64,000 nt of DNA, taken from assembly GCA_963662655.2 (NCBI GenBank), contig CAXXTU010000002.1, forward strand, positions 1,920,001 through 1,984,000, written 5' to 3'. How positions within the stretch are numbered: the stretch's first letter is position 1; every line of letters begins with the position of its first letter. Positions 1 to 64,000 of this stretch are shown here, in pieces. The stretch comes from Candidatus Cloacimonadales bacterium. Lineage in GTDB: Bacteria; Cloacimonadota; Cloacimonadia; Cloacimonadales; JAIOQZ01. The notes under the pieces are model-generated. The model searched no databases, was not told the DNA's origin, and saw nothing but the letters and a program-made list of their open reading frames with translations. A program made the position numbers and the translations under genes.

Positions 1-543
1 ATTGTTCTCCCGTGCAATCCTGCGAACCGTTTCCTTGGGCAGATTATCCAGCGGGAAAAGCGTTCTCGCCAGATGCTCCTGGGTCAGACCCCAAAGCATG
101 TAGGTCTGGTCGCGCTCACGGTCTTCAGCGCGGTACACGCAGTACAGGCCATCCTCGTTCCTCACGTTCACATAATGCCCGGTTGCGAAGAAGTCGGTAT
201 CCAGCGCCTGTAAGAACGCACCCCACTTGATCCTCGGATTGCAACGAGTGCAAGGATTCGGCGTGCGTCCAGCCCGATACTCCTCCACGAAATATTCGAT
301 GATCTCGCGCCGGAAATCATCCTGCACATCGACAACGCGGTGAGGAATCCCCAAAGCCCTGCACACATCCCGCGCCTGCTCGATCATCTGCTCCAGCCCG
401 TCCTCGGGAGGGAAGCCCATCGCAGTTGAATCGAAATGCCGCATGGTCGCGCCACGCACATCGTAACCGGCTTCAAGCAACACGATCGCCGCCACGGAGC
501 TATCTACGCCGCCGCTCATGGCAACCGTTACTGTCTGTTTCAT
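1..543 (-). CDS. mnmA: tRNA 2-thiouridine(34) synthase MnmA, N-terminal part (runs off window start)
   Basis: Not in the ORF track. Manual translation from ATG at 543 gives MKQTVTVAMSGGVDSSVAA...GRTPNPCTRCN...ATGHY...DQTYML, the MnmA SGGxDS, PNPCxxCN and ATGHY motifs. Confidence 0.95.
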   Translation of the reverse strand, partial: MKQTVTVAMSGGVDSSVAAIVLLEAGYDVRGATMRHFDSTAMGFPPEDGLEQMIEQARDVCRALGIPHRVVDVQDDFRREIIEYFVEEYRAGRTPNPCTRCNPRIKWGAFLQALDTDFFATGHYVNVRNEDGLYCVYRAEDRERDQTYMLWGLTQEHLARTLFPLDNLPKETVRRIARENN

Positions 544-591
544 GGATGTTCCTTCCATTCCGCTGTCTTGACGTTTACTGCCAACTCGCTG

Positions 592-720
592 CCCGGAGGC
601 AGATTCGTTCGATCCGCGTCCTCGGCGTGGTGTTTCACAGCCTTACCACCTTACTTCTTTCATTCGTAAGGGTGTGGTATATCCACGGCGAGGACGCGGA
701 TCGGGCGAAGGTGCCCCGGG
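592..720 (+). repeat. Structured intergenic repeat, family 1, copy A
   Basis: Long imperfect hairpin with conserved arms CAGATTCGTTCGATC...GATCGGGCGAAGRTG. Related copies at 30373-30500 and 42995-43228. Confidence 0.85.
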
Positions 721-744
721 GCAACAACTTCGTAAACCGACTCC

Positions 745-2001
745 CTATCCCTTTAATCGCGTGATATCGGCTCCGAGCTTGCACAGCTTCTCGTCGATAT
801 TCTCATACCCGCGATCAATATGATAGATGCGGGATATCTCCGTCTTCCCGTTTGCCGCAAGCCCCGCCAGAACCAGTGCTGCACTGGCACGCAAATCGGT
901 TGCCATTACCTGAGAACCGCTCAAATTCTTCACGCCGTTCACGACAGCGATGTTCTTGTCGAGCTGGATATCGGCATGCATGCGATTCAGCTCCGCCACG
1001 TGCATAAAGCGATTGGGGAATATCGTGTCTTCGATTACGCTGCTGCCGTCGGCGATGGTCATCAGTGCCATGAACTGCGCCTGCAAATCGGTCGGGAAAC
1101 CCGGATAGGGTTGCGTCGTGAAACGCATCGGCTTGATTCCGCCGTCAATCGGATATATACGAATCGAGCTCTCGTCCACATCCAACTTGAATCCGCTCTC
1201 GCGGAGCTTTCCGATGGGCCCGCGTATGTGCTCGGGATTGCAATTCTCCACCGTGATATCGCTGTTCGTGATCGCCCCGGCGATAAGCATCGTCCCCGCT
1301 TCGATCCTGTCGGGAAGCATATCCGTCTCCACCGGTTGCAGCGCTTTGACGCCGCGAATCCGCAGGTGATTCGTATCCTTGCCCTCAATATCAGCGCCCA
1401 TCAAATTCAGAAAATCTACCAACGCGCCGATTTCCGGTTCCAGAGCGGCATTCCATATGTCGGTTATTCCATCGGCGAGAACCGCCGCCATCAGTGTGTT
1501 CGCCGTCGCGCCCACACTGACCTTCTCGAAAACGATATCGGCCCCTTGCAACCCCTCGGTGCGTGCAATGATGTACCCGTGCTCGATCTTGATCTGCGCG
1601 CCCAACGCTTTCATCGCCGAAAGATGCATATCCACGGGACGCGTTCCGATCGCGCAGCCGCCCGGGAACGACACATCCGCTTCATGAAGCCTTGCCAGAA
1701 GCGGACCCAACACGTAGATCGAGGCCCGCATCTTGCTCACCAACTCGTAAGGAGCTTCCGTGTAGGTGCAGTTCGTTGAATCGATGATCAACGTGTCCCC
1801 TTCGAAGTCGACCCGTGCGCCAATGATACGCAGCAAATGCGCCATCATCTTCACGTCGTTGATCTGCGGGACATTGTGCAATACGGTTTTGCCCACTGGG
1901 AGCAGCGCGGCTGTCATCAAAGGGAGGGCTGCGTTTTTCGCGCCACTGACGCGTACGCTTCCATGAAGCTTTTTACCGCCCTGAATCACAAATTTATCCA
2001 T
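745..2001 (-). CDS. murA: UDP-N-acetylglucosamine 1-carboxyvinyltransferase
   Basis: GAKNAALP, PGGCAIGTRP (catalytic Cys), PGFPTDLQ, ATDLRASAAL and HIDRGYE motifs. Confidence 0.98.
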   Translation of the reverse strand: MDKFVIQGGKKLHGSVRVSGAKNAALPLMTAALLPVGKTVLHNVPQINDVKMMAHLLRIIGARVDFEGDTLIIDSTNCTYTEAPYELVSKMRASIYVLGPLLARLHEADVSFPGGCAIGTRPVDMHLSAMKALGAQIKIEHGYIIARTEGLQGADIVFEKVSVGATANTLMAAVLADGITDIWNAALEPEIGALVDFLNLMGADIEGKDTNHLRIRGVKALQPVETDMLPDRIEAGTMLIAGAITNSDITVENCNPEHIRGPIGKLRESGFKLDVDESSIRIYPIDGGIKPMRFTTQPYPGFPTDLQAQFMALMTIADGSSVIEDTIFPNRFMHVAELNRMHADIQLDKNIAVVNGVKNLSGSQVMATDLRASAALVLAGLAANGKTEISRIYHIDRGYENIDEKLCKLGADITRLKG

Positions 2002-2018
2002 AATTCCTTCCGTATAAA

Positions 2019-2861
2019 TTATTGCCTTTCAATCACAGCAATGCGATCCATCTCGTTGTAATCCTTGATAATCTCTATCTTTGAAAAACCATTCTCGCCA
2101 GATAGCTGTTGCATCGCCTGAGCCTGCTTCGAGCCGATCTCGAGCAAAATCTTACCTCTTACGTCAAGAAATGCACCGGCTTCGCGCAGTATCTTCCGAT
2201 ACACGTCCAATCCATCCTCGCCTGCGGTTAGCGCAAGCCTCGGCTCGTATTTTGTGATCTCGGGCATGAGGGTTTCATACTCACTGTCAGAGATGTAAGG
2301 TGGATTGGAAATAATCAAGTCAAATTTTTGCTTCGGTACATTTTGATAGACGTCCGATTCGACAAACTGGATGTCCACGCAGTTCATGATCGCATTCTTT
2401 TCAGCCACTTGCAGCGCATCATTCGATACATCGCACGCAACGATTTCTATTCCCGGAAATTGCTTTGCGATCGCGATCGATATCGCCCCCGTACCGGTAC
2501 CTATCTCCAATATCTTCGCACTGAACGTGCAATAACCTATCGCCGTTTCCACCAGTCGCTCGGTCTCGGGGCGCGGAATCAGCACCCTGCGATCAACCTC
2601 CAGACGGTAACCGTAGAACTCCGTGTATCCCTGGATATATTGCAGAGGCTCCCTGTTGGCCCTCCGCACCACCATCGATTTCAGACGATCTCTTTCGGTA
2701 GGATTCAGGGGTTGCTCAAAGCGGAGGTAGATCTCCAGACGCGGAATACCGAGCACCTCGGATAGCAGATGCTCCGCCTCCAGCCTCGGATTGCCGATGC
2801 CTCGCTCGAGGAAAAAATCGGTTGTCCATTTCAGGACTTCAAGGATGGTCCAGAGTTTCAC
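2019..2861 (-). CDS. prmC: Peptide chain release factor N5-glutamine methyltransferase
   Basis: EPLQYI, VLIPRPETE, EIGTGTGAI and SNPPY motifs. GTG start overlaps the upstream TGA. Confidence 0.96.
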   Translation of the reverse strand: MKLWTILEVLKWTTDFFLERGIGNPRLEAEHLLSEVLGIPRLEIYLRFEQPLNPTERDRLKSMVVRRANREPLQYIQGYTEFYGYRLEVDRRVLIPRPETERLVETAIGYCTFSAKILEIGTGTGAISIAIAKQFPGIEIVACDVSNDALQVAEKNAIMNCVDIQFVESDVYQNVPKQKFDLIISNPPYISDSEYETLMPEITKYEPRLALTAGEDGLDVYRKILREAGAFLDVRGKILLEIGSKQAQAMQQLSGENGFSKIEIIKDYNEMDRIAVIERQ

Positions 2862-3769
2862 AAATCTTTGAAGTGTTTTTCAATGATGATCGTTCTTCCG
2901 CCGTGCTCGAATGAAACCGAATCGGCAAGTGTGCGAATAAATGTGATGCCCCGGCCAATATGCTCCAGCGAGAAGACGGAAAGGTCCTTTTTCAGATGAG
3001 ACTCGAAGTCGAAGCCTGCTCCCGTGTCGCTGACCCTGATCCTGATCAGCCTGGTCTGCGGTTGCATCGAGCAATTGATATCGATCCGGTGGTCCTTCAT
3101 CTCAGGTTGGGAAAATCGATTATCCAAAAATTCATTGTAGTCCGGGATATCCTGATGCCTTTCATCGGGTTTGATCTGCAAAATACCGTGAATCAGCGCG
3201 TTCTGCACCATCTCGTCGAGGCAGAGCTCGAGCGTGGACATCGCCGCTGGGGGCATTCGTATATCACCAAGAAATGTTTGAACTACGTTCGATGCAATGT
3301 GGGGCTGTGCAAGCCGATTTCCCTGGAAGCTGAAGGACATGGTTATCTCGTTGAGGGCCTTCAATGCGGATTTACGAGCGCTTTCGTTCTGCTGCTCCTG
3401 CAATTGCTTGCGAATCATATCCAGCAGTGTGGTGGGATTATCGGGCTTCTCGATTACATCATGAACGCCTGCGCGGATGGCTCGTACTGCATAGGATGAA
3501 TTGATCTGATCGACAAGCAGAATCACGGGCAGTGATTTGCGCACCGATTTTTTAATGCGATCGAGAAGCTCGATTCCGTCGATCTCGGGGTGTTCGTCAC
3601 GTATCAGAACAAGATCGAAGTGAGAATATGATACACGATTAAGGGCTTTGGCCGTTTCGGTTGCATTCTCCAGATAATACCCGTTCCATTGGAGGGGATT
3701 CTGTAGAAGCCTGTATGCATCGCCAGAGCGATCAACGATTAGAATGCGAAAACGCTGTTCGGAGTCCAT
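2858..3769 (-). CDS. Degenerate receiver domain fused to an RsbW/SpoIIAB-like HATPase_c (anti-sigma/Ser kinase-like)
   Basis: N-terminal REC-like fold. C-terminal EMVQNALIHG, VSDTGAGFD and GRGITFI boxes. Confidence 0.8.
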   Translation of the reverse strand: MDSEQRFRILIVDRSGDAYRLLQNPLQWNGYYLENATETAKALNRVSYSHFDLVLIRDEHPEIDGIELLDRIKKSVRKSLPVILLVDQINSSYAVRAIRAGVHDVIEKPDNPTTLLDMIRKQLQEQQNESARKSALKALNEITMSFSFQGNRLAQPHIASNVVQTFLGDIRMPPAAMSTLELCLDEMVQNALIHGILQIKPDERHQDIPDYNEFLDNRFSQPEMKDHRIDINCSMQPQTRLIRIRVSDTGAGFDFESHLKKDLSVFSLEHIGRGITFIRTLADSVSFEHGGRTIIIEKHFKDL

Positions 3770-3777
3770 CCTCTTCT

Positions 3778-4083
3778 TTACATATTGATTGAGAAAAGCT
3801 GATCGAGTTTTATGGTTGTAAGGAGTTCATAAACGATCGGAGATGATTTCACGATCTCGATTTTACCATCGCGGGTCATGAATTCCTTATAGAATATCAG
3901 GAGCTTGCCGATACCGGAGCTGCTAATGTTTTTACAAGCGGAAAGATCCAGCTCGAGAAGTGTCGCATCCGAATCAAGAACCTCGCTTAGCTTGTCCTTG
4001 AAAATGTACGCATTGTCGCTTGTGATCGAACCTTCGACCATGATCTTCGCTTTTTTACCTTCTAATTGCAGAACTAATTCCAT
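3778..4083 (-). CDS. STAS-domain anti-sigma factor antagonist
   Basis: 101 aa. LDLSACKNISSSGIGKL matches the STAS phosphoserine motif. Confidence 0.88.
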   Translation of the reverse strand: MELVLQLEGKKAKIMVEGSITSDNAYIFKDKLSEVLDSDATLLELDLSACKNISSSGIGKLLIFYKEFMTRDGKIEIVKSSPIVYELLTTIKLDQLFSINM

Positions 4084-4122
4084 CAGTACCCCCTTGACTA
4101 AATCGTGTAGGATCGAGCTATA

Positions 4123-6216
4123 TCAATAGCCACGCAGTTTTCGTATAATATTCTCTTGAATCGTAGAAGTCACCTTCTCGTATTTCAAAAATTCCATTGT
4201 GTAGATGGATCTCCCTTGCGAAAGAGACCGGAGCTGTGTCGCATAACCGAACATCTCGCTCATCGGTATTTCACAAACGATTTCCTGTTTGTTGAGCTGC
4301 GGCCGGATCATCTCGATCTTGCCGCGACGCGAATTGATATCCCCAATGATATCGCCCACGAACTCTTCCGGCGTTATCACCGAAACGAGCATGATCGGCT
4401 CCATCAAGCACGGACTGCATTGGGGGAGTCCTTTGCTTACGGCCATGGAAGCAGCGATTCGGAACGCGGTTTCGCTGGAATCCACCTCATTGAATCCGCC
4501 GTCGATCAATTCGATTTTCACTCGCTCGACCGGTGCACTCATGAGCGGGCCGTCCATGCACGCGCTGACGGCGCCATCTTCAATCGCTTCCCAGAATATG
4601 TGCGGGATGGTTTGTTCACTCACATGATTCTCGAAGACGATTTTCTTCCCTTTAGGTAAATCATCCAGCGCTAATGGTGTCAAGCGTAATTTTACAATAG
4701 CGTAATGACCCTTGCCTCCCATCTCGCGGATGAATTCCGCGTACTCGTCATGCACCTTGTTGATGGACTCCTTGTACGCGACCTGCGGGGTGCCCACGTT
4801 CGCCGCGACACCGAACTCTCGTTTGAGGCGATCAACGATGATGTCCAGGTGAAGCTCACCCATTCCCGAGAGCAACGTCTGTCCCGTCTCCTTGTCCTGA
4901 CGGACGCGGAAGGTCGGATCTTCGTCCTCCAGCTTACCCAGGGCGACGTGCAATTTCTCTTCGTCGGCCTTGGTCTTTGGCTCGATGGCGATCGAGATCA
5001 CGCCATCGGGGAATTCGATCGGTGCAAGTAGGATGTTGTTCCCGTCTTCCACCAGCGTATCGCCGGTCGAGACCATCTTGGGTCCGATCACCGCCGCGAT
5101 ATCTCCTGCCGTAAGTTCGTCGATATCGTTCTTACGGTTGGAGAACATCTGGACGATGCGCCCGATTCGCTCTTTCTTGCCGTTAGACTGGTTGAAGAAC
5201 ACATTGCTTTTCTTGATCGAACCGGAATAGACGCGCACATAGAGCAGCTTGCCTACGTACTTGTCATTCTGTACCTTGAAAGCCAGCGCGGAGAACTTAC
5301 CCGATCGATCCGTCTTCACTTGAACTACGTCTCCGGTACCTCTGTCGATTGCTTCGGTTGGCGGAACTTCCGATGGCGACGGCAAGTAATTGACGATCGC
5401 GTCCATCAGAAGCTGAACCCCGGTATTGCGGAGTGAGGATCCACATAAAATCGGGATAAATCCGTCTCGAATCGTCGCGTTTCGGATAACCTTGAGCAGG
5501 AAATCGGGGTCGATATCCTCGCCTTCCAGAAATCGTTCCATCAGTGTATCGTCAGATTCGCTGAGGGCTTCGAGCAGTTGCTCTCTCGCCTCCTCGGCGG
5601 CATCGAGGTAGTCTTCGGGAATCTCGTCTTCGGCGTAGTTGAATCCAAGCGTCTGGTGATCGAATTGGTACGCGCGCATGGTCACCAGGTCGATAATGCC
5701 CGAGAAGTTCTCTTCTTTACCGATCGGCAACTGAATGGGATAGGCTTTCTTGGTAAGGCGCTCGTTGATCATTTCTACGACAACGTCGAAATCGGCGCCC
5801 ATACGATCAATCTTGTTAACAAAGGCGATACGGGGAACCTTGTAACGATCGGCCTGATGCCACACCGTTTCCGATTGCGGTTCCACACCGCCCACCGCAC
5901 AGAAAATGCCTACCGCGCCGTCGAGCACTCGCAAGGAGCGCTCGACTTCTGCGGTAAAGTCCACGTGACCCGGGGTATCGATGATGTTGATCTGTCGATC
6001 TTTCCAGAAGCAGGAGGTTACAGCGGAGGTAATGGTGATACCGCGCTCTTTTTCCTGCTCCATCCAGTCCATGAAAGCGGTGCCGTCATGGACCTCGCCC
6101 ATCCTGTGCAGATAGCCCGTATAGAACAGGATCCGCTCGGTGGTCGTCGTCTTACCGGCATCGATGTGTGCGATGATGCCGATGTTCCGGATCAGTGATA
6201 AATCAATGGGAGGCAC
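4123..6216 (-). CDS. fusA: Elongation factor G family protein (str operon copy, divergent domain IV)
   Basis: [25 protein letters not shown] and GMGELHL motifs. Follows rpsL-rpsG. GTG start. Confidence 0.95.
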
Positions 6217-6243
6217 AAGTACCTCGCAATCCTTATATCAATA

Positions 6244-6714
6244 CTACCAGCGAAGATGTGCGAAAGCCTTGTTGGACTCCGCCATCTTGTGGGTATCTTC
6301 ACGTTTTTTTATACTGGAGCCTTCTTGTTTGTAGGCTGCCAGAAGTTCTCCCGCAAGGCGATCCTGCATGGTTTTCTCGGAACGCTTCTTCGCGTAGCCG
6401 ATAATCCAGCGGAAGGCGAGCGCTTGCGCGTTCTTCGCGTTCACTTCAATCGGAACCTGGTAGTTCGCACCACCAACGCGCTTGGAGACCACTTTCACCA
6501 GCGGACGCACGTTTTCGAGTGCCTGATTGAACACTTCCATCGCGTCTTTCTTGGTCTTCTCTTCGATGATTCCCAACGCATTGTAAACGGTTCTTTCCGC
6601 GATGCTCTTTTTGCCACGACGCATCACGTTGTTTATGAACTTACTCAGAATCACACTCTTATATTTGGGATCCGGAAGAACGACTCTTTCCTGTATTTTT
6701 CTTCTTCTCGACAT
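6244..6714 (-). CDS. rpsG: 30S ribosomal protein S7
   Basis: RVGGANYQVP and HKMAESNKAFAH motifs. Confidence 0.99.
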   Translation of the reverse strand: MSRRRKIQERVVLPDPKYKSVILSKFINNVMRRGKKSIAERTVYNALGIIEEKTKKDAMEVFNQALENVRPLVKVVSKRVGGANYQVPIEVNAKNAQALAFRWIIGYAKKRSEKTMQDRLAGELLAAYKQEGSSIKKREDTHKMAESNKAFAHLRW

Positions 6715-6726
6715 CTTATTCCTCCA

Positions 6727-7101
6727 CTACTTCTTGGGTCGCTTGGTTCCGTATTTGGAGCGAGACTGGGTGCGGTTGTCAACACCGCTTGTATCCAGTG
6801 CACCGCGAACGATATGATAGCGAACACCAGGAAGGTCTTTAACACGACCACCGCGAACGAGAACGATCGAGTGTTCCTGCAGGTTGTGGCCTTCGCCTGG
6901 GATATAAGCTGTTACTTCGAAACCGTTGGTCAATCTGACCCTGGCGACCTTACGGAGCGCCGAGTTCGGTTTCTTCGGGGTTTGGGTATAGACCCTGGTA
7001 CAGACGCCACGACGCTGCGGGCATCCCATGAGCGCACGATTTTTCTTTTTCTTCTTAATCGTGGTTCTTCCTTTACGCACTAACTGATTGATTGTTGGCA
7101 C
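6727..7101 (-). CDS. rpsL: 30S ribosomal protein S12
   Basis: [10 protein letters not shown] and [10 protein letters not shown] motifs. GTG start. Confidence 0.99.
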
Positions 7102-7127
7102 GTTAGTCCTCCATTTCTTTGTTATTT

Positions 7128-10100
7128 TTAGTAATTCATCAGATCGTCAAAATCCTCATCGTCTCGATCGGCAAGAAATTCGTTTACGATGTCCTTAACG
7201 CTCTTGCCGTCACCCGCCTTATCGCGGATCAAGTTCGAGTAATATTTTGTTCCCGTACCAACCGGGATCCTGTGTCCGAGGATTATGCTTTCTTTGAGGC
7301 CTTCGAGATTATCTACTCTTCCCTCAATCGCTGCCTGGGTTAAGACCTTCGTCGTTTCCTGGAACGAAGCTGCTGAAAGCCAACTATCTGTCAAGAGAGA
7401 AGCTTTCGTAATTCCCAGGAGAAGCTGTTCGAACGTGGCGCCACTGCCACCTTCAGCTTCGATTCTTTGATTTTCCGCAAGCACGGCGTGCTTGTCAACA
7501 ATTTCACCTTCCAGGAACAGTGTATGGCCCGGATCGACGATTTTCACCTTCTGGAACATCTGACGGATAATCACGCCGATGTGCTTGTCGTCAATCTTCA
7601 CGCCCTGTTTCCGGTAGATTTCCTGGATTTCGTTCAGAATCAACATCTGAGCGGAGATGATACCTTTCGCCCGGAGGATATCGTGCGGATCGAGCGGCCC
7701 ATCGGAGAGCGCGTCACCACTTTCCACGATATCACCCTGGTGAGCGATGATACGCTTTCCAGGAGGAATAATGTACTTTTTCTCCACGCCTTGCTCAGCC
7801 GTCACATAGATGATACGACCGTGCTTGGTGTAGTCGCCGATGGTCACGCGACCATCGATTTCGGAAATAATCGCCTTTTCCTTGGGAATGCGAGCCTCGA
7901 AGAGGTCCTGCACGCGCGGCAGACCACCCGTGATGTCTCGCTGCTTGACGGTGATTCTGGATGTCTTACCGATGCTGGTACCCGGATAGACGTGCGTGCC
8001 GTCTTCCACATCGATTTTCAGACCGGTCGGCAGAGGAATCTGGTCGACTTCGTTGTTCTCGCCCACGATGGTAACCTGTGGCTGATACTTGCGGTCCTTC
8101 GATTCGATGATGGTGATTTCGCGGGATCCGGTGAGGTCGTTGAATTCTTCCTTGTACGTAAGGTCTTTCACGAAGTTCTCGAACTTGATGCGACCCTTGC
8201 GTGTGGCCAGAAGCGGGTTGTTGTAATGGTCCCAGGTGAACAGTTTCGTGTCCGGGAATACCTTCTCCCCTTCGTGAATCAGGATGGTTGAGGCGTACTC
8301 GACCTTGAACTCTTCCAGAACGACATCTTCCGGATTGTTTTCATCCATGATCTGCACTTTACCAAGGTGACTGATCGCGATGGTCTGGCCCATCTGGTTG
8401 GTAACGGTGTTCATCTTCTCGAAGCGAACGATACCTTCCAGGTTCGCGCTGACTTCCGCGATGTCAACGTCGGTACTTGCAGTACCACCGATATGGAACG
8501 TACGAAGCGTAAGCTGCGTACCGGGTTCGCCGATGCTCTGGGCAGCGATGATACCCACCGGTTCGCCAATGGTGACCGGCTTGTGCGTCGCGAGGTTACG
8601 TCCGTAACATTTCGCACAGATACCCTTTTCGGTCTCGCAGGTGACAACGGAACGGATGCGTACTTTCACCACGCCGTGTTTCTCGATTTTACGAGCCATG
8701 TCGTTGGTGATTTCCTCGCCGCCATGGACGATAACCTTATCCGTAACCGGATCGATTATGTCTTCCGCCGCCGTACGTCCCTGGATACGATCAGACAGGG
8801 ATTCGACCACCTCAAGTCCTTCCTTGAGCGCCGTGACTTCGATACCCTGAATGGTTCCGCAATCGGGTTCATTGATAATGGCATTCTGCGCAACGTCCAC
8901 AAGACGACGTGTCAGGTAACCCGCGTCGGCAGTTTTGAGCGCGGTATCGGCGAGACCCTTACGAGCGCCGTGCGTGGAAATGAAGTATTCCAGAACGCTC
9001 AGACCTTCCTTGAAGTTGGCCTTGATCGGGGTTTCGATAACCTGGTGAACATCGCTCGTGCTACGCGTCGGTTTGTCCATCAAACCACGCATACCGCCAA
9101 GCTGCTTGATCTGGTCCTTACCGCCACGAGCGCCGGAATTGTACATCATGTAGATGGAATTCAGGCCTTCGTGGTCGAGTTCGAGCCGCTCCATCAACGA
9201 GTTTGTCACTCGCTCCGTCGCGATTTTCCACTTGTCGACCACGCGGTTGTAACGCTCGGTATCGGTAATACCACCCTGCAGGTAGCTGTCGATAATCTCT
9301 TTCACTTCGTTTTCGGCACGCTGGATGATTTCCTTCTTTGCGTCGGGAACCACAACGTCCGAAATACTGAATGTACAGCCGGCCTTGGTCGCGTACTTGA
9401 ACCCGATTTCCTTCATCTCGTCGAGGAAGAGGGATGTCTTGTACTGCCCCACGGCGTTCATACATTTCATCGCGATGTCGTTCAGCTTGCCTTTGTCGAA
9501 CGTGTAGTTCTGGTAAGGCAGCTCTGTCGGCAGCGCTTCGTTGAAGAGAATTCGACCCACGGTCGTTGTGACGAACTTGCCGTCCATTTTCACGCGAATC
9601 CAGGAGTGGAGTTCCAGCTTGCGACCCTCTCTCGCTTCACCCTTCACGTTGTGAAGCATCTCTGCACGCTCGAAGGCGAGCATCACTTCTTCTTTCGATA
9701 CGAAGTGCGGAAGCTTCTCGTCGGGAGGCGTTTCGCCGGGCATCGTGGTGGTGATGTAGTAACTACCCAGCACGATGTCCTGGTTGGGAGCCATCGCGAG
9801 CTTGCCGTTCGCCGGCAGGAGGAGGTTTCTGGAGGAGAGCATGAGAACTCTCGCTTCCATCTGCGCTTCTCTTGAGAGCGGAACGTAAACCGCCATCTGG
9901 TCGCCGTCGAAGTCCGCGTTGAACGGAATACAAACCATCGGATGGAGCTGAATGGCCTTGTTCTCGGTAAGAACGGGCAGGAAGCCCTGGATACCGAGTT
10001 TGTGCAACGTTGGCGCGCGGTTCAGCATGACCGGATAATCCTTGATTACGTCCTCGAGGATTTTCCATATCTGAGGTTGCTTCTTCTCGACCAGCTTCTT

Positions 10101-11282
10101 GGCTGTCTTGGTCTTCTCCACTTCACCCATCTTCTCGAGCCGTTCGATGATGAAAGGCTTGAAAAGCTCGACCGCCATCTCTTTGGGGAGACCGCACTGG
10201 TTGATCTTCAACTGCGGGCCCACCGTGATCACGGAACGCCCGGAGTAGTCGACGCGCTTACCCAGAAGATTCTGGCGGAAGCGCCCCTGCTTACCCTTGA
10301 GCTGATCGGTGAGCGATTTGAGCGGTCGGTTGCCTCTTCCCTTTACGGGACGGGACTTGCGTGAGTTATCAATGAGAGCATCGACCGATTCCTGGAGCAT
10401 GCGCTTCTCGTTGCGAAGAATCACTTCGGGTGCGCGAATTTCCAAGAGGGTTTTCAGACGATTATTTCTGGTAATAACGCGACGATAGAGGTCGTTGAAG
10501 TCAGCCGTTGCGAAACGACCGCCGTCCAGCGGCACGAGTGGACGCAGGGTGGGCGGAAGAACCGGCAGGACTTCCAGAACCATGTTTTCGCATTTGTTAC
10601 CGGATTTTCTAAAAGCGTCGACGATCTTGAGTTTCTTGATCGCCTTTTGTTTCTTCATTGCGGAAGTTTCCATCTTGATCATGGCGCGGAGGTTCATCGC
10701 CTCTGCTTCCAGATCGAGTTCTTCCAGAAGGAGCTTGATCGCTTCAGCGCCCATCATGGCCCTGAAGTTCGATCCGACCTTGTCGCGAATCTCGTAGTAT
10801 TCGTCGGTGTCGATGAGATCCTTCTTCTCGTAGTCGCTGTCGCCGGGATCGAGCACGATGTACGATTCGTAGTACAGCACGCGTTCCAGCTTGCGGATGG
10901 TGAGGTCGAGCAGCGTACCGATCTTGCTCGGAGCGCTCTTGACGAACCAGATGTGCGCAACGGGAACCGCGAGCTCGATGTGTCCCATGCGGGAACGGCG
11001 AACGCGGGATGTCGTCACTTCCACGCCGCAACGATCGCAGATCGTGTTGGCGAATCTTTTCTTTTTATACTTTCCACAGGAGCACTCGTAGTCCTTTTCG
11101 GGCCCGAATATCCTCTCGCAGAACAAGCCTTCTTTTTCTGGCTTCAGAGTACGGTAGTTCAGTGTATCCGGCTTGGTTACTTCACCGTAAGACCATTCCC
11201 GGATCGCCTCCGGGGATGCAATCTTGATGCGAACATTGTCGTAATGTTCGATTTTCTTTTCTCTTTTAATCTCTCGTATCAC
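7128..11282 (-). CDS. rpoC: RNA polymerase beta' subunit
   Basis: NADFDGDQM catalytic motif, [10 protein letters not shown] and Zn-binding cysteines. Confidence 0.99.
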
Positions 11283-11294
11283 TGAATCCTCCGT

Positions 11295-14200
11295 TTACAG
11301 TTCGCTATCGGACAGGAATTCGATGTGGAAGCAGAGCGACTTGAGCTCGCTGATCAACACATTGAACGATTCCGGGATTCCTGGATCCGGTGGATTGAGG
11401 CCGTTGGTGATCGCCTTGAAGGCGTTCGTGCGTCCATCCACGTCATCCGATTTTATGGTCAGCATTTCTTCGAGAAGCCGGGCAGCGCCGTACGCTTCCA
11501 GCGCCCAGACTTCCATTTCGCCCAGTCGCTGTCCACCATGCTGGGCCTTACCACCGAGAGGCTGCTGCGTAATGAGCGAGTATGGGCCGGTGGAGCGTGC
11601 GTGCATCTTGTCCGCGACAAGGTGATTCAGCTTCATCATGTAGATGATGCCGACCGTCACTCTCTCGCGGAAAGGTTCGCCCGTTTTTCCATCGAAAAGA
11701 ACCTGCTTGCCATCGGTCGGCAGGCCTGCCTTGTCCATCTCTTCGATAATGTCTTCCAGCTTGGCGCCGTCGAACACGGGTGTCTCCGCGCGGAAACCGA
11801 GCTTGAATGCAGCCATACCCAGATGGGTTTCCAGAATCTGACCGATATTCATACGAGAAGGCACGCCAAGCGGGTTGAGAACGATGTCAACCGGTGTACC
11901 GTCCGCCATGAACGGCATGTCTTCAATCGGGGAGATGCGCGAGATAACGCCCTTGTTTCCGTGGCGACCAGCCATCTTGTCTCCCACCTGAACTTTACGC
12001 TTCTTGGCGATGTAGACCTTCACCATTTTGCGCACGCCGTAAGGAAGTTCGTCACCGTGTTTCAGCCGATCGCGCGATTTCTTGTACATGTTCGCACTTT
12101 CTTCGCGAGCGGTCTTCACCTTCATCACGATGTCGTTGTAGATACGGAGGTTTTTCTCGGGGTTTTCCACAAGATCGTAGTCCAGATTGAGACGCTTGAA
12201 ATCGACCTTCTTCAGTTCTTCGTCGGTAATTTTCTTACCTGCGGGGATGAAGAAGATATTCGTCTTCTGGTTGGATATATTCTTCGCCTTCTCGCCGAGC
12301 AGGTAATCGGAGAGCTTATCCTTGAGGAATTTCTCGATCCGTTTGTTGCGTTCGGCTTGCTCCGCTTTGAGGCGAGCGATTTCGTCTTTCTTCTGCTCTT
12401 CGTAATCGTGGATGTCTTCCAGGCGGGAGAACACCTTCACGTCGATCACCACGCCTTCCATGCCGGGCTTGGCCTTGAGGGAGGTATTGGTGAAGTCGCC
12501 GGCGCGGTCTCCGAAGAGTGCGCGCATCAGGTTTTCTTCCGGGGAAGGATCGATATCCACGCTTTTGGGGGTAATCTTACCAACGACGATGTCGCCGGCC
12601 TTGATCACGGAACCCACGCGGATGATACCGGTTTTGTCCAGGTTGCGAAGCGCTTGCGTAGGGACGTTTGGGATATCGTAAGCAAGCTCTTCCTTGCCGT
12701 TCTTCACGTTACGGACGAGGACTTCCTGCTCTTCGATGTAGATAGATGTAAGTGTATCTTCGCGAGCGACGCGTTCGCTGAGAAGGATCGCGTCCTCGTA
12801 GTTGTAGCCGTACCACGGCATGAACGCCACCAGCATGTTCTGGCCAAGTGCGAAACGGTCCTTCTGAACACACGGGCCATCCGAGATCGGCTGTCCCTGC
12901 TTCACTTCGTCGCCGATATTAACGATCGGGCGCTGGTTGAAGCATGTGTCCTGATTGGAGCGCGCGTACTTCTTCAGATAGACGCGGCTGTCGGTTCCCA
13001 TATCCAGCGTCAGGTCGTCAGTGTCCTTACGCTTGATATCGATGTAGCCGGAGGTCACATTGGAGATGATACCGTCGAACGGCGCCAGCGCTACCACACC
13101 GCTATCCTGTGCTACGATCTTCTCCATACCCGTTCCCACGAGCGGTGAGGACGGATTGAGAAGCGGCACGGACTGGCGTTGCATGTTCGAGCCCATCAGG
13201 GCGCGGTTCGCGTCGTCGTGTTCGAGGAAAGGAATCAGCGATGCCGAGACCGATGCAATCTGCTGTGGAGAGACTTCCACGTACTGAACCTCGGTCGGAT
13301 GAACCTGGATGTACTCGCTCTTGTTACGAGCGAAAACCAGGTCGTCGGTGAGCTCCATATCCTCGTTGATGGTTACGTTCGCTTGCGCGATGGTGTATTT
13401 GTCTTCCTGAGCCGGATCGAGGTAATCGACCTGCTGGGTTACTTTGCCGTTCTCCACGCGGATGTACGGCGTCTCCATGAAGCCCATGCGGTTGATCTTC
13501 GAGTAGATCGCAGGTGAAGAGATCAGACCGATGTTCGGACCTTCAGGCGTCTCGATCGGGCAGATACGTCCGTAGTGCGAGTAGTGAACGTCGCGGACTT
13601 CGAATCCGGCACGATCTCTGGTGAGGCCACCGGGACCGAGTGCAGAAAGACGTCGCTTATGGGTAAGCGCTGCCAGCGGATTGGTCTGTTCCATGAACTG
13701 CGAAAGCTGACCCGTGAGGAAGAACGCCTGCACGACCGCGATCAGCGCATTGCTGTTGATCAGGTCGTGAACCGTCACTTCATCCGCATTCGAAATCGAC
13801 ATACGTTCGATGGCGATACGGGTGATGCGCAGAAGACCGTTGGTGTATTCTTCTTCCAGAAGCTCGCCCACGGTTCTGATGCGACGGTTCGCCAGATGGT
13901 CGATATCGTCCACGGTCTCTTCGTTACGGAAGATACGTACGATCGTGTTCACGATCGCTTCGAGGTCTTCGCGCGTGAGTACGTATTTGTCAGCCGGTAT
14001 ATCGAGATCGAGGCGGCTATTCAATTTATAGCGGCCAACCTCGCCCAGGTTGTATCTTTTTTCATTGAAGAACATACGCTCGACGAGCGCTTTTGCGTCT
14101 TCGTAGGAAGGGTCTTCGCCCGGACGAATCAGGTTGTATATCTTCTTGACCGCTTCTTCCTGATCCACCGTGGGATCCTTTGCGATCGTATTTTCTATGA

Positions 14201-15086
14201 TTTTTGCGTGAATTTCATAACTCGAAGCAACAACGGCAACCTCTTTGATTCCAGCTTCCTTCAGCTCGTCTATAACATCCTGGGTTACTTCCGTTCCTGC
14301 CTTGCAAATTTCTTCTCCGTTTTCGGAGTCGAACACGTCGTCGAATAAATATTTTTCCAGTGTTTCTTCTATCGGAAGCATCTCTTTTTCATAGAAAGCT
14401 TTCCGAATATCGTCATTACTCGAAAGCCCGACGCTCCTTAGCAGAACGGTTACCGGAAGTTTACGACGCTTGTCGATGTGGACATACATTGTATCGTGAA
14501 TATCGAGACTGAACTCGAGCCATGATCCGTTGTAAGGGATCACCTTTGCGGAGTAGACCATCTTGCCGCTGGGGTGCTTTTCTTCCGTGAAGGATACACC
14601 CGGCGAGCGATGGAGCTGGCTGATGATCACGCGTTCCGCGCCGTTGATGATGAAGGTTCCCTGGGGAGTGATCAATGGGATCTCGCCGAGGAACACGTCC
14701 TGTTCGATGATCTTTTTCACGCGCTTCTCACCGCTTTCCTTGAGGACTTCCTCGTCGTAGACGGTCAGCTTCATGCGTGCCTTGATCGGCGCCTGGTACG
14801 TGAGGTTTCGCTCGATACATTCATCCGTACTGTATTTTTCTTTCAGGACGGAGTAATCGATAAATTCGAGTAAGTAAACCTGCTTGGTGTCCTCGATCGG
14901 GAAAATCTGATCGAAAACCGATTGCAGGCCTTTGTTCTTCCTTTTCTGCGGATGAATGTCTCTCTGCAGGAATTCGTCGAATGAATCGATCTGCATCGCG
15001 AGAAGATTAGGCACCTCCACAGAGGGCAGCCCAAGATCCTGAGCCCTTTTTAAAATGCGGGAATAGTTCTTTATTTTTTCCAACAT
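11295..15086 (-). CDS. rpoB: RNA polymerase beta subunit
   Basis: GDKMAGRHGNKG, HYGRICPIETPEGPNIG and GQRLGEMEVWALEAYG motifs. Confidence 0.99.
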   Translation of the reverse strand: MLEKIKNYSRILKRAQDLGLPSVEVPNLLAMQIDSFDEFLQRDIHPQKRKNKGLQSVFDQIFPIEDTKQVYLLEFIDYSVLKEKYSTDECIERNLTYQAPIKARMKLTVYDEEVLKESGEKRVKKIIEQDVFLGEIPLITPQGTFIINGAERVIISQLHRSPGVSFTEEKHPSGKMVYSAKVIPYNGSWLEFSLDIHDTMYVHIDKRRKLPVTVLLRSVGLSSNDDIRKAFYEKEMLPIEETLEKYLFDDVFDSENGEEICKAGTEVTQDVIDELKEAGIKEVAVVASSYEIHAKIIENTIAKDPTVDQEEAVKKIYNLIRPGEDPSYEDAKALVERMFFNEKRYNLGEVGRYKLNSRLDLDIPADKYVLTREDLEAIVNTIVRIFRNEETVDDIDHLANRRIRTVGELLEEEYTNGLLRITRIAIERMSISNADEVTVHDLINSNALIAVVQAFFLTGQLSQFMEQTNPLAALTHKRRLSALGPGGLTRDRAGFEVRDVHYSHYGRICPIETPEGPNIGLISSPAIYSKINRMGFMETPYIRVENGKVTQQVDYLDPAQEDKYTIAQANVTINEDMELTDDLVFARNKSEYIQVHPTEVQYVEVSPQQIASVSASLIPFLEHDDANRALMGSNMQRQSVPLLNPSSPLVGTGMEKIVAQDSGVVALAPFDGIISNVTSGYIDIKRKDTDDLTLDMGTDSRVYLKKYARSNQDTCFNQRPIVNIGDEVKQGQPISDGPCVQKDRFALGQNMLVAFMPWYGYNYEDAILLSERVAREDTLTSIYIEEQEVLVRNVKNGKEELAYDIPNVPTQALRNLDKTGIIRVGSVIKAGDIVVGKITPKSVDIDPSPEENLMRALFGDRAGDFTNTSLKAKPGMEGVVIDVKVFSRLEDIHDYEEQKKDEIARLKAEQAERNKRIEKFLKDKLSDYLLGEKAKNISNQKTNIFFIPAGKKITDEELKKVDFKRLNLDYDLVENPEKNLRIYNDIVMKVKTAREESANMYKKSRDRLKHGDELPYGVRKMVKVYIAKKRKVQVGDKMAGRHGNKGVISRISPIEDMPFMADGTPVDIVLNPLGVPSRMNIGQILETHLGMAAFKLGFRAETPVFDGAKLEDIIEEMDKAGLPTDGKQVLFDGKTGEPFRERVTVGIIYMMKLNHLVADKMHARSTGPYSLITQQPLGGKAQHGGQRLGEMEVWALEAYGAARLLEEMLTIKSDDVDGRTNAFKAITNGLNPPDPGIPESFNVLISELKSLCFHIEFLSDSEL

Positions 15087-15099
15087 CCCACTCCTTTTT

Positions 15100-15600
15100 A
15101 AGAAAGATACTGCGGAAAAGACCGATCGTCTCCCGAACGCGCAACAACCTTTGAAGCGCCCTTAGCCGACACCTTGCCTTTGAAGGCGTCGCTTTCGGAG
15201 ATTATCGGTACTGAGAGTGAACAGCACAAATTGATCTGTCGAATAATCATAATTTCTCAAGACATTGTTTCATTCTATCGGCTTTCCCCTCATGGATAAT
15301 GCCGAATATCGCAGCGTCCGGTTTTACCCGCCTCCCCCTTTGGAAGCTTTCTGCTGCAACTTGATCTTTCATTGTGAAGTCTCTCTTTACGATTTTGTAA
15401 AATGGATTAGCCGGAAGCACACTCTCTACCGGTTTCAAGGAAAGGCAATTTGTCCTTATCGGGAATTCCGCAAACTCCCTTGACTCCATTCCTTCGTAAC
15501 GAACTTGTGATGCTTGAATACACTTCGTACTAATAACGGTGAAACCACTACCCAACGTGCGCCCTTTGTTTTCGGTTCGCATGGTTCGGTTAGTGGTCTT
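15100..15600 (-). ncRNA. Candidate large structured leader or ncRNA between rplL and rpoB
   Basis: About 500 nt with no credible ORF. Many nested complementary stems seen by eye, and three copies of a GC(C)TTC(C)AAAGG motif. Confidence 0.45.
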
Positions 15601-15608
15601 CATCATTG

Positions 15609-15650
15609 AAAAAATCGAAGTGGGAGTCATGTTTGAACGCCCACTTCGAT
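15609..15650 (-). terminator. Intrinsic terminator/attenuator after rplL
   Basis: ATCGAAGTGGG/CCCACTTCGAT 11-bp stem followed by a T run on the minus strand. Confidence 0.85.
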
Positions 15651-15661
15651 AATATCTGTCA

Positions 15662-16039
15662 TTACTTGATTTCGACGGATGCACCAGCTTCTTCAAGTTT
15701 TGCCTTGATCGATTCAGCTTCTTCCTTCGAAACTCCTTCAACGATCGGCTTTGGAGCGGTGTCAACGAGATCTTTCGCTTCTTTGAGACCAAGCTTGGTA
15801 ATGGTGCGGACAACCTTGATCACCTGGATCTTCTTGTCGCCTGAGTTTGCAAGAATTACGTCAAACTCGCTCTTTTCTTCTGCTGCTGCTTCAGCAGGAG
15901 CTGCGCCTACCGCTGCCACTGCTACTGGAGCTGCTGCGGTTACGCCAAAGATCTCTTCGAGTTCTTTAACAAGTTCGGAAAGTTCGATAACCGTCATTTC
16001 TTTGATGATATCGATGACCTGTTGCTTCTTATCAGCCAT
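15662..16039 (-). CDS. rplL: 50S ribosomal protein L7/L12
   Basis: KIQVIKVVR and [10 protein letters not shown] motifs. Start moved to MADKK, which has a GGAGG RBS. Confidence 0.98.
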
Positions 16040-16070
16040 TGGTTCCTCCAATTATGTTTATGCTTATTTT

Positions 16071-16601
16071 TTATTCTGCTTTTTGTTGCGCGATTGCGTC
16101 GACTGTGTAAACAAACTTACGAATGATACCCGAGAGGGCACCTACGAAGCCTGTGATAGGAGCTTGGAATCCTGCCATAACTTTCGCCAGAAGCTCTTCA
16201 CGAGACGGAAGTTTTGCAAGCTGGGTCAGTTCGTCCATATCCATTACGATACTTCCGATATAGCCGTGCTTGAATTTGGGGAATTCCTTGTCGTCCATCA
16301 CTTCCTTGCAAAACTTAACAAGCTCCCTCGCTGGCGCTACTTCGTCTGCTTTGCAAACGGCAACGGCAGTGGGTCCCACCAGATACTCATCAAGTTCTTT
16401 TACGCCAAGTTCGTTCAGCGCGATCTTGATCAACGTGTTCTTAGCCACGAAATAATCAACACCGGCGCCGCGGAAACGTCTGCGAAGCTCACTAACTTCC
16501 TCGACGTTGATTCCCTTGTAGTCGACCAACACAATCGCTTTGGCTGAGTCCAGCCGTTCTTTCAGTGTAACCAGAGTGTCTTTATTCATTTGATTCGGCA
16601 T
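16071..16601 (-). CDS. rplJ: 50S ribosomal protein L10
   Basis: DYKGINV, VAKNTL and LAKLPSREELL motifs, plus synteny. Confidence 0.97.
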   Translation of the reverse strand: MPNQMNKDTLVTLKERLDSAKAIVLVDYKGINVEEVSELRRRFRGAGVDYFVAKNTLIKIALNELGVKELDEYLVGPTAVAVCKADEVAPARELVKFCKEVMDDKEFPKFKHGYIGSIVMDMDELTQLAKLPSREELLAKVMAGFQAPITGFVGALSGIIRKFVYTVDAIAQQKAE

Positions 16602-16610
16602 GGTTCACTC

Positions 16611-17315
16611 CTATTTACGCGCTTCAAGCGTTGTTGTCGCTACGTTGAGTTTTATACTAGGTCCCATTGTTGTGGTAAGCGAGATAGACTTGATATAAAC
16701 GCCCTTGAGCGCTGCAGGTTTATCGCGCATTATCGCGGAGACGACAGCCAGAATATTCTCCTTCAACTTGGGGACATCGAAGCTTTTCTTACCCGTAGGG
16801 ATGTGAAGATTTGCGAACTTGTCGACGCGGTAAGCAACCTTACCGAATTTCGCATCGCGCACTGCTGCGCCAACTTCCATGGTTACGGTTCCAACTTTGG
16901 GGTTCGGCATCAAGCCGCGGGGACCGAGGACACGACCCAAGCGACCGATCTTACCCATCAGATTCGGGGTTGCGATAACGATGTCGAAGTCGTACCATCC
17001 ACCCTGAATTTTATCAACCAGGTCATCGACTCCCACGTATTCCGCGCCGGCGTTGGTAGCTTCGGTCGCCTTGTCGCCTTCTGCGAAAACGAGGACGCGA
17101 ACCTGCTTGCCAGTACCGTTCGGGAGAACGATGGAGTTACGGATTTGCTGATCCGCTTTTCGGGGATCAACGCCCAGATTGAAGTGGATTTCGACGGTCT
17201 CGTCGAACTTCGCCTGGGGCAATTTCTTGATTACTTCAAGAGCTTCGTCGAGTTCGTAGCGAACATTGCGATCGATCATCTCTTGTGCGTTTTTGAAGCG
17301 CTTGCTTCTGAACAT
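16611..17315 (-). CDS. rplA: 50S ribosomal protein L1
   Basis: KFDETVE, LGPRGLMPNPK and TTMGPS motifs. Start set at MFRSK after AGGAG. Confidence 0.98.
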   Translation of the reverse strand: MFRSKRFKNAQEMIDRNVRYELDEALEVIKKLPQAKFDETVEIHFNLGVDPRKADQQIRNSIVLPNGTGKQVRVLVFAEGDKATEATNAGAEYVGVDDLVDKIQGGWYDFDIVIATPNLMGKIGRLGRVLGPRGLMPNPKVGTVTMEVGAAVRDAKFGKVAYRVDKFANLHIPTGKKSFDVPKLKENILAVVSAIMRDKPAALKGVYIKSISLTTTMGPSIKLNVATTTLEARK

Positions 17316-17377
17316 AGTTACTCCTGGATACGACAATCTCCTGCGGAAAGAGATTTAAGCGTCGTTTCGAAATGGGG

Positions 17378-17809
17378 TTATTCCGAAACGGTGACGCCCA
17401 TGCTTCTCGCAGTACCTTCGATCATGCGCATCGCTGCGTCCACCGTGTGAGCGTTGAGGTCTTGCATTTTGATCTCGGCGATCTTCTTGACCTGCTCTTT
17501 GGTGACGTTGCCGACCTTTGTCTTGTTCGGCTCCCCTGATCCCTTCGCCAGCCCTGCTTCCTTGCGGATGAGTACGGCTGCCGGAGGTGTTTTCAATTCA
17601 AAAGTGAAACTTTTATTCTTCGCAACGTAGATCATCACCGGGAAGATCATCCCCGGGCTATCTTTTGTCCGGTCGTTAAACTGTCTGCAGAACTCCGGAA
17701 TGTTGACACCTGCCTGACCCAGCGCCGGACCAACCGGAGGAGCGGGTGTTGCCTGACCAGCAGGCAATTGCAGCTTGATTACATTAACAGCATCTTTTGG
17801 TTTTGCCAT
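17378..17809 (-). CDS. rplK: 50S ribosomal protein L11
   Basis: [12 protein letters not shown] and GTARSMG motifs. Confidence 0.99.
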
Positions 17810-17824
17810 GTTTGCCTCTATTGC

Positions 17825-18352
17825 TTATTTATTTATCTCCACCTGGTCGACGGATACCTCTACCGGGGTCACCCTGCCGAAAACCGTTACCTCGACGGAT
17901 AACTTTCTGGCTTCGGAATTGACGCTGCGTATCACGCCCTTGAAGTCAGTAAATGGCCCCGAATTGATCTTTACGATATCACCAGGCAGGAATTCGATAT
18001 CGGCCTTGTCCGTGTTATCGCGGTCAGCGATACCCAGAAGCCTGTTCACTTCATCCTGGTCGAGCGGAACAGCTTTCTTACCGGTCCCCAGGAAGTTCGT
18101 AACACCCGGAAGATTCAGAATGTAGCTCTGCAGCTCACGTGTGAGCTCCGCCTCAATGATTATATAACTATTGAAAACCTTGCGCTCCCGCTCGATTTTC
18201 TTTCCTTCGCGAATCAGGTATGTCGTCTGGGTCGGTATCAGTATCTGGCCGACCTTGTCTTCGAGTTCAGTATCTTTCACACCCTTCTCGAGCATTTCGC
18301 TTATCTTGTTCTCCTGGGATGCAAAGGTGTGGATGACATACCATTTCTTCAT
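17825..18352 (-). CDS. nusG: Transcription termination/antitermination factor NusG
   Basis: WYVIHT N-terminus and KOW domain GPFTDFKG...VFGRVTPVE. Confidence 0.97.
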   Translation of the reverse strand: MKKWYVIHTFASQENKISEMLEKGVKDTELEDKVGQILIPTQTTYLIREGKKIERERKVFNSYIIIEAELTRELQSYILNLPGVTNFLGTGKKAVPLDQDEVNRLLGIADRDNTDKADIEFLPGDIVKINSGPFTDFKGVIRSVNSEARKLSVEVTVFGRVTPVEVSVDQVEINK

Positions 18353-18355
18353 TGC

Positions 18356-18547
18356 TTAACCCCTGAAGATGATGAAACGCATTACGATCGAGAAGATCCA
18401 ATCGACGACCGAGAGGAAAACTGCTACCAGCGCAGACATTGATATCACGACAATGGTTCCCTCTTTCAAGTCATCTTTCGATGGCCAGGAGATGTGCCGT
18501 CTTTCGTGCCACACATCGTTGAGAAATTTCCAGAGCTTCTTAAACAT
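18356..18547 (-). CDS. secE: Preprotein translocase SecE
   Basis: 63 aa, ISWPSK followed by one TM helix. Lies between tRNA-Trp and nusG. Confidence 0.92.
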   Translation of the reverse strand: MFKKLWKFLNDVWHERRHISWPSKDDLKEGTIVVISMSALVAVFLSVVDWIFSIVMRFIIFRG

Positions 18548-18607
18548 AATCCTATTTCCTTTTACACAAAAAGAAAGGCTTATTAAGCGCTTTCTCTTTG
18601 TAAAAAC

Positions 18608-18683
18608 TGGCAGGACAGGCAGGAATCGAACCCGCAACCCCCGGTTTTGGAGACCGGTGCTCTACCAATTGAACTACTGTCCT
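18608..18683 (-). tRNA. tRNA-Trp (CCA)
   Basis: Cloverleaf AGGACAG...CCGGT CTCCAAA ACCGG...GTTCGATT...CTGTCCT GCCA. Confidence 0.97.
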
Positions 18684-18697
18684 ACCCTATCATTTAC

Positions 18698-18847
18698 TTA
18701 GCGTGTTTGCTTATGATTCGTGTGTTTCCGACATTTGGGGCAATATTTCTTGAGTTCCAAACGGTTCGGATGATTTCGCCTGTTCTTCGTAGTCGAATAA
18801 TTTCTATTCTTGCACTCTTCGCAGGCCAGTGTGATTATTTCTCGCAT
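18698..18847 (-). CDS. rpmG: 50S ribosomal protein L33 (Zn-ribbon, C+ form)
   Basis: Below the ORF track cutoff. Manual translation [49 protein letters not shown]. Confidence 0.97.
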
Positions 18848-18856
18848 GATACTGCC

Positions 18857-20041
<1,185 letters not shown>

Positions 20042-20100
20042 GATTCCTCCAGGTTATGTATTCGTTTAAGTTTTCATCTCAGCATCTATAAAACAAAAAA

Positions 20101-20176
<76 letters not shown>

Positions 20177-20191
20177 CGACATTCTTAAATA

Positions 20192-20268
20192 TGGAGCGGG
20201 AAACGGGGCTCGAACCCGCGACCCTCAGCTTGGAAGGCTGATGCTCTAGCCATCTGAGCTATTCCCGC
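20192..20268 (-). tRNA. tRNA-Gly (TCC)
   Basis: GCGGGAA acceptor, anticodon loop CTTCCAA, encoded CCA. Confidence 0.96.
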
Positions 20269-20343
20269 TTATTTATCGCTAAATTAACATCCAGATAAAA
20301 AACAACTCTCCAATGCAACCCTCGTTGCTCTGGAGAGAAAAAA

Positions 20344-20428
20344 TGGTGGAGAGGGGAGGATTCGAACCTCCGAAGTCTTCGACGACAGATTTACAGTCTG
20401 TTCCCTTTGGCCGCTCGGGAACCTCTCC
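20344..20428 (-). tRNA. tRNA-Tyr (GTA)
   Basis: Anticodon arm ACAGA CTGTAAA TCTGT, variable arm, encoded CCA. Confidence 0.96.
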
Positions 20429-20433
20429 ATTTA

Positions 20434-20508
20434 TGGAGCCGATGAAGGGAATCGAACCCCCAACCGATGGTTTACAAAACCATTGCTCTACCATTGAGCT
20501 ACATCGGC
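20434..20508 (-). tRNA. tRNA-Thr (TGT)
   Basis: Anticodon arm ATGGT TTTGTAA ACCAT. Completes the canonical Thr-Tyr-Gly-Thr-tuf operon. Confidence 0.96.
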
Positions 20509-20818
20509 CAGCTGACAGTTTCTCAACAAAAATTGCTTTTGTTTTCCTGTCAATCTTTTTCTCGACAAATCACTCTATTATGTTCAAATCAAATATCTAA
20601 CATTGAGTGCGCAAAATCATAACACCCTGCCTTTTGTGTCAACCTATTTTTCCCTTTTCAAATATTTTCATCCTCACACTATTCAAGCCATGTCCCTAAC
20701 CAACTGCACATCAAACAGTAACATTCCCGAAGCAATCCGCCGCCTTCCACCAGGAAAACTCTTTCCATTATTTGTTTGACACGTTTCAAAAACCTGCAAT
20801 CTTTTACGAAAAATCTGG

Positions 20819-22396
20819 ATGAGTGGAATGCACCCAAAATCACAACGGCCTCTCACTGCGATCGAGATAGACCTGCGAGAGCGAATCAAGGAGCTGGAAG
20901 GGCTCTACGCCCTGAACCACCTCGCGACCCTGGACATACCCATCGAGGAACTCTTCACCCGTTTCACGCAGGATATCATACCCAAGAGCATGCAGTTCCC
21001 CGAGTACGTTTTCAGCAAAATCGTTCTCGATGGAGTCACGCACACGCAGTGCGCCAATATCTCACAGCAAACGGACAACGTGCTCAAGAGGGATATCGTC
21101 ATCAACAACCTCACACGCGGCAACATATTCATTGGCTATATCGATCCCGCACTCGAGTTTCTGGAGACATTTGAGAACAAGCTGATCCAGGGCTATGCCG
21201 ATAAACTCGCCGACATCATCCAGCGCAAGGAAAGCGATGCCCAACTCCTCCTCGAGAAAGCGCGTGCGGAGCATTACCTGCGCATTGCGGGAGTGATCAT
21301 CATTGCGCTCGACATCGAGGGCGTGGTAACGCTCATCAACGAGACCGGGTGCCGAATCGTCGGCAGACCGCAGGATCAGATCATCGGCATCAACTGGTTC
21401 GACCACTTCACGGACCCGCGAGATCGGGATAACAGAAAGCTAAACCACCTCAGGATGACCGCGGGGCTTTCCGAGCCCTTGAAAACCATCGAGAATCGCA
21501 TCCTTAACCGAGACGGGGAACAGCGTATCATCTCCTGGCACGTGACGCTGGTGAGAGACCAGGATCGAAGAATTACTGGCACCCTCAGCTCAGGTGAAGA
21601 TATCACCCGCAGGGTATTCATGGAGAACAAGAAGATCGAGGCGGAGAAGATCGCCGAACGCTCCCTGCGGCTCGCATCGATGGGGACGATGGCAGGCGGC
21701 ATCGCACACGAGATCAATCAACCGCTGACCGCCCTGAAAAGTAAAGCGGACGGCCTCCTGCTGTGGCGCGAGATGGAGCACGAGGTACGGATCGATGAGT
21801 TGTGGGACGCGCTCAGGTTCATCTCGGGGCAGAGCCAGAGAATCCATGACATCATCCAGCATTTGCGTTCCCTGATCAACCAGCGACCCATTCACGTCTA
21901 TGAGGAGTTCAATCTGCATCGCTCTATCGAGAGCACACTCGCCCTTGTACGGACCAAGTGTCAGGCCCAGCAGATCAGGCTTGTTACCGACTACGATCCA
22001 TCCATCACATTTATTCGCTCTAACCACGTGCTTCTCATGCAGGCCATACTCAATCTGATCAACAATGCGCTGGAAGCCCTGAGCGTGACGCAGTACAATG
22101 ACAAAACCATCACGATCCGTACGAAGCAGGTGCCCAACAACCTCACGATCGAGATCGAGGACAACGGAACCGGCGTCACACCCGAAATCATGGATCACAT
22201 CTTCGATCCCTTTTTCACAACCAAGAATCCGCAAAAGGGTATGGGATTGGGGCTGACTATAACGGAAAACTTCATTCGCAGCCTGGGTGGCGTGATCAAC
22301 CTGAGGAACGCCCCCGATCGCGGAGCGATATCGCAAATCAAATTACCCAACCTTCAGAAGAAGAACAGGGATTATCTGTTCGGCAATGAGAAATAG
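20819..22396 (+). CDS. PAS-domain sensor histidine kinase
   Basis: PAS/PAC, H-box GIAHEINQPL, N-box NLINNA, EDNGTG, FDPFFTTK and GMGLGL. Confidence 0.92.
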   Translation: MSGMHPKSQRPLTAIEIDLRERIKELEGLYALNHLATLDIPIEELFTRFTQDIIPKSMQFPEYVFSKIVLDGVTHTQCANISQQTDNVLKRDIVINNLTRGNIFIGYIDPALEFLETFENKLIQGYADKLADIIQRKESDAQLLLEKARAEHYLRIAGVIIIALDIEGVVTLINETGCRIVGRPQDQIIGINWFDHFTDPRDRDNRKLNHLRMTAGLSEPLKTIENRILNRDGEQRIISWHVTLVRDQDRRITGTLSSGEDITRRVFMENKKIEAEKIAERSLRLASMGTMAGGIAHEINQPLTALKSKADGLLLWREMEHEVRIDELWDALRFISGQSQRIHDIIQHLRSLINQRPIHVYEEFNLHRSIESTLALVRTKCQAQQIRLVTDYDPSITFIRSNHVLLMQAILNLINNALEALSVTQYNDKTITIRTKQVPNNLTIEIEDNGTGVTPEIMDHIFDPFFTTKNPQKGMGLGLTITENFIRSLGGVINLRNAPDRGAISQIKLPNLQKKNRDYLFGNEK

Positions 22397-23151
22397 AGCG
22401 TACAGCCGGGGTTCTCTGAGGACACCCAGATTTTACCCTGGTGAGCTTCGACGATTTTCCTGCCAATCGCGATGACGATGTCTGCGCTTTCCGGCAAGCC
22501 CGACTCGGGATGAGTTTCCGTAAAATTCCTTTCGTACCTGCAGAATCCCGTATCGCTGTCTTCGCCGTTGTGGTGTATCCAGAACACATCCGCGTCGTAC
22601 TTCTTCTCCCACCCGATTTCAATCGATGGCTCCGGCATCGACGCGACGATCTCGAGCGCACTGCATAGAAGATTTCTCCATAGAATGGTTATCCTGCGGC
22701 GATCGGCCACGGCAAGAGGCATCTCCGGTTCAACGCGTACGGGCACGTTCGTGGCGAACTGCGCTCCCTGGCACTGAGCGATCACGCTGTTGATAACGTC
22801 GATCATCGGGAAGCTTGTCTTCTCGCCTGGGATGTGATTAAAGTTTACGTACTCGAAGATGTTGTCGAAGACCCGCTCGACTCGCCCGAGCTCATCGATT
22901 GCCTGAAGAGCGTCGCTACGGGCCCTCGTATTTTTTCCCTCTACAAGCTCGATTTCCATCATGCAAAGGAGACTCTTTATCGATTGGAGTGGAATCTTGA
23001 GCTCGTGATAGATGTTGAATAGCAGGTGCTCCAGTTCGGCTGGGGCGCTGATCAATGGCGGCGCGATCGCTTCGGAGTAACGGATTGTCCCGGGCATATC
23101 GACTCCAATTTGCATCTTGGGCAGAAGTAAGTCATTATGGCTCTCTTTCAA
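22372..23151 (-). CDS. Histidine-kinase-like protein with degenerate ATP-binding boxes
   Basis: H-box IYHELKIPL is retained. N, G1 and G2 boxes are eroded (NLLCSA, HHNGED, SGLPESAD). Ends IVEAHQGKIWV. Confidence 0.7.
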   Translation of the reverse strand: MKESHNDLLLPKMQIGVDMPGTIRYSEAIAPPLISAPAELEHLLFNIYHELKIPLQSIKSLLCMMEIELVEGKNTRARSDALQAIDELGRVERVFDNIFEYVNFNHIPGEKTSFPMIDVINSVIAQCQGAQFATNVPVRVEPEMPLAVADRRRITILWRNLLCSALEIVASMPEPSIEIGWEKKYDADVFWIHHNGEDSDTGFCRYERNFTETHPESGLPESADIVIAIGRKIVEAHQGKIWVSSENPGCTLYFSLPNR

Positions 23152-23185
23152 ACTTGGTCGAAAAATGAACTCCGCCTCCGATTTG

Positions 23186-23354
23186 TGTCATCCTGAGTGA
23201 TCCCGATATATCGGGATTCTATCGAAGGACGACACCACACCACGATGCTTCGATACGCTGCTTCGCAAAACTGGCATTTGCAAGCAAATGCTACGGCTTC
23301 GCTAAACTGGCATTTGCAAGCAAATGCTACGGCTTCGCGGCACTCAGCATAACA
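23186..23354. repeat. REP/MITE-like palindromic element (family 3) with an internal 36-bp tandem duplication
   Basis: Terminal inverted arms TGTCATCCTGAGTG/CACTCAGCATAACA, palindrome ATCCCGATATATCGGGAT, stem TATCGAAG/CTTCGATA, and tandem units at 23260-23295 and 23296-23331. Confidence 0.8.
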
Positions 23355-23549
23355 GTATGGATGAGTCAGCATCAGACCTTGTGAATAATGCTTCCCACTC
23401 GGCTTGAAAGGGAGCCGCCATTATTCTGTGTCTTAACTTCTCGATAATGCAAATTCGATACCAGACAAAACCCTTTCGCAGAGCGACTTGCAGTTTTGAT
23501 TTTTTTCGATATCGGGAGATGTATTGTTGAAAACGATAATTTTTGATTT

Positions 23550-24872
23550 CTATTCAGATTCTTTCATTTTACGCAAGCGACGATACAACGCCTGGCGAGA
23601 AATCCCCAAAGCCTTCGCGGCCTTGATGGTGTCCCTTCCGAATCTGTCCATGACCATCGAGACATACTCATTGATAACCTGATCGAGCGGCTTGATCGTC
23701 TTGGGAAGGACGCTGGGCTTGGTGAAGCGAAGTCCCGGGAAGTGCTCCACGGATGGCATCTTATTGTTTGCGAGAAGAATCGCGCGTTCGAGCACGTTGT
23801 TGAGCTCCCGGATATTTCCCGGCCAGGAGTAGTTCAAAAGCAGATCCATAACACTTTTATTCAAAGACAGCTCGGGAGCATTCTGGTCAGCGAGAACTTG
23901 CATGATCAGGCCCTCCATGTCTTCCTTCGACTCCCTCAGAGGCAACATGTGAATCGGGAACACGTTGATCCGGTAGAACAGGTCCGAGCGGAAATTCCCC
24001 TTCTCAACCTCGGTTTCCAGGTCTTGATTGGAAGCACAGACAAGCCTGAAATCGCTTGTCCTGGTCTGGGTCTCTCCCATGCGCCTGAAACTCCGGTCTT
24101 CAATAACTTTCAAGAGTTCGGCCTGGATTTGCATATTCATAGAGGTAATTTCGTCCAGAAAGAGGGTTCCGCCGTTTGCGTATTCGATAAGCCCCTGCTT
24201 GTCGGCCACAGCTCCGGTAAATGCTCCTTTGGCGTGGCCGAAGAGCTCGCTTGCCAGATAGGTGTCTCTCAAGTTCGCGCAATTCACGGGCACCATCGGC
24301 TTGGATGCCCTGGGGCTGTTATCGTGAATCCATTTAGCCATAACGCCTTTGCCGGTTCCGGTTTCACCCTGGATTAGTATGATCGTGTCGCTGTGAGCAG
24401 CGATCCGGGCATAATCGAGAATGGATTTCATGACCGGGCGGTGTTCGATGTACTGCTCGATCTTGTCGCGCTTGGTTCTCTGCGTCGCGCGGTCTGCCTG
24501 GCGCAGCCTTCCCACCTCGACCGATTTTTCCAGGAACAATTCCAGTCCGCTCATGTTCACAGGCTTGGCCATGAAGTTGTCCGCGCCTCGACGCATCGCT
24601 TCCACAGCCAGGTTTACGTCGCCGTGAGCGGTAATGAAAATGATCGGCAGGGTGTCGTTACTCGCCCGAATCTCCGTAAGGAAATCGATACCGTCGCCAT
24701 CCGGCAACATCTGGTCGAGGATCATCGCGTTGACCGGGTATTGGAATAGCTTCTCCCGCGCTTCTTCAATGGTTTCAGCGGTGACTACGTCGTATCCGCG
24801 ACTGTTGAGAAATTTCGTGAAACTGAAAATGATACTGGGATCGTCATCTATCATCAAAATTCGCGCTTTCAT
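23550..24872 (-). CDS. Sigma-54-dependent NtrC-family response regulator
   Basis: REC (IDDD, LDQMLPDGDG), GETGTGKG, GAFTGA, LFLDEI, WPGNIREL and a Fis-type HTH. Start set at MKARIL. Confidence 0.95.
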   Translation of the reverse strand: MKARILMIDDDPSIIFSFTKFLNSRGYDVVTAETIEEAREKLFQYPVNAMILDQMLPDGDGIDFLTEIRASNDTLPIIFITAHGDVNLAVEAMRRGADNFMAKPVNMSGLELFLEKSVEVGRLRQADRATQRTKRDKIEQYIEHRPVMKSILDYARIAAHSDTIILIQGETGTGKGVMAKWIHDNSPRASKPMVPVNCANLRDTYLASELFGHAKGAFTGAVADKQGLIEYANGGTLFLDEITSMNMQIQAELLKVIEDRSFRRMGETQTRTSDFRLVCASNQDLETEVEKGNFRSDLFYRINVFPIHMLPLRESKEDMEGLIMQVLADQNAPELSLNKSVMDLLLNYSWPGNIRELNNVLERAILLANNKMPSVEHFPGLRFTKPSVLPKTIKPLDQVINEYVSMVMDRFGRDTIKAAKALGISRQALYRRLRKMKESE

Positions 24873-27214
24873 TGAACATTCCTTTTTACCTGGGGCAGAA
24901 GAATCACCGCCCGGCACCCGGGAGGCGGATCGTTGTTCAACAGCCGGATCGTACCGTCCATTTTCTCGATGATACTTCTAACAATACTCAATCCGAGGCC
25001 GGACCCCTTGCTTCTTCTGGTGAAGAAAGGATCGAATACCCGGGTTATATCCTTGGGATTTATGCCGTGGCCCCGATCGATGATCTCGATAATTATGCAC
25101 TGATCTTCGCCAATCGACACCTTCATGACGATGATTTTTTCGTCTCTGCTGTGCTGAGCAGCGTTATCGAGCAGGTTGATGAGAACTTGCTGCATCCTGC
25201 TGATATCGGCTCGAACAAACGGATCAGCCTCACATGACGAGTGATCGATCTCGACCTCGTAGCCAGGATACTTTTCTGCCTGCTGCCACATTTTTATACT
25301 TGCATAACATAACGTCAAGAGTGAAATCTCTTCAAGATCGGCAATATTGGTAATTTTGCTGAATTCTAACAAATCTCCCATCAATCTCGCCAGACGTTGA
25401 ACCTGCATTCCGATGTGCTCGAGATACTCGGCCATCACCGGGAGATGCCCGAAGTCTGTCTTGAGCATTTCCGATATCGCAACGATCGCATTCAGCGGGT
25501 TCCGCACCTCATGAGCTACGCCGGCGGACAAGCGTTCGATTTCCTCGAACCTCTTCGCGTCCGCGATTTGCCGCTGCATCCTTCGAATATCCGTGACGTC
25601 GGATGCGATCGCGAGGACCGCCGGTTTCCCGTTGAAATAGATTTTCCGGCAATTAACGAGCAATGCCAGCCTTTCCCCCGATATCTTTTCCAGTGTGATT
25701 TCCTGCGCGGGAATTACTCCGGGGTATTCCAGACGGGCGATGATCCTGAGAACTTTCAAGCGGTCTTTGGGAATAATCGCTTTGGTCAGCGCAAAATCAG
25801 ACGAACGCAGTTCATCTCGAGAATACCCGGTCATCTTCTTCCAGACCGCGTTCACGTACTCGATCTTGTGCTTCGAGAATATGAAGATCAGGTTGGGGGA
25901 TTCCTCGGATAAAATTCTGAATTTCTCCTCGGATTCCCGAAGGGCTTCCAGGGATTGTCGTGTCGTGGTGATATCACGCATGAAAATGCCAAGCCGGAGC
26001 TCCGTAGATGTCTTGATCGGGAATACAATGCGCTCGATGATACGTTGCTTTCTATCGGGCAATGTGAGAATGTCCTCCTCCACCATGTTGATGAAATCAG
26101 CCGTTCCGTTTTCCCGGTATCGTTCGATGCGGTTTCGCCAGAGGTTGAGCCTCTGGTGGTGGCGGTGGTTTCCGGACAACTCCTGCTGAATCTCCCAGAA
26201 CGGATGCCCGACAACAATATCCTCGTTCATGCCGGTCATGGCTGTCATCGCGCGGTTCCACGCGATCACGTATCCGCGCGCATCGAGCAGAACGATTCCG
26301 TCATAGCCTTGCTCGAAGATACTTCTGAACCGCTCCTCGCTCTCTTTCACCTCGATCTCGGCGTGGATTCGATCCGTAATCTCTCCGAGAAGACGCTCAT
26401 TGGTTTTAATCAACTCGAGCGTCCGATTCATAACGCGTTTCTCGAGCTGATTTCGAGATGCGACGAGCGCTTGCTCCGTTTGTTTCTGCCTGGTGATATC
26501 CAATGTTATTCCAACGCACGAGACCGTGCTTCCTTGCATGTCCCTGACAAAGTGTAAATTGGACTGGAGCCATGTGAAGCTATTGGGGATAGCGTTGAGC
26601 CTGAACTCGATCTTGAGGCTTGATTTCAGCGACTCCCCGCCTATCTGTTGCCGGATGATTGTTTTCAGTTGTTCCCGATCATCCGGGTGAACAAGCTCAA
26701 TCAGCTCGTCTCCCGACAATTTTGTAATCGACTTACCCGAGAGAAGCAGAAATCGATTGATGGATGGGCTGCAGTAATCGAATTTACTCTCCATAAAATT
26801 GTACCGGAACACAATAAAGCCCTCGAAGTCCATCAACTCATCGAAGAAGTTGATATACTGCTGATTGCTAGGGTTATCGATATGGATGGGGGTAATGTAT
26901 TCGTTGACGACCAACAGACAAGTGTTGTTTTCTCGGTCGCAGCTTGCCGAGATGAGGAGAGTGCGGGAAGAATTTAACTCCGTGGGGCAGGCCAGCTTGA
27001 ACGCCAGGTGCGTCCGGTTTGCGACGATCCCTTCCAACCAGTCATGAAAGGCTTCGTGCTTCCATTCGGGAATCAAGCGATAGACGTTATCGGTTATCTG
27101 CCCGGGTAAGAATAATTTTATGAATAGGTCATTACAGTGGAGGACGCTTCCATCTCTTGCGATGCGAGCGACCCCAATCGGGAAATCATGAATATCTTCC
27201 ATTATGGATTTCAT
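24869..27214 (-). CDS. Multi-PAS sensor histidine kinase
   Basis: Several PAS repeats, GVAHEVRNPL, NLLDNA, DRGHG and GSGLGL. ATGA overlap with the regulator. Start uncertain. Confidence 0.9.
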   Translation of the reverse strand: MKSIMEDIHDFPIGVARIARDGSVLHCNDLFIKLFLPGQITDNVYRLIPEWKHEAFHDWLEGIVANRTHLAFKLACPTELNSSRTLLISASCDRENNTCLLVVNEYITPIHIDNPSNQQYINFFDELMDFEGFIVFRYNFMESKFDYCSPSINRFLLLSGKSITKLSGDELIELVHPDDREQLKTIIRQQIGGESLKSSLKIEFRLNAIPNSFTWLQSNLHFVRDMQGSTVSCVGITLDITRQKQTEQALVASRNQLEKRVMNRTLELIKTNERLLGEITDRIHAEIEVKESEERFRSIFEQGYDGIVLLDARGYVIAWNRAMTAMTGMNEDIVVGHPFWEIQQELSGNHRHHQRLNLWRNRIERYRENGTADFINMVEEDILTLPDRKQRIIERIVFPIKTSTELRLGIFMRDITTTRQSLEALRESEEKFRILSEESPNLIFIFSKHKIEYVNAVWKKMTGYSRDELRSSDFALTKAIIPKDRLKVLRIIARLEYPGVIPAQEITLEKISGERLALLVNCRKIYFNGKPAVLAIASDVTDIRRMQRQIADAKRFEEIERLSAGVAHEVRNPLNAIVAISEMLKTDFGHLPVMAEYLEHIGMQVQRLARLMGDLLEFSKITNIADLEEISLLTLCYASIKMWQQAEKYPGYEVEIDHSSCEADPFVRADISRMQQVLINLLDNAAQHSRDEKIIVMKVSIGEDQCIIIEIIDRGHGINPKDITRVFDPFFTRRSKGSGLGLSIVRSIIEKMDGTIRLLNNDPPPGCRAVILLPQVKRNVQ

Positions 27215-27466
27215 AAACAACGATCCTGGATTAGAAATAGAAAAACCGCTGCGTGTGCAGCGGCATTCTATCAAACAATGGAAACATTTAAGGATAATCC
27301 GCAGGGATTATATCTGTCATATCATGATTTATAAGTAGACAGCCGCGAATGGACTATCGATTATTTCTTTTTATGACGATTCTTCCGAAGCCTTTTTTTC
27401 CTCTTATGTGTATTGATTTTATGCTTCTTCCGTTTTCTTCCGCAAGGCATTCAATCCCCCTGTGTT

Positions 27467-27769
27467 TTATTGTTCTTCTAATAATTCCACGTTCGCGTCG
27501 GCCACATCGTCCTTGAAAGCGCGTGAAAATTTGAAAGTTGGAACAACGCGTTCTGGAACTGGAACCTTGTCTGCGGTTTTCGGATTACGTCCGATTCTCG
27601 GCTTTCTGATTTTTAGCTTGAATGTGCCGAAACCGCGGATTTCGATATGATGTCCTTCTTTCATACTGTCTTTGACGGCATCAAGAAATGTATCCACTAC
27701 GATCGCTACGTCTTTACGAATTATTCCCGTTTCTTGTGAAATGGTTTTCACTAAATCAGCCTTGGTCAT
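27467..27769 (-). CDS. HU/IHF family DNA-binding protein
   Basis: MTKADLV, IEIRGFGTF and GRNPKT motifs. Confidence 0.95.
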   Translation of the reverse strand: MTKADLVKTISQETGIIRKDVAIVVDTFLDAVKDSMKEGHHIEIRGFGTFKLKIRKPRIGRNPKTADKVPVPERVVPTFKFSRAFKDDVADANVELLEEQ

Positions 27770-27946
27770 AATTCCACTCCTTCACTCAGTTTTGAATTTC
27801 TGTTTTCCGAATCCTGAAATCTTTGTCAAGGATTTTGTCTAATCTTTTGAAATAACATAAGATTGCACTCTTTTGTCATCTCTGCGCGAACTCCTCGAAT
27901 CCGCTCAGATAAAGGCACGAGACTATTTCGGAAAACCTCTATTTTT

Positions 27947-28363
27947 TTATGCCTCAGTTTCTTCCGTTTCCACTTCGGGAATCCCGGTTTCAACATCAAC
28001 TTCCGCTTCTTCATCCTCTGGATCAAGCTTAAGTTCCTTGCCCTCGTCTTTCTTCTCGACGCAAACAGACAAGTTCATATTTGCAAGCGCCGGATAGAAA
28101 TCGGCGATATATTCCCGAACCAGTTCTTCAACGTCCGGCTCCCGCTCGATGGTCTCCGCGGTAAGCTTGAGGATTATCGCCAGAGAGCGGAACTGCAAGT
28201 TGATCTGAACGGATGGCTCTTCGCCGATCGTATTCTTCAAAAACAACGGGAGGGACTTGTCCAGCTTGATCGTCTGTTTCAGTCGGGAAAAAAACCTGTA
28301 GAGGCAGTATCCGCCAACGGCAAAGAAGCCTAATACGATAAGATTTCTCAGAAATTTCTTCAA
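27947..28363 (-). CDS. Hypothetical membrane-anchored protein
   Basis: TTG start after GGAGG, N-terminal hydrophobic helix, acidic tail. Confidence 0.7.
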   Translation of the reverse strand: MKKFLRNLIVLGFFAVGGYCLYRFFSRLKQTIKLDKSLPLFLKNTIGEEPSVQINLQFRSLAIILKLTAETIEREPDVEELVREYIADFYPALANMNLSVCVEKKDEGKELKLDPEDEEAEVDVETGIPEVETEETEA

Positions 28364-28393
28364 GGTTCCTCCTTAATAAACAAGCGGTCTATG

Positions 28394-28423
28394 AAAAAAA
28401 ACTGCCCCGGTTTATGAGGCAGT
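28394..28423 (-). terminator. Intrinsic terminator
   Basis: ACTGCC/GGCAGT stem with a T run on the minus strand. Confidence 0.75.
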
Positions 28424-28475
28424 ACTTCTATTATTGACGTATATTACAATTTCGTTCTTCTCGAAAACCCGAAAA

Positions 28476-29207
28476 CTACTTATACAAGGACTTCACTCGG
28501 CCCCAAGAAGTTCCATGCACCTGATGGGACCCCGTGCTGGAGAGGTCGCTTATGTAACGTGGGCAAAGCTGATACTCGCCGTACTGATAGACGATGCTTC
28601 CCTGAACGTACTCGAGGGTGTCGCCTGCGCGGTTCGAGCGTTTCTTGTTGTTCATGACGTTAAAGCCGTCATAGAGGACGCAGCTTCCGGTTCCATCGTT
28701 GATGCTCCACTTGGTCTCCTGGCGCATTCCAACGATATTGACGCTGCGAATCTTCACAAGCGCGCCTTCCAGGGATTCCGTTACTGCAAGTTCGCCGGTG
28801 GTCACTTCAAAGGCTTGCGGCATGCTGCCGCTTCCAGCGCGTCGACGCAGAACATTGATATTCCGCAATTCCGTATTACCGAAATTCTCGTGAACCTCGC
28901 CCTCCACTTCGATGTAATCGCCAACCCGGAGGCTCTTGCGATTGACCTGATCGCGAGCCTGAACAACGACACTGTTCCACGGCCCGCCGTTTTCATCCGA
29001 GAGCATCAGGTAGTTGGAGTTGAAGCCGATCGCGGTGACAACGCCTTCGGTTTGAACGACGATTCCTTCGTAAGGGGAAGGATAGGTTCCTTCAGCGCCC
29101 GGGTTAACGGTGAACTGAATATCATATATCGATACTTTCTCCGCCGCGAAAATCGCGGTCGAAAGAAGCATTGTCGCCAGAACAAATACAAATATGCTTT
29201 TTCTCAT
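28476..29207 (-). CDS. Secreted OB-fold protein (extracellular-nuclease-like OB repeats) with C-terminal SWGRVKSLYK motif
   Basis: Signal peptide, SIYDIQ...SPYEG..V..EGVVTA and VGDYIEVEGEVHENFGNTEL. RBS GGAGG. Confidence 0.8.
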   Translation of the reverse strand: MRKSIFVFVLATMLLSTAIFAAEKVSIYDIQFTVNPGAEGTYPSPYEGIVVQTEGVVTAIGFNSNYLMLSDENGGPWNSVVVQARDQVNRKSLRVGDYIEVEGEVHENFGNTELRNINVLRRRAGSGSMPQAFEVTTGELAVTESLEGALVKIRSVNIVGMRQETKWSINDGTGSCVLYDGFNVMNNKKRSNRAGDTLEYVQGSIVYQYGEYQLCPRYISDLSSTGSHQVHGTSWGRVKSLYK

Positions 29208-29375
29208 ACAACCTCCTTGCACAACAAGGCAGTGTCATTATTTGCAAAATCAAACCGGTGTCAAGTTATAAATCTCTTCAATTCATTGAATTTCGCATTC
29301 GAACATTCCAAAGTTTACCCGATATCTGACTTGCATTTTCCGCTCCAATTCCGCCAGTTTCTGCCCAGGCTTCGC

Positions 29376-30290
29376 TCAATCGGCCCGAACATGTTCGGGC
29401 TTGGCCTTCTTCATGCGAATCCGCTGCGACAATATCCCGCCAACGATCAGCAGAAGCCCGGCGATCGTCGAACGGTGGATAGCCTCTCCCAGCACGATGT
29501 TGATGACGATCAGCGAAATGAACGGCGTGACGTACACAAGGTTCGCGATTCGAGCGGTGTGCTTCGCGATGCTGAGGGCTTTCATCCAAACGATGAAGGT
29601 CAGTCCCATTTCGAACAGCCCGATGTAGACATCGCCCGTGAGGCCTTTCAAGCCGGGCACATCGAGGCTCCCCGTCACGAAAAGGTAGACAAGGATGAAA
29701 ACGGTTCCGAATGCGAAGTTCAGAAAGAGCTTCAGCACCTCGTCACGGTGATCCCTGAGATTGAATATCCAGTACAACGCCCAAAGCAGCGAACTGCCCA
29801 CAGCAAGCAGTACCCCCGTAAGATTTGTGAAGCTCATGCTCGCGAAATTGCCCTTTACAGCGATGACGAACACACCGCTAAAGCTCAAGAGCGCTCCGAG
29901 AATCTCCATGACGGTCGTTTTCTTCCGCAGTAGCGGTATCGAGAGAAGCACCATCACCACACCCCAGGTGTAGTTCAGAACCTGCGCCTCCTGCGCAAGC
30001 AGCAGATCGTACGCCTTGAACAGTACTAGGTAATACGCAAAAGGATTGAGCAAACCCAAAATCGCTGAGCGGAACAGGTCCCCTGCCGATTGCTTTCCGA
30101 GAAGTCGCCACTTTCCCTGGAACGCAAGAACCGCCACCAGAAGCAGCGTGGATGTCAGGGCCGAGTACAGAAGCATCACCGCCGGCTCCTGATATCTCAA
30201 CGATACCTTGAACGCCGTCGAAACCGTCGACCACAGCGCTACCGCCATGAAGCCGTAGACGTAAGCAGCCCGATCCGATGTCTCTCGCAT
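29376..30290 (-). CDS. DMT/EamA family transporter
   Basis: About 10 hydrophobic helices, with a LGEAI..TIAG..LIVGG C-terminus. Start at MRETS after GGAGG. Confidence 0.9.
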   Translation of the reverse strand: MRETSDRAAYVYGFMAVALWSTVSTAFKVSLRYQEPAVMLLYSALTSTLLLVAVLAFQGKWRLLGKQSAGDLFRSAILGLLNPFAYYLVLFKAYDLLLAQEAQVLNYTWGVVMVLLSIPLLRKKTTVMEILGALLSFSGVFVIAVKGNFASMSFTNLTGVLLAVGSSLLWALYWIFNLRDHRDEVLKLFLNFAFGTVFILVYLFVTGSLDVPGLKGLTGDVYIGLFEMGLTFIVWMKALSIAKHTARIANLVYVTPFISLIVINIVLGEAIHRSTIAGLLLIVGGILSQRIRMKKAKPEHVRAD

Positions 30291-30372
30291 CAAACCTCCC
30301 AACATTGAATTACAAAAATCGATCAGCAAAATGGATTTCATTCTGTAAAGGGATTTCTCGTGAAATCATCGA

Positions 30373-30500
30373 AGCGTGAGCAGATTGGTTCGATCCCCGC
30401 CTGTGCAGGGTGTTCCACAGCCTTGCCGCCTTACATTATTCCATTCTCAAGGGTGTGGTATATCCCTGTACAGGCGGGGATCGGGCGAAGATGCCACGCT
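30373..30500 (+). repeat. Structured intergenic repeat, family 1, copy B
   Basis: Same conserved arms and loop as 592-720, but stems are replaced by different, still complementary sequence. Confidence 0.85.
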
Positions 30501-30523
30501 GTACTCGAGCAGCAATAAAAAAA

Positions 30524-31870
30524 GGCACTGTTGCAAACTTAGTGGGTAAGTCGAAAAAAAGATTGAGAGGAATCACCCGATCTCGTACAATCTCCTAATC
30601 ACCACAACAAGGAGATAGAGATGAATGATCCTCTCAGAAAACAAGTCTGTAAAACGTTGTTGGCTTTGCAAGGTTATTCTGCCGACCAGATAATCGAAGG
30701 TACGTATCAAACTTATCCATGCATTGAAGTCCATGTTCGAAAGGAAGATGAGCCACGTTGTCCTACATGCGGTATTGTGGGAACAGTTTATGATCATCGA
30801 GTCCGCAAAATTCTTCATGCATCCATATCCTGTCGTCCCGTAGTACTTGTGCTGACGCTTCGCCGGATCAACTGCGCTCAGTGTGGAGTGAAAACTGAAC
30901 AACAGGATATTGCCGAGGGTCTCAATCGACACTCTAAAGACTTCGGCAATAAGGTTCTCCAGTTCACGCTTCGTTCAGACAATGCTTCTGTAGCACGGAT
31001 ATTCGGTGTGGATCGGAGTACGATTTATCGAATCGACAAAATTGAGTTATCCAAGTTGGAAAAGGGTTATAGAGGACGAGTTCCGAATGTCGATCAGATT
31101 GCAATTGACGAGATTGGTTATAAGCGAAGGCATAAGTATGCAACGGTTATCACAAACCATGAGGACGGGCGTGTGATCGACCTGACAATGGGCAAATCGA
31201 AAGAAAGTGCGAAGGAGTTGTTTCGAAAATACGAACGACGACTCCGCTGGATTGATACCGTAACAATGGATTTCAGTGGTTCATATATCGGCGCTGTTTC
31301 CGAGTGTTGGAGTGCCGATATGATCGTATTTGATCGTTTCCATTTCAGCCGCCTGGTCAACAGGAAAGTGGAAGAAGTACGACGAGAACTTCAGAGAGAT
31401 TTTGAATCTGACAAGTTGCGTCAGAGCAAGAAACACGACCGGTGGTTGGTTTTGACCAGAAAACACAATCACAAAGAAAACCATCAAGCCCGACTCAAGA
31501 AACTGGAGACGCTAAATCATCCCCTTTACGAAGCCTATTTGCTCAAAGAAGATTTACTATCGATTTTCGAAGACGATATTACGCAAGAAGAAGCGAAGCC
31601 GATGATTGAAGAGTGGTGCAGAGTTATTCAGAAAACCGTCTTCGAGCCACTGAAGGCACTTGCAAGAACGATTATGAAGAGATTGCATATTGTGTTGAAC
31701 TGGTTCAAGCATAGAATCACGAATGCCAAGGCAGAAGCGGTTAACAACGTCATTCGAACCATTATAAAGAGAGCGTATGGATACAAGGACTTCTCATACT
31801 TCAGATTGAAGGTTCTGCAATGTTGCGGATATCTGAATACCCATTCACCCACTTAATATGCAACAGTGCC
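30524..31870 (+). mobile_element. ISL3-family insertion sequence
   Basis: 24-bp terminal inverted repeats GGCACTGTTGCAAACTTAGTGGGT / GGCACTGTTGCATATTAAGTGGGT (21/24 identical). 8-bp direct repeat TAAAAAAA at 30516-30523 and 31871-31878. Confidence 0.95.
30621..31856 (+). CDS. ISL3-family transposase
   Basis: Zn finger CPTCG...CAQC, IAIDE, VTMD, DRFH and TNAKAEAVN...KRAYGYK motifs. Confidence 0.95.
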   Translation: MNDPLRKQVCKTLLALQGYSADQIIEGTYQTYPCIEVHVRKEDEPRCPTCGIVGTVYDHRVRKILHASISCRPVVLVLTLRRINCAQCGVKTEQQDIAEGLNRHSKDFGNKVLQFTLRSDNASVARIFGVDRSTIYRIDKIELSKLEKGYRGRVPNVDQIAIDEIGYKRRHKYATVITNHEDGRVIDLTMGKSKESAKELFRKYERRLRWIDTVTMDFSGSYIGAVSECWSADMIVFDRFHFSRLVNRKVEEVRRELQRDFESDKLRQSKKHDRWLVLTRKHNHKENHQARLKKLETLNHPLYEAYLLKEDLLSIFEDDITQEEAKPMIEEWCRVIQKTVFEPLKALARTIMKRLHIVLNWFKHRITNAKAEAVNNVIRTIIKRAYGYKDFSYFRLKVLQCCGYLNTHSPT

Positions 31871-31871
31871 T

Positions 31872-31902
31872 AAAAAAAGGGACGGCACGGAGCCATCCCT
31901 TT
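31872..31902 (-). terminator. Intrinsic terminator of the adhesin-like gene (IS target site)
   Basis: GGGATGGC/GCCGTCCC stem and T run on the minus strand. Confidence 0.85.
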
Positions 31903-31918
31903 CAAAATGCAGATTAAG

Positions 31919-33604
31919 TTATTTCATCAAAGCCATTTTACGTACCAGCGTCTGGTTGCCGGTGTTGAGCTTGTAGAAGTAGATTCCGCTTGAAACTTGA
32001 TTTCCGTTATCGTCGGTTCCATGCCACATTACCTGATGGCTTCCCGCGCCAAAACGCTCGTTGCAAAGCGTGGTCACTTTCTGACCGCGAATGTTGAAGA
32101 CATCCACGCGAGCGTTTCCATCCTCTGGAAGCGTGAACGAAATTGTAGTTTCAGGATTGAACGGATTCGGATAGCATCTCGTATCCAGCATCGGAACGGA
32201 CACCTCTTCCCCGTCGGTAGCTTCAGTTAAAGTGACCTTTACGTCATCGATCTTGAGATAATACATATCCGTCACTTCGCAGTGCTCGAACGCAATATAG
32301 ACGTTTTCTCCGGCATAGTCTTCGAGAGACAGCTGAACCATGTGCCAAGCGCTCGAAGCGACGGTCCAGTCGTAGATCGTCTCCGTGAAATCTTCCATTT
32401 CGGTTCCGGTGGTCGATACCTTCACATAATAATGCTCGTTCGGCCAGTCGGAATCTTGAGGCTGCACCCAGAACCGCAAGTATGCGATATCGTCCGAGGG
32501 CAACGCAATCGCTGGAGTTATAAGCCAGTTGTCCGGGGTAAGTGGACCTATGTCATTGATGTAGGATGCCGAACATGCGCAATAGCTGCCATTGTGAGCA
32601 TCGAAATTCGAGTCGTTGATCTGCCAGTTGTAATTATCTCCATCCGCATCGTAGATTGTCCAGGTAGTGGGGATTTGATGCCCCTCGAAGCTCTCGTAGA
32701 ACAAGATGTCGGCAGGCAGGCTCGGTATGGCCTGAACCGTCTCGGAAGGTACGGATTCCTCGCCTTCGTAAACAGCCGTAACGTAATAATTATAGGTCAG
32801 GTTGTTCGTTACGTTTGTGTCGAGATAATAAGGAGTCTGAAGAAGTTCAGCATTCAGTAATACACTGTTTCGGTAAACCCGGTAGCCAATCTGATTACGA
32901 TTGTCTTGCGGCAGCGGCTCTGTCAATGGAGCTCTCATTACATGGTTTGCAAGCTCGACCGGGTGATGGTTCAGCGGCATCTTGCGCGCCTGTAACGAAG
33001 AGAATCCATCCGCTGCAAACCACAGATCCATGAGGAAATCGCCGTCGGCAGGATCGTCGGTGATCGCATAATCGTTATTCACATTCACTACGTATGAGAG
33101 AGCGTCCGGTGATGGATCGCAATCGATCACCGGGTAAGCATCCGTCGATGAGTTGCTGAGCGGCTCCATGAATATCCCAACCAGGTCGGCACCATTCAAC
33201 GAGCCAAGATCGATCCCCTCTTCCCAAGCATCGTTCACGGTTGTACTGAGATTCTCCAACACGTCGATCACGTCGCCGGTTATCCAGTTGACGATGTGAA
33301 GGTTGTAGTTATGAGGTCCCATGATATCGAAAGACGAATGACGGAAGTCCAGTTTGCGAAGAACCGGATTCTCGTAATCCGACAGATCGAAAACGGTGCC
33401 GTATCCCTGGCCATAAGTCTGGAAATAGGCATTGTAGGGATTATCGTCGTGGTAAAACAACTCGGTGGTTCCATCGATAATGGGAGCTTCCCATGTGAGG
33501 GTCACCAAGGCGTTTCCGGGTTCAGCTACTAGATTTCGCGGCGGATTGACGGCTTGAAGCAAGAGCGCTACAAGCATCAACATTATAAATAACACCTTTT
33601 TCAT
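31919..33604 (-). CDS. Secreted protein with Fn3-like and cleaved-adhesin-like domains and a FlgD/T9SS-like C-terminal domain
   Basis: Signal peptide, NPPRNL..VTLTW, WTIYDADGD..W, LTPDNWLITP, YIAFEH and CYPNPFNPETTI...SSGIYFY. Confidence 0.88.
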   Translation of the reverse strand: MKKVLFIMLMLVALLLQAVNPPRNLVAEPGNALVTLTWEAPIIDGTTELFYHDDNPYNAYFQTYGQGYGTVFDLSDYENPVLRKLDFRHSSFDIMGPHNYNLHIVNWITGDVIDVLENLSTTVNDAWEEGIDLGSLNGADLVGIFMEPLSNSSTDAYPVIDCDPSPDALSYVVNVNNDYAITDDPADGDFLMDLWFAADGFSSLQARKMPLNHHPVELANHVMRAPLTEPLPQDNRNQIGYRVYRNSVLLNAELLQTPYYLDTNVTNNLTYNYYVTAVYEGEESVPSETVQAIPSLPADILFYESFEGHQIPTTWTIYDADGDNYNWQINDSNFDAHNGSYCACSASYINDIGPLTPDNWLITPAIALPSDDIAYLRFWVQPQDSDWPNEHYYVKVSTTGTEMEDFTETIYDWTVASSAWHMVQLSLEDYAGENVYIAFEHCEVTDMYYLKIDDVKVTLTEATDGEEVSVPMLDTRCYPNPFNPETTISFTLPEDGNARVDVFNIRGQKVTTLCNERFGAGSHQVMWHGTDDNGNQVSSGIYFYKLNTGNQTLVRKMALMK

Positions 33605-33642
33605 AAATCCTCCTTGAAGATTCTATTTTATTTTTATGTATA

Positions 33643-34752
33643 TCATTGCTGCCGTATCAATTCGTTTTCTAATCCCAACTCCTTCTGAATTATCAGAATG
33701 TTCTTCCTGAGATTCGGGATGATCGGTACACCCTCCTTGCGTACTCTGATTTCATTCTCATACTCCTTCTCACCCGCTACATAAACTCGCTGTTCACCCT
33801 TTGACAGCTTAGAGCTCTGAAGTTGCCGCATGATTTCGCCCGTCGTCCTGCGGAACGACTCGACATCCGTAAAGAAGCTCACGTCGATTGCCAGAAAGAA
33901 GTGGCCCAGAGCATGAGGAATGCGCTTCTCGTTCTCGTCGAATCCTCGCAAATCCTTCAGGAACGCACCGCTCTGGAGCGATGCACAGAGTATCTCGACC
34001 ATCGTTGCCAGGCCATATCCCTTGTGCCCGCCCATCAGCTCGCCGATCCCTCCGAGAGGAACGAGCGCTGCGTCTTTCTTGATCAGATCGACCAGTAACC
34101 TGGGGGTATCCGTGTACGGCTCGCCGTTCGCATCGATAGCCCAACCGTAAGGCGTCTCCTTCTCTTCGCGATCGAGCACTTCGATCTTCCCACGCTGACT
34201 AATCGATGTCGCGGCATCGAAGAGGAAGGGGAAATCCATATCCGAAGGCGCACCAAAGCATATCGGATTCGTTCCGAGCATGGGCGTCGTCCCAAACGTC
34301 GGAGCGATGGAGGGACGCGCATTGGTAAATGTTATGCCAATCATGTCGCGCTCGATGGCAAGCTTGGCGTAGTAACCGGCTATACCGTAGTGGCTGGAAT
34401 TTCTCACGGTCACAATCCCGACGCCATAGTTTCCGGCCTTCTCGATAGCCTTGAGCATCGCCCGTTTGCCGATAACATGCCCCATGCCGTGGTTTCCGTC
34501 CCAAACAGCCGTCGCGCCCTTATCGCGAATGACATCGATATCCGTTTCCGGCTTGAGTATCCCTTCCCGAATGCGATCGAAATACATCTTCAACCGGCCT
34601 ATTCCGTGCGATTCGATTCCATGCAGATCAGAAGTAATGAGCACTTCTGCACAGATAGCGGCCTCGTCTTCCGGAACGCCGAGTTTCGTGAAAACCTTGA
34701 TCATGAATGCCTGTAAAAGATCAACTGAAAGATACATTGTTTCTTTTCCCAT
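33643..34752 (-). CDS. Ldh_2 family (type 2 malate/L-lactate dehydrogenase-like) oxidoreductase
   Basis: GIESHG, RNSSHYGIAGYY, LGTNPI and GHKGYGL motifs. Confidence 0.92.
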   Translation of the reverse strand: MGKETMYLSVDLLQAFMIKVFTKLGVPEDEAAICAEVLITSDLHGIESHGIGRLKMYFDRIREGILKPETDIDVIRDKGATAVWDGNHGMGHVIGKRAMLKAIEKAGNYGVGIVTVRNSSHYGIAGYYAKLAIERDMIGITFTNARPSIAPTFGTTPMLGTNPICFGAPSDMDFPFLFDAATSISQRGKIEVLDREEKETPYGWAIDANGEPYTDTPRLLVDLIKKDAALVPLGGIGELMGGHKGYGLATMVEILCASLQSGAFLKDLRGFDENEKRIPHALGHFFLAIDVSFFTDVESFRRTTGEIMRQLQSSKLSKGEQRVYVAGEKEYENEIRVRKEGVPIIPNLRKNILIIQKELGLENELIRQQ

Positions 34753-34800
34753 TATTCCCTCTTATCACGATGAAGTCTACGTGTCAATAACTCTCTCGCA

Positions 34801-37800
34801 CTAAAATCGTAAAGATTTTTCCAGCATGATTTGATGCACCTGATGATGAATATCATCCTCGAGGCGATACGTATAACCGAGCTGGAATCGCCAAGGCAGA
34901 TCGTAACGAACGGTAAAGTCGTGAGATAAGCTCATCCTCGTACGTTCGATATCCGTAGTTTTTTCTACCAGAAATTCATAATCGACAAATAAATTTCTTG
35001 TAAGATATTTACCCAGACGAACGGACAGATCGTTCAGGAGAATTCCGCTGAATCGAGCCATACCGCTCTCCTCTTCAACGGGTTCGGGCTCGTTGATGTG
35101 CGAACCTGCATATTCGTAAAACAGGTTCCTGAAAATCCCGGGCCTTATGTAGAAATAGTCGAGATGCAAAAATTTCCGGAGGGTGTTCTCAATGGGCGAC
35201 AGGATCGGGTTCACGTAGATATTCTCAACACCCGCTCCCGCCATGTAGAGCGCTTCATCTTGAAAGAGGGCTTCCTGCTGCTGAGGAGTAACTTCATCGT
35301 GGCTTCTGCCGTATTTCAGCTTGGAGAGCATGCTCATGACGGTCTGATCGTTCGAATCGTCGCTGCTGAGCTGGAACTGAAGGTTTCCGATGATGTTTTT
35401 CATATCCTGATTTTGCGGCACGACATCCAGTGTGATCAAGGTTCCGTCGGCAGTCTTGTTGTACAGCGAGGCTTTGATTTTCACATCGTAGTCGCTCAAA
35501 CCGAGAATTTCTTCTCCCTTCTTGTCCATATACTGGTTTACCACCACCTCGACATAATCGACCTGGAAGGTTGACCCGAAAAGGTCCATCGTCCCCTGCT
35601 CCGAGGTAAACATCGCCTCTTTCACGAAGATGTACCGGTCCCAGAAGATCAAATGGAGAAAGCTGTCGGGATTCACCAGGAAGTTGCACGGATTCATGAC
35701 ATAGAAACAGTTATCGGTGAAATGAACCATCAAATCCATCGAGATGGGCACGCCGATACGTACGTACGGGGAGTGTCGGCGCTCCTCCTCAGTGTTCTTT
35801 CGCTTTCGCATCAGGACTTTGTCGTTGAGCCAGGAGCTCGTTTCCGTTCCGACGATATCAAGCAAACTTGTTACGTCCTCGGGATAGATCGCGCCGCCGT
35901 TGGAGGCGTATACGTCCCCCAGGATATGAATATCGTCGAATGGCCCCGTCACAACCGCCCGGTCTTCGTAGCGTCCCTTGATAACGGCGTTCGCAAGGGT
36001 GTTCTCGGGCATATACCACGGTATGGACGCCCATATTCCTTCGGGATCGGTGTAGGCGTAGATATAGCCCATCTGAAGCGTCCCCAGCACAAACTGATCT
36101 TCCGCGCCGATATCCCCGTTCTCGATGTGCAATCGGCCGGCTCCCTCGGTTCCCAAACTGAATTCCCTGATATCGAGGATGTTGTTCTCGATCTGCATAT
36201 CGATCTGTATGTCGCGAATCCTGGTATTGAAATAATCCGGCTTGATCGACCCATCTTTCAATCGAATCTCGCCCGTTTCGATGTTCAACTGCTCGTTGCG
36301 CAATCCAACCGTCAGATCCATGTGGGCGTTGGACTCGCCATGATGGAAGAACGAGAAACGATCCGAGAGCATTTTCAGGAAGTCTCCGTCGAAGCGAACC
36401 GACACGGTGCTGCTGTCGTCAAAGGCTTTCTCGCGAAGGAAATTGTATCCGATCGCCCCCCGAGCGCTCAGCGAATAGTACGGCGCATGCCCGGCGTAAA
36501 GTGTATCGATGCGAAGCCTGTGATTATCCTGGGTGGCGTCCACATAGAGAGAATCCGCCTGGAATCCGCCGTAATTCAGCTTACGTGCGCTCAGCTTCGT
36601 CTGGATGTAATCGTCGTCCTCCCGGAAACGGCATTTTACGCTTCCGGCGAGTATCCCCTGATGCCCCGGACTTTCGAACAAATCCTGCAGGTTGAGCTCG
36701 TCAATATCCAGCGAGACATCCACGGATGGTCTGGGACCAAGAAGAACATTCGCTTCACCCGAAGCCACCGGATGACCGACAGCCGCGATCTGGAACGGCT
36801 CGATCGCGACGCCGTCCTTTGTACCGTCGAATCTCAGCATCGTCGAAAGCGGCCTGGAATCTTCATACCGGAAATCCTTCAGTGTGAGCCATCCTCTCAC
36901 GCGATCCTTGTCACCCATGTTGTACGCGAAATCGAAATCGGCTTCCCCCTCGAATTTACGGGTCATGTAGTAGTTCATGAAGTACTCGAGATATTCCGGG
37001 ATGTCAACGCCCCTGCCCTTGATTCTGAATCCCAGATCGAACGAAGGCTCCAGCTTCATCCGCAACTCGATGCCGACATTCTCGTTCAAGCGGCAGTCCA
37101 GCGTGTGCAGGCTGTCCAGCGATCCGGCAGCGAGGAGGTGAAACTGAACCGGCTCGAAATTGTAAACACCGCTTCGGGTTCGGATATGCAGATAAGTTCT
37201 TTCGTGTAGAAGGTCGATGGCCGCGTTGGTAATCAAGAAGCCGTCCAGCATTCCGTAGCGCTCTTCGTACACGCGCAGACGTGAATCGAGCTGAACATTG
37301 TTGCGGTCCGCAGAGATATCGATGTTTCCGTTTATCGATGGAAAGTTTGTCGCCGAGGAATTCAGTGGAAGGTAGTCATTCAGGTCGAATCGCCTGAAGT
37401 GGAAATTCGATTCGACTTTTTCGAGCGCGATATCCGCATCAAGGTTTATTTCAAGGTGCTCCTTGCTATCCACAATCCTTGCTTCGAGGATCGAACCAGC
37501 AAGCGCAAGCTCCGCATGCATATCGGTGAAATTGACGTACTCGTTCTCAGCGCTCAATTTCGCTATTTCGGCATTCAGTTTTAACGGTTTCCCGGAGCTG
37601 TACACGAGTTTCGAGGCAACATCTCCAGTTAAACGGGTGTTCTCGTATTCGTACGCAAATGCCCTGGCGTTCAAGCGCATGTTCAGTTTGTTCGAAAACG
37701 ACCAGAATCCCTCGCCATCGATCGGATTGTCCCAAAGACTCATGCGATGGACGAGAAAGTGAATTCCATCCGAAGACATCCCGAGATCGACCAGGATGTT

Positions 37801-38880
37801 CTTGAGCGAGAATTTGCCGTAGGTCAAGGAATCCGAAGTAACGTCGGCAAACAGATTCACCCTTTCCGCGTCACCATTTAACCGGCCCTTAATGCCAAGA
37901 TATCCATCCAATTCGGGGATGTAGTGGCTCGCATCGATCGTGCCGCTGTAGGTTCCGTTGAGGGTGCGTTCCTGCTCGAACGGCTTGAATACAACGATCT
38001 CGGAGCGAACCGTGTCTCCGTTAATCGCAATATCATACGAGTGAACCGAGAGCGAATCGTTCGTACCGGTGAAACCGATGCTTCCTGCTCGCACGGTCTG
38101 TCCCTGGTAATCCACCGCGACATCCCGTAAATTTCCGTCAATATCCAGGCTGTGCTCTGTCAGATGCAGCCTGCTGTCGAGCCTGAAATCCAGCGTGTCC
38201 AGAACGGATATGTCAACCTGGTCGGGGCGATATCCCTTGATCGAGACGTCGGCGTTCAGGAACGTCCCCTTCTGCATCACGATGCTTCCGGTAAGGCTGA
38301 ACAATGAATCTCCTGCGACGATCCCGACCCTGCACAGCTCATCGTTTTGCGCGTCGACCCGGATTTTTCCGATGGTGTCCCTAGCGGTTACTTCATCGCT
38401 GAGATATTGATAGCAAACCGTGCCGTTTTCGAGAATCAGAGACTTGAAGTATCCGCTCAGATCGGGAATATTGGCGAGGATGTCCGCGATGGAAAGCTCT
38501 TCATCTTCCCCCACTGGCTTGTTCCCATCAATAATGAAATCGAAGCGTGGGTTGTAGATGGACACCTGCTGGACCACTCCGGGAATCTTGAAACCGGAGA
38601 AGAGCAGACGGCGCATTTTGTAGCTTATATAGACCTGCTCAATCGAAAGGCGCATGTTGCGCGCTTTCCAGTCGAAGGTGAGACCGGTGATGTTCATCTG
38701 CCGGTCGTCGAGGGTCAGTCCCTCCATCGTCACATCGGCTTCGAGCGATCGTTCGAGACGGGCGGTCATCTTGTCCCGCACCACCAGATCGACGTCGATC
38801 ACGCGAAAGACGATGAACGCCGCCAGATTGATCAGAAAGAGAATCGCCACCACGATGGGCAGCCATTTTTTGTATTTCAT
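34801..38880 (-). CDS. Large beta-rich membrane-anchored protein, TamB/AsmA-like
   Basis: 1359 aa, one N-terminal TM anchor, repetitive beta-strand pattern, C-terminal RLGKYLTRNLFVDY resembling the TamB C-terminus. Confidence 0.65.
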   Translation of the reverse strand: MKYKKWLPIVVAILFLINLAAFIVFRVIDVDLVVRDKMTARLERSLEADVTMEGLTLDDRQMNITGLTFDWKARNMRLSIEQVYISYKMRRLLFSGFKIPGVVQQVSIYNPRFDFIIDGNKPVGEDEELSIADILANIPDLSGYFKSLILENGTVCYQYLSDEVTARDTIGKIRVDAQNDELCRVGIVAGDSLFSLTGSIVMQKGTFLNADVSIKGYRPDQVDISVLDTLDFRLDSRLHLTEHSLDIDGNLRDVAVDYQGQTVRAGSIGFTGTNDSLSVHSYDIAINGDTVRSEIVVFKPFEQERTLNGTYSGTIDASHYIPELDGYLGIKGRLNGDAERVNLFADVTSDSLTYGKFSLKNILVDLGMSSDGIHFLVHRMSLWDNPIDGEGFWSFSNKLNMRLNARAFAYEYENTRLTGDVASKLVYSSGKPLKLNAEIAKLSAENEYVNFTDMHAELALAGSILEARIVDSKEHLEINLDADIALEKVESNFHFRRFDLNDYLPLNSSATNFPSINGNIDISADRNNVQLDSRLRVYEERYGMLDGFLITNAAIDLLHERTYLHIRTRSGVYNFEPVQFHLLAAGSLDSLHTLDCRLNENVGIELRMKLEPSFDLGFRIKGRGVDIPEYLEYFMNYYMTRKFEGEADFDFAYNMGDKDRVRGWLTLKDFRYEDSRPLSTMLRFDGTKDGVAIEPFQIAAVGHPVASGEANVLLGPRPSVDVSLDIDELNLQDLFESPGHQGILAGSVKCRFREDDDYIQTKLSARKLNYGGFQADSLYVDATQDNHRLRIDTLYAGHAPYYSLSARGAIGYNFLREKAFDDSSTVSVRFDGDFLKMLSDRFSFFHHGESNAHMDLTVGLRNEQLNIETGEIRLKDGSIKPDYFNTRIRDIQIDMQIENNILDIREFSLGTEGAGRLHIENGDIGAEDQFVLGTLQMGYIYAYTDPEGIWASIPWYMPENTLANAVIKGRYEDRAVVTGPFDDIHILGDVYASNGGAIYPEDVTSLLDIVGTETSSWLNDKVLMRKRKNTEEERRHSPYVRIGVPISMDLMVHFTDNCFYVMNPCNFLVNPDSFLHLIFWDRYIFVKEAMFTSEQGTMDLFGSTFQVDYVEVVVNQYMDKKGEEILGLSDYDVKIKASLYNKTADGTLITLDVVPQNQDMKNIIGNLQFQLSSDDSNDQTVMSMLSKLKYGRSHDEVTPQQQEALFQDEALYMAGAGVENIYVNPILSPIENTLRKFLHLDYFYIRPGIFRNLFYEYAGSHINEPEPVEEESGMARFSGILLNDLSVRLGKYLTRNLFVDYEFLVEKTTDIERTRMSLSHDFTVRYDLPWRFQLGYTYRLEDDIHHQVHQIMLEKSLRF

Positions 38881-38892
38881 ACCCGCAACAGG

Positions 38893-39564
38893 TTACGGTT
38901 GCAAAACCAGTGTTCCGTCTGTAAGCACATAGTGCCGGTGCATGCGCTGTGCGATGCCGAGGTTATGGGTCACGATCACGAACGTCTGCCCGATTTCCCT
39001 GTTCAAACGCACGATCAGATTAACGACTTCGTCGCTGTGGCGGGGATCGAGATTACCCGTGGGTTCATCCGCAAAGACGATCGCAGGCTGATTGATAATC
39101 GCCCTGGCGATCGCTATGCGCTGAAGCTCTCCGCCGCTCAACTGGTTCGGGTAATGATCGGCTCGCTGCTCCACTTCAAGCATCCGCATGAGCTCCAACC
39201 CGCGCTTGTTCGCGTCCTTGCGATTCATGCCACCGATCAGCGCAGGAATCACGACGTTCTCGTGCGCAGTGAAATCCTCGAGCAAGTAGTGGAATTGAAA
39301 CACAAAGCCGATCTTCCGATTCCGGAACTGCGCAATGCGGCGGTCACCGGTTCTCAGTTCCTTGCCTTCGTACACGATCTTCCCGCCGTCTGGCTGATCG
39401 AGCAACCCGAGAATATGTAGCAGCGTGCTCTTCCCGCAGCCTGATTCTCCGGTTATGGCGATCATCTTACCCGTTTCGATCTCCAGATTTACATCTCGCA
39501 GCACTTCGAGCGTGCCTGCGGACTCGCGATAACTCTTTCGAATATGTTCTACGCTCAGTAGCAT
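38893..39564 (-). CDS. lolD: ABC transporter ATP-binding protein, LolD-like
   Basis: GESGCGKST, FQFHYLL, LSGGE, ADEPTGNLD and VTHN motifs. Confidence 0.85.
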   Translation of the reverse strand: MLLSVEHIRKSYRESAGTLEVLRDVNLEIETGKMIAITGESGCGKSTLLHILGLLDQPDGGKIVYEGKELRTGDRRIAQFRNRKIGFVFQFHYLLEDFTAHENVVIPALIGGMNRKDANKRGLELMRMLEVEQRADHYPNQLSGGELQRIAIARAIINQPAIVFADEPTGNLDPRHSDEVVNLIVRLNREIGQTFVIVTHNLGIAQRMHRHYVLTDGTLVLQP

Positions 39565-39572
39565 CGTTACTC

Positions 39573-40853
39573 CTATTTACCCGGCGAATTCCGAAGAATC
39601 TCGGTCACATTCATCGATTCGATTTTTCTGAGGGGAAACAGCGCCGTAACGAGGACAATCAGCATCGCCACCGCGAAAACCATCGCCCAAACCTCCACGC
39701 TGTAACTCACGTTCAGCTTTTCCAGGAAGTAGACGTCGCCTTTCAACCGGTAGATGGTTTGATGGTACAAGAGCTGCCCCAGCAAGTAGCCGAGAACCTC
39801 GCCGATCAAAACGGCAACGGCGGACATGAACAGCGCTCTCCCGAGGAAAATCCGCTTGATCATTCCCGAAGTCGCCCCGTAAGCCTTCAGAATGCCGATA
39901 TCTCGCTTGCGCTCCAGGATCGAAGTCAGAATACCGCTCACGACGTTGAATGACGCGATCAACACCATGAAGCTCATGATGATGAAGAGTATCCATTTCT
40001 CGAGCGTTATCAGCGTAAACAGATTTCCGTTGTAAAACACCCACGACACGATCCGGAACGATCCCGGGTATTCGGACATCTCCGCGCGCATGTGCTCGTT
40101 CAGCTCGTCCTCCCAGCGGGAAGCGAGGATATCCGCGTCATCAATGAACGCGTCGCCGAGCTTGACCTCCACCCAGGAGAATTCCTGCGGATTGAGCGTG
40201 AACTGCGCGGCGGCCTCGAGATTCATGATCAGGTAAGCGCTGTCGTACTCGTACATGCCCGATTCGTATACACCTGCGATACGAAACCGGGCAGTTTTCT
40301 GCTTCAGGCCCATCGGCGTTATTCGACTGTGCAACGGACTGATAACCTTCAGCGTATCGCCGATGCTCAGTCCGAGTTCGCGCATCAGTTTGACGCCGAT
40401 CACCGCCTCCCGGTCGTTCTCCAGTCGCGAGCGACCTTCCTTCACGTAACGATGGTATTCCGTGGGAAGATTCTCGTTGGCGGAGTCGATTCCGCGAAGG
40501 GTAATGCCTTTGGTCTTTTTTCCGTGAACAGCCATCGCTTGCGCGGAAATGGCTGCGTCGAGCGCTTCGATCTCGGGCCTGTCCTTGAAAAAGTCCTTTA
40601 TTTCGTTCAGATCAGCGCCGGTGATATCCGTGTTTCCGAACCTGAAGATATAGCAATGCGAGTTCACACCGAGAATGACGTTCTTCAGCGCATTCTCGTA
40701 ACCCGTGAACAAGGCGAAAGCGGTCATCAACGCTGCGACGGATATGATGATTCCGCTGAACATATAAAGCGAATCCATTTTGCCGGACAGCCTTCGCCGT
40801 GACAGGAACTCCCGTTCGATGTAGTAATTCACAAATTTTCCCATGTTAATCAT
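39573..40853 (-). CDS. ABC transporter permease, LolC/LolE (FtsX-like) family
   Basis: One TM, periplasmic domain, then three TMs. IASFNVVS..ERKRDIGILKAYGA motif. Adjacent to lolD. Confidence 0.85.
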   Translation of the reverse strand: MINMGKFVNYYIEREFLSRRRLSGKMDSLYMFSGIIISVAALMTAFALFTGYENALKNVILGVNSHCYIFRFGNTDITGADLNEIKDFFKDRPEIEALDAAISAQAMAVHGKKTKGITLRGIDSANENLPTEYHRYVKEGRSRLENDREAVIGVKLMRELGLSIGDTLKVISPLHSRITPMGLKQKTARFRIAGVYESGMYEYDSAYLIMNLEAAAQFTLNPQEFSWVEVKLGDAFIDDADILASRWEDELNEHMRAEMSEYPGSFRIVSWVFYNGNLFTLITLEKWILFIIMSFMVLIASFNVVSGILTSILERKRDIGILKAYGATSGMIKRIFLGRALFMSAVAVLIGEVLGYLLGQLLYHQTIYRLKGDVYFLEKLNVSYSVEVWAMVFAVAMLIVLVTALFPLRKIESMNVTEILRNSPGK

Positions 40854-40965
40854 TTGATTTCGAGTGTCATGATTCTGTCAACAATTGAATAATCCCTGAA
40901 TTGCAAAAGATCGCTCGAAGCAACAGTTCGTGTCGTTCGATGCCCATATTTCCAAGCTCGAGCAT

Positions 40966-40997
40966 AAAAAAACAAGGCGACTTTTGAGCCGCCTTGT
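40966..40997 (-). terminator. Intrinsic terminator
   Basis: ACAAGGCG/CGCCTTGT stem and T run on the minus strand. Confidence 0.8.
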
Positions 40998-41018
40998 CGA
41001 GTTACTGTAAAGTATTAC

Positions 41019-41378
41019 TTATTTCAGAATGACAAACTTTTTCACAGACGTAAACTTCGATTTACCCGCGATATCACAAGAATACTTTCCAGAAGGAAGT
41101 ATCTCTCCTGCATCATTCTTTCCTTCCCATACGAACTGATGGTAACCGGCGCTAAGGAGTCCGGCGTAAATGTGCCGAACGACTGTTCCCTGGCAATCCG
41201 AAATTACTATTTCCGCTGCAATCGAATGGGATACATTCACTGTAATGACAGTTTCTGTACTGAAAGGGTTAGGCGAGATATCCAATCCAACAACAACCAA
41301 TTCCCCTCTCAATTCGACTGCATGAAGCATCGAACCTATGAGAAAGGTTAATACCAACAATGCCAATATTCGTCTCAT
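41019..41378 (-). CDS. Small secreted protein consisting only of a FlgD/T9SS-like Ig domain
   Basis: Signal peptide, then ISPNPFS...FVWEGKND.G..LPSGKY...KKFVILK. RBS AGGAGG. Confidence 0.8.
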   Translation of the reverse strand: MRRILALLVLTFLIGSMLHAVELRGELVVVGLDISPNPFSTETVITVNVSHSIAAEIVISDCQGTVVRHIYAGLLSAGYHQFVWEGKNDAGEILPSGKYSCDIAGKSKFTSVKKFVILK

Positions 41379-41421
41379 CTTAACCTCCTGAGATTTACCG
41401 TTTTCTTTTTCATATAATAAG

Positions 41422-41437
41422 TGCAATAATTATTCCA
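41422..41437 (-). promoter_or_regulatory. Putative sigma-54 promoter (-24/-12)
   Basis: TGGAATAATTATTGCA on the minus strand, GG-N10-GC spacing, 43 nt before the ATG. Confidence 0.5.
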
Positions 41438-41465
41438 TTTCCACAGGAATCAAGTCTTTGACCGT

Positions 41466-42419
41466 CTATTCCTTTGGAAATGTAGGCAGGTCTCGCTGAG
41501 CGCATAAATTCACACACCCCAATAACGCTGCCTGATTGCCATATTTTGCCTTTTCAATACATAGATTCTCGCGAATTTCTGGCAAGAGAAATTTTAAAAT
41601 TCCTTCGCGGAGTTTCTCAAAGGGATAGATGTCGATATCCGCGACACCGCCCCCGATCAGCAAAACATCTATATCCAGCAACGTCACGGCGTTAGCAATG
41701 GACAGCGCGAGGAACTCCACAGACTCACCGACCACATGATTGACGCGCTCGTTTACAGCAGCCAGCTTCAATGCCTGGAGTACCGTCAGGTTGTTTATTT
41801 TGTTTACAGCCGGATCGTTTACATCGGACAATACCTCCACGCTTCGATCCACGATGGCTGTCGCAGAACTGTAGGCCTCCACGCATCCGTGCTTCCCGCA
41901 TTTGCACAGGCGACCACCCGGTATGACAACCGTGTGCCCCAGCTCCATCGACATGTAATTCACGCCGCGGTAAATCTGGTTCCCGATCACGAGACCGCTT
42001 CCGATGCCCGTCCCGATCGTGATCCCGAGCAGCGATTTCTGATAATCGAAGCGCGACGCCTCCCCGTAGGCCATCAGGTTCGCGTCGTTCTCCATGAAAA
42101 CTGGCACCCCGAAAATCCTCTTCAAGAAAGCCGCCGGAGCCGCGCCTTTCCAGTGCGGCAGGTTGGGCGAATACCCCGTTACAACGCCCCTGTCCGAGTC
42201 GATCGTTCCCGGCGAGCCCATGGCGATTGCGCTTACCTTGCGACCGGCCTTGTCGTGGATCACACGTATCGCCTTCTCGAGCGATCCGTACATACCCTCC
42301 AGCGTTTTATCCGTCACAGGCATCTTGTCATGCCACAGGATCCCATCATCCGGATCGCCGTAGCCGAATTTCATGAACGAACCACCGATGTCGATGGCTC
42401 CATATATCCTCTGTTCCAA
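41466..42419 (-). CDS. ROK family sugar kinase
   Basis: AIDIGGS, ENDAN, TIGTGIGSG and ELGH...CKCGKHGCVEAY motifs. Confidence 0.93.
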   Translation of the reverse strand: MEQRIYGAIDIGGSFMKFGYGDPDDGILWHDKMPVTDKTLEGMYGSLEKAIRVIHDKAGRKVSAIAMGSPGTIDSDRGVVTGYSPNLPHWKGAAPAAFLKRIFGVPVFMENDANLMAYGEASRFDYQKSLLGITIGTGIGSGLVIGNQIYRGVNYMSMELGHTVVIPGGRLCKCGKHGCVEAYSSATAIVDRSVEVLSDVNDPAVNKINNLTVLQALKLAAVNERVNHVVGESVEFLALSIANAVTLLDIDVLLIGGGVADIDIYPFEKLREGILKFLLPEIRENLCIEKAKYGNQAALLGCVNLCAQRDLPTFPKE

Positions 42420-42594
42420 AAAGTATCCTCCGAAAGTCTTGTTGCTTTGTCATATAATGATTGATCCTCCTTGCAGTCAATCCAAATTGCACGGCGCGAA
42501 CAAAAAAATAATTGACGGTATGAAATTTTTTTTGTTGACGAAATATTACTTCGTGGAGAAATTTATTTATCGAATGAATCTTTGGGAGGATATT

Positions 42595-42906
42595 ATGGCT
42601 ATAACAGCTTTAACGAACGACAATTTCGCCAAATCAATCGAAACCGGCGTTTCGGTTGTCGATTTCTGGGCGCCCTGGTGCGGACCGTGCCGTATGATCG
42701 AGCCAGCGGTCAAAGAGTTGTCGGAAGAAATACCTGAAGCGAACTTCTATAAAGTCAATGTGGACGAGGCACAGCAGATCGCCGTACAATTCGGCGTTAT
42801 GAGCATCCCGACCATCATTATTTTCAAAGACGGCGAAGTGATAGATACCACCGTCGGCGTTGTCCCGAAAGGACACCTCAAGGATAAAATCAAGTCTTTC
42901 ATCTAA
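42595..42906 (+). CDS. trxA: Thioredoxin
   Basis: VDFWAPWCGPC and VMSIPT motifs. Start MAITAL after GGAGG. Confidence 0.96.
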   Translation: MAITALTNDNFAKSIETGVSVVDFWAPWCGPCRMIEPAVKELSEEIPEANFYKVNVDEAQQIAVQFGVMSIPTIIIFKDGEVIDTTVGVVPKGHLKDKIKSFI

Positions 42907-42924
42907 TTGATTTTCACAGATAGA

Positions 42925-42961
42925 AACGGCGCTATCGTTGAGATCGCGCCGTTCTTTATTT
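42925..42961 (+). terminator. Intrinsic terminator after trxA
   Basis: AACGGCGC/GCGCCGTT stem followed by CTTTATTT. Confidence 0.7.
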
Positions 42962-42994
42962 CATTTCAAAGCGGAATTGCTTGCAAAATCCCAA

Positions 42995-43228
42995 GGTGGG
43001 CTCAGATTCGTTCGATCTGCCGCGCAGGCGTGGTGTTACACGTCTAATTTCGGCTTTCACGAAGTGAAAACGAAATCATGCAGGAAGCACGAAGTGCTGG
43101 AGTCGGCTTTCACGAAGTGAAAACGAAATCATGAGCGTTGTGATTTCGTATAACGAAATCATGTTAGCGAACAATTGGGCGTCTTATATCCACGACGGAG
43201 TGGTGCGATCGGGCGAAGATGACCCACC
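42995..43228 (+). repeat. Structured intergenic repeat, family 1, copy C (expanded loop with a 31-bp direct repeat)
   Basis: CAGATTCGTTCGATC...TATATCCACG...GATCGGGCGAAGATG arms. Internal TCGGCTTTCACGAAGTGAAAACGAAATCATG at 43050 and 43103. Confidence 0.8.
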
Positions 43229-43248
43229 GTCGCGAGCCAGCTCGTTAC

Positions 43249-44076
43249 CTAATCGCCCTTCTTCTCCAGTTGTTTTTTGAAGAAATCCACTGCACGATTG
43301 ATTTCCGCAATCCCCCTGTTCACCGAACCGATGTAGTAGTTCACGGCGATATCTGCCGGATCCCCGTCCTGATGATGATCGGGAAGATCGATGCCATACG
43401 AATACAGCATATCCTGATCGCCCACCAGACGCTTGCGCATCTCGAGCGCACCATGATGCTCCGGATCGAGCTTTAGAACCTGATTGAAGCAGGCCAGCGA
43501 TTTCTCCAGTTCCTTCACGCCCAGATATGAAAGCCCAAGGTGGTACTGCACGGAAACGATGGTCGGGTCCTCTTCGATAATTGCCTCAAAGCATTCGATT
43601 GCCTGCTTGTAGAAGCCGGCCGCCTTGCTGGCGACACCAAGCTGGTAGTAACCAAGCGTGGCGTTGTCGCTACGTTCTTGCAGATGCTTGTATGAATCGA
43701 TGCTTTTCTGCAATCTGCCCGTATGATAATAGGACAATCCAAGCCAGTAATGGGCAAGATAGATTTCGGGGTTGAGCTTGACGATCCGCTTGAATATCGT
43801 GATCGCTTTATCGAATCTCGTCGAGCGGAAGTAACCGATACCCAACCTGTACATCGCCAGGACATCGTTCGGCTGCTTTTCGATAACATACTCGTAAAGC
43901 TCGTTCGCCTTCTTCATGTTTCCCAAAATGTAATACAGATCAGCCAGGCTAATTCGAATATCGATCCGTTTGGGTTCGATATCAAGCACCTCATGATATA
44001 CCTTTACCGCATCGGATATCTTACCTTCCATCTTGAGCTGCAATGCCTTCTCGAGAAGTGTATTGATTTGATTCAT
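43249..44076 (-). CDS. Tetratricopeptide repeat protein
   Basis: Repeated 34-aa-like helical units (LGxxY...A...F...L.LDP). Start uncertain. Confidence 0.85.
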   Translation of the reverse strand: MNQINTLLEKALQLKMEGKISDAVKVYHEVLDIEPKRIDIRISLADLYYILGNMKKANELYEYVIEKQPNDVLAMYRLGIGYFRSTRFDKAITIFKRIVKLNPEIYLAHYWLGLSYYHTGRLQKSIDSYKHLQERSDNATLGYYQLGVASKAAGFYKQAIECFEAIIEEDPTIVSVQYHLGLSYLGVKELEKSLACFNQVLKLDPEHHGALEMRKRLVGDQDMLYSYGIDLPDHHQDGDPADIAVNYYIGSVNRGIAEINRAVDFFKKQLEKKGD

Positions 44077-44237
44077 TGTATCCCGCCTTCCATCTTTTTC
44101 GATATTATGCATGTATTCGAGAAATCTGTAAAGAAAAAAAACGAATCAAACCCAGTAATCTTGGATAAGACATTTTCATTGACGGTTTTTCGTAATTGGA
44201 TTTCTTTTGCGTTGAATTAAAATTAGGAGCTGAAGGA

Positions 44238-44303
44238 ATGAAAAAAAGCAATAGCTGCCCATTTTCCACCCTCTTCGCTCTTTCTCTATCCTTACTCCCC
44301 TGA
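44238..44303 (+). CDS. Putative leuS leader peptide MKKSNSCPFSTLFALSLSLLP
   Basis: AGGAG/GAAGGA RBS. Five Leu codons (CTC, CTT, CTA, TTA, CTC) in the last 10 sense codons, ending 94 nt before leuS. Confidence 0.55.
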   Translation: MKKSNSCPFSTLFALSLSLLP

Positions 44304-44397
44304 GGGGGATAATAAACAACTCATCTACGTTCCCGTTTCCCATCATGAAATCAAAGAAGATGATATAAAACAATGATATAAATACGGAGGATTTTTC

Positions 44398-46872
44398 ATG
44401 GAGTATCCTTTCCACGAAATCGAAAAAAAATGGCAGAAGATATGGATCGATAAAGGTATCTTCAATGCTACCGACTGCTCGGATAAAGAGAAGTACTTCG
44501 TTCTCTCCATGTTCCCCTATCCCTCGGGGAAACTGCACATGGGTCACGTATCCAATTACTCGATCGGCGACGCGGTTGCCCGTTACAAAATGATGGAAGG
44601 TTACAACGTCATGCAGCCCATGGGATACGACTCTTTCGGCATGCCTGCGGAGAACTTCGCCATCCAGCATAATTCACATCCACGGCTGACCACGGAAGAC
44701 AACATCGACATCATGCGCGGCCAGTTCAATTCCATGGGCTTCGGATTCGATTGGGACCGTGAAGTCAGCACTTGCCGCCCCAACTACTACAAATGGGGAC
44801 AGTGGCTTTTCAAGCGGATGTACGAGAAAGGCCTCGTCTATCGTAAAAAATCGTTCGTCAACTGGTGTGACGACTGCCAGACCGTTCTCGCGAACGAGCA
44901 GGTGGAAGACGGCGCTTGCTGGCGTTGCGGAAAAGAAGTGAAGCAAAAGGAAATGATGCAGTGGTTCTTCCGCATCACCGAATACGCCGAGCAACTTCTC
45001 GACTTCTCGGGAATGATCGACTGGCCGGAGCGCGTAATCACCATGCAGAAAAACTGGATCGGTAAAAGCTACGGAACGGAGATCGTATTCCCGCTGGAAG
45101 AAGGCGAAGGCGATATCCCCGTTTTCACCACCCGTCCCGACACGATCTACGGCGTTACCTTCATGGCTCTTCCTCCCGAGCATCACCTTGTGCGCAAGTG
45201 GCTCGAAGAGGAGAAAGAAGGCTCCGACATGGCCGCTTTCTGCGACAAGGTCTTGAAAGAAGACAAAGCGGAACGCTCGGCAGACGACACGGTGAAAGAG
45301 GGAGTCTTCACCGGTAGATATTGCATCAATCCGCTCAATGGCGACAAAGTCCAGATATGGGTAACGAACTACGTGCTCATGGAGTACGGTACCGGCGCTG
45401 TCATGGCCGTTCCCGCGCACGATCAGCGTGACTGGGAATTCGCGGCGAAGTATGATATCCCCGTCAAAATCGTCATCCAGAACCCGGAAGAAGAGCTCGT
45501 TCTCGATAACATGACCTGCGCATACACCGAGCCGGGCGTTATGGTTGCCTCCAAGCAATTCGACGGCATGAAAAGCACGGATGCGATCACGGAAATCTCG
45601 AAGTACATCGAAGCGGAAAACATGGGCAAGCGAACCGAGAGTTACCGCCTGCGCGACTGGGGAATCTCCCGTCAGCGTTATTGGGGAAATCCCATCCCGA
45701 TCATCCACTGCGATCAATGCGGCACCGTGCTGGTTCCGGACGAAGACCTCCCGGTCCTGCTTCCGGACGACGTTCAGGTCGGGAAGACCAAGCAAAATCC
45801 ACTGCTTTCGGCGGAAGCGTGGCTCAACACTACCTGCCCGAAATGCGGCGGAGCGGCCAAGCGCGAGACCGACACGATGGATACGTTCGTCGATAGCTCA
45901 TGGTATTTCGCGCGCTACACGGACGCACTGAACGACGATCAGCCCTTCTCCAAGGAGAACGCGGACTACTGGCTGCCCATCGATCAATACATCGGCGGCA
46001 TCGAGCACGCCTGCATGCACTTGTTGTATGCCAGGTTCTTCCACAAATTCATGCGGGACATCGGTCTTGTTTCCTGCGATGAGCCGTTCTCTCGTCTTTT
46101 AACCCAGGGAATGGTGATCAAGGACGGGGCCAAGATGTCCAAGTCGAAGGGCAACATGGTCGATCCAGGCGATTACATCGATCGCTACGGGGCAGACACT
46201 GTGAGGTTGTTCATGCTCTTCGCGTCGCCACCGGAAAAGGATGTCGAGTGGAACGACGAAGGCGTTGTCGGCGCATTCCGTTTCCTGAATCGCATCTGGC
46301 GGTTGGTTGAACAAAACCTGCACATCGTGAAGAAATTCCATAAGCATTACGCAGAGGATATCGAGATATCCAGGGATATCAAAGAGCTGCGTTACAGCAC
46401 GCATTTCACAATAAAGAAAGTGAACGAGGACATACGCGAAAGAATGCACTTCAACACTGCGATTGCGGCGGTTATGGAGCACCTGAACAACGTTTCTTCC
46501 ATCAAGGTGGAGAACCTGACCGACAATGAAAAGGTCATTTTCGCTGAAGCGATTGCGGTAATCCCCAGGCTTCTCTACCCCTTCACGCCACACATCTGCG
46601 AAGAGCTGTGGAAGATGATGGGGGGGACCTCCTTGCTTCACAAAGTGGGAATCATCGAGCACATCGAGAAGTTCCTGGTCAAAGACGAGATTACTTACCC
46701 AATCCAGATTATGGGCAAGCTGCGCGGCAAGCTGGACGTTCCCGCCAGCACCCCGATCGAAGAGATCAAAAAACTCGCGCTGGAAGTCGATAATGTGCAA
46801 AAGCACATCGAGGGCAAGACGGTCCGCAAGGTTATTGTTGTCCCCAATAAGCTTGTCAGCATTGTCGTGTAA
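44398..46872 (+). CDS. leuS: Leucine--tRNA ligase
   Basis: MFPYPSGKLHMGH (HIGH-like), KMSKS, GTGAVMAVPAHDQRD editing domain and DWGISRQRYWG. Confidence 0.98.
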   Translation: MEYPFHEIEKKWQKIWIDKGIFNATDCSDKEKYFVLSMFPYPSGKLHMGHVSNYSIGDAVARYKMMEGYNVMQPMGYDSFGMPAENFAIQHNSHPRLTTEDNIDIMRGQFNSMGFGFDWDREVSTCRPNYYKWGQWLFKRMYEKGLVYRKKSFVNWCDDCQTVLANEQVEDGACWRCGKEVKQKEMMQWFFRITEYAEQLLDFSGMIDWPERVITMQKNWIGKSYGTEIVFPLEEGEGDIPVFTTRPDTIYGVTFMALPPEHHLVRKWLEEEKEGSDMAAFCDKVLKEDKAERSADDTVKEGVFTGRYCINPLNGDKVQIWVTNYVLMEYGTGAVMAVPAHDQRDWEFAAKYDIPVKIVIQNPEEELVLDNMTCAYTEPGVMVASKQFDGMKSTDAITEISKYIEAENMGKRTESYRLRDWGISRQRYWGNPIPIIHCDQCGTVLVPDEDLPVLLPDDVQVGKTKQNPLLSAEAWLNTTCPKCGGAAKRETDTMDTFVDSSWYFARYTDALNDDQPFSKENADYWLPIDQYIGGIEHACMHLLYARFFHKFMRDIGLVSCDEPFSRLLTQGMVIKDGAKMSKSKGNMVDPGDYIDRYGADTVRLFMLFASPPEKDVEWNDEGVVGAFRFLNRIWRLVEQNLHIVKKFHKHYAEDIEISRDIKELRYSTHFTIKKVNEDIRERMHFNTAIAAVMEHLNNVSSIKVENLTDNEKVIFAEAIAVIPRLLYPFTPHICEELWKMMGGTSLLHKVGIIEHIEKFLVKDEITYPIQIMGKLRGKLDVPASTPIEEIKKLALEVDNVQKHIEGKTVRKVIVVPNKLVSIVV

Positions 46873-46894
46873 TTCAATAGATAGCCTTTTCTTC

Positions 46895-46923
46895 AGCCAC
46901 CGGAAAACCGGTGGCTTCCTTTT
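46895..46923 (+). terminator. Probable terminator after leuS
   Basis: AGCCACCGG-AAAA-CCGGTGGCT followed by TCCTTTT. Confidence 0.7.
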
Positions 46924-46948
46924 CGATGCGAGTCGAACGCCCGACTCA

Positions 46949-47057
46949 GCGCGGGGCGGCGTGTTTGCAAGGCAAACAAGACCGCGTTCATGCTGTCACT
47001 TACCAAACAGCATGAACGCGTTCTCTGGAAGCGTACGCTTCCAACGCCGCCCCGCGC
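46949..47057 (-). repeat. Four-way-junction repeat, family 2, copy 1
   Basis: 14-bp closing stem GCGCGGGGCGGCGT/ACGCCGCCCCGCGC enclosing three abutting hairpins. Related to 52433-52550. Confidence 0.8.
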
Positions 47058-47210
47058 GGGAGCGCATCTCTCAACGACTCTCAACCGGGGCTCGAGAAAA
47101 TCCCGAATCGCTTAACTCATATTTAACACACACAAACTTCGAACAATTAAAAAATTGACAGACGAAATTGCGTTCACAATTTTGCAAAAAAATAAGAATG
47201 GAGCTTTCGC

Positions 47211-47771
47211 ATGAGGAAACGGGTATCATTTCGTCCGGCAGTTATCAAATGCTTGCTTTTCTCACTCGTGCTTATCGTGCTCCTATCGTGCGCTCTCGAA
47301 GAAGAAATGCCGGTGCTGTACCATGTACCGTCCGGTTTTGAGACCTACCAGCTCGATTTCACGCCCTACACGAACAAGGGCTTCCTCTTCACGCCGCGCA
47401 GTTACAGCGGAAAATACAATTCTGTCGGACTCCTGGAATTCGATTACAACACGGAAGCGAATCTTGTCGAGATGACGCTGAACGAACTCACCGAGGAAGC
47501 GAGAAACGCCGGCCTGACTCCCATCACTTGTCTGATGTGGGAAGTTGAAGACCTCGATTATCAGGTGGTTCTCGATTACGCCTACCGCAAAGCGCTACAG
47601 ATGGGCGGCGACGCGATCGTGAGTTTCAAGCTGACCGCCGACACCAAAACACTCGTGAATCCAATCGATTATCCATCGGTCGAGATACCGGTCGTTCACG
47701 TGTCCGGATTTGTAATCAAACGGCATTATCCCTATCACACTGAGCCCTTACCGGATGAGCCGGAGGAGTAA
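47211..47771 (+). CDS. Hypothetical lipoprotein (YbjQ-like C-terminal motif)
   Basis: Lipobox LLSC and KALQMGGDAIV...VSGFVIKR. Confidence 0.7.
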   Translation: MRKRVSFRPAVIKCLLFSLVLIVLLSCALEEEMPVLYHVPSGFETYQLDFTPYTNKGFLFTPRSYSGKYNSVGLLEFDYNTEANLVEMTLNELTEEARNAGLTPITCLMWEVEDLDYQVVLDYAYRKALQMGGDAIVSFKLTADTKTLVNPIDYPSVEIPVVHVSGFVIKRHYPYHTEPLPDEPEE

Positions 47772-47851
47772 CGAAATGATCAGATAGCACGCATGTAAAA
47801 CGTATCGAGACGTATAACCTGGCGATGTTCCGGCTGAAAAAGGAGCAAATA

Positions 47852-48778
47852 ATGAAGTACGAAATCCGTATGTTCAAGAACCAAGCCGATTACGACGTTT
47901 TGAGGAAATTCCTCCGCGATACTTTTGTCATGAATGGCTATCTGGAAAAAAACTGGAGCGTTCAACGCCTGGACTACCTCTACTGGCATGGATGGAAAAA
48001 CTGCATGGAGATACTGCCCGAGCAGGGAGCGCAACTCATCTGCGATGCAAACGGTACCCTGATCGGCGCGAACCTCATGGAAGGATTCGGAGTCGTCTAC
48101 ATGCAAACGCATCCCGAGTACATATCCCGGGAGCTACTCCAGTTCATGATAGAAAATGCGGAGAAAGCGCTCTTCAAATCATTCCCCGACAACGTGAGAA
48201 AGATCGTAATCTGGTGCGAACAAACCGACACACTGAAACAGGACGTTCTCTTCGAGCGTGGCTACGAAAAGAAGTCCTGGAACGATCGTTGCGGACGAAT
48301 CAGGCTCTCAGATATCGAACCCAAACCAATAATCCCCAGAGGTTTCACGATCCGCGCCCAAGGGGACATCGAAGAGACTCCCGCCCGAAGTTGGGCCTCG
48401 TGGCGCGCATTCCATCCCGATGACCCGGCCGAAAACTACCAGGGCTGGCAGTGGTACAGAAACATTCAGAGATCGCCGCTCTATCGACGTGACCTGGATA
48501 TCGTATCCGTTAAGGATGATGGAAAAATCGTCGGATTCACCACCGTGTGGTACGACGATGTTCTCCGTACAGCCTATTTCGAACCGGTTGGTGTAATCCC
48601 CGAATACCATCGAAAGGGTCTTGCGACGGCCATGATCACCGAAGGGCTGCGAAGACTTAAAGAGATGGAAGCGACGTGGGCTTACCTCGGATCAAACGAG
48701 GAACCTGCCCATACCGTTTACGCCAAATGCGGATTCAAAGAAGCGCTTCGATCCAACGGGTGGCTGAGAATTCTCTGA
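47852..48778 (+). CDS. GNAT family acetyltransferase
   Basis: FEPVGVIPEYHRKGLA acetyl-CoA motif and VYAKCGF. Start MKYEIR after AGGAG. Confidence 0.88.
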   Translation: MKYEIRMFKNQADYDVLRKFLRDTFVMNGYLEKNWSVQRLDYLYWHGWKNCMEILPEQGAQLICDANGTLIGANLMEGFGVVYMQTHPEYISRELLQFMIENAEKALFKSFPDNVRKIVIWCEQTDTLKQDVLFERGYEKKSWNDRCGRIRLSDIEPKPIIPRGFTIRAQGDIEETPARSWASWRAFHPDDPAENYQGWQWYRNIQRSPLYRRDLDIVSVKDDGKIVGFTTVWYDDVLRTAYFEPVGVIPEYHRKGLATAMITEGLRRLKEMEATWAYLGSNEEPAHTVYAKCGFKEALRSNGWLRIL

Positions 48779-48867
48779 GCAAGCCTGGAAAAGCAAACAT
48801 AGGATATAATGAAGGGCGAAAGTAAAAAACTTTCGCCCTTGTATTTCACAGTAACAAAGATTTTTCG

Positions 48868-48896
48868 TTGACGGAAGAAAAGCGATCTTCAAAAGT
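48868..48896 (+). promoter_or_regulatory. Putative promoter of selC-selA-selB
   Basis: TTGACG -35 box, 17-nt spacer, weak -10 AAAAGT, ending 11 nt before the tRNA 5' end. Confidence 0.45.
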
Positions 48897-48907
48897 AACG
48901 CAACGTG

Positions 48908-49002
48908 CGGGAGGATGGATCTGGTGGTCCGGCTGGTCTGCAAAGCCAGTAGTGGGCGGATAAAACCGTCCGTGGCAGGTTCGATTCCTGCCCTCTCAGC
49001 CA
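48908..49002 (+). tRNA. selC: tRNA-Sec-type tRNA (7/5 fold) with GCA (Cys) anticodon
   Basis: Acceptor CGGGAGG/CCTCTCA, D arm TGGATC-TGGT-GGTCCG, anticodon arm GCTGGT-CTGCAAA-GCCAGT, 8-bp variable arm, T arm GCAGG-TTCGATT-CCTGC, G73-CCA. Directly upstream of selA-selB. Confidence 0.92.
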
Positions 49003-49031
49003 TTTTTCAACACTCAAACCAGGCGATGCGT

Positions 49032-50429
49032 ATGAAACAGGAAGAATTGAGAAAAATCCCCGGGGTCGATAAACTACTTACAGAACCATCCATCCAGAAT
49101 CTGGTACCGCAATTCGGTTTACCCATGGTGACGCAAGCGATCAGGCATATTCTGGATCAGGCGCGGCAGACCATCCTCGATGGCGGGAATGCCTCCAATC
49201 CCGAGACGTTGATCCGGGAGACAGAAGCGTTTTGCAAGCAAGCCGTTAAGCCATCGTTGATTCCCGTTATCAACGCGACGGGCGTGGTCATTCACACCAA
49301 TCTGGGCCGGGCACCTCTTGGCGAGTACGTTCTGCAGGAACTCACCCCCATCATCAAAGGGTACTCCAATCTCGAATACGACTTGTCCCAGGGAAAGCGC
49401 GGCAAGAGAGAGAGCCACATATCCAGGCTTCTGCGACAAGTGACGGAAGCGGAAGACGCGGTGGTCGTCAACAACAACGCTGCGGGACTCATGCTGAGCC
49501 TTAAAACGCTGGCCGAAGATAAGGAAGTGATCGTCTCTCGCGGCGAGCTGATCGAAATCGGCGGATCGTTCCGTCTGCCGGACATCATGGCCGCGAGCGG
49601 AGCGAAGATGGTTGAAGTCGGAACCACCAACAGGACGCGTATCAGCGATTACGAAAACGCGATCACTGATGATACTCGCGTGCTTCTCAAGGCACATCGT
49701 TCGAATTATTACATCGGGGGATTCACCGAGGAAGCGGAACTGGATGAGCTGGTCTCGCTAGCGAAGAAGCACAACCTTATTTTCATCTACGATATCGGCT
49801 CCGGCCTTTTGCGGAAACCGGAAGGACTTCCCCTTCAGAAAGAGCCGGATATCCTCAGCGCCATCAAGGCCGGTGTGGATATCGTCTGTTTCAGCGGCGA
49901 CAAGCTTCTGGGAGGCCCACAGGCGGGAATCATCGCCGGGAAACATGAATATGTCGGAAAAATCGCCAAAGCGCCCATGATGCGCGCGCTCCGCACGGGT
50001 AAAATGACGCTCGCGGCGCTCTCCGCAGTTATCCGGTGCTACATGGACGACGAAGCGCTGAAAATGAAACTCCCGCTTTTCCGCATGCTGAACCGTTCGC
50101 TGGAAGAGCTGCAACAAAACGCCGAATTTTTCACCCAAAAGCTTGCAGAGAAAGGCATCGCTTGCGAAATCGTGGCGAGCACCGCTTTTTGCGGCGGCGG
50201 AACCCTTCCCCATCTCGGCATTCCGAGCGTGGCGATAAATATCATTCCGCCAAGCCATAGTAAAACATGGGCTGAAGAAACGTGGTCGGCACTCATGCAA
50301 TCGGAGACGCCTGTCGTGGGCATATTGCGAGAAGGAAAGCTGCTTTTCGAGCTCTACACTTTGCAGACGGACGATTTTGACACCATCGCGAACGCTCTGG
50401 CCAAGATAAAGGATTGTACCTGCCCATGA
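49032..50429 (+). CDS. selA: L-seryl-tRNA(Sec) selenium transferase
   Basis: INATGVVIHTNLGRAPL, VVNNNAA, SRGELIEIGGSFR, EVGTTNRT and FSGDKLLGGPQAG (PLP lysine). Start at 49032 or 49026. Confidence 0.97.
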   Translation: MKQEELRKIPGVDKLLTEPSIQNLVPQFGLPMVTQAIRHILDQARQTILDGGNASNPETLIRETEAFCKQAVKPSLIPVINATGVVIHTNLGRAPLGEYVLQELTPIIKGYSNLEYDLSQGKRGKRESHISRLLRQVTEAEDAVVVNNNAAGLMLSLKTLAEDKEVIVSRGELIEIGGSFRLPDIMAASGAKMVEVGTTNRTRISDYENAITDDTRVLLKAHRSNYYIGGFTEEAELDELVSLAKKHNLIFIYDIGSGLLRKPEGLPLQKEPDILSAIKAGVDIVCFSGDKLLGGPQAGIIAGKHEYVGKIAKAPMMRALRTGKMTLAALSAVIRCYMDDEALKMKLPLFRMLNRSLEELQQNAEFFTQKLAEKGIACEIVASTAFCGGGTLPHLGIPSVAINIIPPSHSKTWAEETWSALMQSETPVVGILREGKLLFELYTLQTDDFDTIANALAKIKDCTCP

Positions 50430-52372
50430 AACACCTGATAATGGGAACCGCCGGTCATATCGACCACGGGAAAACAACGCTCATCGAGCAGCTCACCGGC
50501 TTCAACTGCGACACACACAAAGAAGAACAACTCCGCGGAATCACTATTCACCTCGGATTCAGCCACCTCGATCTTCCCGGTGGGAACAGCCTGGGGATCG
50601 TGGATGTACCTGGACACGCGGATTTCGTCAACACGATGGTCTCCGGCTCCAGCGGAATCGATTTCGTTCTTTTAGTTATCGCAGCCGACAGCGGCGTTAT
50701 GCCTCAAACGCGTGAGCATCTGCAAATCATTCAAACACTCGGAATCACGCACGGGATTATCGCGCTCACCAAGACCGATCTCGTTGACAACGAGCTTCTT
50801 GAATTCGCTGAAATCGATATCAGGGAGCTTGTGGAAGACACAAATCTCGAGGATGCGCCAATCGTCAAAGTGTCGGCAAGAACCGGGGATGGTATTCCAG
50901 ACTTGATTCAGGCAATCGACGAAATGTCCGAGATCGTGACTGAGAGAGGCAGGGGCGAAATTTTCAGGATGTTCGTGGATCGCATCTTCAACATCGCCGG
51001 GCATGGGACTGTTGTTACCGGCTCTGTGATCAGCGGCGAACTAAATCGCTCGGCCAATACCTATTTACTGCCTGTTGGCGAGAAACTTCGCGCCCGGCGA
51101 CTCGAACGTCACGGCAAGGAAGTCCAGAATATTTCCACTGGCGATCGCGCTTCGATAAACCTGGTGGGACTCGACATCGATCAATACAAGCGCGGTATGA
51201 TGGTCAGCGATCGCATTCTGCCCTCCACAACCATGATCGACGCGCGCCTGAAGCTTTATAAGCATGCCAGGCATCTCGGGCTGTGGTCGCAGGTGATCTT
51301 CTTGCTCGGTACATACACGGGACAGGCACGCATTCATCTGATCGACAAGGACAGGCTGGACGGCGGCGAAGAGGCCATCGTCCAGATACACCTCGATTCC
51401 CCTGCAGTCATCATGCACGGGGACCGTTTCGTGATCCGCAACACCTCCAGCGATCTCACGCTCGGCGGTGGCGAGGTGATAGACGCCCATCCGCTGCACC
51501 ATCGCAGAAGACCGGAAGACCTCGTTCAGAAACTGCACGAAGTCGCCCAGGGCGGGCTCCCCGAGCTTATCGCAACGGAAGTTCGCAAAAGGATAGCGCC
51601 CATCACCGGCGGCGAGCTTGCCGATCTCCTCAACTGCGCGGAGCGAGAGATCGAGAAAGCCGTCGCAGGAGAAATGCCCGAGGACATCGTAGTTCACACG
51701 ACGAAGACATCTGTCTATCTGTTGAGGCGAAGCAGGTATGACAAGCTTCGGTTGAAGATACTACGCTACCTCAATACCTACCACAAGCGAAATCCCCTGG
51801 ATGAGGGAGGTCGGCCATTCGAAGAATTGATGGGGATTTTCGGCGTCCACCGCGATTCAACAACGGAAGCCGTTATGCAGCTCATCCTCGAGCAGCTCGA
51901 TGTCGAAAAAGCAATCAAGCGAGTTGGACACACCTGGGCGCTGTTCGATCACAACGTGAAGCTGACGCCTCGTGACGTCGAGCAGATCGATTTTATCGAT
52001 AAGTACCTGCTTGATTCGCAGATGCACACACCGCTGTGGTCGGAACTGATACCCGATGCTCTCAATAAGGGTATTAGCGAGCTCAAGCTCAAGCAGATTC
52101 TGCAGTTGCTTGTTTTCAAAAACAAAGCCTACAATCTCGACGGAAATTTCATCCATGCGGATATCGTGGACAACAGCAGAAGAACATTGCTTCAATACCT
52201 CACCGAGCACGAAGAGGGCGCTTCTGTCGCAACCTTCAGAGACCTCATCGACGGCAACAGAAAGATTTGCCTGCTTCTGATCAACAAATTCGATCGCGAA
52301 GGAATTACCGTCCGCAAAGGCGACTATCGTACAATTACGCAGCGCGGCAGAGATATACTCGATCCAGCATAG
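50426..52372 (+). CDS. selB: Selenocysteine-specific elongation factor
   Basis: GTAGHIDHGKT, RGITIHLGF, DVPGH, MPQTREHL and a C-terminal winged-helix region FRDL..GNRK....LL..FDREGIT.RKGDYR. ATGA overlap with selA. Confidence 0.96.
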   Translation: MKHLIMGTAGHIDHGKTTLIEQLTGFNCDTHKEEQLRGITIHLGFSHLDLPGGNSLGIVDVPGHADFVNTMVSGSSGIDFVLLVIAADSGVMPQTREHLQIIQTLGITHGIIALTKTDLVDNELLEFAEIDIRELVEDTNLEDAPIVKVSARTGDGIPDLIQAIDEMSEIVTERGRGEIFRMFVDRIFNIAGHGTVVTGSVISGELNRSANTYLLPVGEKLRARRLERHGKEVQNISTGDRASINLVGLDIDQYKRGMMVSDRILPSTTMIDARLKLYKHARHLGLWSQVIFLLGTYTGQARIHLIDKDRLDGGEEAIVQIHLDSPAVIMHGDRFVIRNTSSDLTLGGGEVIDAHPLHHRRRPEDLVQKLHEVAQGGLPELIATEVRKRIAPITGGELADLLNCAEREIEKAVAGEMPEDIVVHTTKTSVYLLRRSRYDKLRLKILRYLNTYHKRNPLDEGGRPFEELMGIFGVHRDSTTEAVMQLILEQLDVEKAIKRVGHTWALFDHNVKLTPRDVEQIDFIDKYLLDSQMHTPLWSELIPDALNKGISELKLKQILQLLVFKNKAYNLDGNFIHADIVDNSRRTLLQYLTEHEEGASVATFRDLIDGNRKICLLLINKFDREGITVRKGDYRTITQRGRDILDPA

Positions 52373-52432
52373 ACTTTACTTTTTTTGCTACTCTGATTCA
52401 ACTTCACACCCTCTTTGCGCGCTCATGAACGA

Positions 52433-52550
52433 GCGCGGCGGGGCGGCGTAGGAAGCGAAGGCTTCCTGAGAACGTATTCGACTCCTTTCAGACAATAGAA
52501 GAACCCGAATACGTTCTCGTGCGCGGAGCGCACACGCCGCCCCGCCGCGC
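52433..52550 (+). repeat. Four-way-junction repeat, family 2, copy 2
   Basis: 17-bp closing stem GCGCGGCGGGGCGGCGT/ACGCCGCCCCGCCGCGC enclosing three abutting hairpins. Confidence 0.8.
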
Positions 52551-52587
52551 GTGGGTGATCTCGAGATTGCAAGCGGGACATCGTAGC

Positions 52588-52623
52588 AAAAAAAAAGCCG
52601 CTACCTCTTTCGAGGAAGCGGCT
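52588..52623 (-). terminator. Intrinsic terminator
   Basis: AGCCGCT.CCTC/GAGG.AGCGGCT stem and long T run on the minus strand. Confidence 0.85.
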
Positions 52624-52642
52624 GTAAAAAATGTTCTTTTCG

Positions 52643-53251
52643 TTACTTGAGAAGCATGATCTTACGAGTAACCGATTCTTTTTCTGTTGAGACTCTGAAG
52701 AGATAAACTCCACTGGAAACACTCTTCCCGGAATTGTCTCTACCGTCCCATACGACTTCTCGAAGCCCCTCATCCATCGGATTACCAGCAAATTCCTTCA
52801 CCATCTGACCACGCTGGTTGTAAATGGTAACCTTGACCACAGCGGGTTGATTCAGTCCAAATCGGATAGACGTTGTTGGATTGAACGGATTGGGGTATGC
52901 AGCCGTAAGATCGGCGCACAGGACATCCACGTCCGGTGGTGGCGGTGGCGGCGGTGGCGGTGGCTTGAGATCGACGATTGTTGTCTCGTGACCCGATTGT
53001 TCTTGTGTATTGTCATACACTTCCGCTTCTGCGATTTTCTCAAAAACCAGCGATGTAGTGGTGGTTTGTTCGAAAACGGAAACTTCACCATCAGGTGTAC
53101 GGGCATAAAAATCGGAAAGACCATTGCCATTGACATCATTGAGTTCGGGCAAAGCAACGGTAAATACAACACCCTCGTGATGTACCGTCAGCGCATGCAA
53201 ACACATGGCCAGCAATCCCGTCATCAAAGCAAACAGGAGCGTACGTTTCAT
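52643..53251 (-). CDS. Secreted protein with a Pro10 linker and a FlgD/T9SS-like C-terminal domain
   Basis: Signal peptide, DVNGNG.SD motif, PPPPPPPPPP and AYPNPFNPTT...WDGRD..G..VSSGVY. Confidence 0.85.
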   Translation of the reverse strand: MKRTLLFALMTGLLAMCLHALTVHHEGVVFTVALPELNDVNGNGLSDFYARTPDGEVSVFEQTTTTSLVFEKIAEAEVYDNTQEQSGHETTIVDLKPPPPPPPPPPDVDVLCADLTAAYPNPFNPTTSIRFGLNQPAVVKVTIYNQRGQMVKEFAGNPMDEGLREVVWDGRDNSGKSVSSGVYLFRVSTEKESVTRKIMLLK

Positions 53252-53498
53252 GGCTCTCTCCTTCTACAACCTGGGACTATTCAGGTTACTTAGACCCTTC
53301 TAACGATAAAATAGAATACGCATCTAATTTTGTCACGTTTTTTTTTGTTTTTTTCTTCTTTTTCCGAAATCTTCCCGTATTCTCTTCTGTAAATGGAAGT
53401 TAAACTGCGTCGATTTTCTCGACAACAAGACGATTTCGCTTGCATGAAAGCATTTTCGTTGTAATTTTGACAAGAGAAAACAAAGCACTGGAGGATAC

Positions 53499-53990
53499 AT
53501 GTTAAAGGAAGACTACCTCAAAGCCCTTAAAGGCGGCATGAAGGGAGAGCTTGAAAGCATCACCCTGTATGAGATTGCGAAGGATTACGCCGAGTCCCCG
53601 GAAGTCCGGAATTTCCTCGACCAGCGTATCGAAGAGGAGAAGCGACACTACAATTACCTGCTCGATTACTACAACGACCTTTCGGCAGACAAGCCACTTT
53701 GTAAAGCGGATCTGAGCGCGGAAATGGTTCACCCCTTCATCAGCGATGAAATCATCGACCGAATATCCGGGAAGCAAATCCTGTTTTCGACTATATCAAC
53801 GGCCGTCTTGCTTGAAAAAACCGCTTTCGAGTACTACCGGAAATGCGCGGATGAGGCCGATATCCCAGAATTGAAATCCCTCTTCCACGTCCTCGCGGAA
53901 TGGGAAGTCCAGCACTATGACGACCTCTTGAAAATCGAAAAGGAAGCGGAGAAAGAATATTGGCAGCGTAATCGTTTCGAACCTTTCTAA
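53499..53990 (+). CDS. Ferritin-like (rubrerythrin-type di-iron) protein
   Basis: Two E...EExxH-type motifs (EEKRH, WEVQH). Confidence 0.85.
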   Translation: MLKEDYLKALKGGMKGELESITLYEIAKDYAESPEVRNFLDQRIEEEKRHYNYLLDYYNDLSADKPLCKADLSAEMVHPFISDEIIDRISGKQILFSTISTAVLLEKTAFEYYRKCADEADIPELKSLFHVLAEWEVQHYDDLLKIEKEAEKEYWQRNRFEPF

Positions 53991-54148
53991 CTTTCGACAA
54001 GCAAGCGAAGGGAGTTATCGGCTTCTTATCCGTAATGCATTATTGATATGAGCCGGTTGCCGATTATATCAAACCATATCGATGCGTTCATAAATCGCTA
54101 TATCCCTTATCTGTTTGCTTTCAATGACATTACGGCAAATCGAGACAA

Positions 54149-54165
54149 TTGGCACAACATTTGTA
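54149..54165 (+). promoter_or_regulatory. Putative sigma-54 promoter (-24/-12)
   Basis: TTGGCACAACATTTGTA: strong -24 TGGCAC, -12 variant TTGT, 50 nt before the ATG. Confidence 0.45.
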
Positions 54166-54215
54166 TTATAGCCAGTCGGATGCGTAAACTTGGACGATGG
54201 AAAAAGGAGGATCCT

Positions 54216-55463
54216 ATGAAACGCTTCATGATATTACTCATTGTTCTTCTCGCTGTTTGGGGATTAACAGCGCAAGAAGCCACAACAGAAGCCGAAAAAG
54301 CACAGCAAGAGCTTCAGGAAAGCGAACAGGAACTGCAGGAAGCTTATGATGAAACACAAGCTGAAATGGAAGAAGTCAAAGAGCAGATGAGAATAATCTC
54401 GAGTACCAGCGCTGACGGCGTGAACGTTACCGTTGAGTACGACACTTCCCAAAAGGCGTTCATGGGGATATTCGCCAGCAACCTTTCCCTGACCAAAGCT
54501 CGTGATCTCAACTACACTGGCGACTATGGAATCATCATCAATCGTATTTCGGAAAACACAGCCGCCGATAAGTACCGCCTGATGGCTAACGACATCCTGA
54601 TGAAGATCGACGACAACAAACTTTATGACTACAAGACATTTACAAATGTCCTTAGCCAGTATTCCCCGGGCGACGAAGCTGTTCTGACGCTATTCCGCGC
54701 CGGCGAAGAAATTACGCAGGATTTCGAATTCGGCCAACGAGGGAAGTCCGTCGAAACGGCCTACTTCACGGTTGACGACTACATGGAAGACGCAGACCGG
54801 ACGGGGCATGGCGGCATCGGCTGGACGCCTCAGCTATATCACCCGGATCTCGACGATATCAATTACATCATGAACAAGTTCGGGTTCAGCGACCTCGACG
54901 ACAAAGGCCTTTTCATGCACGGTATCCACGGCAATTTCCATGTCGGCAAGAATTTCTACCTCGGTGGATCGTACTACTGGTATCCCGAGCTGAGTCGCTC
55001 CCGCAACTACGTCACCGCCGACAGCGTGAACACGACCAGGAAACTCAGATACTACACAAAATACTGGGGCATCAGCCTCGATCGCCGCTTCCGCATCGCA
55101 AGCTGGATGACAACCTCCGTAGGTTTCACCGCAGGAAAGAGCACGACTTCGATCAAAGTGGCTCAAACCGCCTCCGACGCAGGCAACGTGACCTGGGGCG
55201 ACATCGAAACCGGCATGGATATGTCGGGCAACAATCAACTGGAATTGAAAAAAGAATACATTATCTTCCATCCACGAGTGGCCACCTACATCAAGATACT
55301 TGATTGGCTGAGGATCCGTGCCGAAGCGGGTTACATGTTCGGATACTCATGGCACTCGGGGTGGCAGGCAAAGATGATGGACAAAAGTTTCGACATGGCC
55401 GATTCTCCCAACACATCGTACGATGGATGGACATTCAGCATCGGGCCATGGCTGGGGTTTTAA
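54216..55463 (+). CDS. Secreted coiled-coil + PDZ + probable outer-membrane beta-barrel protein
   Basis: Signal peptide, Glu/Gln heptads, AFMGI...IINRISENTAADKYRLMANDIL (PDZ), amphipathic strands, C-terminal Phe. Start after AGGAGG. Confidence 0.75.
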   Translation: MKRFMILLIVLLAVWGLTAQEATTEAEKAQQELQESEQELQEAYDETQAEMEEVKEQMRIISSTSADGVNVTVEYDTSQKAFMGIFASNLSLTKARDLNYTGDYGIIINRISENTAADKYRLMANDILMKIDDNKLYDYKTFTNVLSQYSPGDEAVLTLFRAGEEITQDFEFGQRGKSVETAYFTVDDYMEDADRTGHGGIGWTPQLYHPDLDDINYIMNKFGFSDLDDKGLFMHGIHGNFHVGKNFYLGGSYYWYPELSRSRNYVTADSVNTTRKLRYYTKYWGISLDRRFRIASWMTTSVGFTAGKSTTSIKVAQTASDAGNVTWGDIETGMDMSGNNQLELKKEYIIFHPRVATYIKILDWLRIRAEAGYMFGYSWHSGWQAKMMDKSFDMADSPNTSYDGWTFSIGPWLGF

Positions 55464-55598
55464 TCCTCTAACTCTCTTCTCACGACGGGTGTTATCCTCA
55501 AAACACCCGTCCTCCCCTTTACGAAGGGATAGCAGGAAATCCTTGACGCAAATCATCAACGCGTAATTGTACGTGAGATATACTAACGGGTGGACACT

Positions 55599-56162
55599 AT
55601 GTTCGGGGCGTTCGGACAAAAAGTTATTACAGGCATTGTTACATTTACTTCGATGATGTTCTCATCCTACAAAGGTAATTTCGCCAAGTTCGATGGGATC
55701 GCGTTGCAGCAGGATAGCAAGTGTATCCAAATGTCGGTAAATCTGGAAGAAGCCTTCGAGAACGATTTCGAAGAGTTCTTCCGTTGCGGCAAGCCGATCT
55801 CGATCTGGTTTCTGGTTCAGATACGCAGCGGCAACGAGAACGTGAAGGAATTCTACTACGCCCACCGCGTGAAATACGACCCACTTTTGCAATATTACAC
55901 CGTGTTCCTTCAGGAAACCGATGACATTGTCACTTTTGAGACCCATGAAGAAGTTGTTGACGCGATCAGGCAATTCCACTGTAAATGGGAAGTCCCTCCC
56001 GAATTCAATCGTGGAGACGAGATCGAGGTGATTATCGGCGGTTATCTGACGAAGCTTCGCCTCGAATCGACGGGCGAGGAGTTCGACTTGATGAATCTCT
56101 GGCACCATCGTCGGCCATACGCGCAGGGAACTATCGTTTGGGGTTATCCGGATGAAAATTAG
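55599..56162 (+). CDS. Hypothetical protein, DUF4390-like
   Basis: GKPISIWF...HRVKYDPL..YYTV. Sits upstream of an NtrY/NtrX-like pair. Confidence 0.6.
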   Translation: MFGAFGQKVITGIVTFTSMMFSSYKGNFAKFDGIALQQDSKCIQMSVNLEEAFENDFEEFFRCGKPISIWFLVQIRSGNENVKEFYYAHRVKYDPLLQYYTVFLQETDDIVTFETHEEVVDAIRQFHCKWEVPPEFNRGDEIEVIIGGYLTKLRLESTGEEFDLMNLWHHRRPYAQGTIVWGYPDEN

Positions 56163-57321
56163 ACTGGGTTTACGCTTTACTGTTTTCCTTGTATTTATCG
56201 TTCTGTATCTGTTCAGCCTGCTGGCGCTCAACCGCTTCTTCGTCTCCCACCAGGAGAAGATGAACCACATCTTCCATAAGCTTTCTACGGAGAACCTCTT
56301 CCCCACGATGGTTTTCGAAACGGAGACGGACAGCACCGCGGCCAAGCAGTATTTCACACGAGTCAACGATTCGATCGCCGGCATCCGCGCGATTCAGGTG
56401 GATATGCGCCGCTATTTCTCGATCGCGTTCCTGGGAATCGCCATCGTCTCGATCACGATTTTCATCTTCGTTTTCATGTATCTGACGAAACCGCTGCAGA
56501 AGCTGCGCAGCGCTACGGAGAAAATCCGCGAAGGCGATTACAACGTCCGCCTGCCCGAGTCAGGCACGGACGAAATGCGGCGCCTCGTCCAATCGTTCAA
56601 CGATATGAGCCGTCAGCTCGAGACCACCCAGAACAAGCTCGTTCAAGCCGAAAAAGAGATGATCTGGAAAGAGCTCTCCCGGATTCTCGCGCACGAGATC
56701 AAGAACCCGCTGACGCCCATCCAGCTCGCGGTTCAACGCCTGGAAGAAAAATACGAGCTCGATCGCGAACGGTTCTTCGAGATTTTCCCCGAATCCTCAT
56801 CCGTCATTACGCAGGAAGTAAACAACCTCCGCAGGCTCGTGCAGGAGTTCTCGACCTTCGCCAAGGCCGCCACACCTGAGCCGGTCGTTTTCGATCCCTC
56901 GGAGCTCATTCAGGAAATCCTGCGCTCCTACCAACACGATTTCAACCTGAAGACGGACATTATCAAAGACCGGAAGATCAAGTTCGACCGCACCCATTTC
57001 TATCAGATTTTTACAAACATCCTGCAGAACGCCATCGACGCCTCCCCCACCGGCGGAGAAATCCACATCAACCTCTTCGAAAGCCGGAGCTATCTGGTTC
57101 TGGAAATTATCGATCAGGGGAAGGGCATCAAGCAGGAAGACATATCGCGCATCTTCGATCCCTATTTCACGCGCAAGCAGCGCGGAACCGGCTTGGGGTT
57201 GGCTCTCGTGAAACGCCTTACGGAAGTCAACCACAGCGTTGTCCGCGTAAAATCGAATATTGGCGAAGGCACCAAGTTCGAACTGATCATGGAGGAACAT
57301 CATGAACATACTGATCATTGA
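56152..57321 (+). CDS. HAMP-domain sensor histidine kinase, NtrY-like
   Basis: Two TMs, HAMP, WKELSRILAHEIKNPLTPIQL, NILQNA and GTGLGL. Confidence 0.92.
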   Translation: MKIRLGLRFTVFLVFIVLYLFSLLALNRFFVSHQEKMNHIFHKLSTENLFPTMVFETETDSTAAKQYFTRVNDSIAGIRAIQVDMRRYFSIAFLGIAIVSITIFIFVFMYLTKPLQKLRSATEKIREGDYNVRLPESGTDEMRRLVQSFNDMSRQLETTQNKLVQAEKEMIWKELSRILAHEIKNPLTPIQLAVQRLEEKYELDRERFFEIFPESSSVITQEVNNLRRLVQEFSTFAKAATPEPVVFDPSELIQEILRSYQHDFNLKTDIIKDRKIKFDRTHFYQIFTNILQNAIDASPTGGEIHINLFESRSYLVLEIIDQGKGIKQEDISRIFDPYFTRKQRGTGLGLALVKRLTEVNHSVVRVKSNIGEGTKFELIMEEHHEHTDH

Positions 57322-58657
57322 CGACGAACCGAACATTCGCAATACCCTGTGCAGCATCATGACGGACGAAGGCTATCGTTGCGAGGTAGCTGAAAACGGT
57401 ATGGAAGGAATCGCCAGGCTTGAGAACTACGAGCCGGACGTGATTCTTCTCGATGTGCAGATGGATGGGATGGACGGGCTGGAGACCCTGGAGAAAATCC
57501 TGCATTGGGACCAGACGATCGAAGTGATCATGATTTCGGGACACAGCGGTATCCGGGAGGCGGTTCGGGCGATCAAGCTCGGGGCGTTCGACTTCCTGGA
57601 AAAACCGCTCAGCCTCCCCAAGGTGAAGCTCGCCGTAAAGAAGGCCATCGAGTTCGGGTCGATCAACCGCGAGTACCGCAGGTTCAGATCCAACCTCGCC
57701 GAGGGCTATCGACTCGTCGGCGAGAATGAAGGGATGCTCAAGCTGAAGGAGATCATCCGCAAGGTTGCCGCCAGCAACTCCAAGGTGCTTATTCAAGGCG
57801 AAAGCGGCACCGGCAAGGAGTTGGTGGCGTTCGCCATCCACAGCCAGAGCCAGCGTTCCGATAAAGCGTTCATCAAATTCAATTCCGCCGCGATCCCCAC
57901 GGAATTGGTGGAAAGCGAGCTCTTCGGCTATGAGAAGGGCGCGTTCACAGGCGCGGTGAAGACCAAGCGGGGGAAGCTCGAAGAAGCCGACGGCGGAACC
58001 ATCTTCCTGGATGAAATCGGCGACATGTCGCTTTCCGCGCAGGCAAAGATTCTGCGGGTGATGCAGGAGGGCGAGTTCGAGCGAGTGGGAAGCACCCACA
58101 CGCGCAAGATTGACGCACGCATTATCGCCGCGACCCACAAGGACCTGAGCCAGATGGTGAAGGAAGGCACATTCCGCGAGGATCTCTTCTACCGGCTGAA
58201 TGTCGTCCCCATATCCTGCCCTCCCCTGCGCGAGCGAACCAGCGATATTCCGGTGCTCATTCACCACTTTTCGCAGCATTTCGCCCGGGAACTCAACGTA
58301 CCTGAGAAGGAGTTCGATCCGAGAACCATCAACGAACTGAAAACCTGGCGTTTCTCGGGAAACGTGCGAGAGCTGCGCAACCTGATCGAGCGAATCTACA
58401 TACTGGTTGAAGAACGGTGCATTCTGCCGGAGAATCTCCCCGTGGAAGGCACGGAGAAATCGGAATGCGATAACAGCTTCTGGGAGAACACCCTGCCGTT
58501 CAACGACAAGAAGAAGGAATTCGAAACACGCTACCTGAAAGCACAACTCGAAAAATTCGACAACCACATCTCGAACACCGCCAAAGCGCTCTCGCTTCAC
58601 CAGAGCAATTTGTCCCGCAAGTTAAAAGAGCTTGATATATTCCAGGGCTCTGAATAA
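57302..58657 (+). CDS. Sigma-54-dependent response regulator, NtrX-like
   Basis: REC (IDDE, LLDVQM, ISGH), GESGTGKE, GAFTGA, GNVREL and HTH. Confidence 0.94.
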   Translation: MNILIIDDEPNIRNTLCSIMTDEGYRCEVAENGMEGIARLENYEPDVILLDVQMDGMDGLETLEKILHWDQTIEVIMISGHSGIREAVRAIKLGAFDFLEKPLSLPKVKLAVKKAIEFGSINREYRRFRSNLAEGYRLVGENEGMLKLKEIIRKVAASNSKVLIQGESGTGKELVAFAIHSQSQRSDKAFIKFNSAAIPTELVESELFGYEKGAFTGAVKTKRGKLEEADGGTIFLDEIGDMSLSAQAKILRVMQEGEFERVGSTHTRKIDARIIAATHKDLSQMVKEGTFREDLFYRLNVVPISCPPLRERTSDIPVLIHHFSQHFARELNVPEKEFDPRTINELKTWRFSGNVRELRNLIERIYILVEERCILPENLPVEGTEKSECDNSFWENTLPFNDKKKEFETRYLKAQLEKFDNHISNTAKALSLHQSNLSRKLKELDIFQGSE

Positions 58658-58782
58658 AGTGTTTTTGTACTGAGCAGAACCTCTGAATGCCGGGAATCCG
58701 GCCCCTAGAGAGAATTCCGCTTATGCCGATTAAGTTTTAAACATATAAAAGAAGTATGTAAGTAACACGGGAGGATAAATCA

Positions 58783-60519
58783 ATGAAAGGTAAATGGTTT
58801 TTGTTTGGATGTCTCTCATCCGTAATTATTTTGATCGCACTCATCGTATTGGGTCTTTTCGGGCTGAAATCGATCATCCCCGATCAGGGCCACAAAAAGA
58901 TCGAGGCTGGCTCTTGGCTCTGGCTTCCGCTTCACGAACAGATTCAGGAATACGTGGAATACGACGACACGTTCATGCCTGAAATGAACATCTCGTCCTG
59001 CCACGAGATCGTCCAGCTCATCCAGCAGGCCGAGACGGACGACAGAATCAGGGGTATTCTCCTCGAACCGCACCACACCGTCGCAAGCACCGTGGTCAGG
59101 GATCGGATCGGGAAAGCTCTCCGGCGCTTCAACGCCACCGGCAAACCGGTTATCGCGTACATCGAAGACGCCTCGGACAGCGACTATTACCTCGCTTCCT
59201 ACGCTAAGAAAATCTGCATGCCCCCCATCAAATCCTCGTCACTCATGCTGACGGGCGTTGGCGGAACCATGCTTTTCTACAAGACCATGCTGGATAAGCT
59301 GGGCATACACTTCGAGGTATTCCAGGCGGGTGACTATAAAGGCGCGGGGGAAACCATGTCTCGCGATTCCATGTCGCCCTACCTGCGCAAGAACCTCGAG
59401 GGGATCATCGACGGAATGTACGAGTACAAGCTTCAGCAGCTTGCCGCCAACCGCGACGACCTGGACTACGAAACGCTGAAGAACACGATTTACGAAAAGA
59501 GGGACAACTTCTTCATCACACCTGACAAAGCGCTCGAGTTCAAGCTCGTGGACGAGCTGAAGTATCGTTCCGACCTCATCGACGAGCTGTCGATCGACGA
59601 CGACAACCTCATCAAATATACCCGTTATGATATTAAACCCGTCATGCCGAACATGAACAACGTTGCCGTTGTTTACGCGGAAGGCATGATTACCGGGGCG
59701 TCCGATCAGTTTGGAAAAAGCTCGATCAGCGAGAAGAAGATATCGTCGATCCTCGACGACATCGAAGACGATTCGACGGTCAAGGCTGTCGTGATCCGCG
59801 TGAACAGCCCGGGCGGAAGCGCGCTGGAATCGGATAAAATCTGGAAGAGAATTCAGAAGCTCCGCGATACGGGCATGCCCGTAGTCGTTTCCATGGGGGG
59901 CGTAGCGGCTTCCGGAGGATATTACATATCCTGCCCATCCGATTTCGTCTACGCCGAACCGGCCACCATCACCGGCTCCATCGGCGTTATCGCCATGATT
60001 CCCGTCGCAGAGGGAACCGCCGATATGATCGGCCTCAAAAAAGACGGCATCCACCGCGGTAAATTCGCTGTTCCGTATCATCCGTTGATGGGCATGTCGC
60101 CGGCGTTCAAGGAATCCATGGGCGATCACATCGGCATCGTATACGATGAATTCAAGATGCGCGTTGCCGAAGGCAGAAGCGTCGAGTTCGAAGATGTGGA
60201 AGCGTTCGCACAGGGACAGGTTTTCACAAGCGAAGTAGCGCTGAAGAACAGAATGATCGATGAAATCGGAACGCTCGACGACGCGATCAAGAAGGCTTCC
60301 TCGCTGGCAAACCTTACGGGATACGGTACCGTATTCTATCCCGAGAAACGCTCCCTCATTCAGGAACTGCTGGAAGAGAAGTTCAACATCCCGCTCTCGA
60401 AGATGGCCGTGCTGAACTGGTTGTTGCCGGCAGAAGCGATGGATCAGACCGGAATGATTATGCATGTCATTCAGGATGATCAGGTTCAGATGCTCATGCC
60501 TTGCGAGATACAGAACTGA
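58783..60519 (+). CDS. sppA: Signal peptide peptidase SppA (long form)
   Basis: YYLAS, GDYKGAGE, RVNSPGGS, AASGGYY and TGSIGV motifs. Confidence 0.93.
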   Translation: MKGKWFLFGCLSSVIILIALIVLGLFGLKSIIPDQGHKKIEAGSWLWLPLHEQIQEYVEYDDTFMPEMNISSCHEIVQLIQQAETDDRIRGILLEPHHTVASTVVRDRIGKALRRFNATGKPVIAYIEDASDSDYYLASYAKKICMPPIKSSSLMLTGVGGTMLFYKTMLDKLGIHFEVFQAGDYKGAGETMSRDSMSPYLRKNLEGIIDGMYEYKLQQLAANRDDLDYETLKNTIYEKRDNFFITPDKALEFKLVDELKYRSDLIDELSIDDDNLIKYTRYDIKPVMPNMNNVAVVYAEGMITGASDQFGKSSISEKKISSILDDIEDDSTVKAVVIRVNSPGGSALESDKIWKRIQKLRDTGMPVVVSMGGVAASGGYYISCPSDFVYAEPATITGSIGVIAMIPVAEGTADMIGLKKDGIHRGKFAVPYHPLMGMSPAFKESMGDHIGIVYDEFKMRVAEGRSVEFEDVEAFAQGQVFTSEVALKNRMIDEIGTLDDAIKKASSLANLTGYGTVFYPEKRSLIQELLEEKFNIPLSKMAVLNWLLPAEAMDQTGMIMHVIQDDQVQMLMPCEIQN

Positions 60520-60634
60520 TTGAATCACAATGGATTTTGATCATTCTCGGGGCATGTATTTTTAAAGCGCCATAGGAAAAAGTGCTTGACCAAATATCCG
60601 CTTTGAAAAGATCATCATTGTCACAGTTGAAACA

Positions 60635-60658
60635 GCCGCAGATCGCAAGATCTGCGGC
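60635..60658 (+). other. Perfect 10-bp GCAA-tetraloop hairpin in a probable 5' UTR
   Basis: GCCGCAGATC-GCAA-GATCTGCGGC between a TTGACC box at 60586 and the ATG at 60700. Confidence 0.6.
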
Positions 60659-60699
60659 GGTTCTTATGGATAACAATGATAGGATAGATGGAGGATAAC

Positions 60700-61845
60700 A
60701 TGTTTAGAACGAAGAATCTCGTAATTCTGGCAACCCTGCTTCTGTTTGCATTCAGTTCGCTCTTTGCGAGCAGAGCGTTGCGCAGCGCGAAATTGTACAG
60801 CTCTCAGGGCAAGGACGATAAAGCGCTAGAGTATTACACCAAGTACATTTCGGAAGAAACGGACACCGAGAACGAAGATTATATTGAAGCACTCTACGCT
60901 GTAAGTGAGATCTATTTCTACGAGAAAATCCCTTCACCGGACGGAACCAAGATAGACCTCTACGAAAAGGCTTATGAATATTACAATAAATGCCTCGACA
61001 CCATCGCGAAAGTTGAAGGCAAAGTCGATATCGAGAAAGAAAACATCGATCTCAAGATGGAAGACGATCAAGGCAACGTTCGCAAGATGACCTTTGCGGA
61101 CGTAAAACGCGTCAGCGCGCTGAAAGTCGATGCCTGCAGCGTCAAGATTTACAATATCGGCCTCAACTACTTTACCCAGAACGATTTCGATAACGCCAAC
61201 ACGGCCATCGACCGCCTTCTCAAGATGAATCCGGAATACGCGAACGCGTATCTCCTGCTTGGCAACATCGCCATCAAGCAGGAGAATCTGGAAAAGGCTG
61301 CCGAGTATTTCACCATCGCAGCTGAAAAAGAACCTGAGCGCAACGAGCTGAAAGCGACCGCCGCTTCGATTCTCTACAACCTCAAGCGCTATCAGGACGC
61401 CGCCAACCTCTACATGAAAATGGCTGTCGCGGAACCGGATACCTCCGCTCATTACATGAACATGGCAATCTGCTATGTGAACATGAAAAACGACTCCCTG
61501 GCGTACCTGAATTTCCAGAAGACACTGGAGCTCGATCCGTACAACGCCGACGCGCTGGTCTACGCCAGCAACTACGCGATGGAGTATAAAGAGAACAAGA
61601 AGAGAGCGGAATATCTGGGCAAGCTTGTCGAGTTGCACCCGGAGAATACGGAATACCTCATGTCGCTTTGCTACCTTCTTTACAACGAGAAGATGTACGA
61701 CGAAGTACTGAAATACGCCGAGATGTGGCACAACCTTCAACCCAACGAGAAACAGGCCGTTCAGCTTCTTTACCGCGCTTCTACCGAGCTCAAGAAAAAC
61801 GACCTCGTCAAGAAATACGAAGCGATGCTGAAGAAGATGAAATAA
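60700..61845 (+). CDS. Secreted tetratricopeptide repeat protein
   Basis: Signal peptide and TPR-like repeats. Start MFRTK after GGAGG. Confidence 0.85.
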   Translation: MFRTKNLVILATLLLFAFSSLFASRALRSAKLYSSQGKDDKALEYYTKYISEETDTENEDYIEALYAVSEIYFYEKIPSPDGTKIDLYEKAYEYYNKCLDTIAKVEGKVDIEKENIDLKMEDDQGNVRKMTFADVKRVSALKVDACSVKIYNIGLNYFTQNDFDNANTAIDRLLKMNPEYANAYLLLGNIAIKQENLEKAAEYFTIAAEKEPERNELKATAASILYNLKRYQDAANLYMKMAVAEPDTSAHYMNMAICYVNMKNDSLAYLNFQKTLELDPYNADALVYASNYAMEYKENKKRAEYLGKLVELHPENTEYLMSLCYLLYNEKMYDEVLKYAEMWHNLQPNEKQAVQLLYRASTELKKNDLVKKYEAMLKKMK

Positions 61846-61863
61846 ACAAAGGATTTGCTAAAT

Positions 61864-61892
61864 AGAAAAGCGGCGTAACGTCGCTTTTCTTT
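61864..61892 (+). terminator. Intrinsic terminator
   Basis: AGAAAAGCGGCG-TAA-CGTCGCTTTTCTTT. Confidence 0.8.
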
Positions 61893-61959
61893 GCATATGG
61901 ATTCCACTTGACATAAAACCCTTGTTGAAATTCGCTTACTCACCGTAAAATGAATAGCT

Positions 61960-62047
<88 letters not shown>

Positions 62048-62078
62048 CATGAAATATTATAGAACCCAGGAGATAAAA

Positions 62079-63383
62079 TTGGAAAAAGAGATTAAGCAAA
62101 TCACATCGTGTGAGCATGAAATCACGATTACCGTTCCTGCCGAAGAAGCGATGCAGGAATACAAGAAAATGCTCGGGCAGTTCCGCAAGTACGCGGTTGT
62201 CCCCGGCTTCCGCAAAGGAAAAGCTCCCCTTTCGATGGTCGAGAGCCTCTATGGCGATCGCGCAAAGGAAGAAGTCACGCATGAAATGCTCAAAGACTCC
62301 TACACGAAAGCGCTGGACGAAGAAGACCTCCACCCCGTTACCGAGGCCGAACCGGTCAAGTGGGAATGGGAAAAGAACGAGCCTTTCGTGGCAACATACA
62401 GATACGAAGTGAAGCCGGAGCTGGCCGACATCGTTCACACCGGACTCGAGATCGAATTCGATCCGCAGGTTGTTACCGACGAACAGGTTGACGAGACCAT
62501 CGAGAAGACCCGCAGGGAACTCGGAAACATCGAAACCGTCGAAGGACCCGTCGTGGAAGACAGCTACGTCGATCTGGAAATCTTCGTGTCGCCGAAGGAC
62601 CTTGAAGAGCCGACGGAAGAAGATTTGAAGCCGATCGAACGCGAGATTGAAGTTGGAAAGAATCCCTTCTCCAGGGAACTCAATGAAAAGCTGATCGGTA
62701 TGAAAGCTGGCGACGAAGCCGAAGCGCCGCTCTTCGACAAGCGCGAGGACGAGCAGGACGAAGCGCGCTCGCACTACGCCGAGAACAGCTTCCGCTTCAT
62801 CGTGAAGCAGGTGAAGAAACTCGTCCTTCCCGAGCTGAACGATGAGTTCGCGAAAGACGCCGACTTCGAGTCGCTTGACGCAATGAAGGACAGCATCCGC
62901 AAGGAACTCGAGAACCACGCGAACCAGGAAAACCGTCGCGGCGAGGAAGAAGCGATCATCAGCGCGCTCATCAAAGCGAACGAGTTCGACGTTCCGAAGA
63001 GATTCGTGGAGAACTACGCGTATCAGATGTCCGAGCCGATGGCGAAGCAGTACAATATGCCGGTTGAAAATATCGTTCCTGCGTATGTACCGGTTGCCGA
63101 ACGCAATGTTCGTGAGTATTATATCGTAGATAAGCTGAAACAGATGCTTGAAATAGACGTTACGGATGATGACAAGGCAGCGATGATCGACGAGCTTGCC
63201 GAGAGTATGAATCTGAAGCCGGAAGAATACAGTGAACGCTACGCGAAACAGATTGCTTCGGATGATTTCCGTGATGCGATCGTCCGGAAGAAAATCCTGG
63301 CGAAGGTGAAAACCGATTCGAAGATCGTTCCGGTTCCGAAGGCTGAAGAGAAGAAAGAAGAAAGCACCAAAGACAAGGAGTAG
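62079..63383 (+). CDS. tig: Trigger factor
   Basis: [10 protein letters not shown] ribosome-binding motif and [10 protein letters not shown]. tRNA-Leu-tig-clpP synteny. TTG start after GGAG. Confidence 0.95.
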
Positions 63384-63385
63384 TC

Positions 63386-63979
63386 ATGCCGTTAATACCC
63401 ATGGTGGTAGAGCAGAGCGGACGCAACGAACGTGCGTACGATATTTATTCACGTCTGCTCAAAGACAGGATCATTTTCTTGGGATCCCCGATCGACGACA
63501 ACGTCGCGAATCTGGTGATCGCCCAGTTGATCCACCTTGAAGGCGAAAACCCCGAGAAAGATATCTATATGTATATCAATAGTCCTGGAGGTGTAATCAC
63601 CTCCGGAATGGCTATTTACGATACCATGCAGTTCATCCGCCCTGCCGTGAGCACCATCGCGATCGGACAGGCTGCGAGTATGGCTGCCTTCCTGCTTGCC
63701 GCAGGCGAAAAAGGCAAAAGATACGCCTTGCCGAACAGCCGCGTAATGATCCACCAGCCCCTCGGTGGCGCGCAGGGCCAGGCAAGCGATATCGAAATCC
63801 AGACCAAGGAAATCCTTTACACCAAGAAACGCATGAACGAACTGCTCGCCTTCCATACGGGGCAGCCCATCGAGAAGATCGAGCAGGATTCCGACAGAAA
63901 CTTCTTCATGCGAGCAAATGAAGCTAAAGAATACGGCCTCATTGACGATGTAAAAGAGAAGAGACCGGACAAAAAATAA
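63386..63979 (+). CDS. clpP: ATP-dependent Clp protease proteolytic subunit
   Basis: [29 protein letters not shown] and MIHQPLGG motifs. Confidence 0.99.
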
Positions 63980-64000
63980 GGGCTCTTCAACAGAGAGGTT

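Follow-up and report, generated by a model that had tools for sequence, protein, structure and literature searches.

A Cloacimonadales tRNA-Sec with a GCA anticodon and a candidate system for selenocysteine at marked cysteine codons

A short operon in this genome (G000) raises the question of whether selenocysteine (Sec) can be assigned to a codon that normally means cysteine. It lies in the window, the whole 64,000-nucleotide stretch of DNA that was analyzed, and it joins a tRNA-Sec gene with a cysteine anticodon to selA and selB. A sequence-only reading had proposed that the organism inserts Sec at SECIS-marked UGC/UGU codons. The features of the operon are as follows.

48908..49002, plus strand: selC, a tRNA-Sec gene with the Cloacimonetes-type 7/5 fold and encoded CCA (RF01852 match and fold)
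48940..48942, plus strand: GCA anticodon, matching UGC by Watson-Crick pairing and UGU by wobble (gene sequence, Logan contigs, relatives)
48999, plus strand: G73 discriminator, of the Ser/Sec type rather than the U73 of tRNA-Cys and tRNA-ReC (fold)
49026..50429 (start at 49026 or 49032), plus strand: selA, selenocysteine synthase (PF03841, PF12390, TIGR00474)
50426..52372, plus strand: selB, the elongation factor specific to Sec, whose aminoacyl pocket and winged-helix end are intact (TIGR00475, PF09107 wing-3)

The 95-nt selC gene scored 54.5 bits against the Rfam tRNA-Sec family RF01852 (gathering score, 47) and was the only match above the cut-off in the whole genome. It has the hallmarks of a bacterial tRNA-Sec, namely a 6-bp D stem with a 4-nt loop, a 6-bp anticodon stem, a long variable arm, and G73, and its anticodon loop is CT-GCA-AA. 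Sequence, fold, and family match therefore uphold the earlier description of this tRNA. ARAGORN wrongly labeled the gene tRNA-Cys; an ordinary tRNA-Cys gene is present outside the window. The tRNA has neither the UCA anticodon nor the 13-bp (8/5) branch of a canonical bacterial tRNA-Sec. Its acceptor/T branch is a short 7/5 one, with six pairs and a C1/A72 mismatch, and the 7+5 branch, the one-nucleotide acceptor/D linker, and the Cloacimonadota host all match the Cloacimonetes type. It lacks the U73 of selC* tRNA-Cys and tRNA-ReC. A promoter scan found no site 5' of selC.

The G at 48940 could in principle be a sequencing or assembly error. It was present in the matching Logan contigs, with 0 differences in two runs of one sample, although these runs are not independent evidence because the sample is probably the source sample. 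Other contigs of those runs have T at this position, but they differ at 13 to 16 positions and are the tRNAs of other organisms. Among 36 tRNA-Sec genes from 41 relatives, 22 have GCA and 14 have UCA, and G73 occurs in 22/22 and 14/14 of them, respectively; these genomes are phylogenetically related rather than independent, so counts across them overstate the evidence. The tRNA core is invariant across the 22 GCA genes. In a hand count of pattern matches from 232 genomes of the phylum, 26 of 111 had GCA, in 26 genomes of 7 families. GCA tRNA-Sec was also found on 23 metagenome contigs and in 23 named records, every one from Cloacimonadota. The matching contigs and the 26 genomes refute an error at 48940, and the G is real.

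The remaining machinery appears to be in place. SelA scored 547 bits against TIGR00474 (cut-off, 267.9) and is intact and single copy, and selB, also intact, scored 322 bits against TIGR00475 (cut-off, 242.25), as had been read from the sequence. The selA stop is TGA and overlaps the selB start. SelB residues F45, D185, R186, H229, and R241 align with the pocket of A. aeolicus SelB. There is no selD in the 64-kb window, as first reported, and the wider search located two selD genes elsewhere in the genome. The genome therefore encodes intact selA, selB, and selD, the set expected for Sec recoding at Cys codons. Neither a second, UCA-type tRNA-Sec nor a second selB was found in this 98.95% complete genome. 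No selU or yqeB was above the cut-off in the genome, which leaves SelD without another known use.

For five protein groups, we compared the codons found at positions homologous to Sec in 18 GCA-only and 10 UCA-only genomes. The GCA-only genomes had TGC or TGT at 63/63 sites and TGA at 0/63, whereas the UCA-only genomes had TGA at 36/37. The codon follows the anticodon across genomes. Of the two Cys codons, TGC was favored: it stands at 58 of 69 hairpin sites, where 34.9 would be expected. Within the CxxC motif of Omp28, TGC encodes the Sec-site Cys in 25/27 but the second Cys in 11/27 (12 expected). Because TGC already makes up 81% of Cys codons in this genome (loci counted), it is the AT-rich relatives that give rise to the codon bias.

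These comparisons bear on the idea that the GCA tRNA reads UGA by G34:A wobble, serving undetected UGA selenoproteins while the Cys sites are ordinary. Decoding of UGA by a GCA-type tRNA-ReC together with SelB has been reported (PMC11415595, PMC13582414, in the parts available), and PMC3834832, likewise in part, describes Sec machinery as capable of wobble. However, TGA is absent from all of the tested sites in the GCA-only genomes, selA itself ends in TGA, and G000 yielded no credible UGA candidate, with none among 2181 TGA gene boundaries. We consider UGA decoding the most improbable of the functional alternatives.

A SECIS-type hairpin with a GU loop follows 48 of the 63 Cys codons in the 18 GCA-only genomes, and GU is kept in 48/49 of their hairpins. 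This result, like the five sites in this genome, bears out the expectation that a conserved hairpin would follow the Cys codons at Sec positions. The GU-containing loop begins 16 to 22 nt past the codon, which fits the SECIS spacing consensus of 16 to 37 nt (PMC13188914). Stem pairing is 94 to 100%, versus 17 to 65% when they are slid, and the stems carry two-sided compensatory changes (G-C/U-G/C-G and A-U/G-C). The rare Arg codon CGG occurs at 20/21 hairpin sites versus 2.4 expected. Synonymous choices build the hairpin. We dropped the GU loop as a feature specific to GCA genomes, because it is shared by 18 of the 29 hairpins that lie at TGA sites; in GCA genomes it is only more uniform. By the rule used, the hairpin is missing at 14/63 GCA sites (9 SelD, 3 Omp28, and 2 FdhA). 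Two fragmented genomes in which no tRNA-Sec was found (G005 and G033) still keep it.

Change from Sec to Cys is common. The operon might be a relic, in which Sec has been lost in this way, Cys alone is inserted, and the hairpins, like the GCA tRNA, selA, and selB, are remnants in decay. The 14 sites without a hairpin agree with this, as do a stop in the selB of G005 and the GCA genome G022, whose anticodon-stem mismatch and weak hairpins look like decay. Moreover, the accessible part of a 2026 paper describes SECIS-like folds past Cys codons in Cys-type hydrogenases (PMC13582414). In those hydrogenase loops, however, G is kept in only about 26%, as against the near-invariant GU here. The invariant tRNA core, a selA free of stops in 28/28 matches, the compensatory changes and rare-codon choice in the hairpins, and a TGC preference confined to the Sec-site Cys also speak against decay. 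A relic is thus very unlikely.

Five sites in this genome, all on contig C2 outside the window, are likely Sec-at-UGC sites, at which Sec would be inserted.

853510, minus strand: SelD Cys17
1509819, minus strand: Omp28-related UxxC protein
1512153, minus strand: Omp28-related UxxC protein
3420499, minus strand: CxxU relative
2369847, plus strand: unnamed CxxU-G-x-T-P-P protein (TPP family)

T9SS-type C-terminal domains are present in the three proteins scanned among the four non-SelD targets, so those three are probably exported. Two families were blind picks of a hairpin scan of the genome that were then confirmed: the Omp28-related family, whose orthologues have TGA at that codon, and the TPP family, with TGA at the codon in 9/9 UCA genomes. 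Two of five blind picks were confirmed and three failed, so the hairpin alone is weakly specific. A looser rule matched Cys codons (28 of 21,096) about as often as control codons (246 of 251,067), and a generic scan past Cys codons was too unspecific (180/12,557 matches). The scan gave a further candidate at C2:384715. An Atlas search with the TPP domain returned unnamed clusters only. Two target proteins scored 52.3 and 38.1 bits against NF045500 (curated cut-off, 200) and are not assigned to that family.

Several other proteins were considered. The HdrA C-terminal cluster was rejected because UCA relatives keep Cys, as was a C10 peptidase, for which UCA relatives also keep Cys and 0/12 matches have a stop. 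The HydA C-terminal domain was rejected because the two UCA orthologues covering it (G018 and G036) have no stop. Three UCA genomes encode MvhD as a UGA selenoprotein, but in G000 it is a Cys form without a hairpin, and a NifS-SelD fusion there is also a plain Cys form. FdhA was not found in this genus, and the GrdB search was without a match in any control.

We favor, with a probability of about 0.86, a working bacterial Sec-insertion system in which Cys codons marked by a SECIS, mainly UGC, have taken the place of UGA. The real G, the sole tRNA-Sec, the two selD genes, and the hairpins support the original proposal, and Sec insertion at the marked codons is what we infer from them. By known identity rules, SerRS would serylate the selC tRNA through its long arm and G73. 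SelA would convert Ser to Sec with selenophosphate from SelD, the genes being intact, and hairpin-bound SelB would have to compete with EF-Tu and Cys-tRNA(GCA) as it delivers Sec-tRNA(GCA). Unmarked Cys codons would remain Cys, and UGA would remain a stop. If Sec-tRNA ran short, Cys would be inserted and the protein would still be full length. With such a codon shift, selenium proteins would resemble ordinary cysteine proteins.

The tRNA might instead carry Cys, through charging like that of tRNA-ReC and selC* or through synthesis by SelA, with SelB delivering Cys at marked codons. CysRS uses GCA as an identity element, and the shape of selC* tRNAs is Sec-like (PMC5389517, PMC7609411, as far as available). 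However, selC* needs U73, and all 22 GCA genes have G73. It also accompanies a canonical UCA system and UGA selenoproteins, neither of which was found in G000, and Cys at a Cys codon would leave selA, two selD genes, and hairpins unexplained. We regard Cys charging as slightly less probable than a relic.

Sec insertion at Cys codons may coexist with the standard code in some relatives. Four of the 22 GCA genomes also have a UCA tRNA, and these four have two SelBs. One (G015) has targets for both codes, with UGA in SelD and two Omp28-related genes and UGC in FdhA. In the others (G001 to G003), no UGA client of the UCA tRNA was found among SelD, Omp28, TPP, MvhD, AhpC-TSA, Thioredoxin_3, Pyr_redox_2, and rhodanese matches or by one pattern search, nor in 1.2 of 3.9 Mb of G001. 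It is possible, at somewhat less than even odds, that a deep Cloacimonadales branch switched its whole selenoproteome from UGA to UGC in a single inherited event, with an unnamed family and exported thioredoxin-like proteins among those switched, that the mRNA hairpins became tighter, with a GU pentaloop, even where this meant amino acid changes, and that some genomes run two Sec codes, each served by a separate tRNA and SelB. The trees built for the tRNA and SelA were quick ones with weak resolution.

A tRNA-ReC was reportedly described by Vargas-Rodriguez in 2018. Like selC* tRNA-Cys and tRNA-ReC (Mukai 2017, PMC5389517, in part), the tRNA here has a Sec-like shape, a GCA anticodon, and a place with SelB. 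Those tRNAs, as that source describes them, have U73, are charged with Cys, and decode UGA alongside an ordinary Sec system, whereas selC here has G73, is the sole tRNA-Sec, and has Cys-codon targets, the opposite direction. Sec insertion at Cys codons has been published before, as has the Cloacimonetes-type tRNA-Sec. Partial texts of four reviews (PMC11415595, PMC10778597, PMC10573291, PMC8124441) attribute a tRNA-Sec with a Cys anticodon in Aeromonas salmonicida to Mukai et al. 2016 (Angew Chem 55:5337), and disagree on whether the pair is GCA/UGC or ACA/UGU. By these accounts, both systems have a tRNA-Sec that pairs with a Cys codon, a 12-bp acceptor/T branch, and a SECIS that directs Sec to a sense codon. 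Unlike that small species group, the present system belongs to another phylum, spans 26 genomes of 7 families, has at least five groups of targets, some of them carrying export domains, and has GCA with a measured UGC preference. The Cloacimonetes type was named in Mukai 2016 according to Santesmasses 2017 (PMC5330540), and the available part of that description shares the 7+5 branch, one nucleotide fewer between the acceptor and D stems, G73, and the phylum, and gives no anticodon. Because the subject of Mukai 2016 is non-UGA tRNA-Sec, that paper or its supplement probably lists GCA for this type.

The four components are those of E. coli SelABCD and the fdhF SECIS, and an E. coli-type SECIS (PMC3834832, in part) contains the same GGUCU loop as the hairpins of FdhA and Omp28. 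In contrast to E. coli, the rival here would be Cys-tRNA with EF-Tu rather than RF2, and failure would give a Cys protein rather than truncation. Two target proteins resemble the Omp28-related selenoprotein NF045500 (UxxC) in their weak matches, UxxC or CxxU motif, and TGA in UCA relatives, but they are far under its cut-off, fused to PKD and T9SS-type tails, and TGC encoded.

If true, the lineage-wide breadth and two-code state are unreported. Surveys of in-frame UGA would score such genomes as having Sec machinery without a client. One selenoprotein pipeline, in the part of PMC13582414 available, takes only UCA tRNAs as selC and U73 tRNAs as tRNA-ReC, so a GCA/G73 tRNA belongs to neither class. 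With its short-branch tRNA, SelA, and SelB, the system would also lend itself to putting Sec at sense codons. Pairs of a UCA and a GCA genome would make Sec-versus-Cys competition at one codon, the advantage of a Cys fallback, and the spread of a code change testable. The system would be a stable case, spread across the lineage, of one sense codon that is read in two ways depending on its mRNA context.

The window carries the parts of a Sec insertion system (window positions):

48908-49002, tRNA-Sec gene (selC), Rfam tRNA-Sec score 54.5 bits with a gathering score of 47
48940-48942, GCA anticodon of the tRNA-Sec
49026-50429, selA, over the TIGRFAM cut-off
50426-52372, selB, over the TIGRFAM cut-off

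The tRNA-Sec folds with a 6-bp D stem, a 6-bp anticodon stem, and a long variable arm; its branch is of the 7/5 type and contains a C1/A72 mismatch. The G at 48940 is real; two runs of a single sample, which may be the source sample, gave Logan contigs that span the site with 0 differences. An alignment of SelB, read by hand, had F45, D185, R186, H229, and R241 at the pocket positions of A. aeolicus SelB, as given in PMC4605307. There is also a GC-rich palindromic element 3' of selB (52416-52560), forming a single long hairpin (-91 kcal/mol). It is REP- or MITE-like, with 61 genomic copies of its 12-base core and 53 BLAST pieces from the whole element.

The source genome, G000 (3.81 Mb, 2 contigs, 98.95% complete), has one tRNA-Sec, the GCA one, a single selA, a single selB, and a canonical tRNA-Cys(GCA). 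No selD had been seen in the window, and the genome has two copies. One is a NifS-SelD fusion (L009, G000:C2:993555-995747) with a plain Cys and no hairpin, which could supply selenophosphate without a need for Sec. It coexists with a hairpin-bearing SelD elsewhere. Neither selU nor yqeB was found over the cut-off in this genome. ARAGORN called a tRNA-Leu with an AAG anticodon (G000:C2:264211-264298); A34 is unusual in bacterial tRNAs other than tRNA-Arg.

A tRNA-Sec was present in 32 of 41 genomes searched (18 GCA only, 10 UCA only, and 4 both). We read the Sec-site codon in SelD, FdhA, Omp28-related UxxC and CxxU proteins, and a CxxU-G-x-T-P-P family. It was TGC or TGT at 63/63 sites in GCA-only genomes and TGA at 36/37 sites in UCA-only genomes, counts that include kin and so are not independent. 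Genomes with both tRNAs had 19 TGC/TGT sites and 3 TGA sites, all 3 in G015. Excluded from these counts were a second G040 SelD with TGA (missed by the pattern), a partial G034 FdhA, and Omp28 matches without retrieved DNA, whose stops column splits alike. Therefore, the Sec-site codon tracks the tRNA-Sec anticodon. That the tRNA is instead a Cys carrier is extremely unlikely; its discriminator is G73.

At 48 of the 63 GCA-only sites, a stem with a GU-containing loop lay 14-24 nt 3' of the codon. One more had a stem without GU, and 14 (9 SelD, 3 Omp28, and 2 FdhA) had no hairpin by the rule used. Within families, stem pairing was 94-100% versus 17-65% after sliding the partner 1-3 nt (for SelD, the KLGP subtype alone, 10/24 sites), with two-sided changes at several pairs. 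The hairpin is built by codon choice: Arg was CGG at 20/21 hairpin sites (2.4 expected) and FdhA Leu was CTG at 12/15 (2.5 expected); of three control codons not in the FdhA stem, one was above expectation and two below. The protein sequence also follows the hairpin. SelD has LGPC in GCA genomes versus, for example, LGPG in UGA forms, and most Omp28 proteins have ARS versus ARA, ARQ, or ART in UGA forms. Three Omp28 homologues of a family without Sec genes lacked the hairpin. It was present in two fragmented genomes with selB, in which tRNA-Sec was not found.

The codon itself is under selection at hairpin sites. TGC occupied 58/69, versus an expectation of 34.9 based on how each genome encodes Cys in the loci examined, a signal stemming from AT-rich relatives (TGC is 81% of Cys in the counted source-genome loci). 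In Omp28 CxxC motifs, TGC encoded the Sec-site Cys in 25/27 cases versus 11/27 for the second Cys. This preference fits a GCA anticodon that needs a Watson-Crick codon in order to compete. It is not expected from a leftover system, and we consider it very unlikely that the machinery and hairpins are relics.

Hairpin scans of the source genome yielded an Omp28-related gene, chosen before its orthologues were inspected, and, with a tighter scan, a CxxU-G-x-T-P-P gene (L181, G000:C2:2369628-2372372) with a T9SS-type tail, its orthologues then unseen. Orthologues of both in UCA genomes had TGA at exactly the predicted codons. Because this held in 9/9 genomes for the unnamed CxxU-G-x-T-P-P family, it is a probable undescribed selenoprotein family; its top Atlas matches included no Pfam-named cluster. 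Three further blind picks failed against orthologues. A refined motif, set after validation and hence circular, matched 7 of 12,741 Cys codons, 5 of them validated sites. The five predicted targets are SelD Cys17, two UxxC proteins, one CxxU protein, and the CxxU-G-x-T-P-P protein. All three non-SelD targets scanned had a T9SS-type C-terminal domain and are probably exported.

TGA ends 966 of 2,933 source-genome genes (called by our own script). None of 2,181 TGA boundaries passed as a UGA selenoprotein candidate, in a search that a Sec very close to the C terminus would escape, and three UGA matches from an earlier scan were antisense to real genes. It is scarcely credible that the GCA tRNA reads UGA by wobble. 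Elsewhere, Hdr/Mvh clusters in G040, G011, and G035 (L185-L187) each have three UGA-type MvhD genes.

With the Sec parts, codon switch, hairpin conservation, and codon bias all observed, we put working Sec insertion at SECIS-marked Cys codons, as the sequence-only reading had proposed, at a probability of about 0.86. By known Sec biology, tRNA-Sec(GCA) would be serylated, SelA would convert the Ser-tRNA to Sec-tRNA, and SECIS-bound SelB would deliver it in competition with Cys-tRNA at the marked codon, Cys being the fallback residue.

An anticodon-open pattern matched 111 genes in 106 of 232 phylum genomes (26 GCA and 85 TCA, counted by hand), with GCA in seven families. We assign the phylum as Cloacimonadota because 23/23 named records with the GCA pattern belong there, although the pattern, modelled on the window tRNA type, would miss GCA tRNA-Sec from other phyla. 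In G022, the GCA tRNA (L049, G022:C3:1604030-1604118) has an anticodon-stem mismatch and the FdhA and SelD hairpins are weak; its Sec system is possibly in decay. In a quick SelB tree without an outgroup, 18 GCA-linked proteins fell in a single group (SH-aLRT 89) that also included two UCA and two unlabelled genomes, and the GCA label changed 2 times versus 10.7 in shuffles. This tree is compatible with one origin of the GCA type.

Four genomes carry a second module, in which a UCA tRNA-Sec gene and a selB of its own are divergently oriented:

G001:C1:1971720-1973662
G002:C1:10832-12791
G003:C4:73482-74775
G015:C92:7597-9703

All four have a single selA. G015 has targets for both codes. G001-G003 share a genus, and their second SelB is short (about 600 aa) with a long branch; the corresponding place in the source genome is instead taken up by about 430 bp that include a repeat element. 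No UGA client for their second tRNA was found in the families examined and 31% of G001. Therefore, this module may be idle. In G005 (81% complete, same family), selB (L282, G005:C274) has an internal TAG, and tRNA-Sec, selA, and selD were not found.

Four papers describe Sec at Cys codons in Aeromonas salmonicida through a tRNA-Sec anticodon variant (PMC11415595, PMC10778597, PMC10573291, PMC8124441), and PMC5330540 credits the name "Cloacimonetes type" tRNA-Sec to the same 2016 paper as the Aeromonas case. Further comparison sources were PMC5389517, PMC7609411, PMC13582414, PMC13188914, PMC3834832, PMC9312934, and PMC8762117. We found nothing linking GCA tRNA-Sec or UGC selenoproteins to Cloacimonadota in the literature covered, which took in a minority of subscription papers; this tRNA may already appear in Mukai 2016 or its supplement. 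It is well supported that GCA-type recoding in Cloacimonadota is real and belongs to a known, rare kind. The present analysis adds how widely it occurs, statistical indications that it is in use, its hidden and probably exported targets, and the genomes with both codes.
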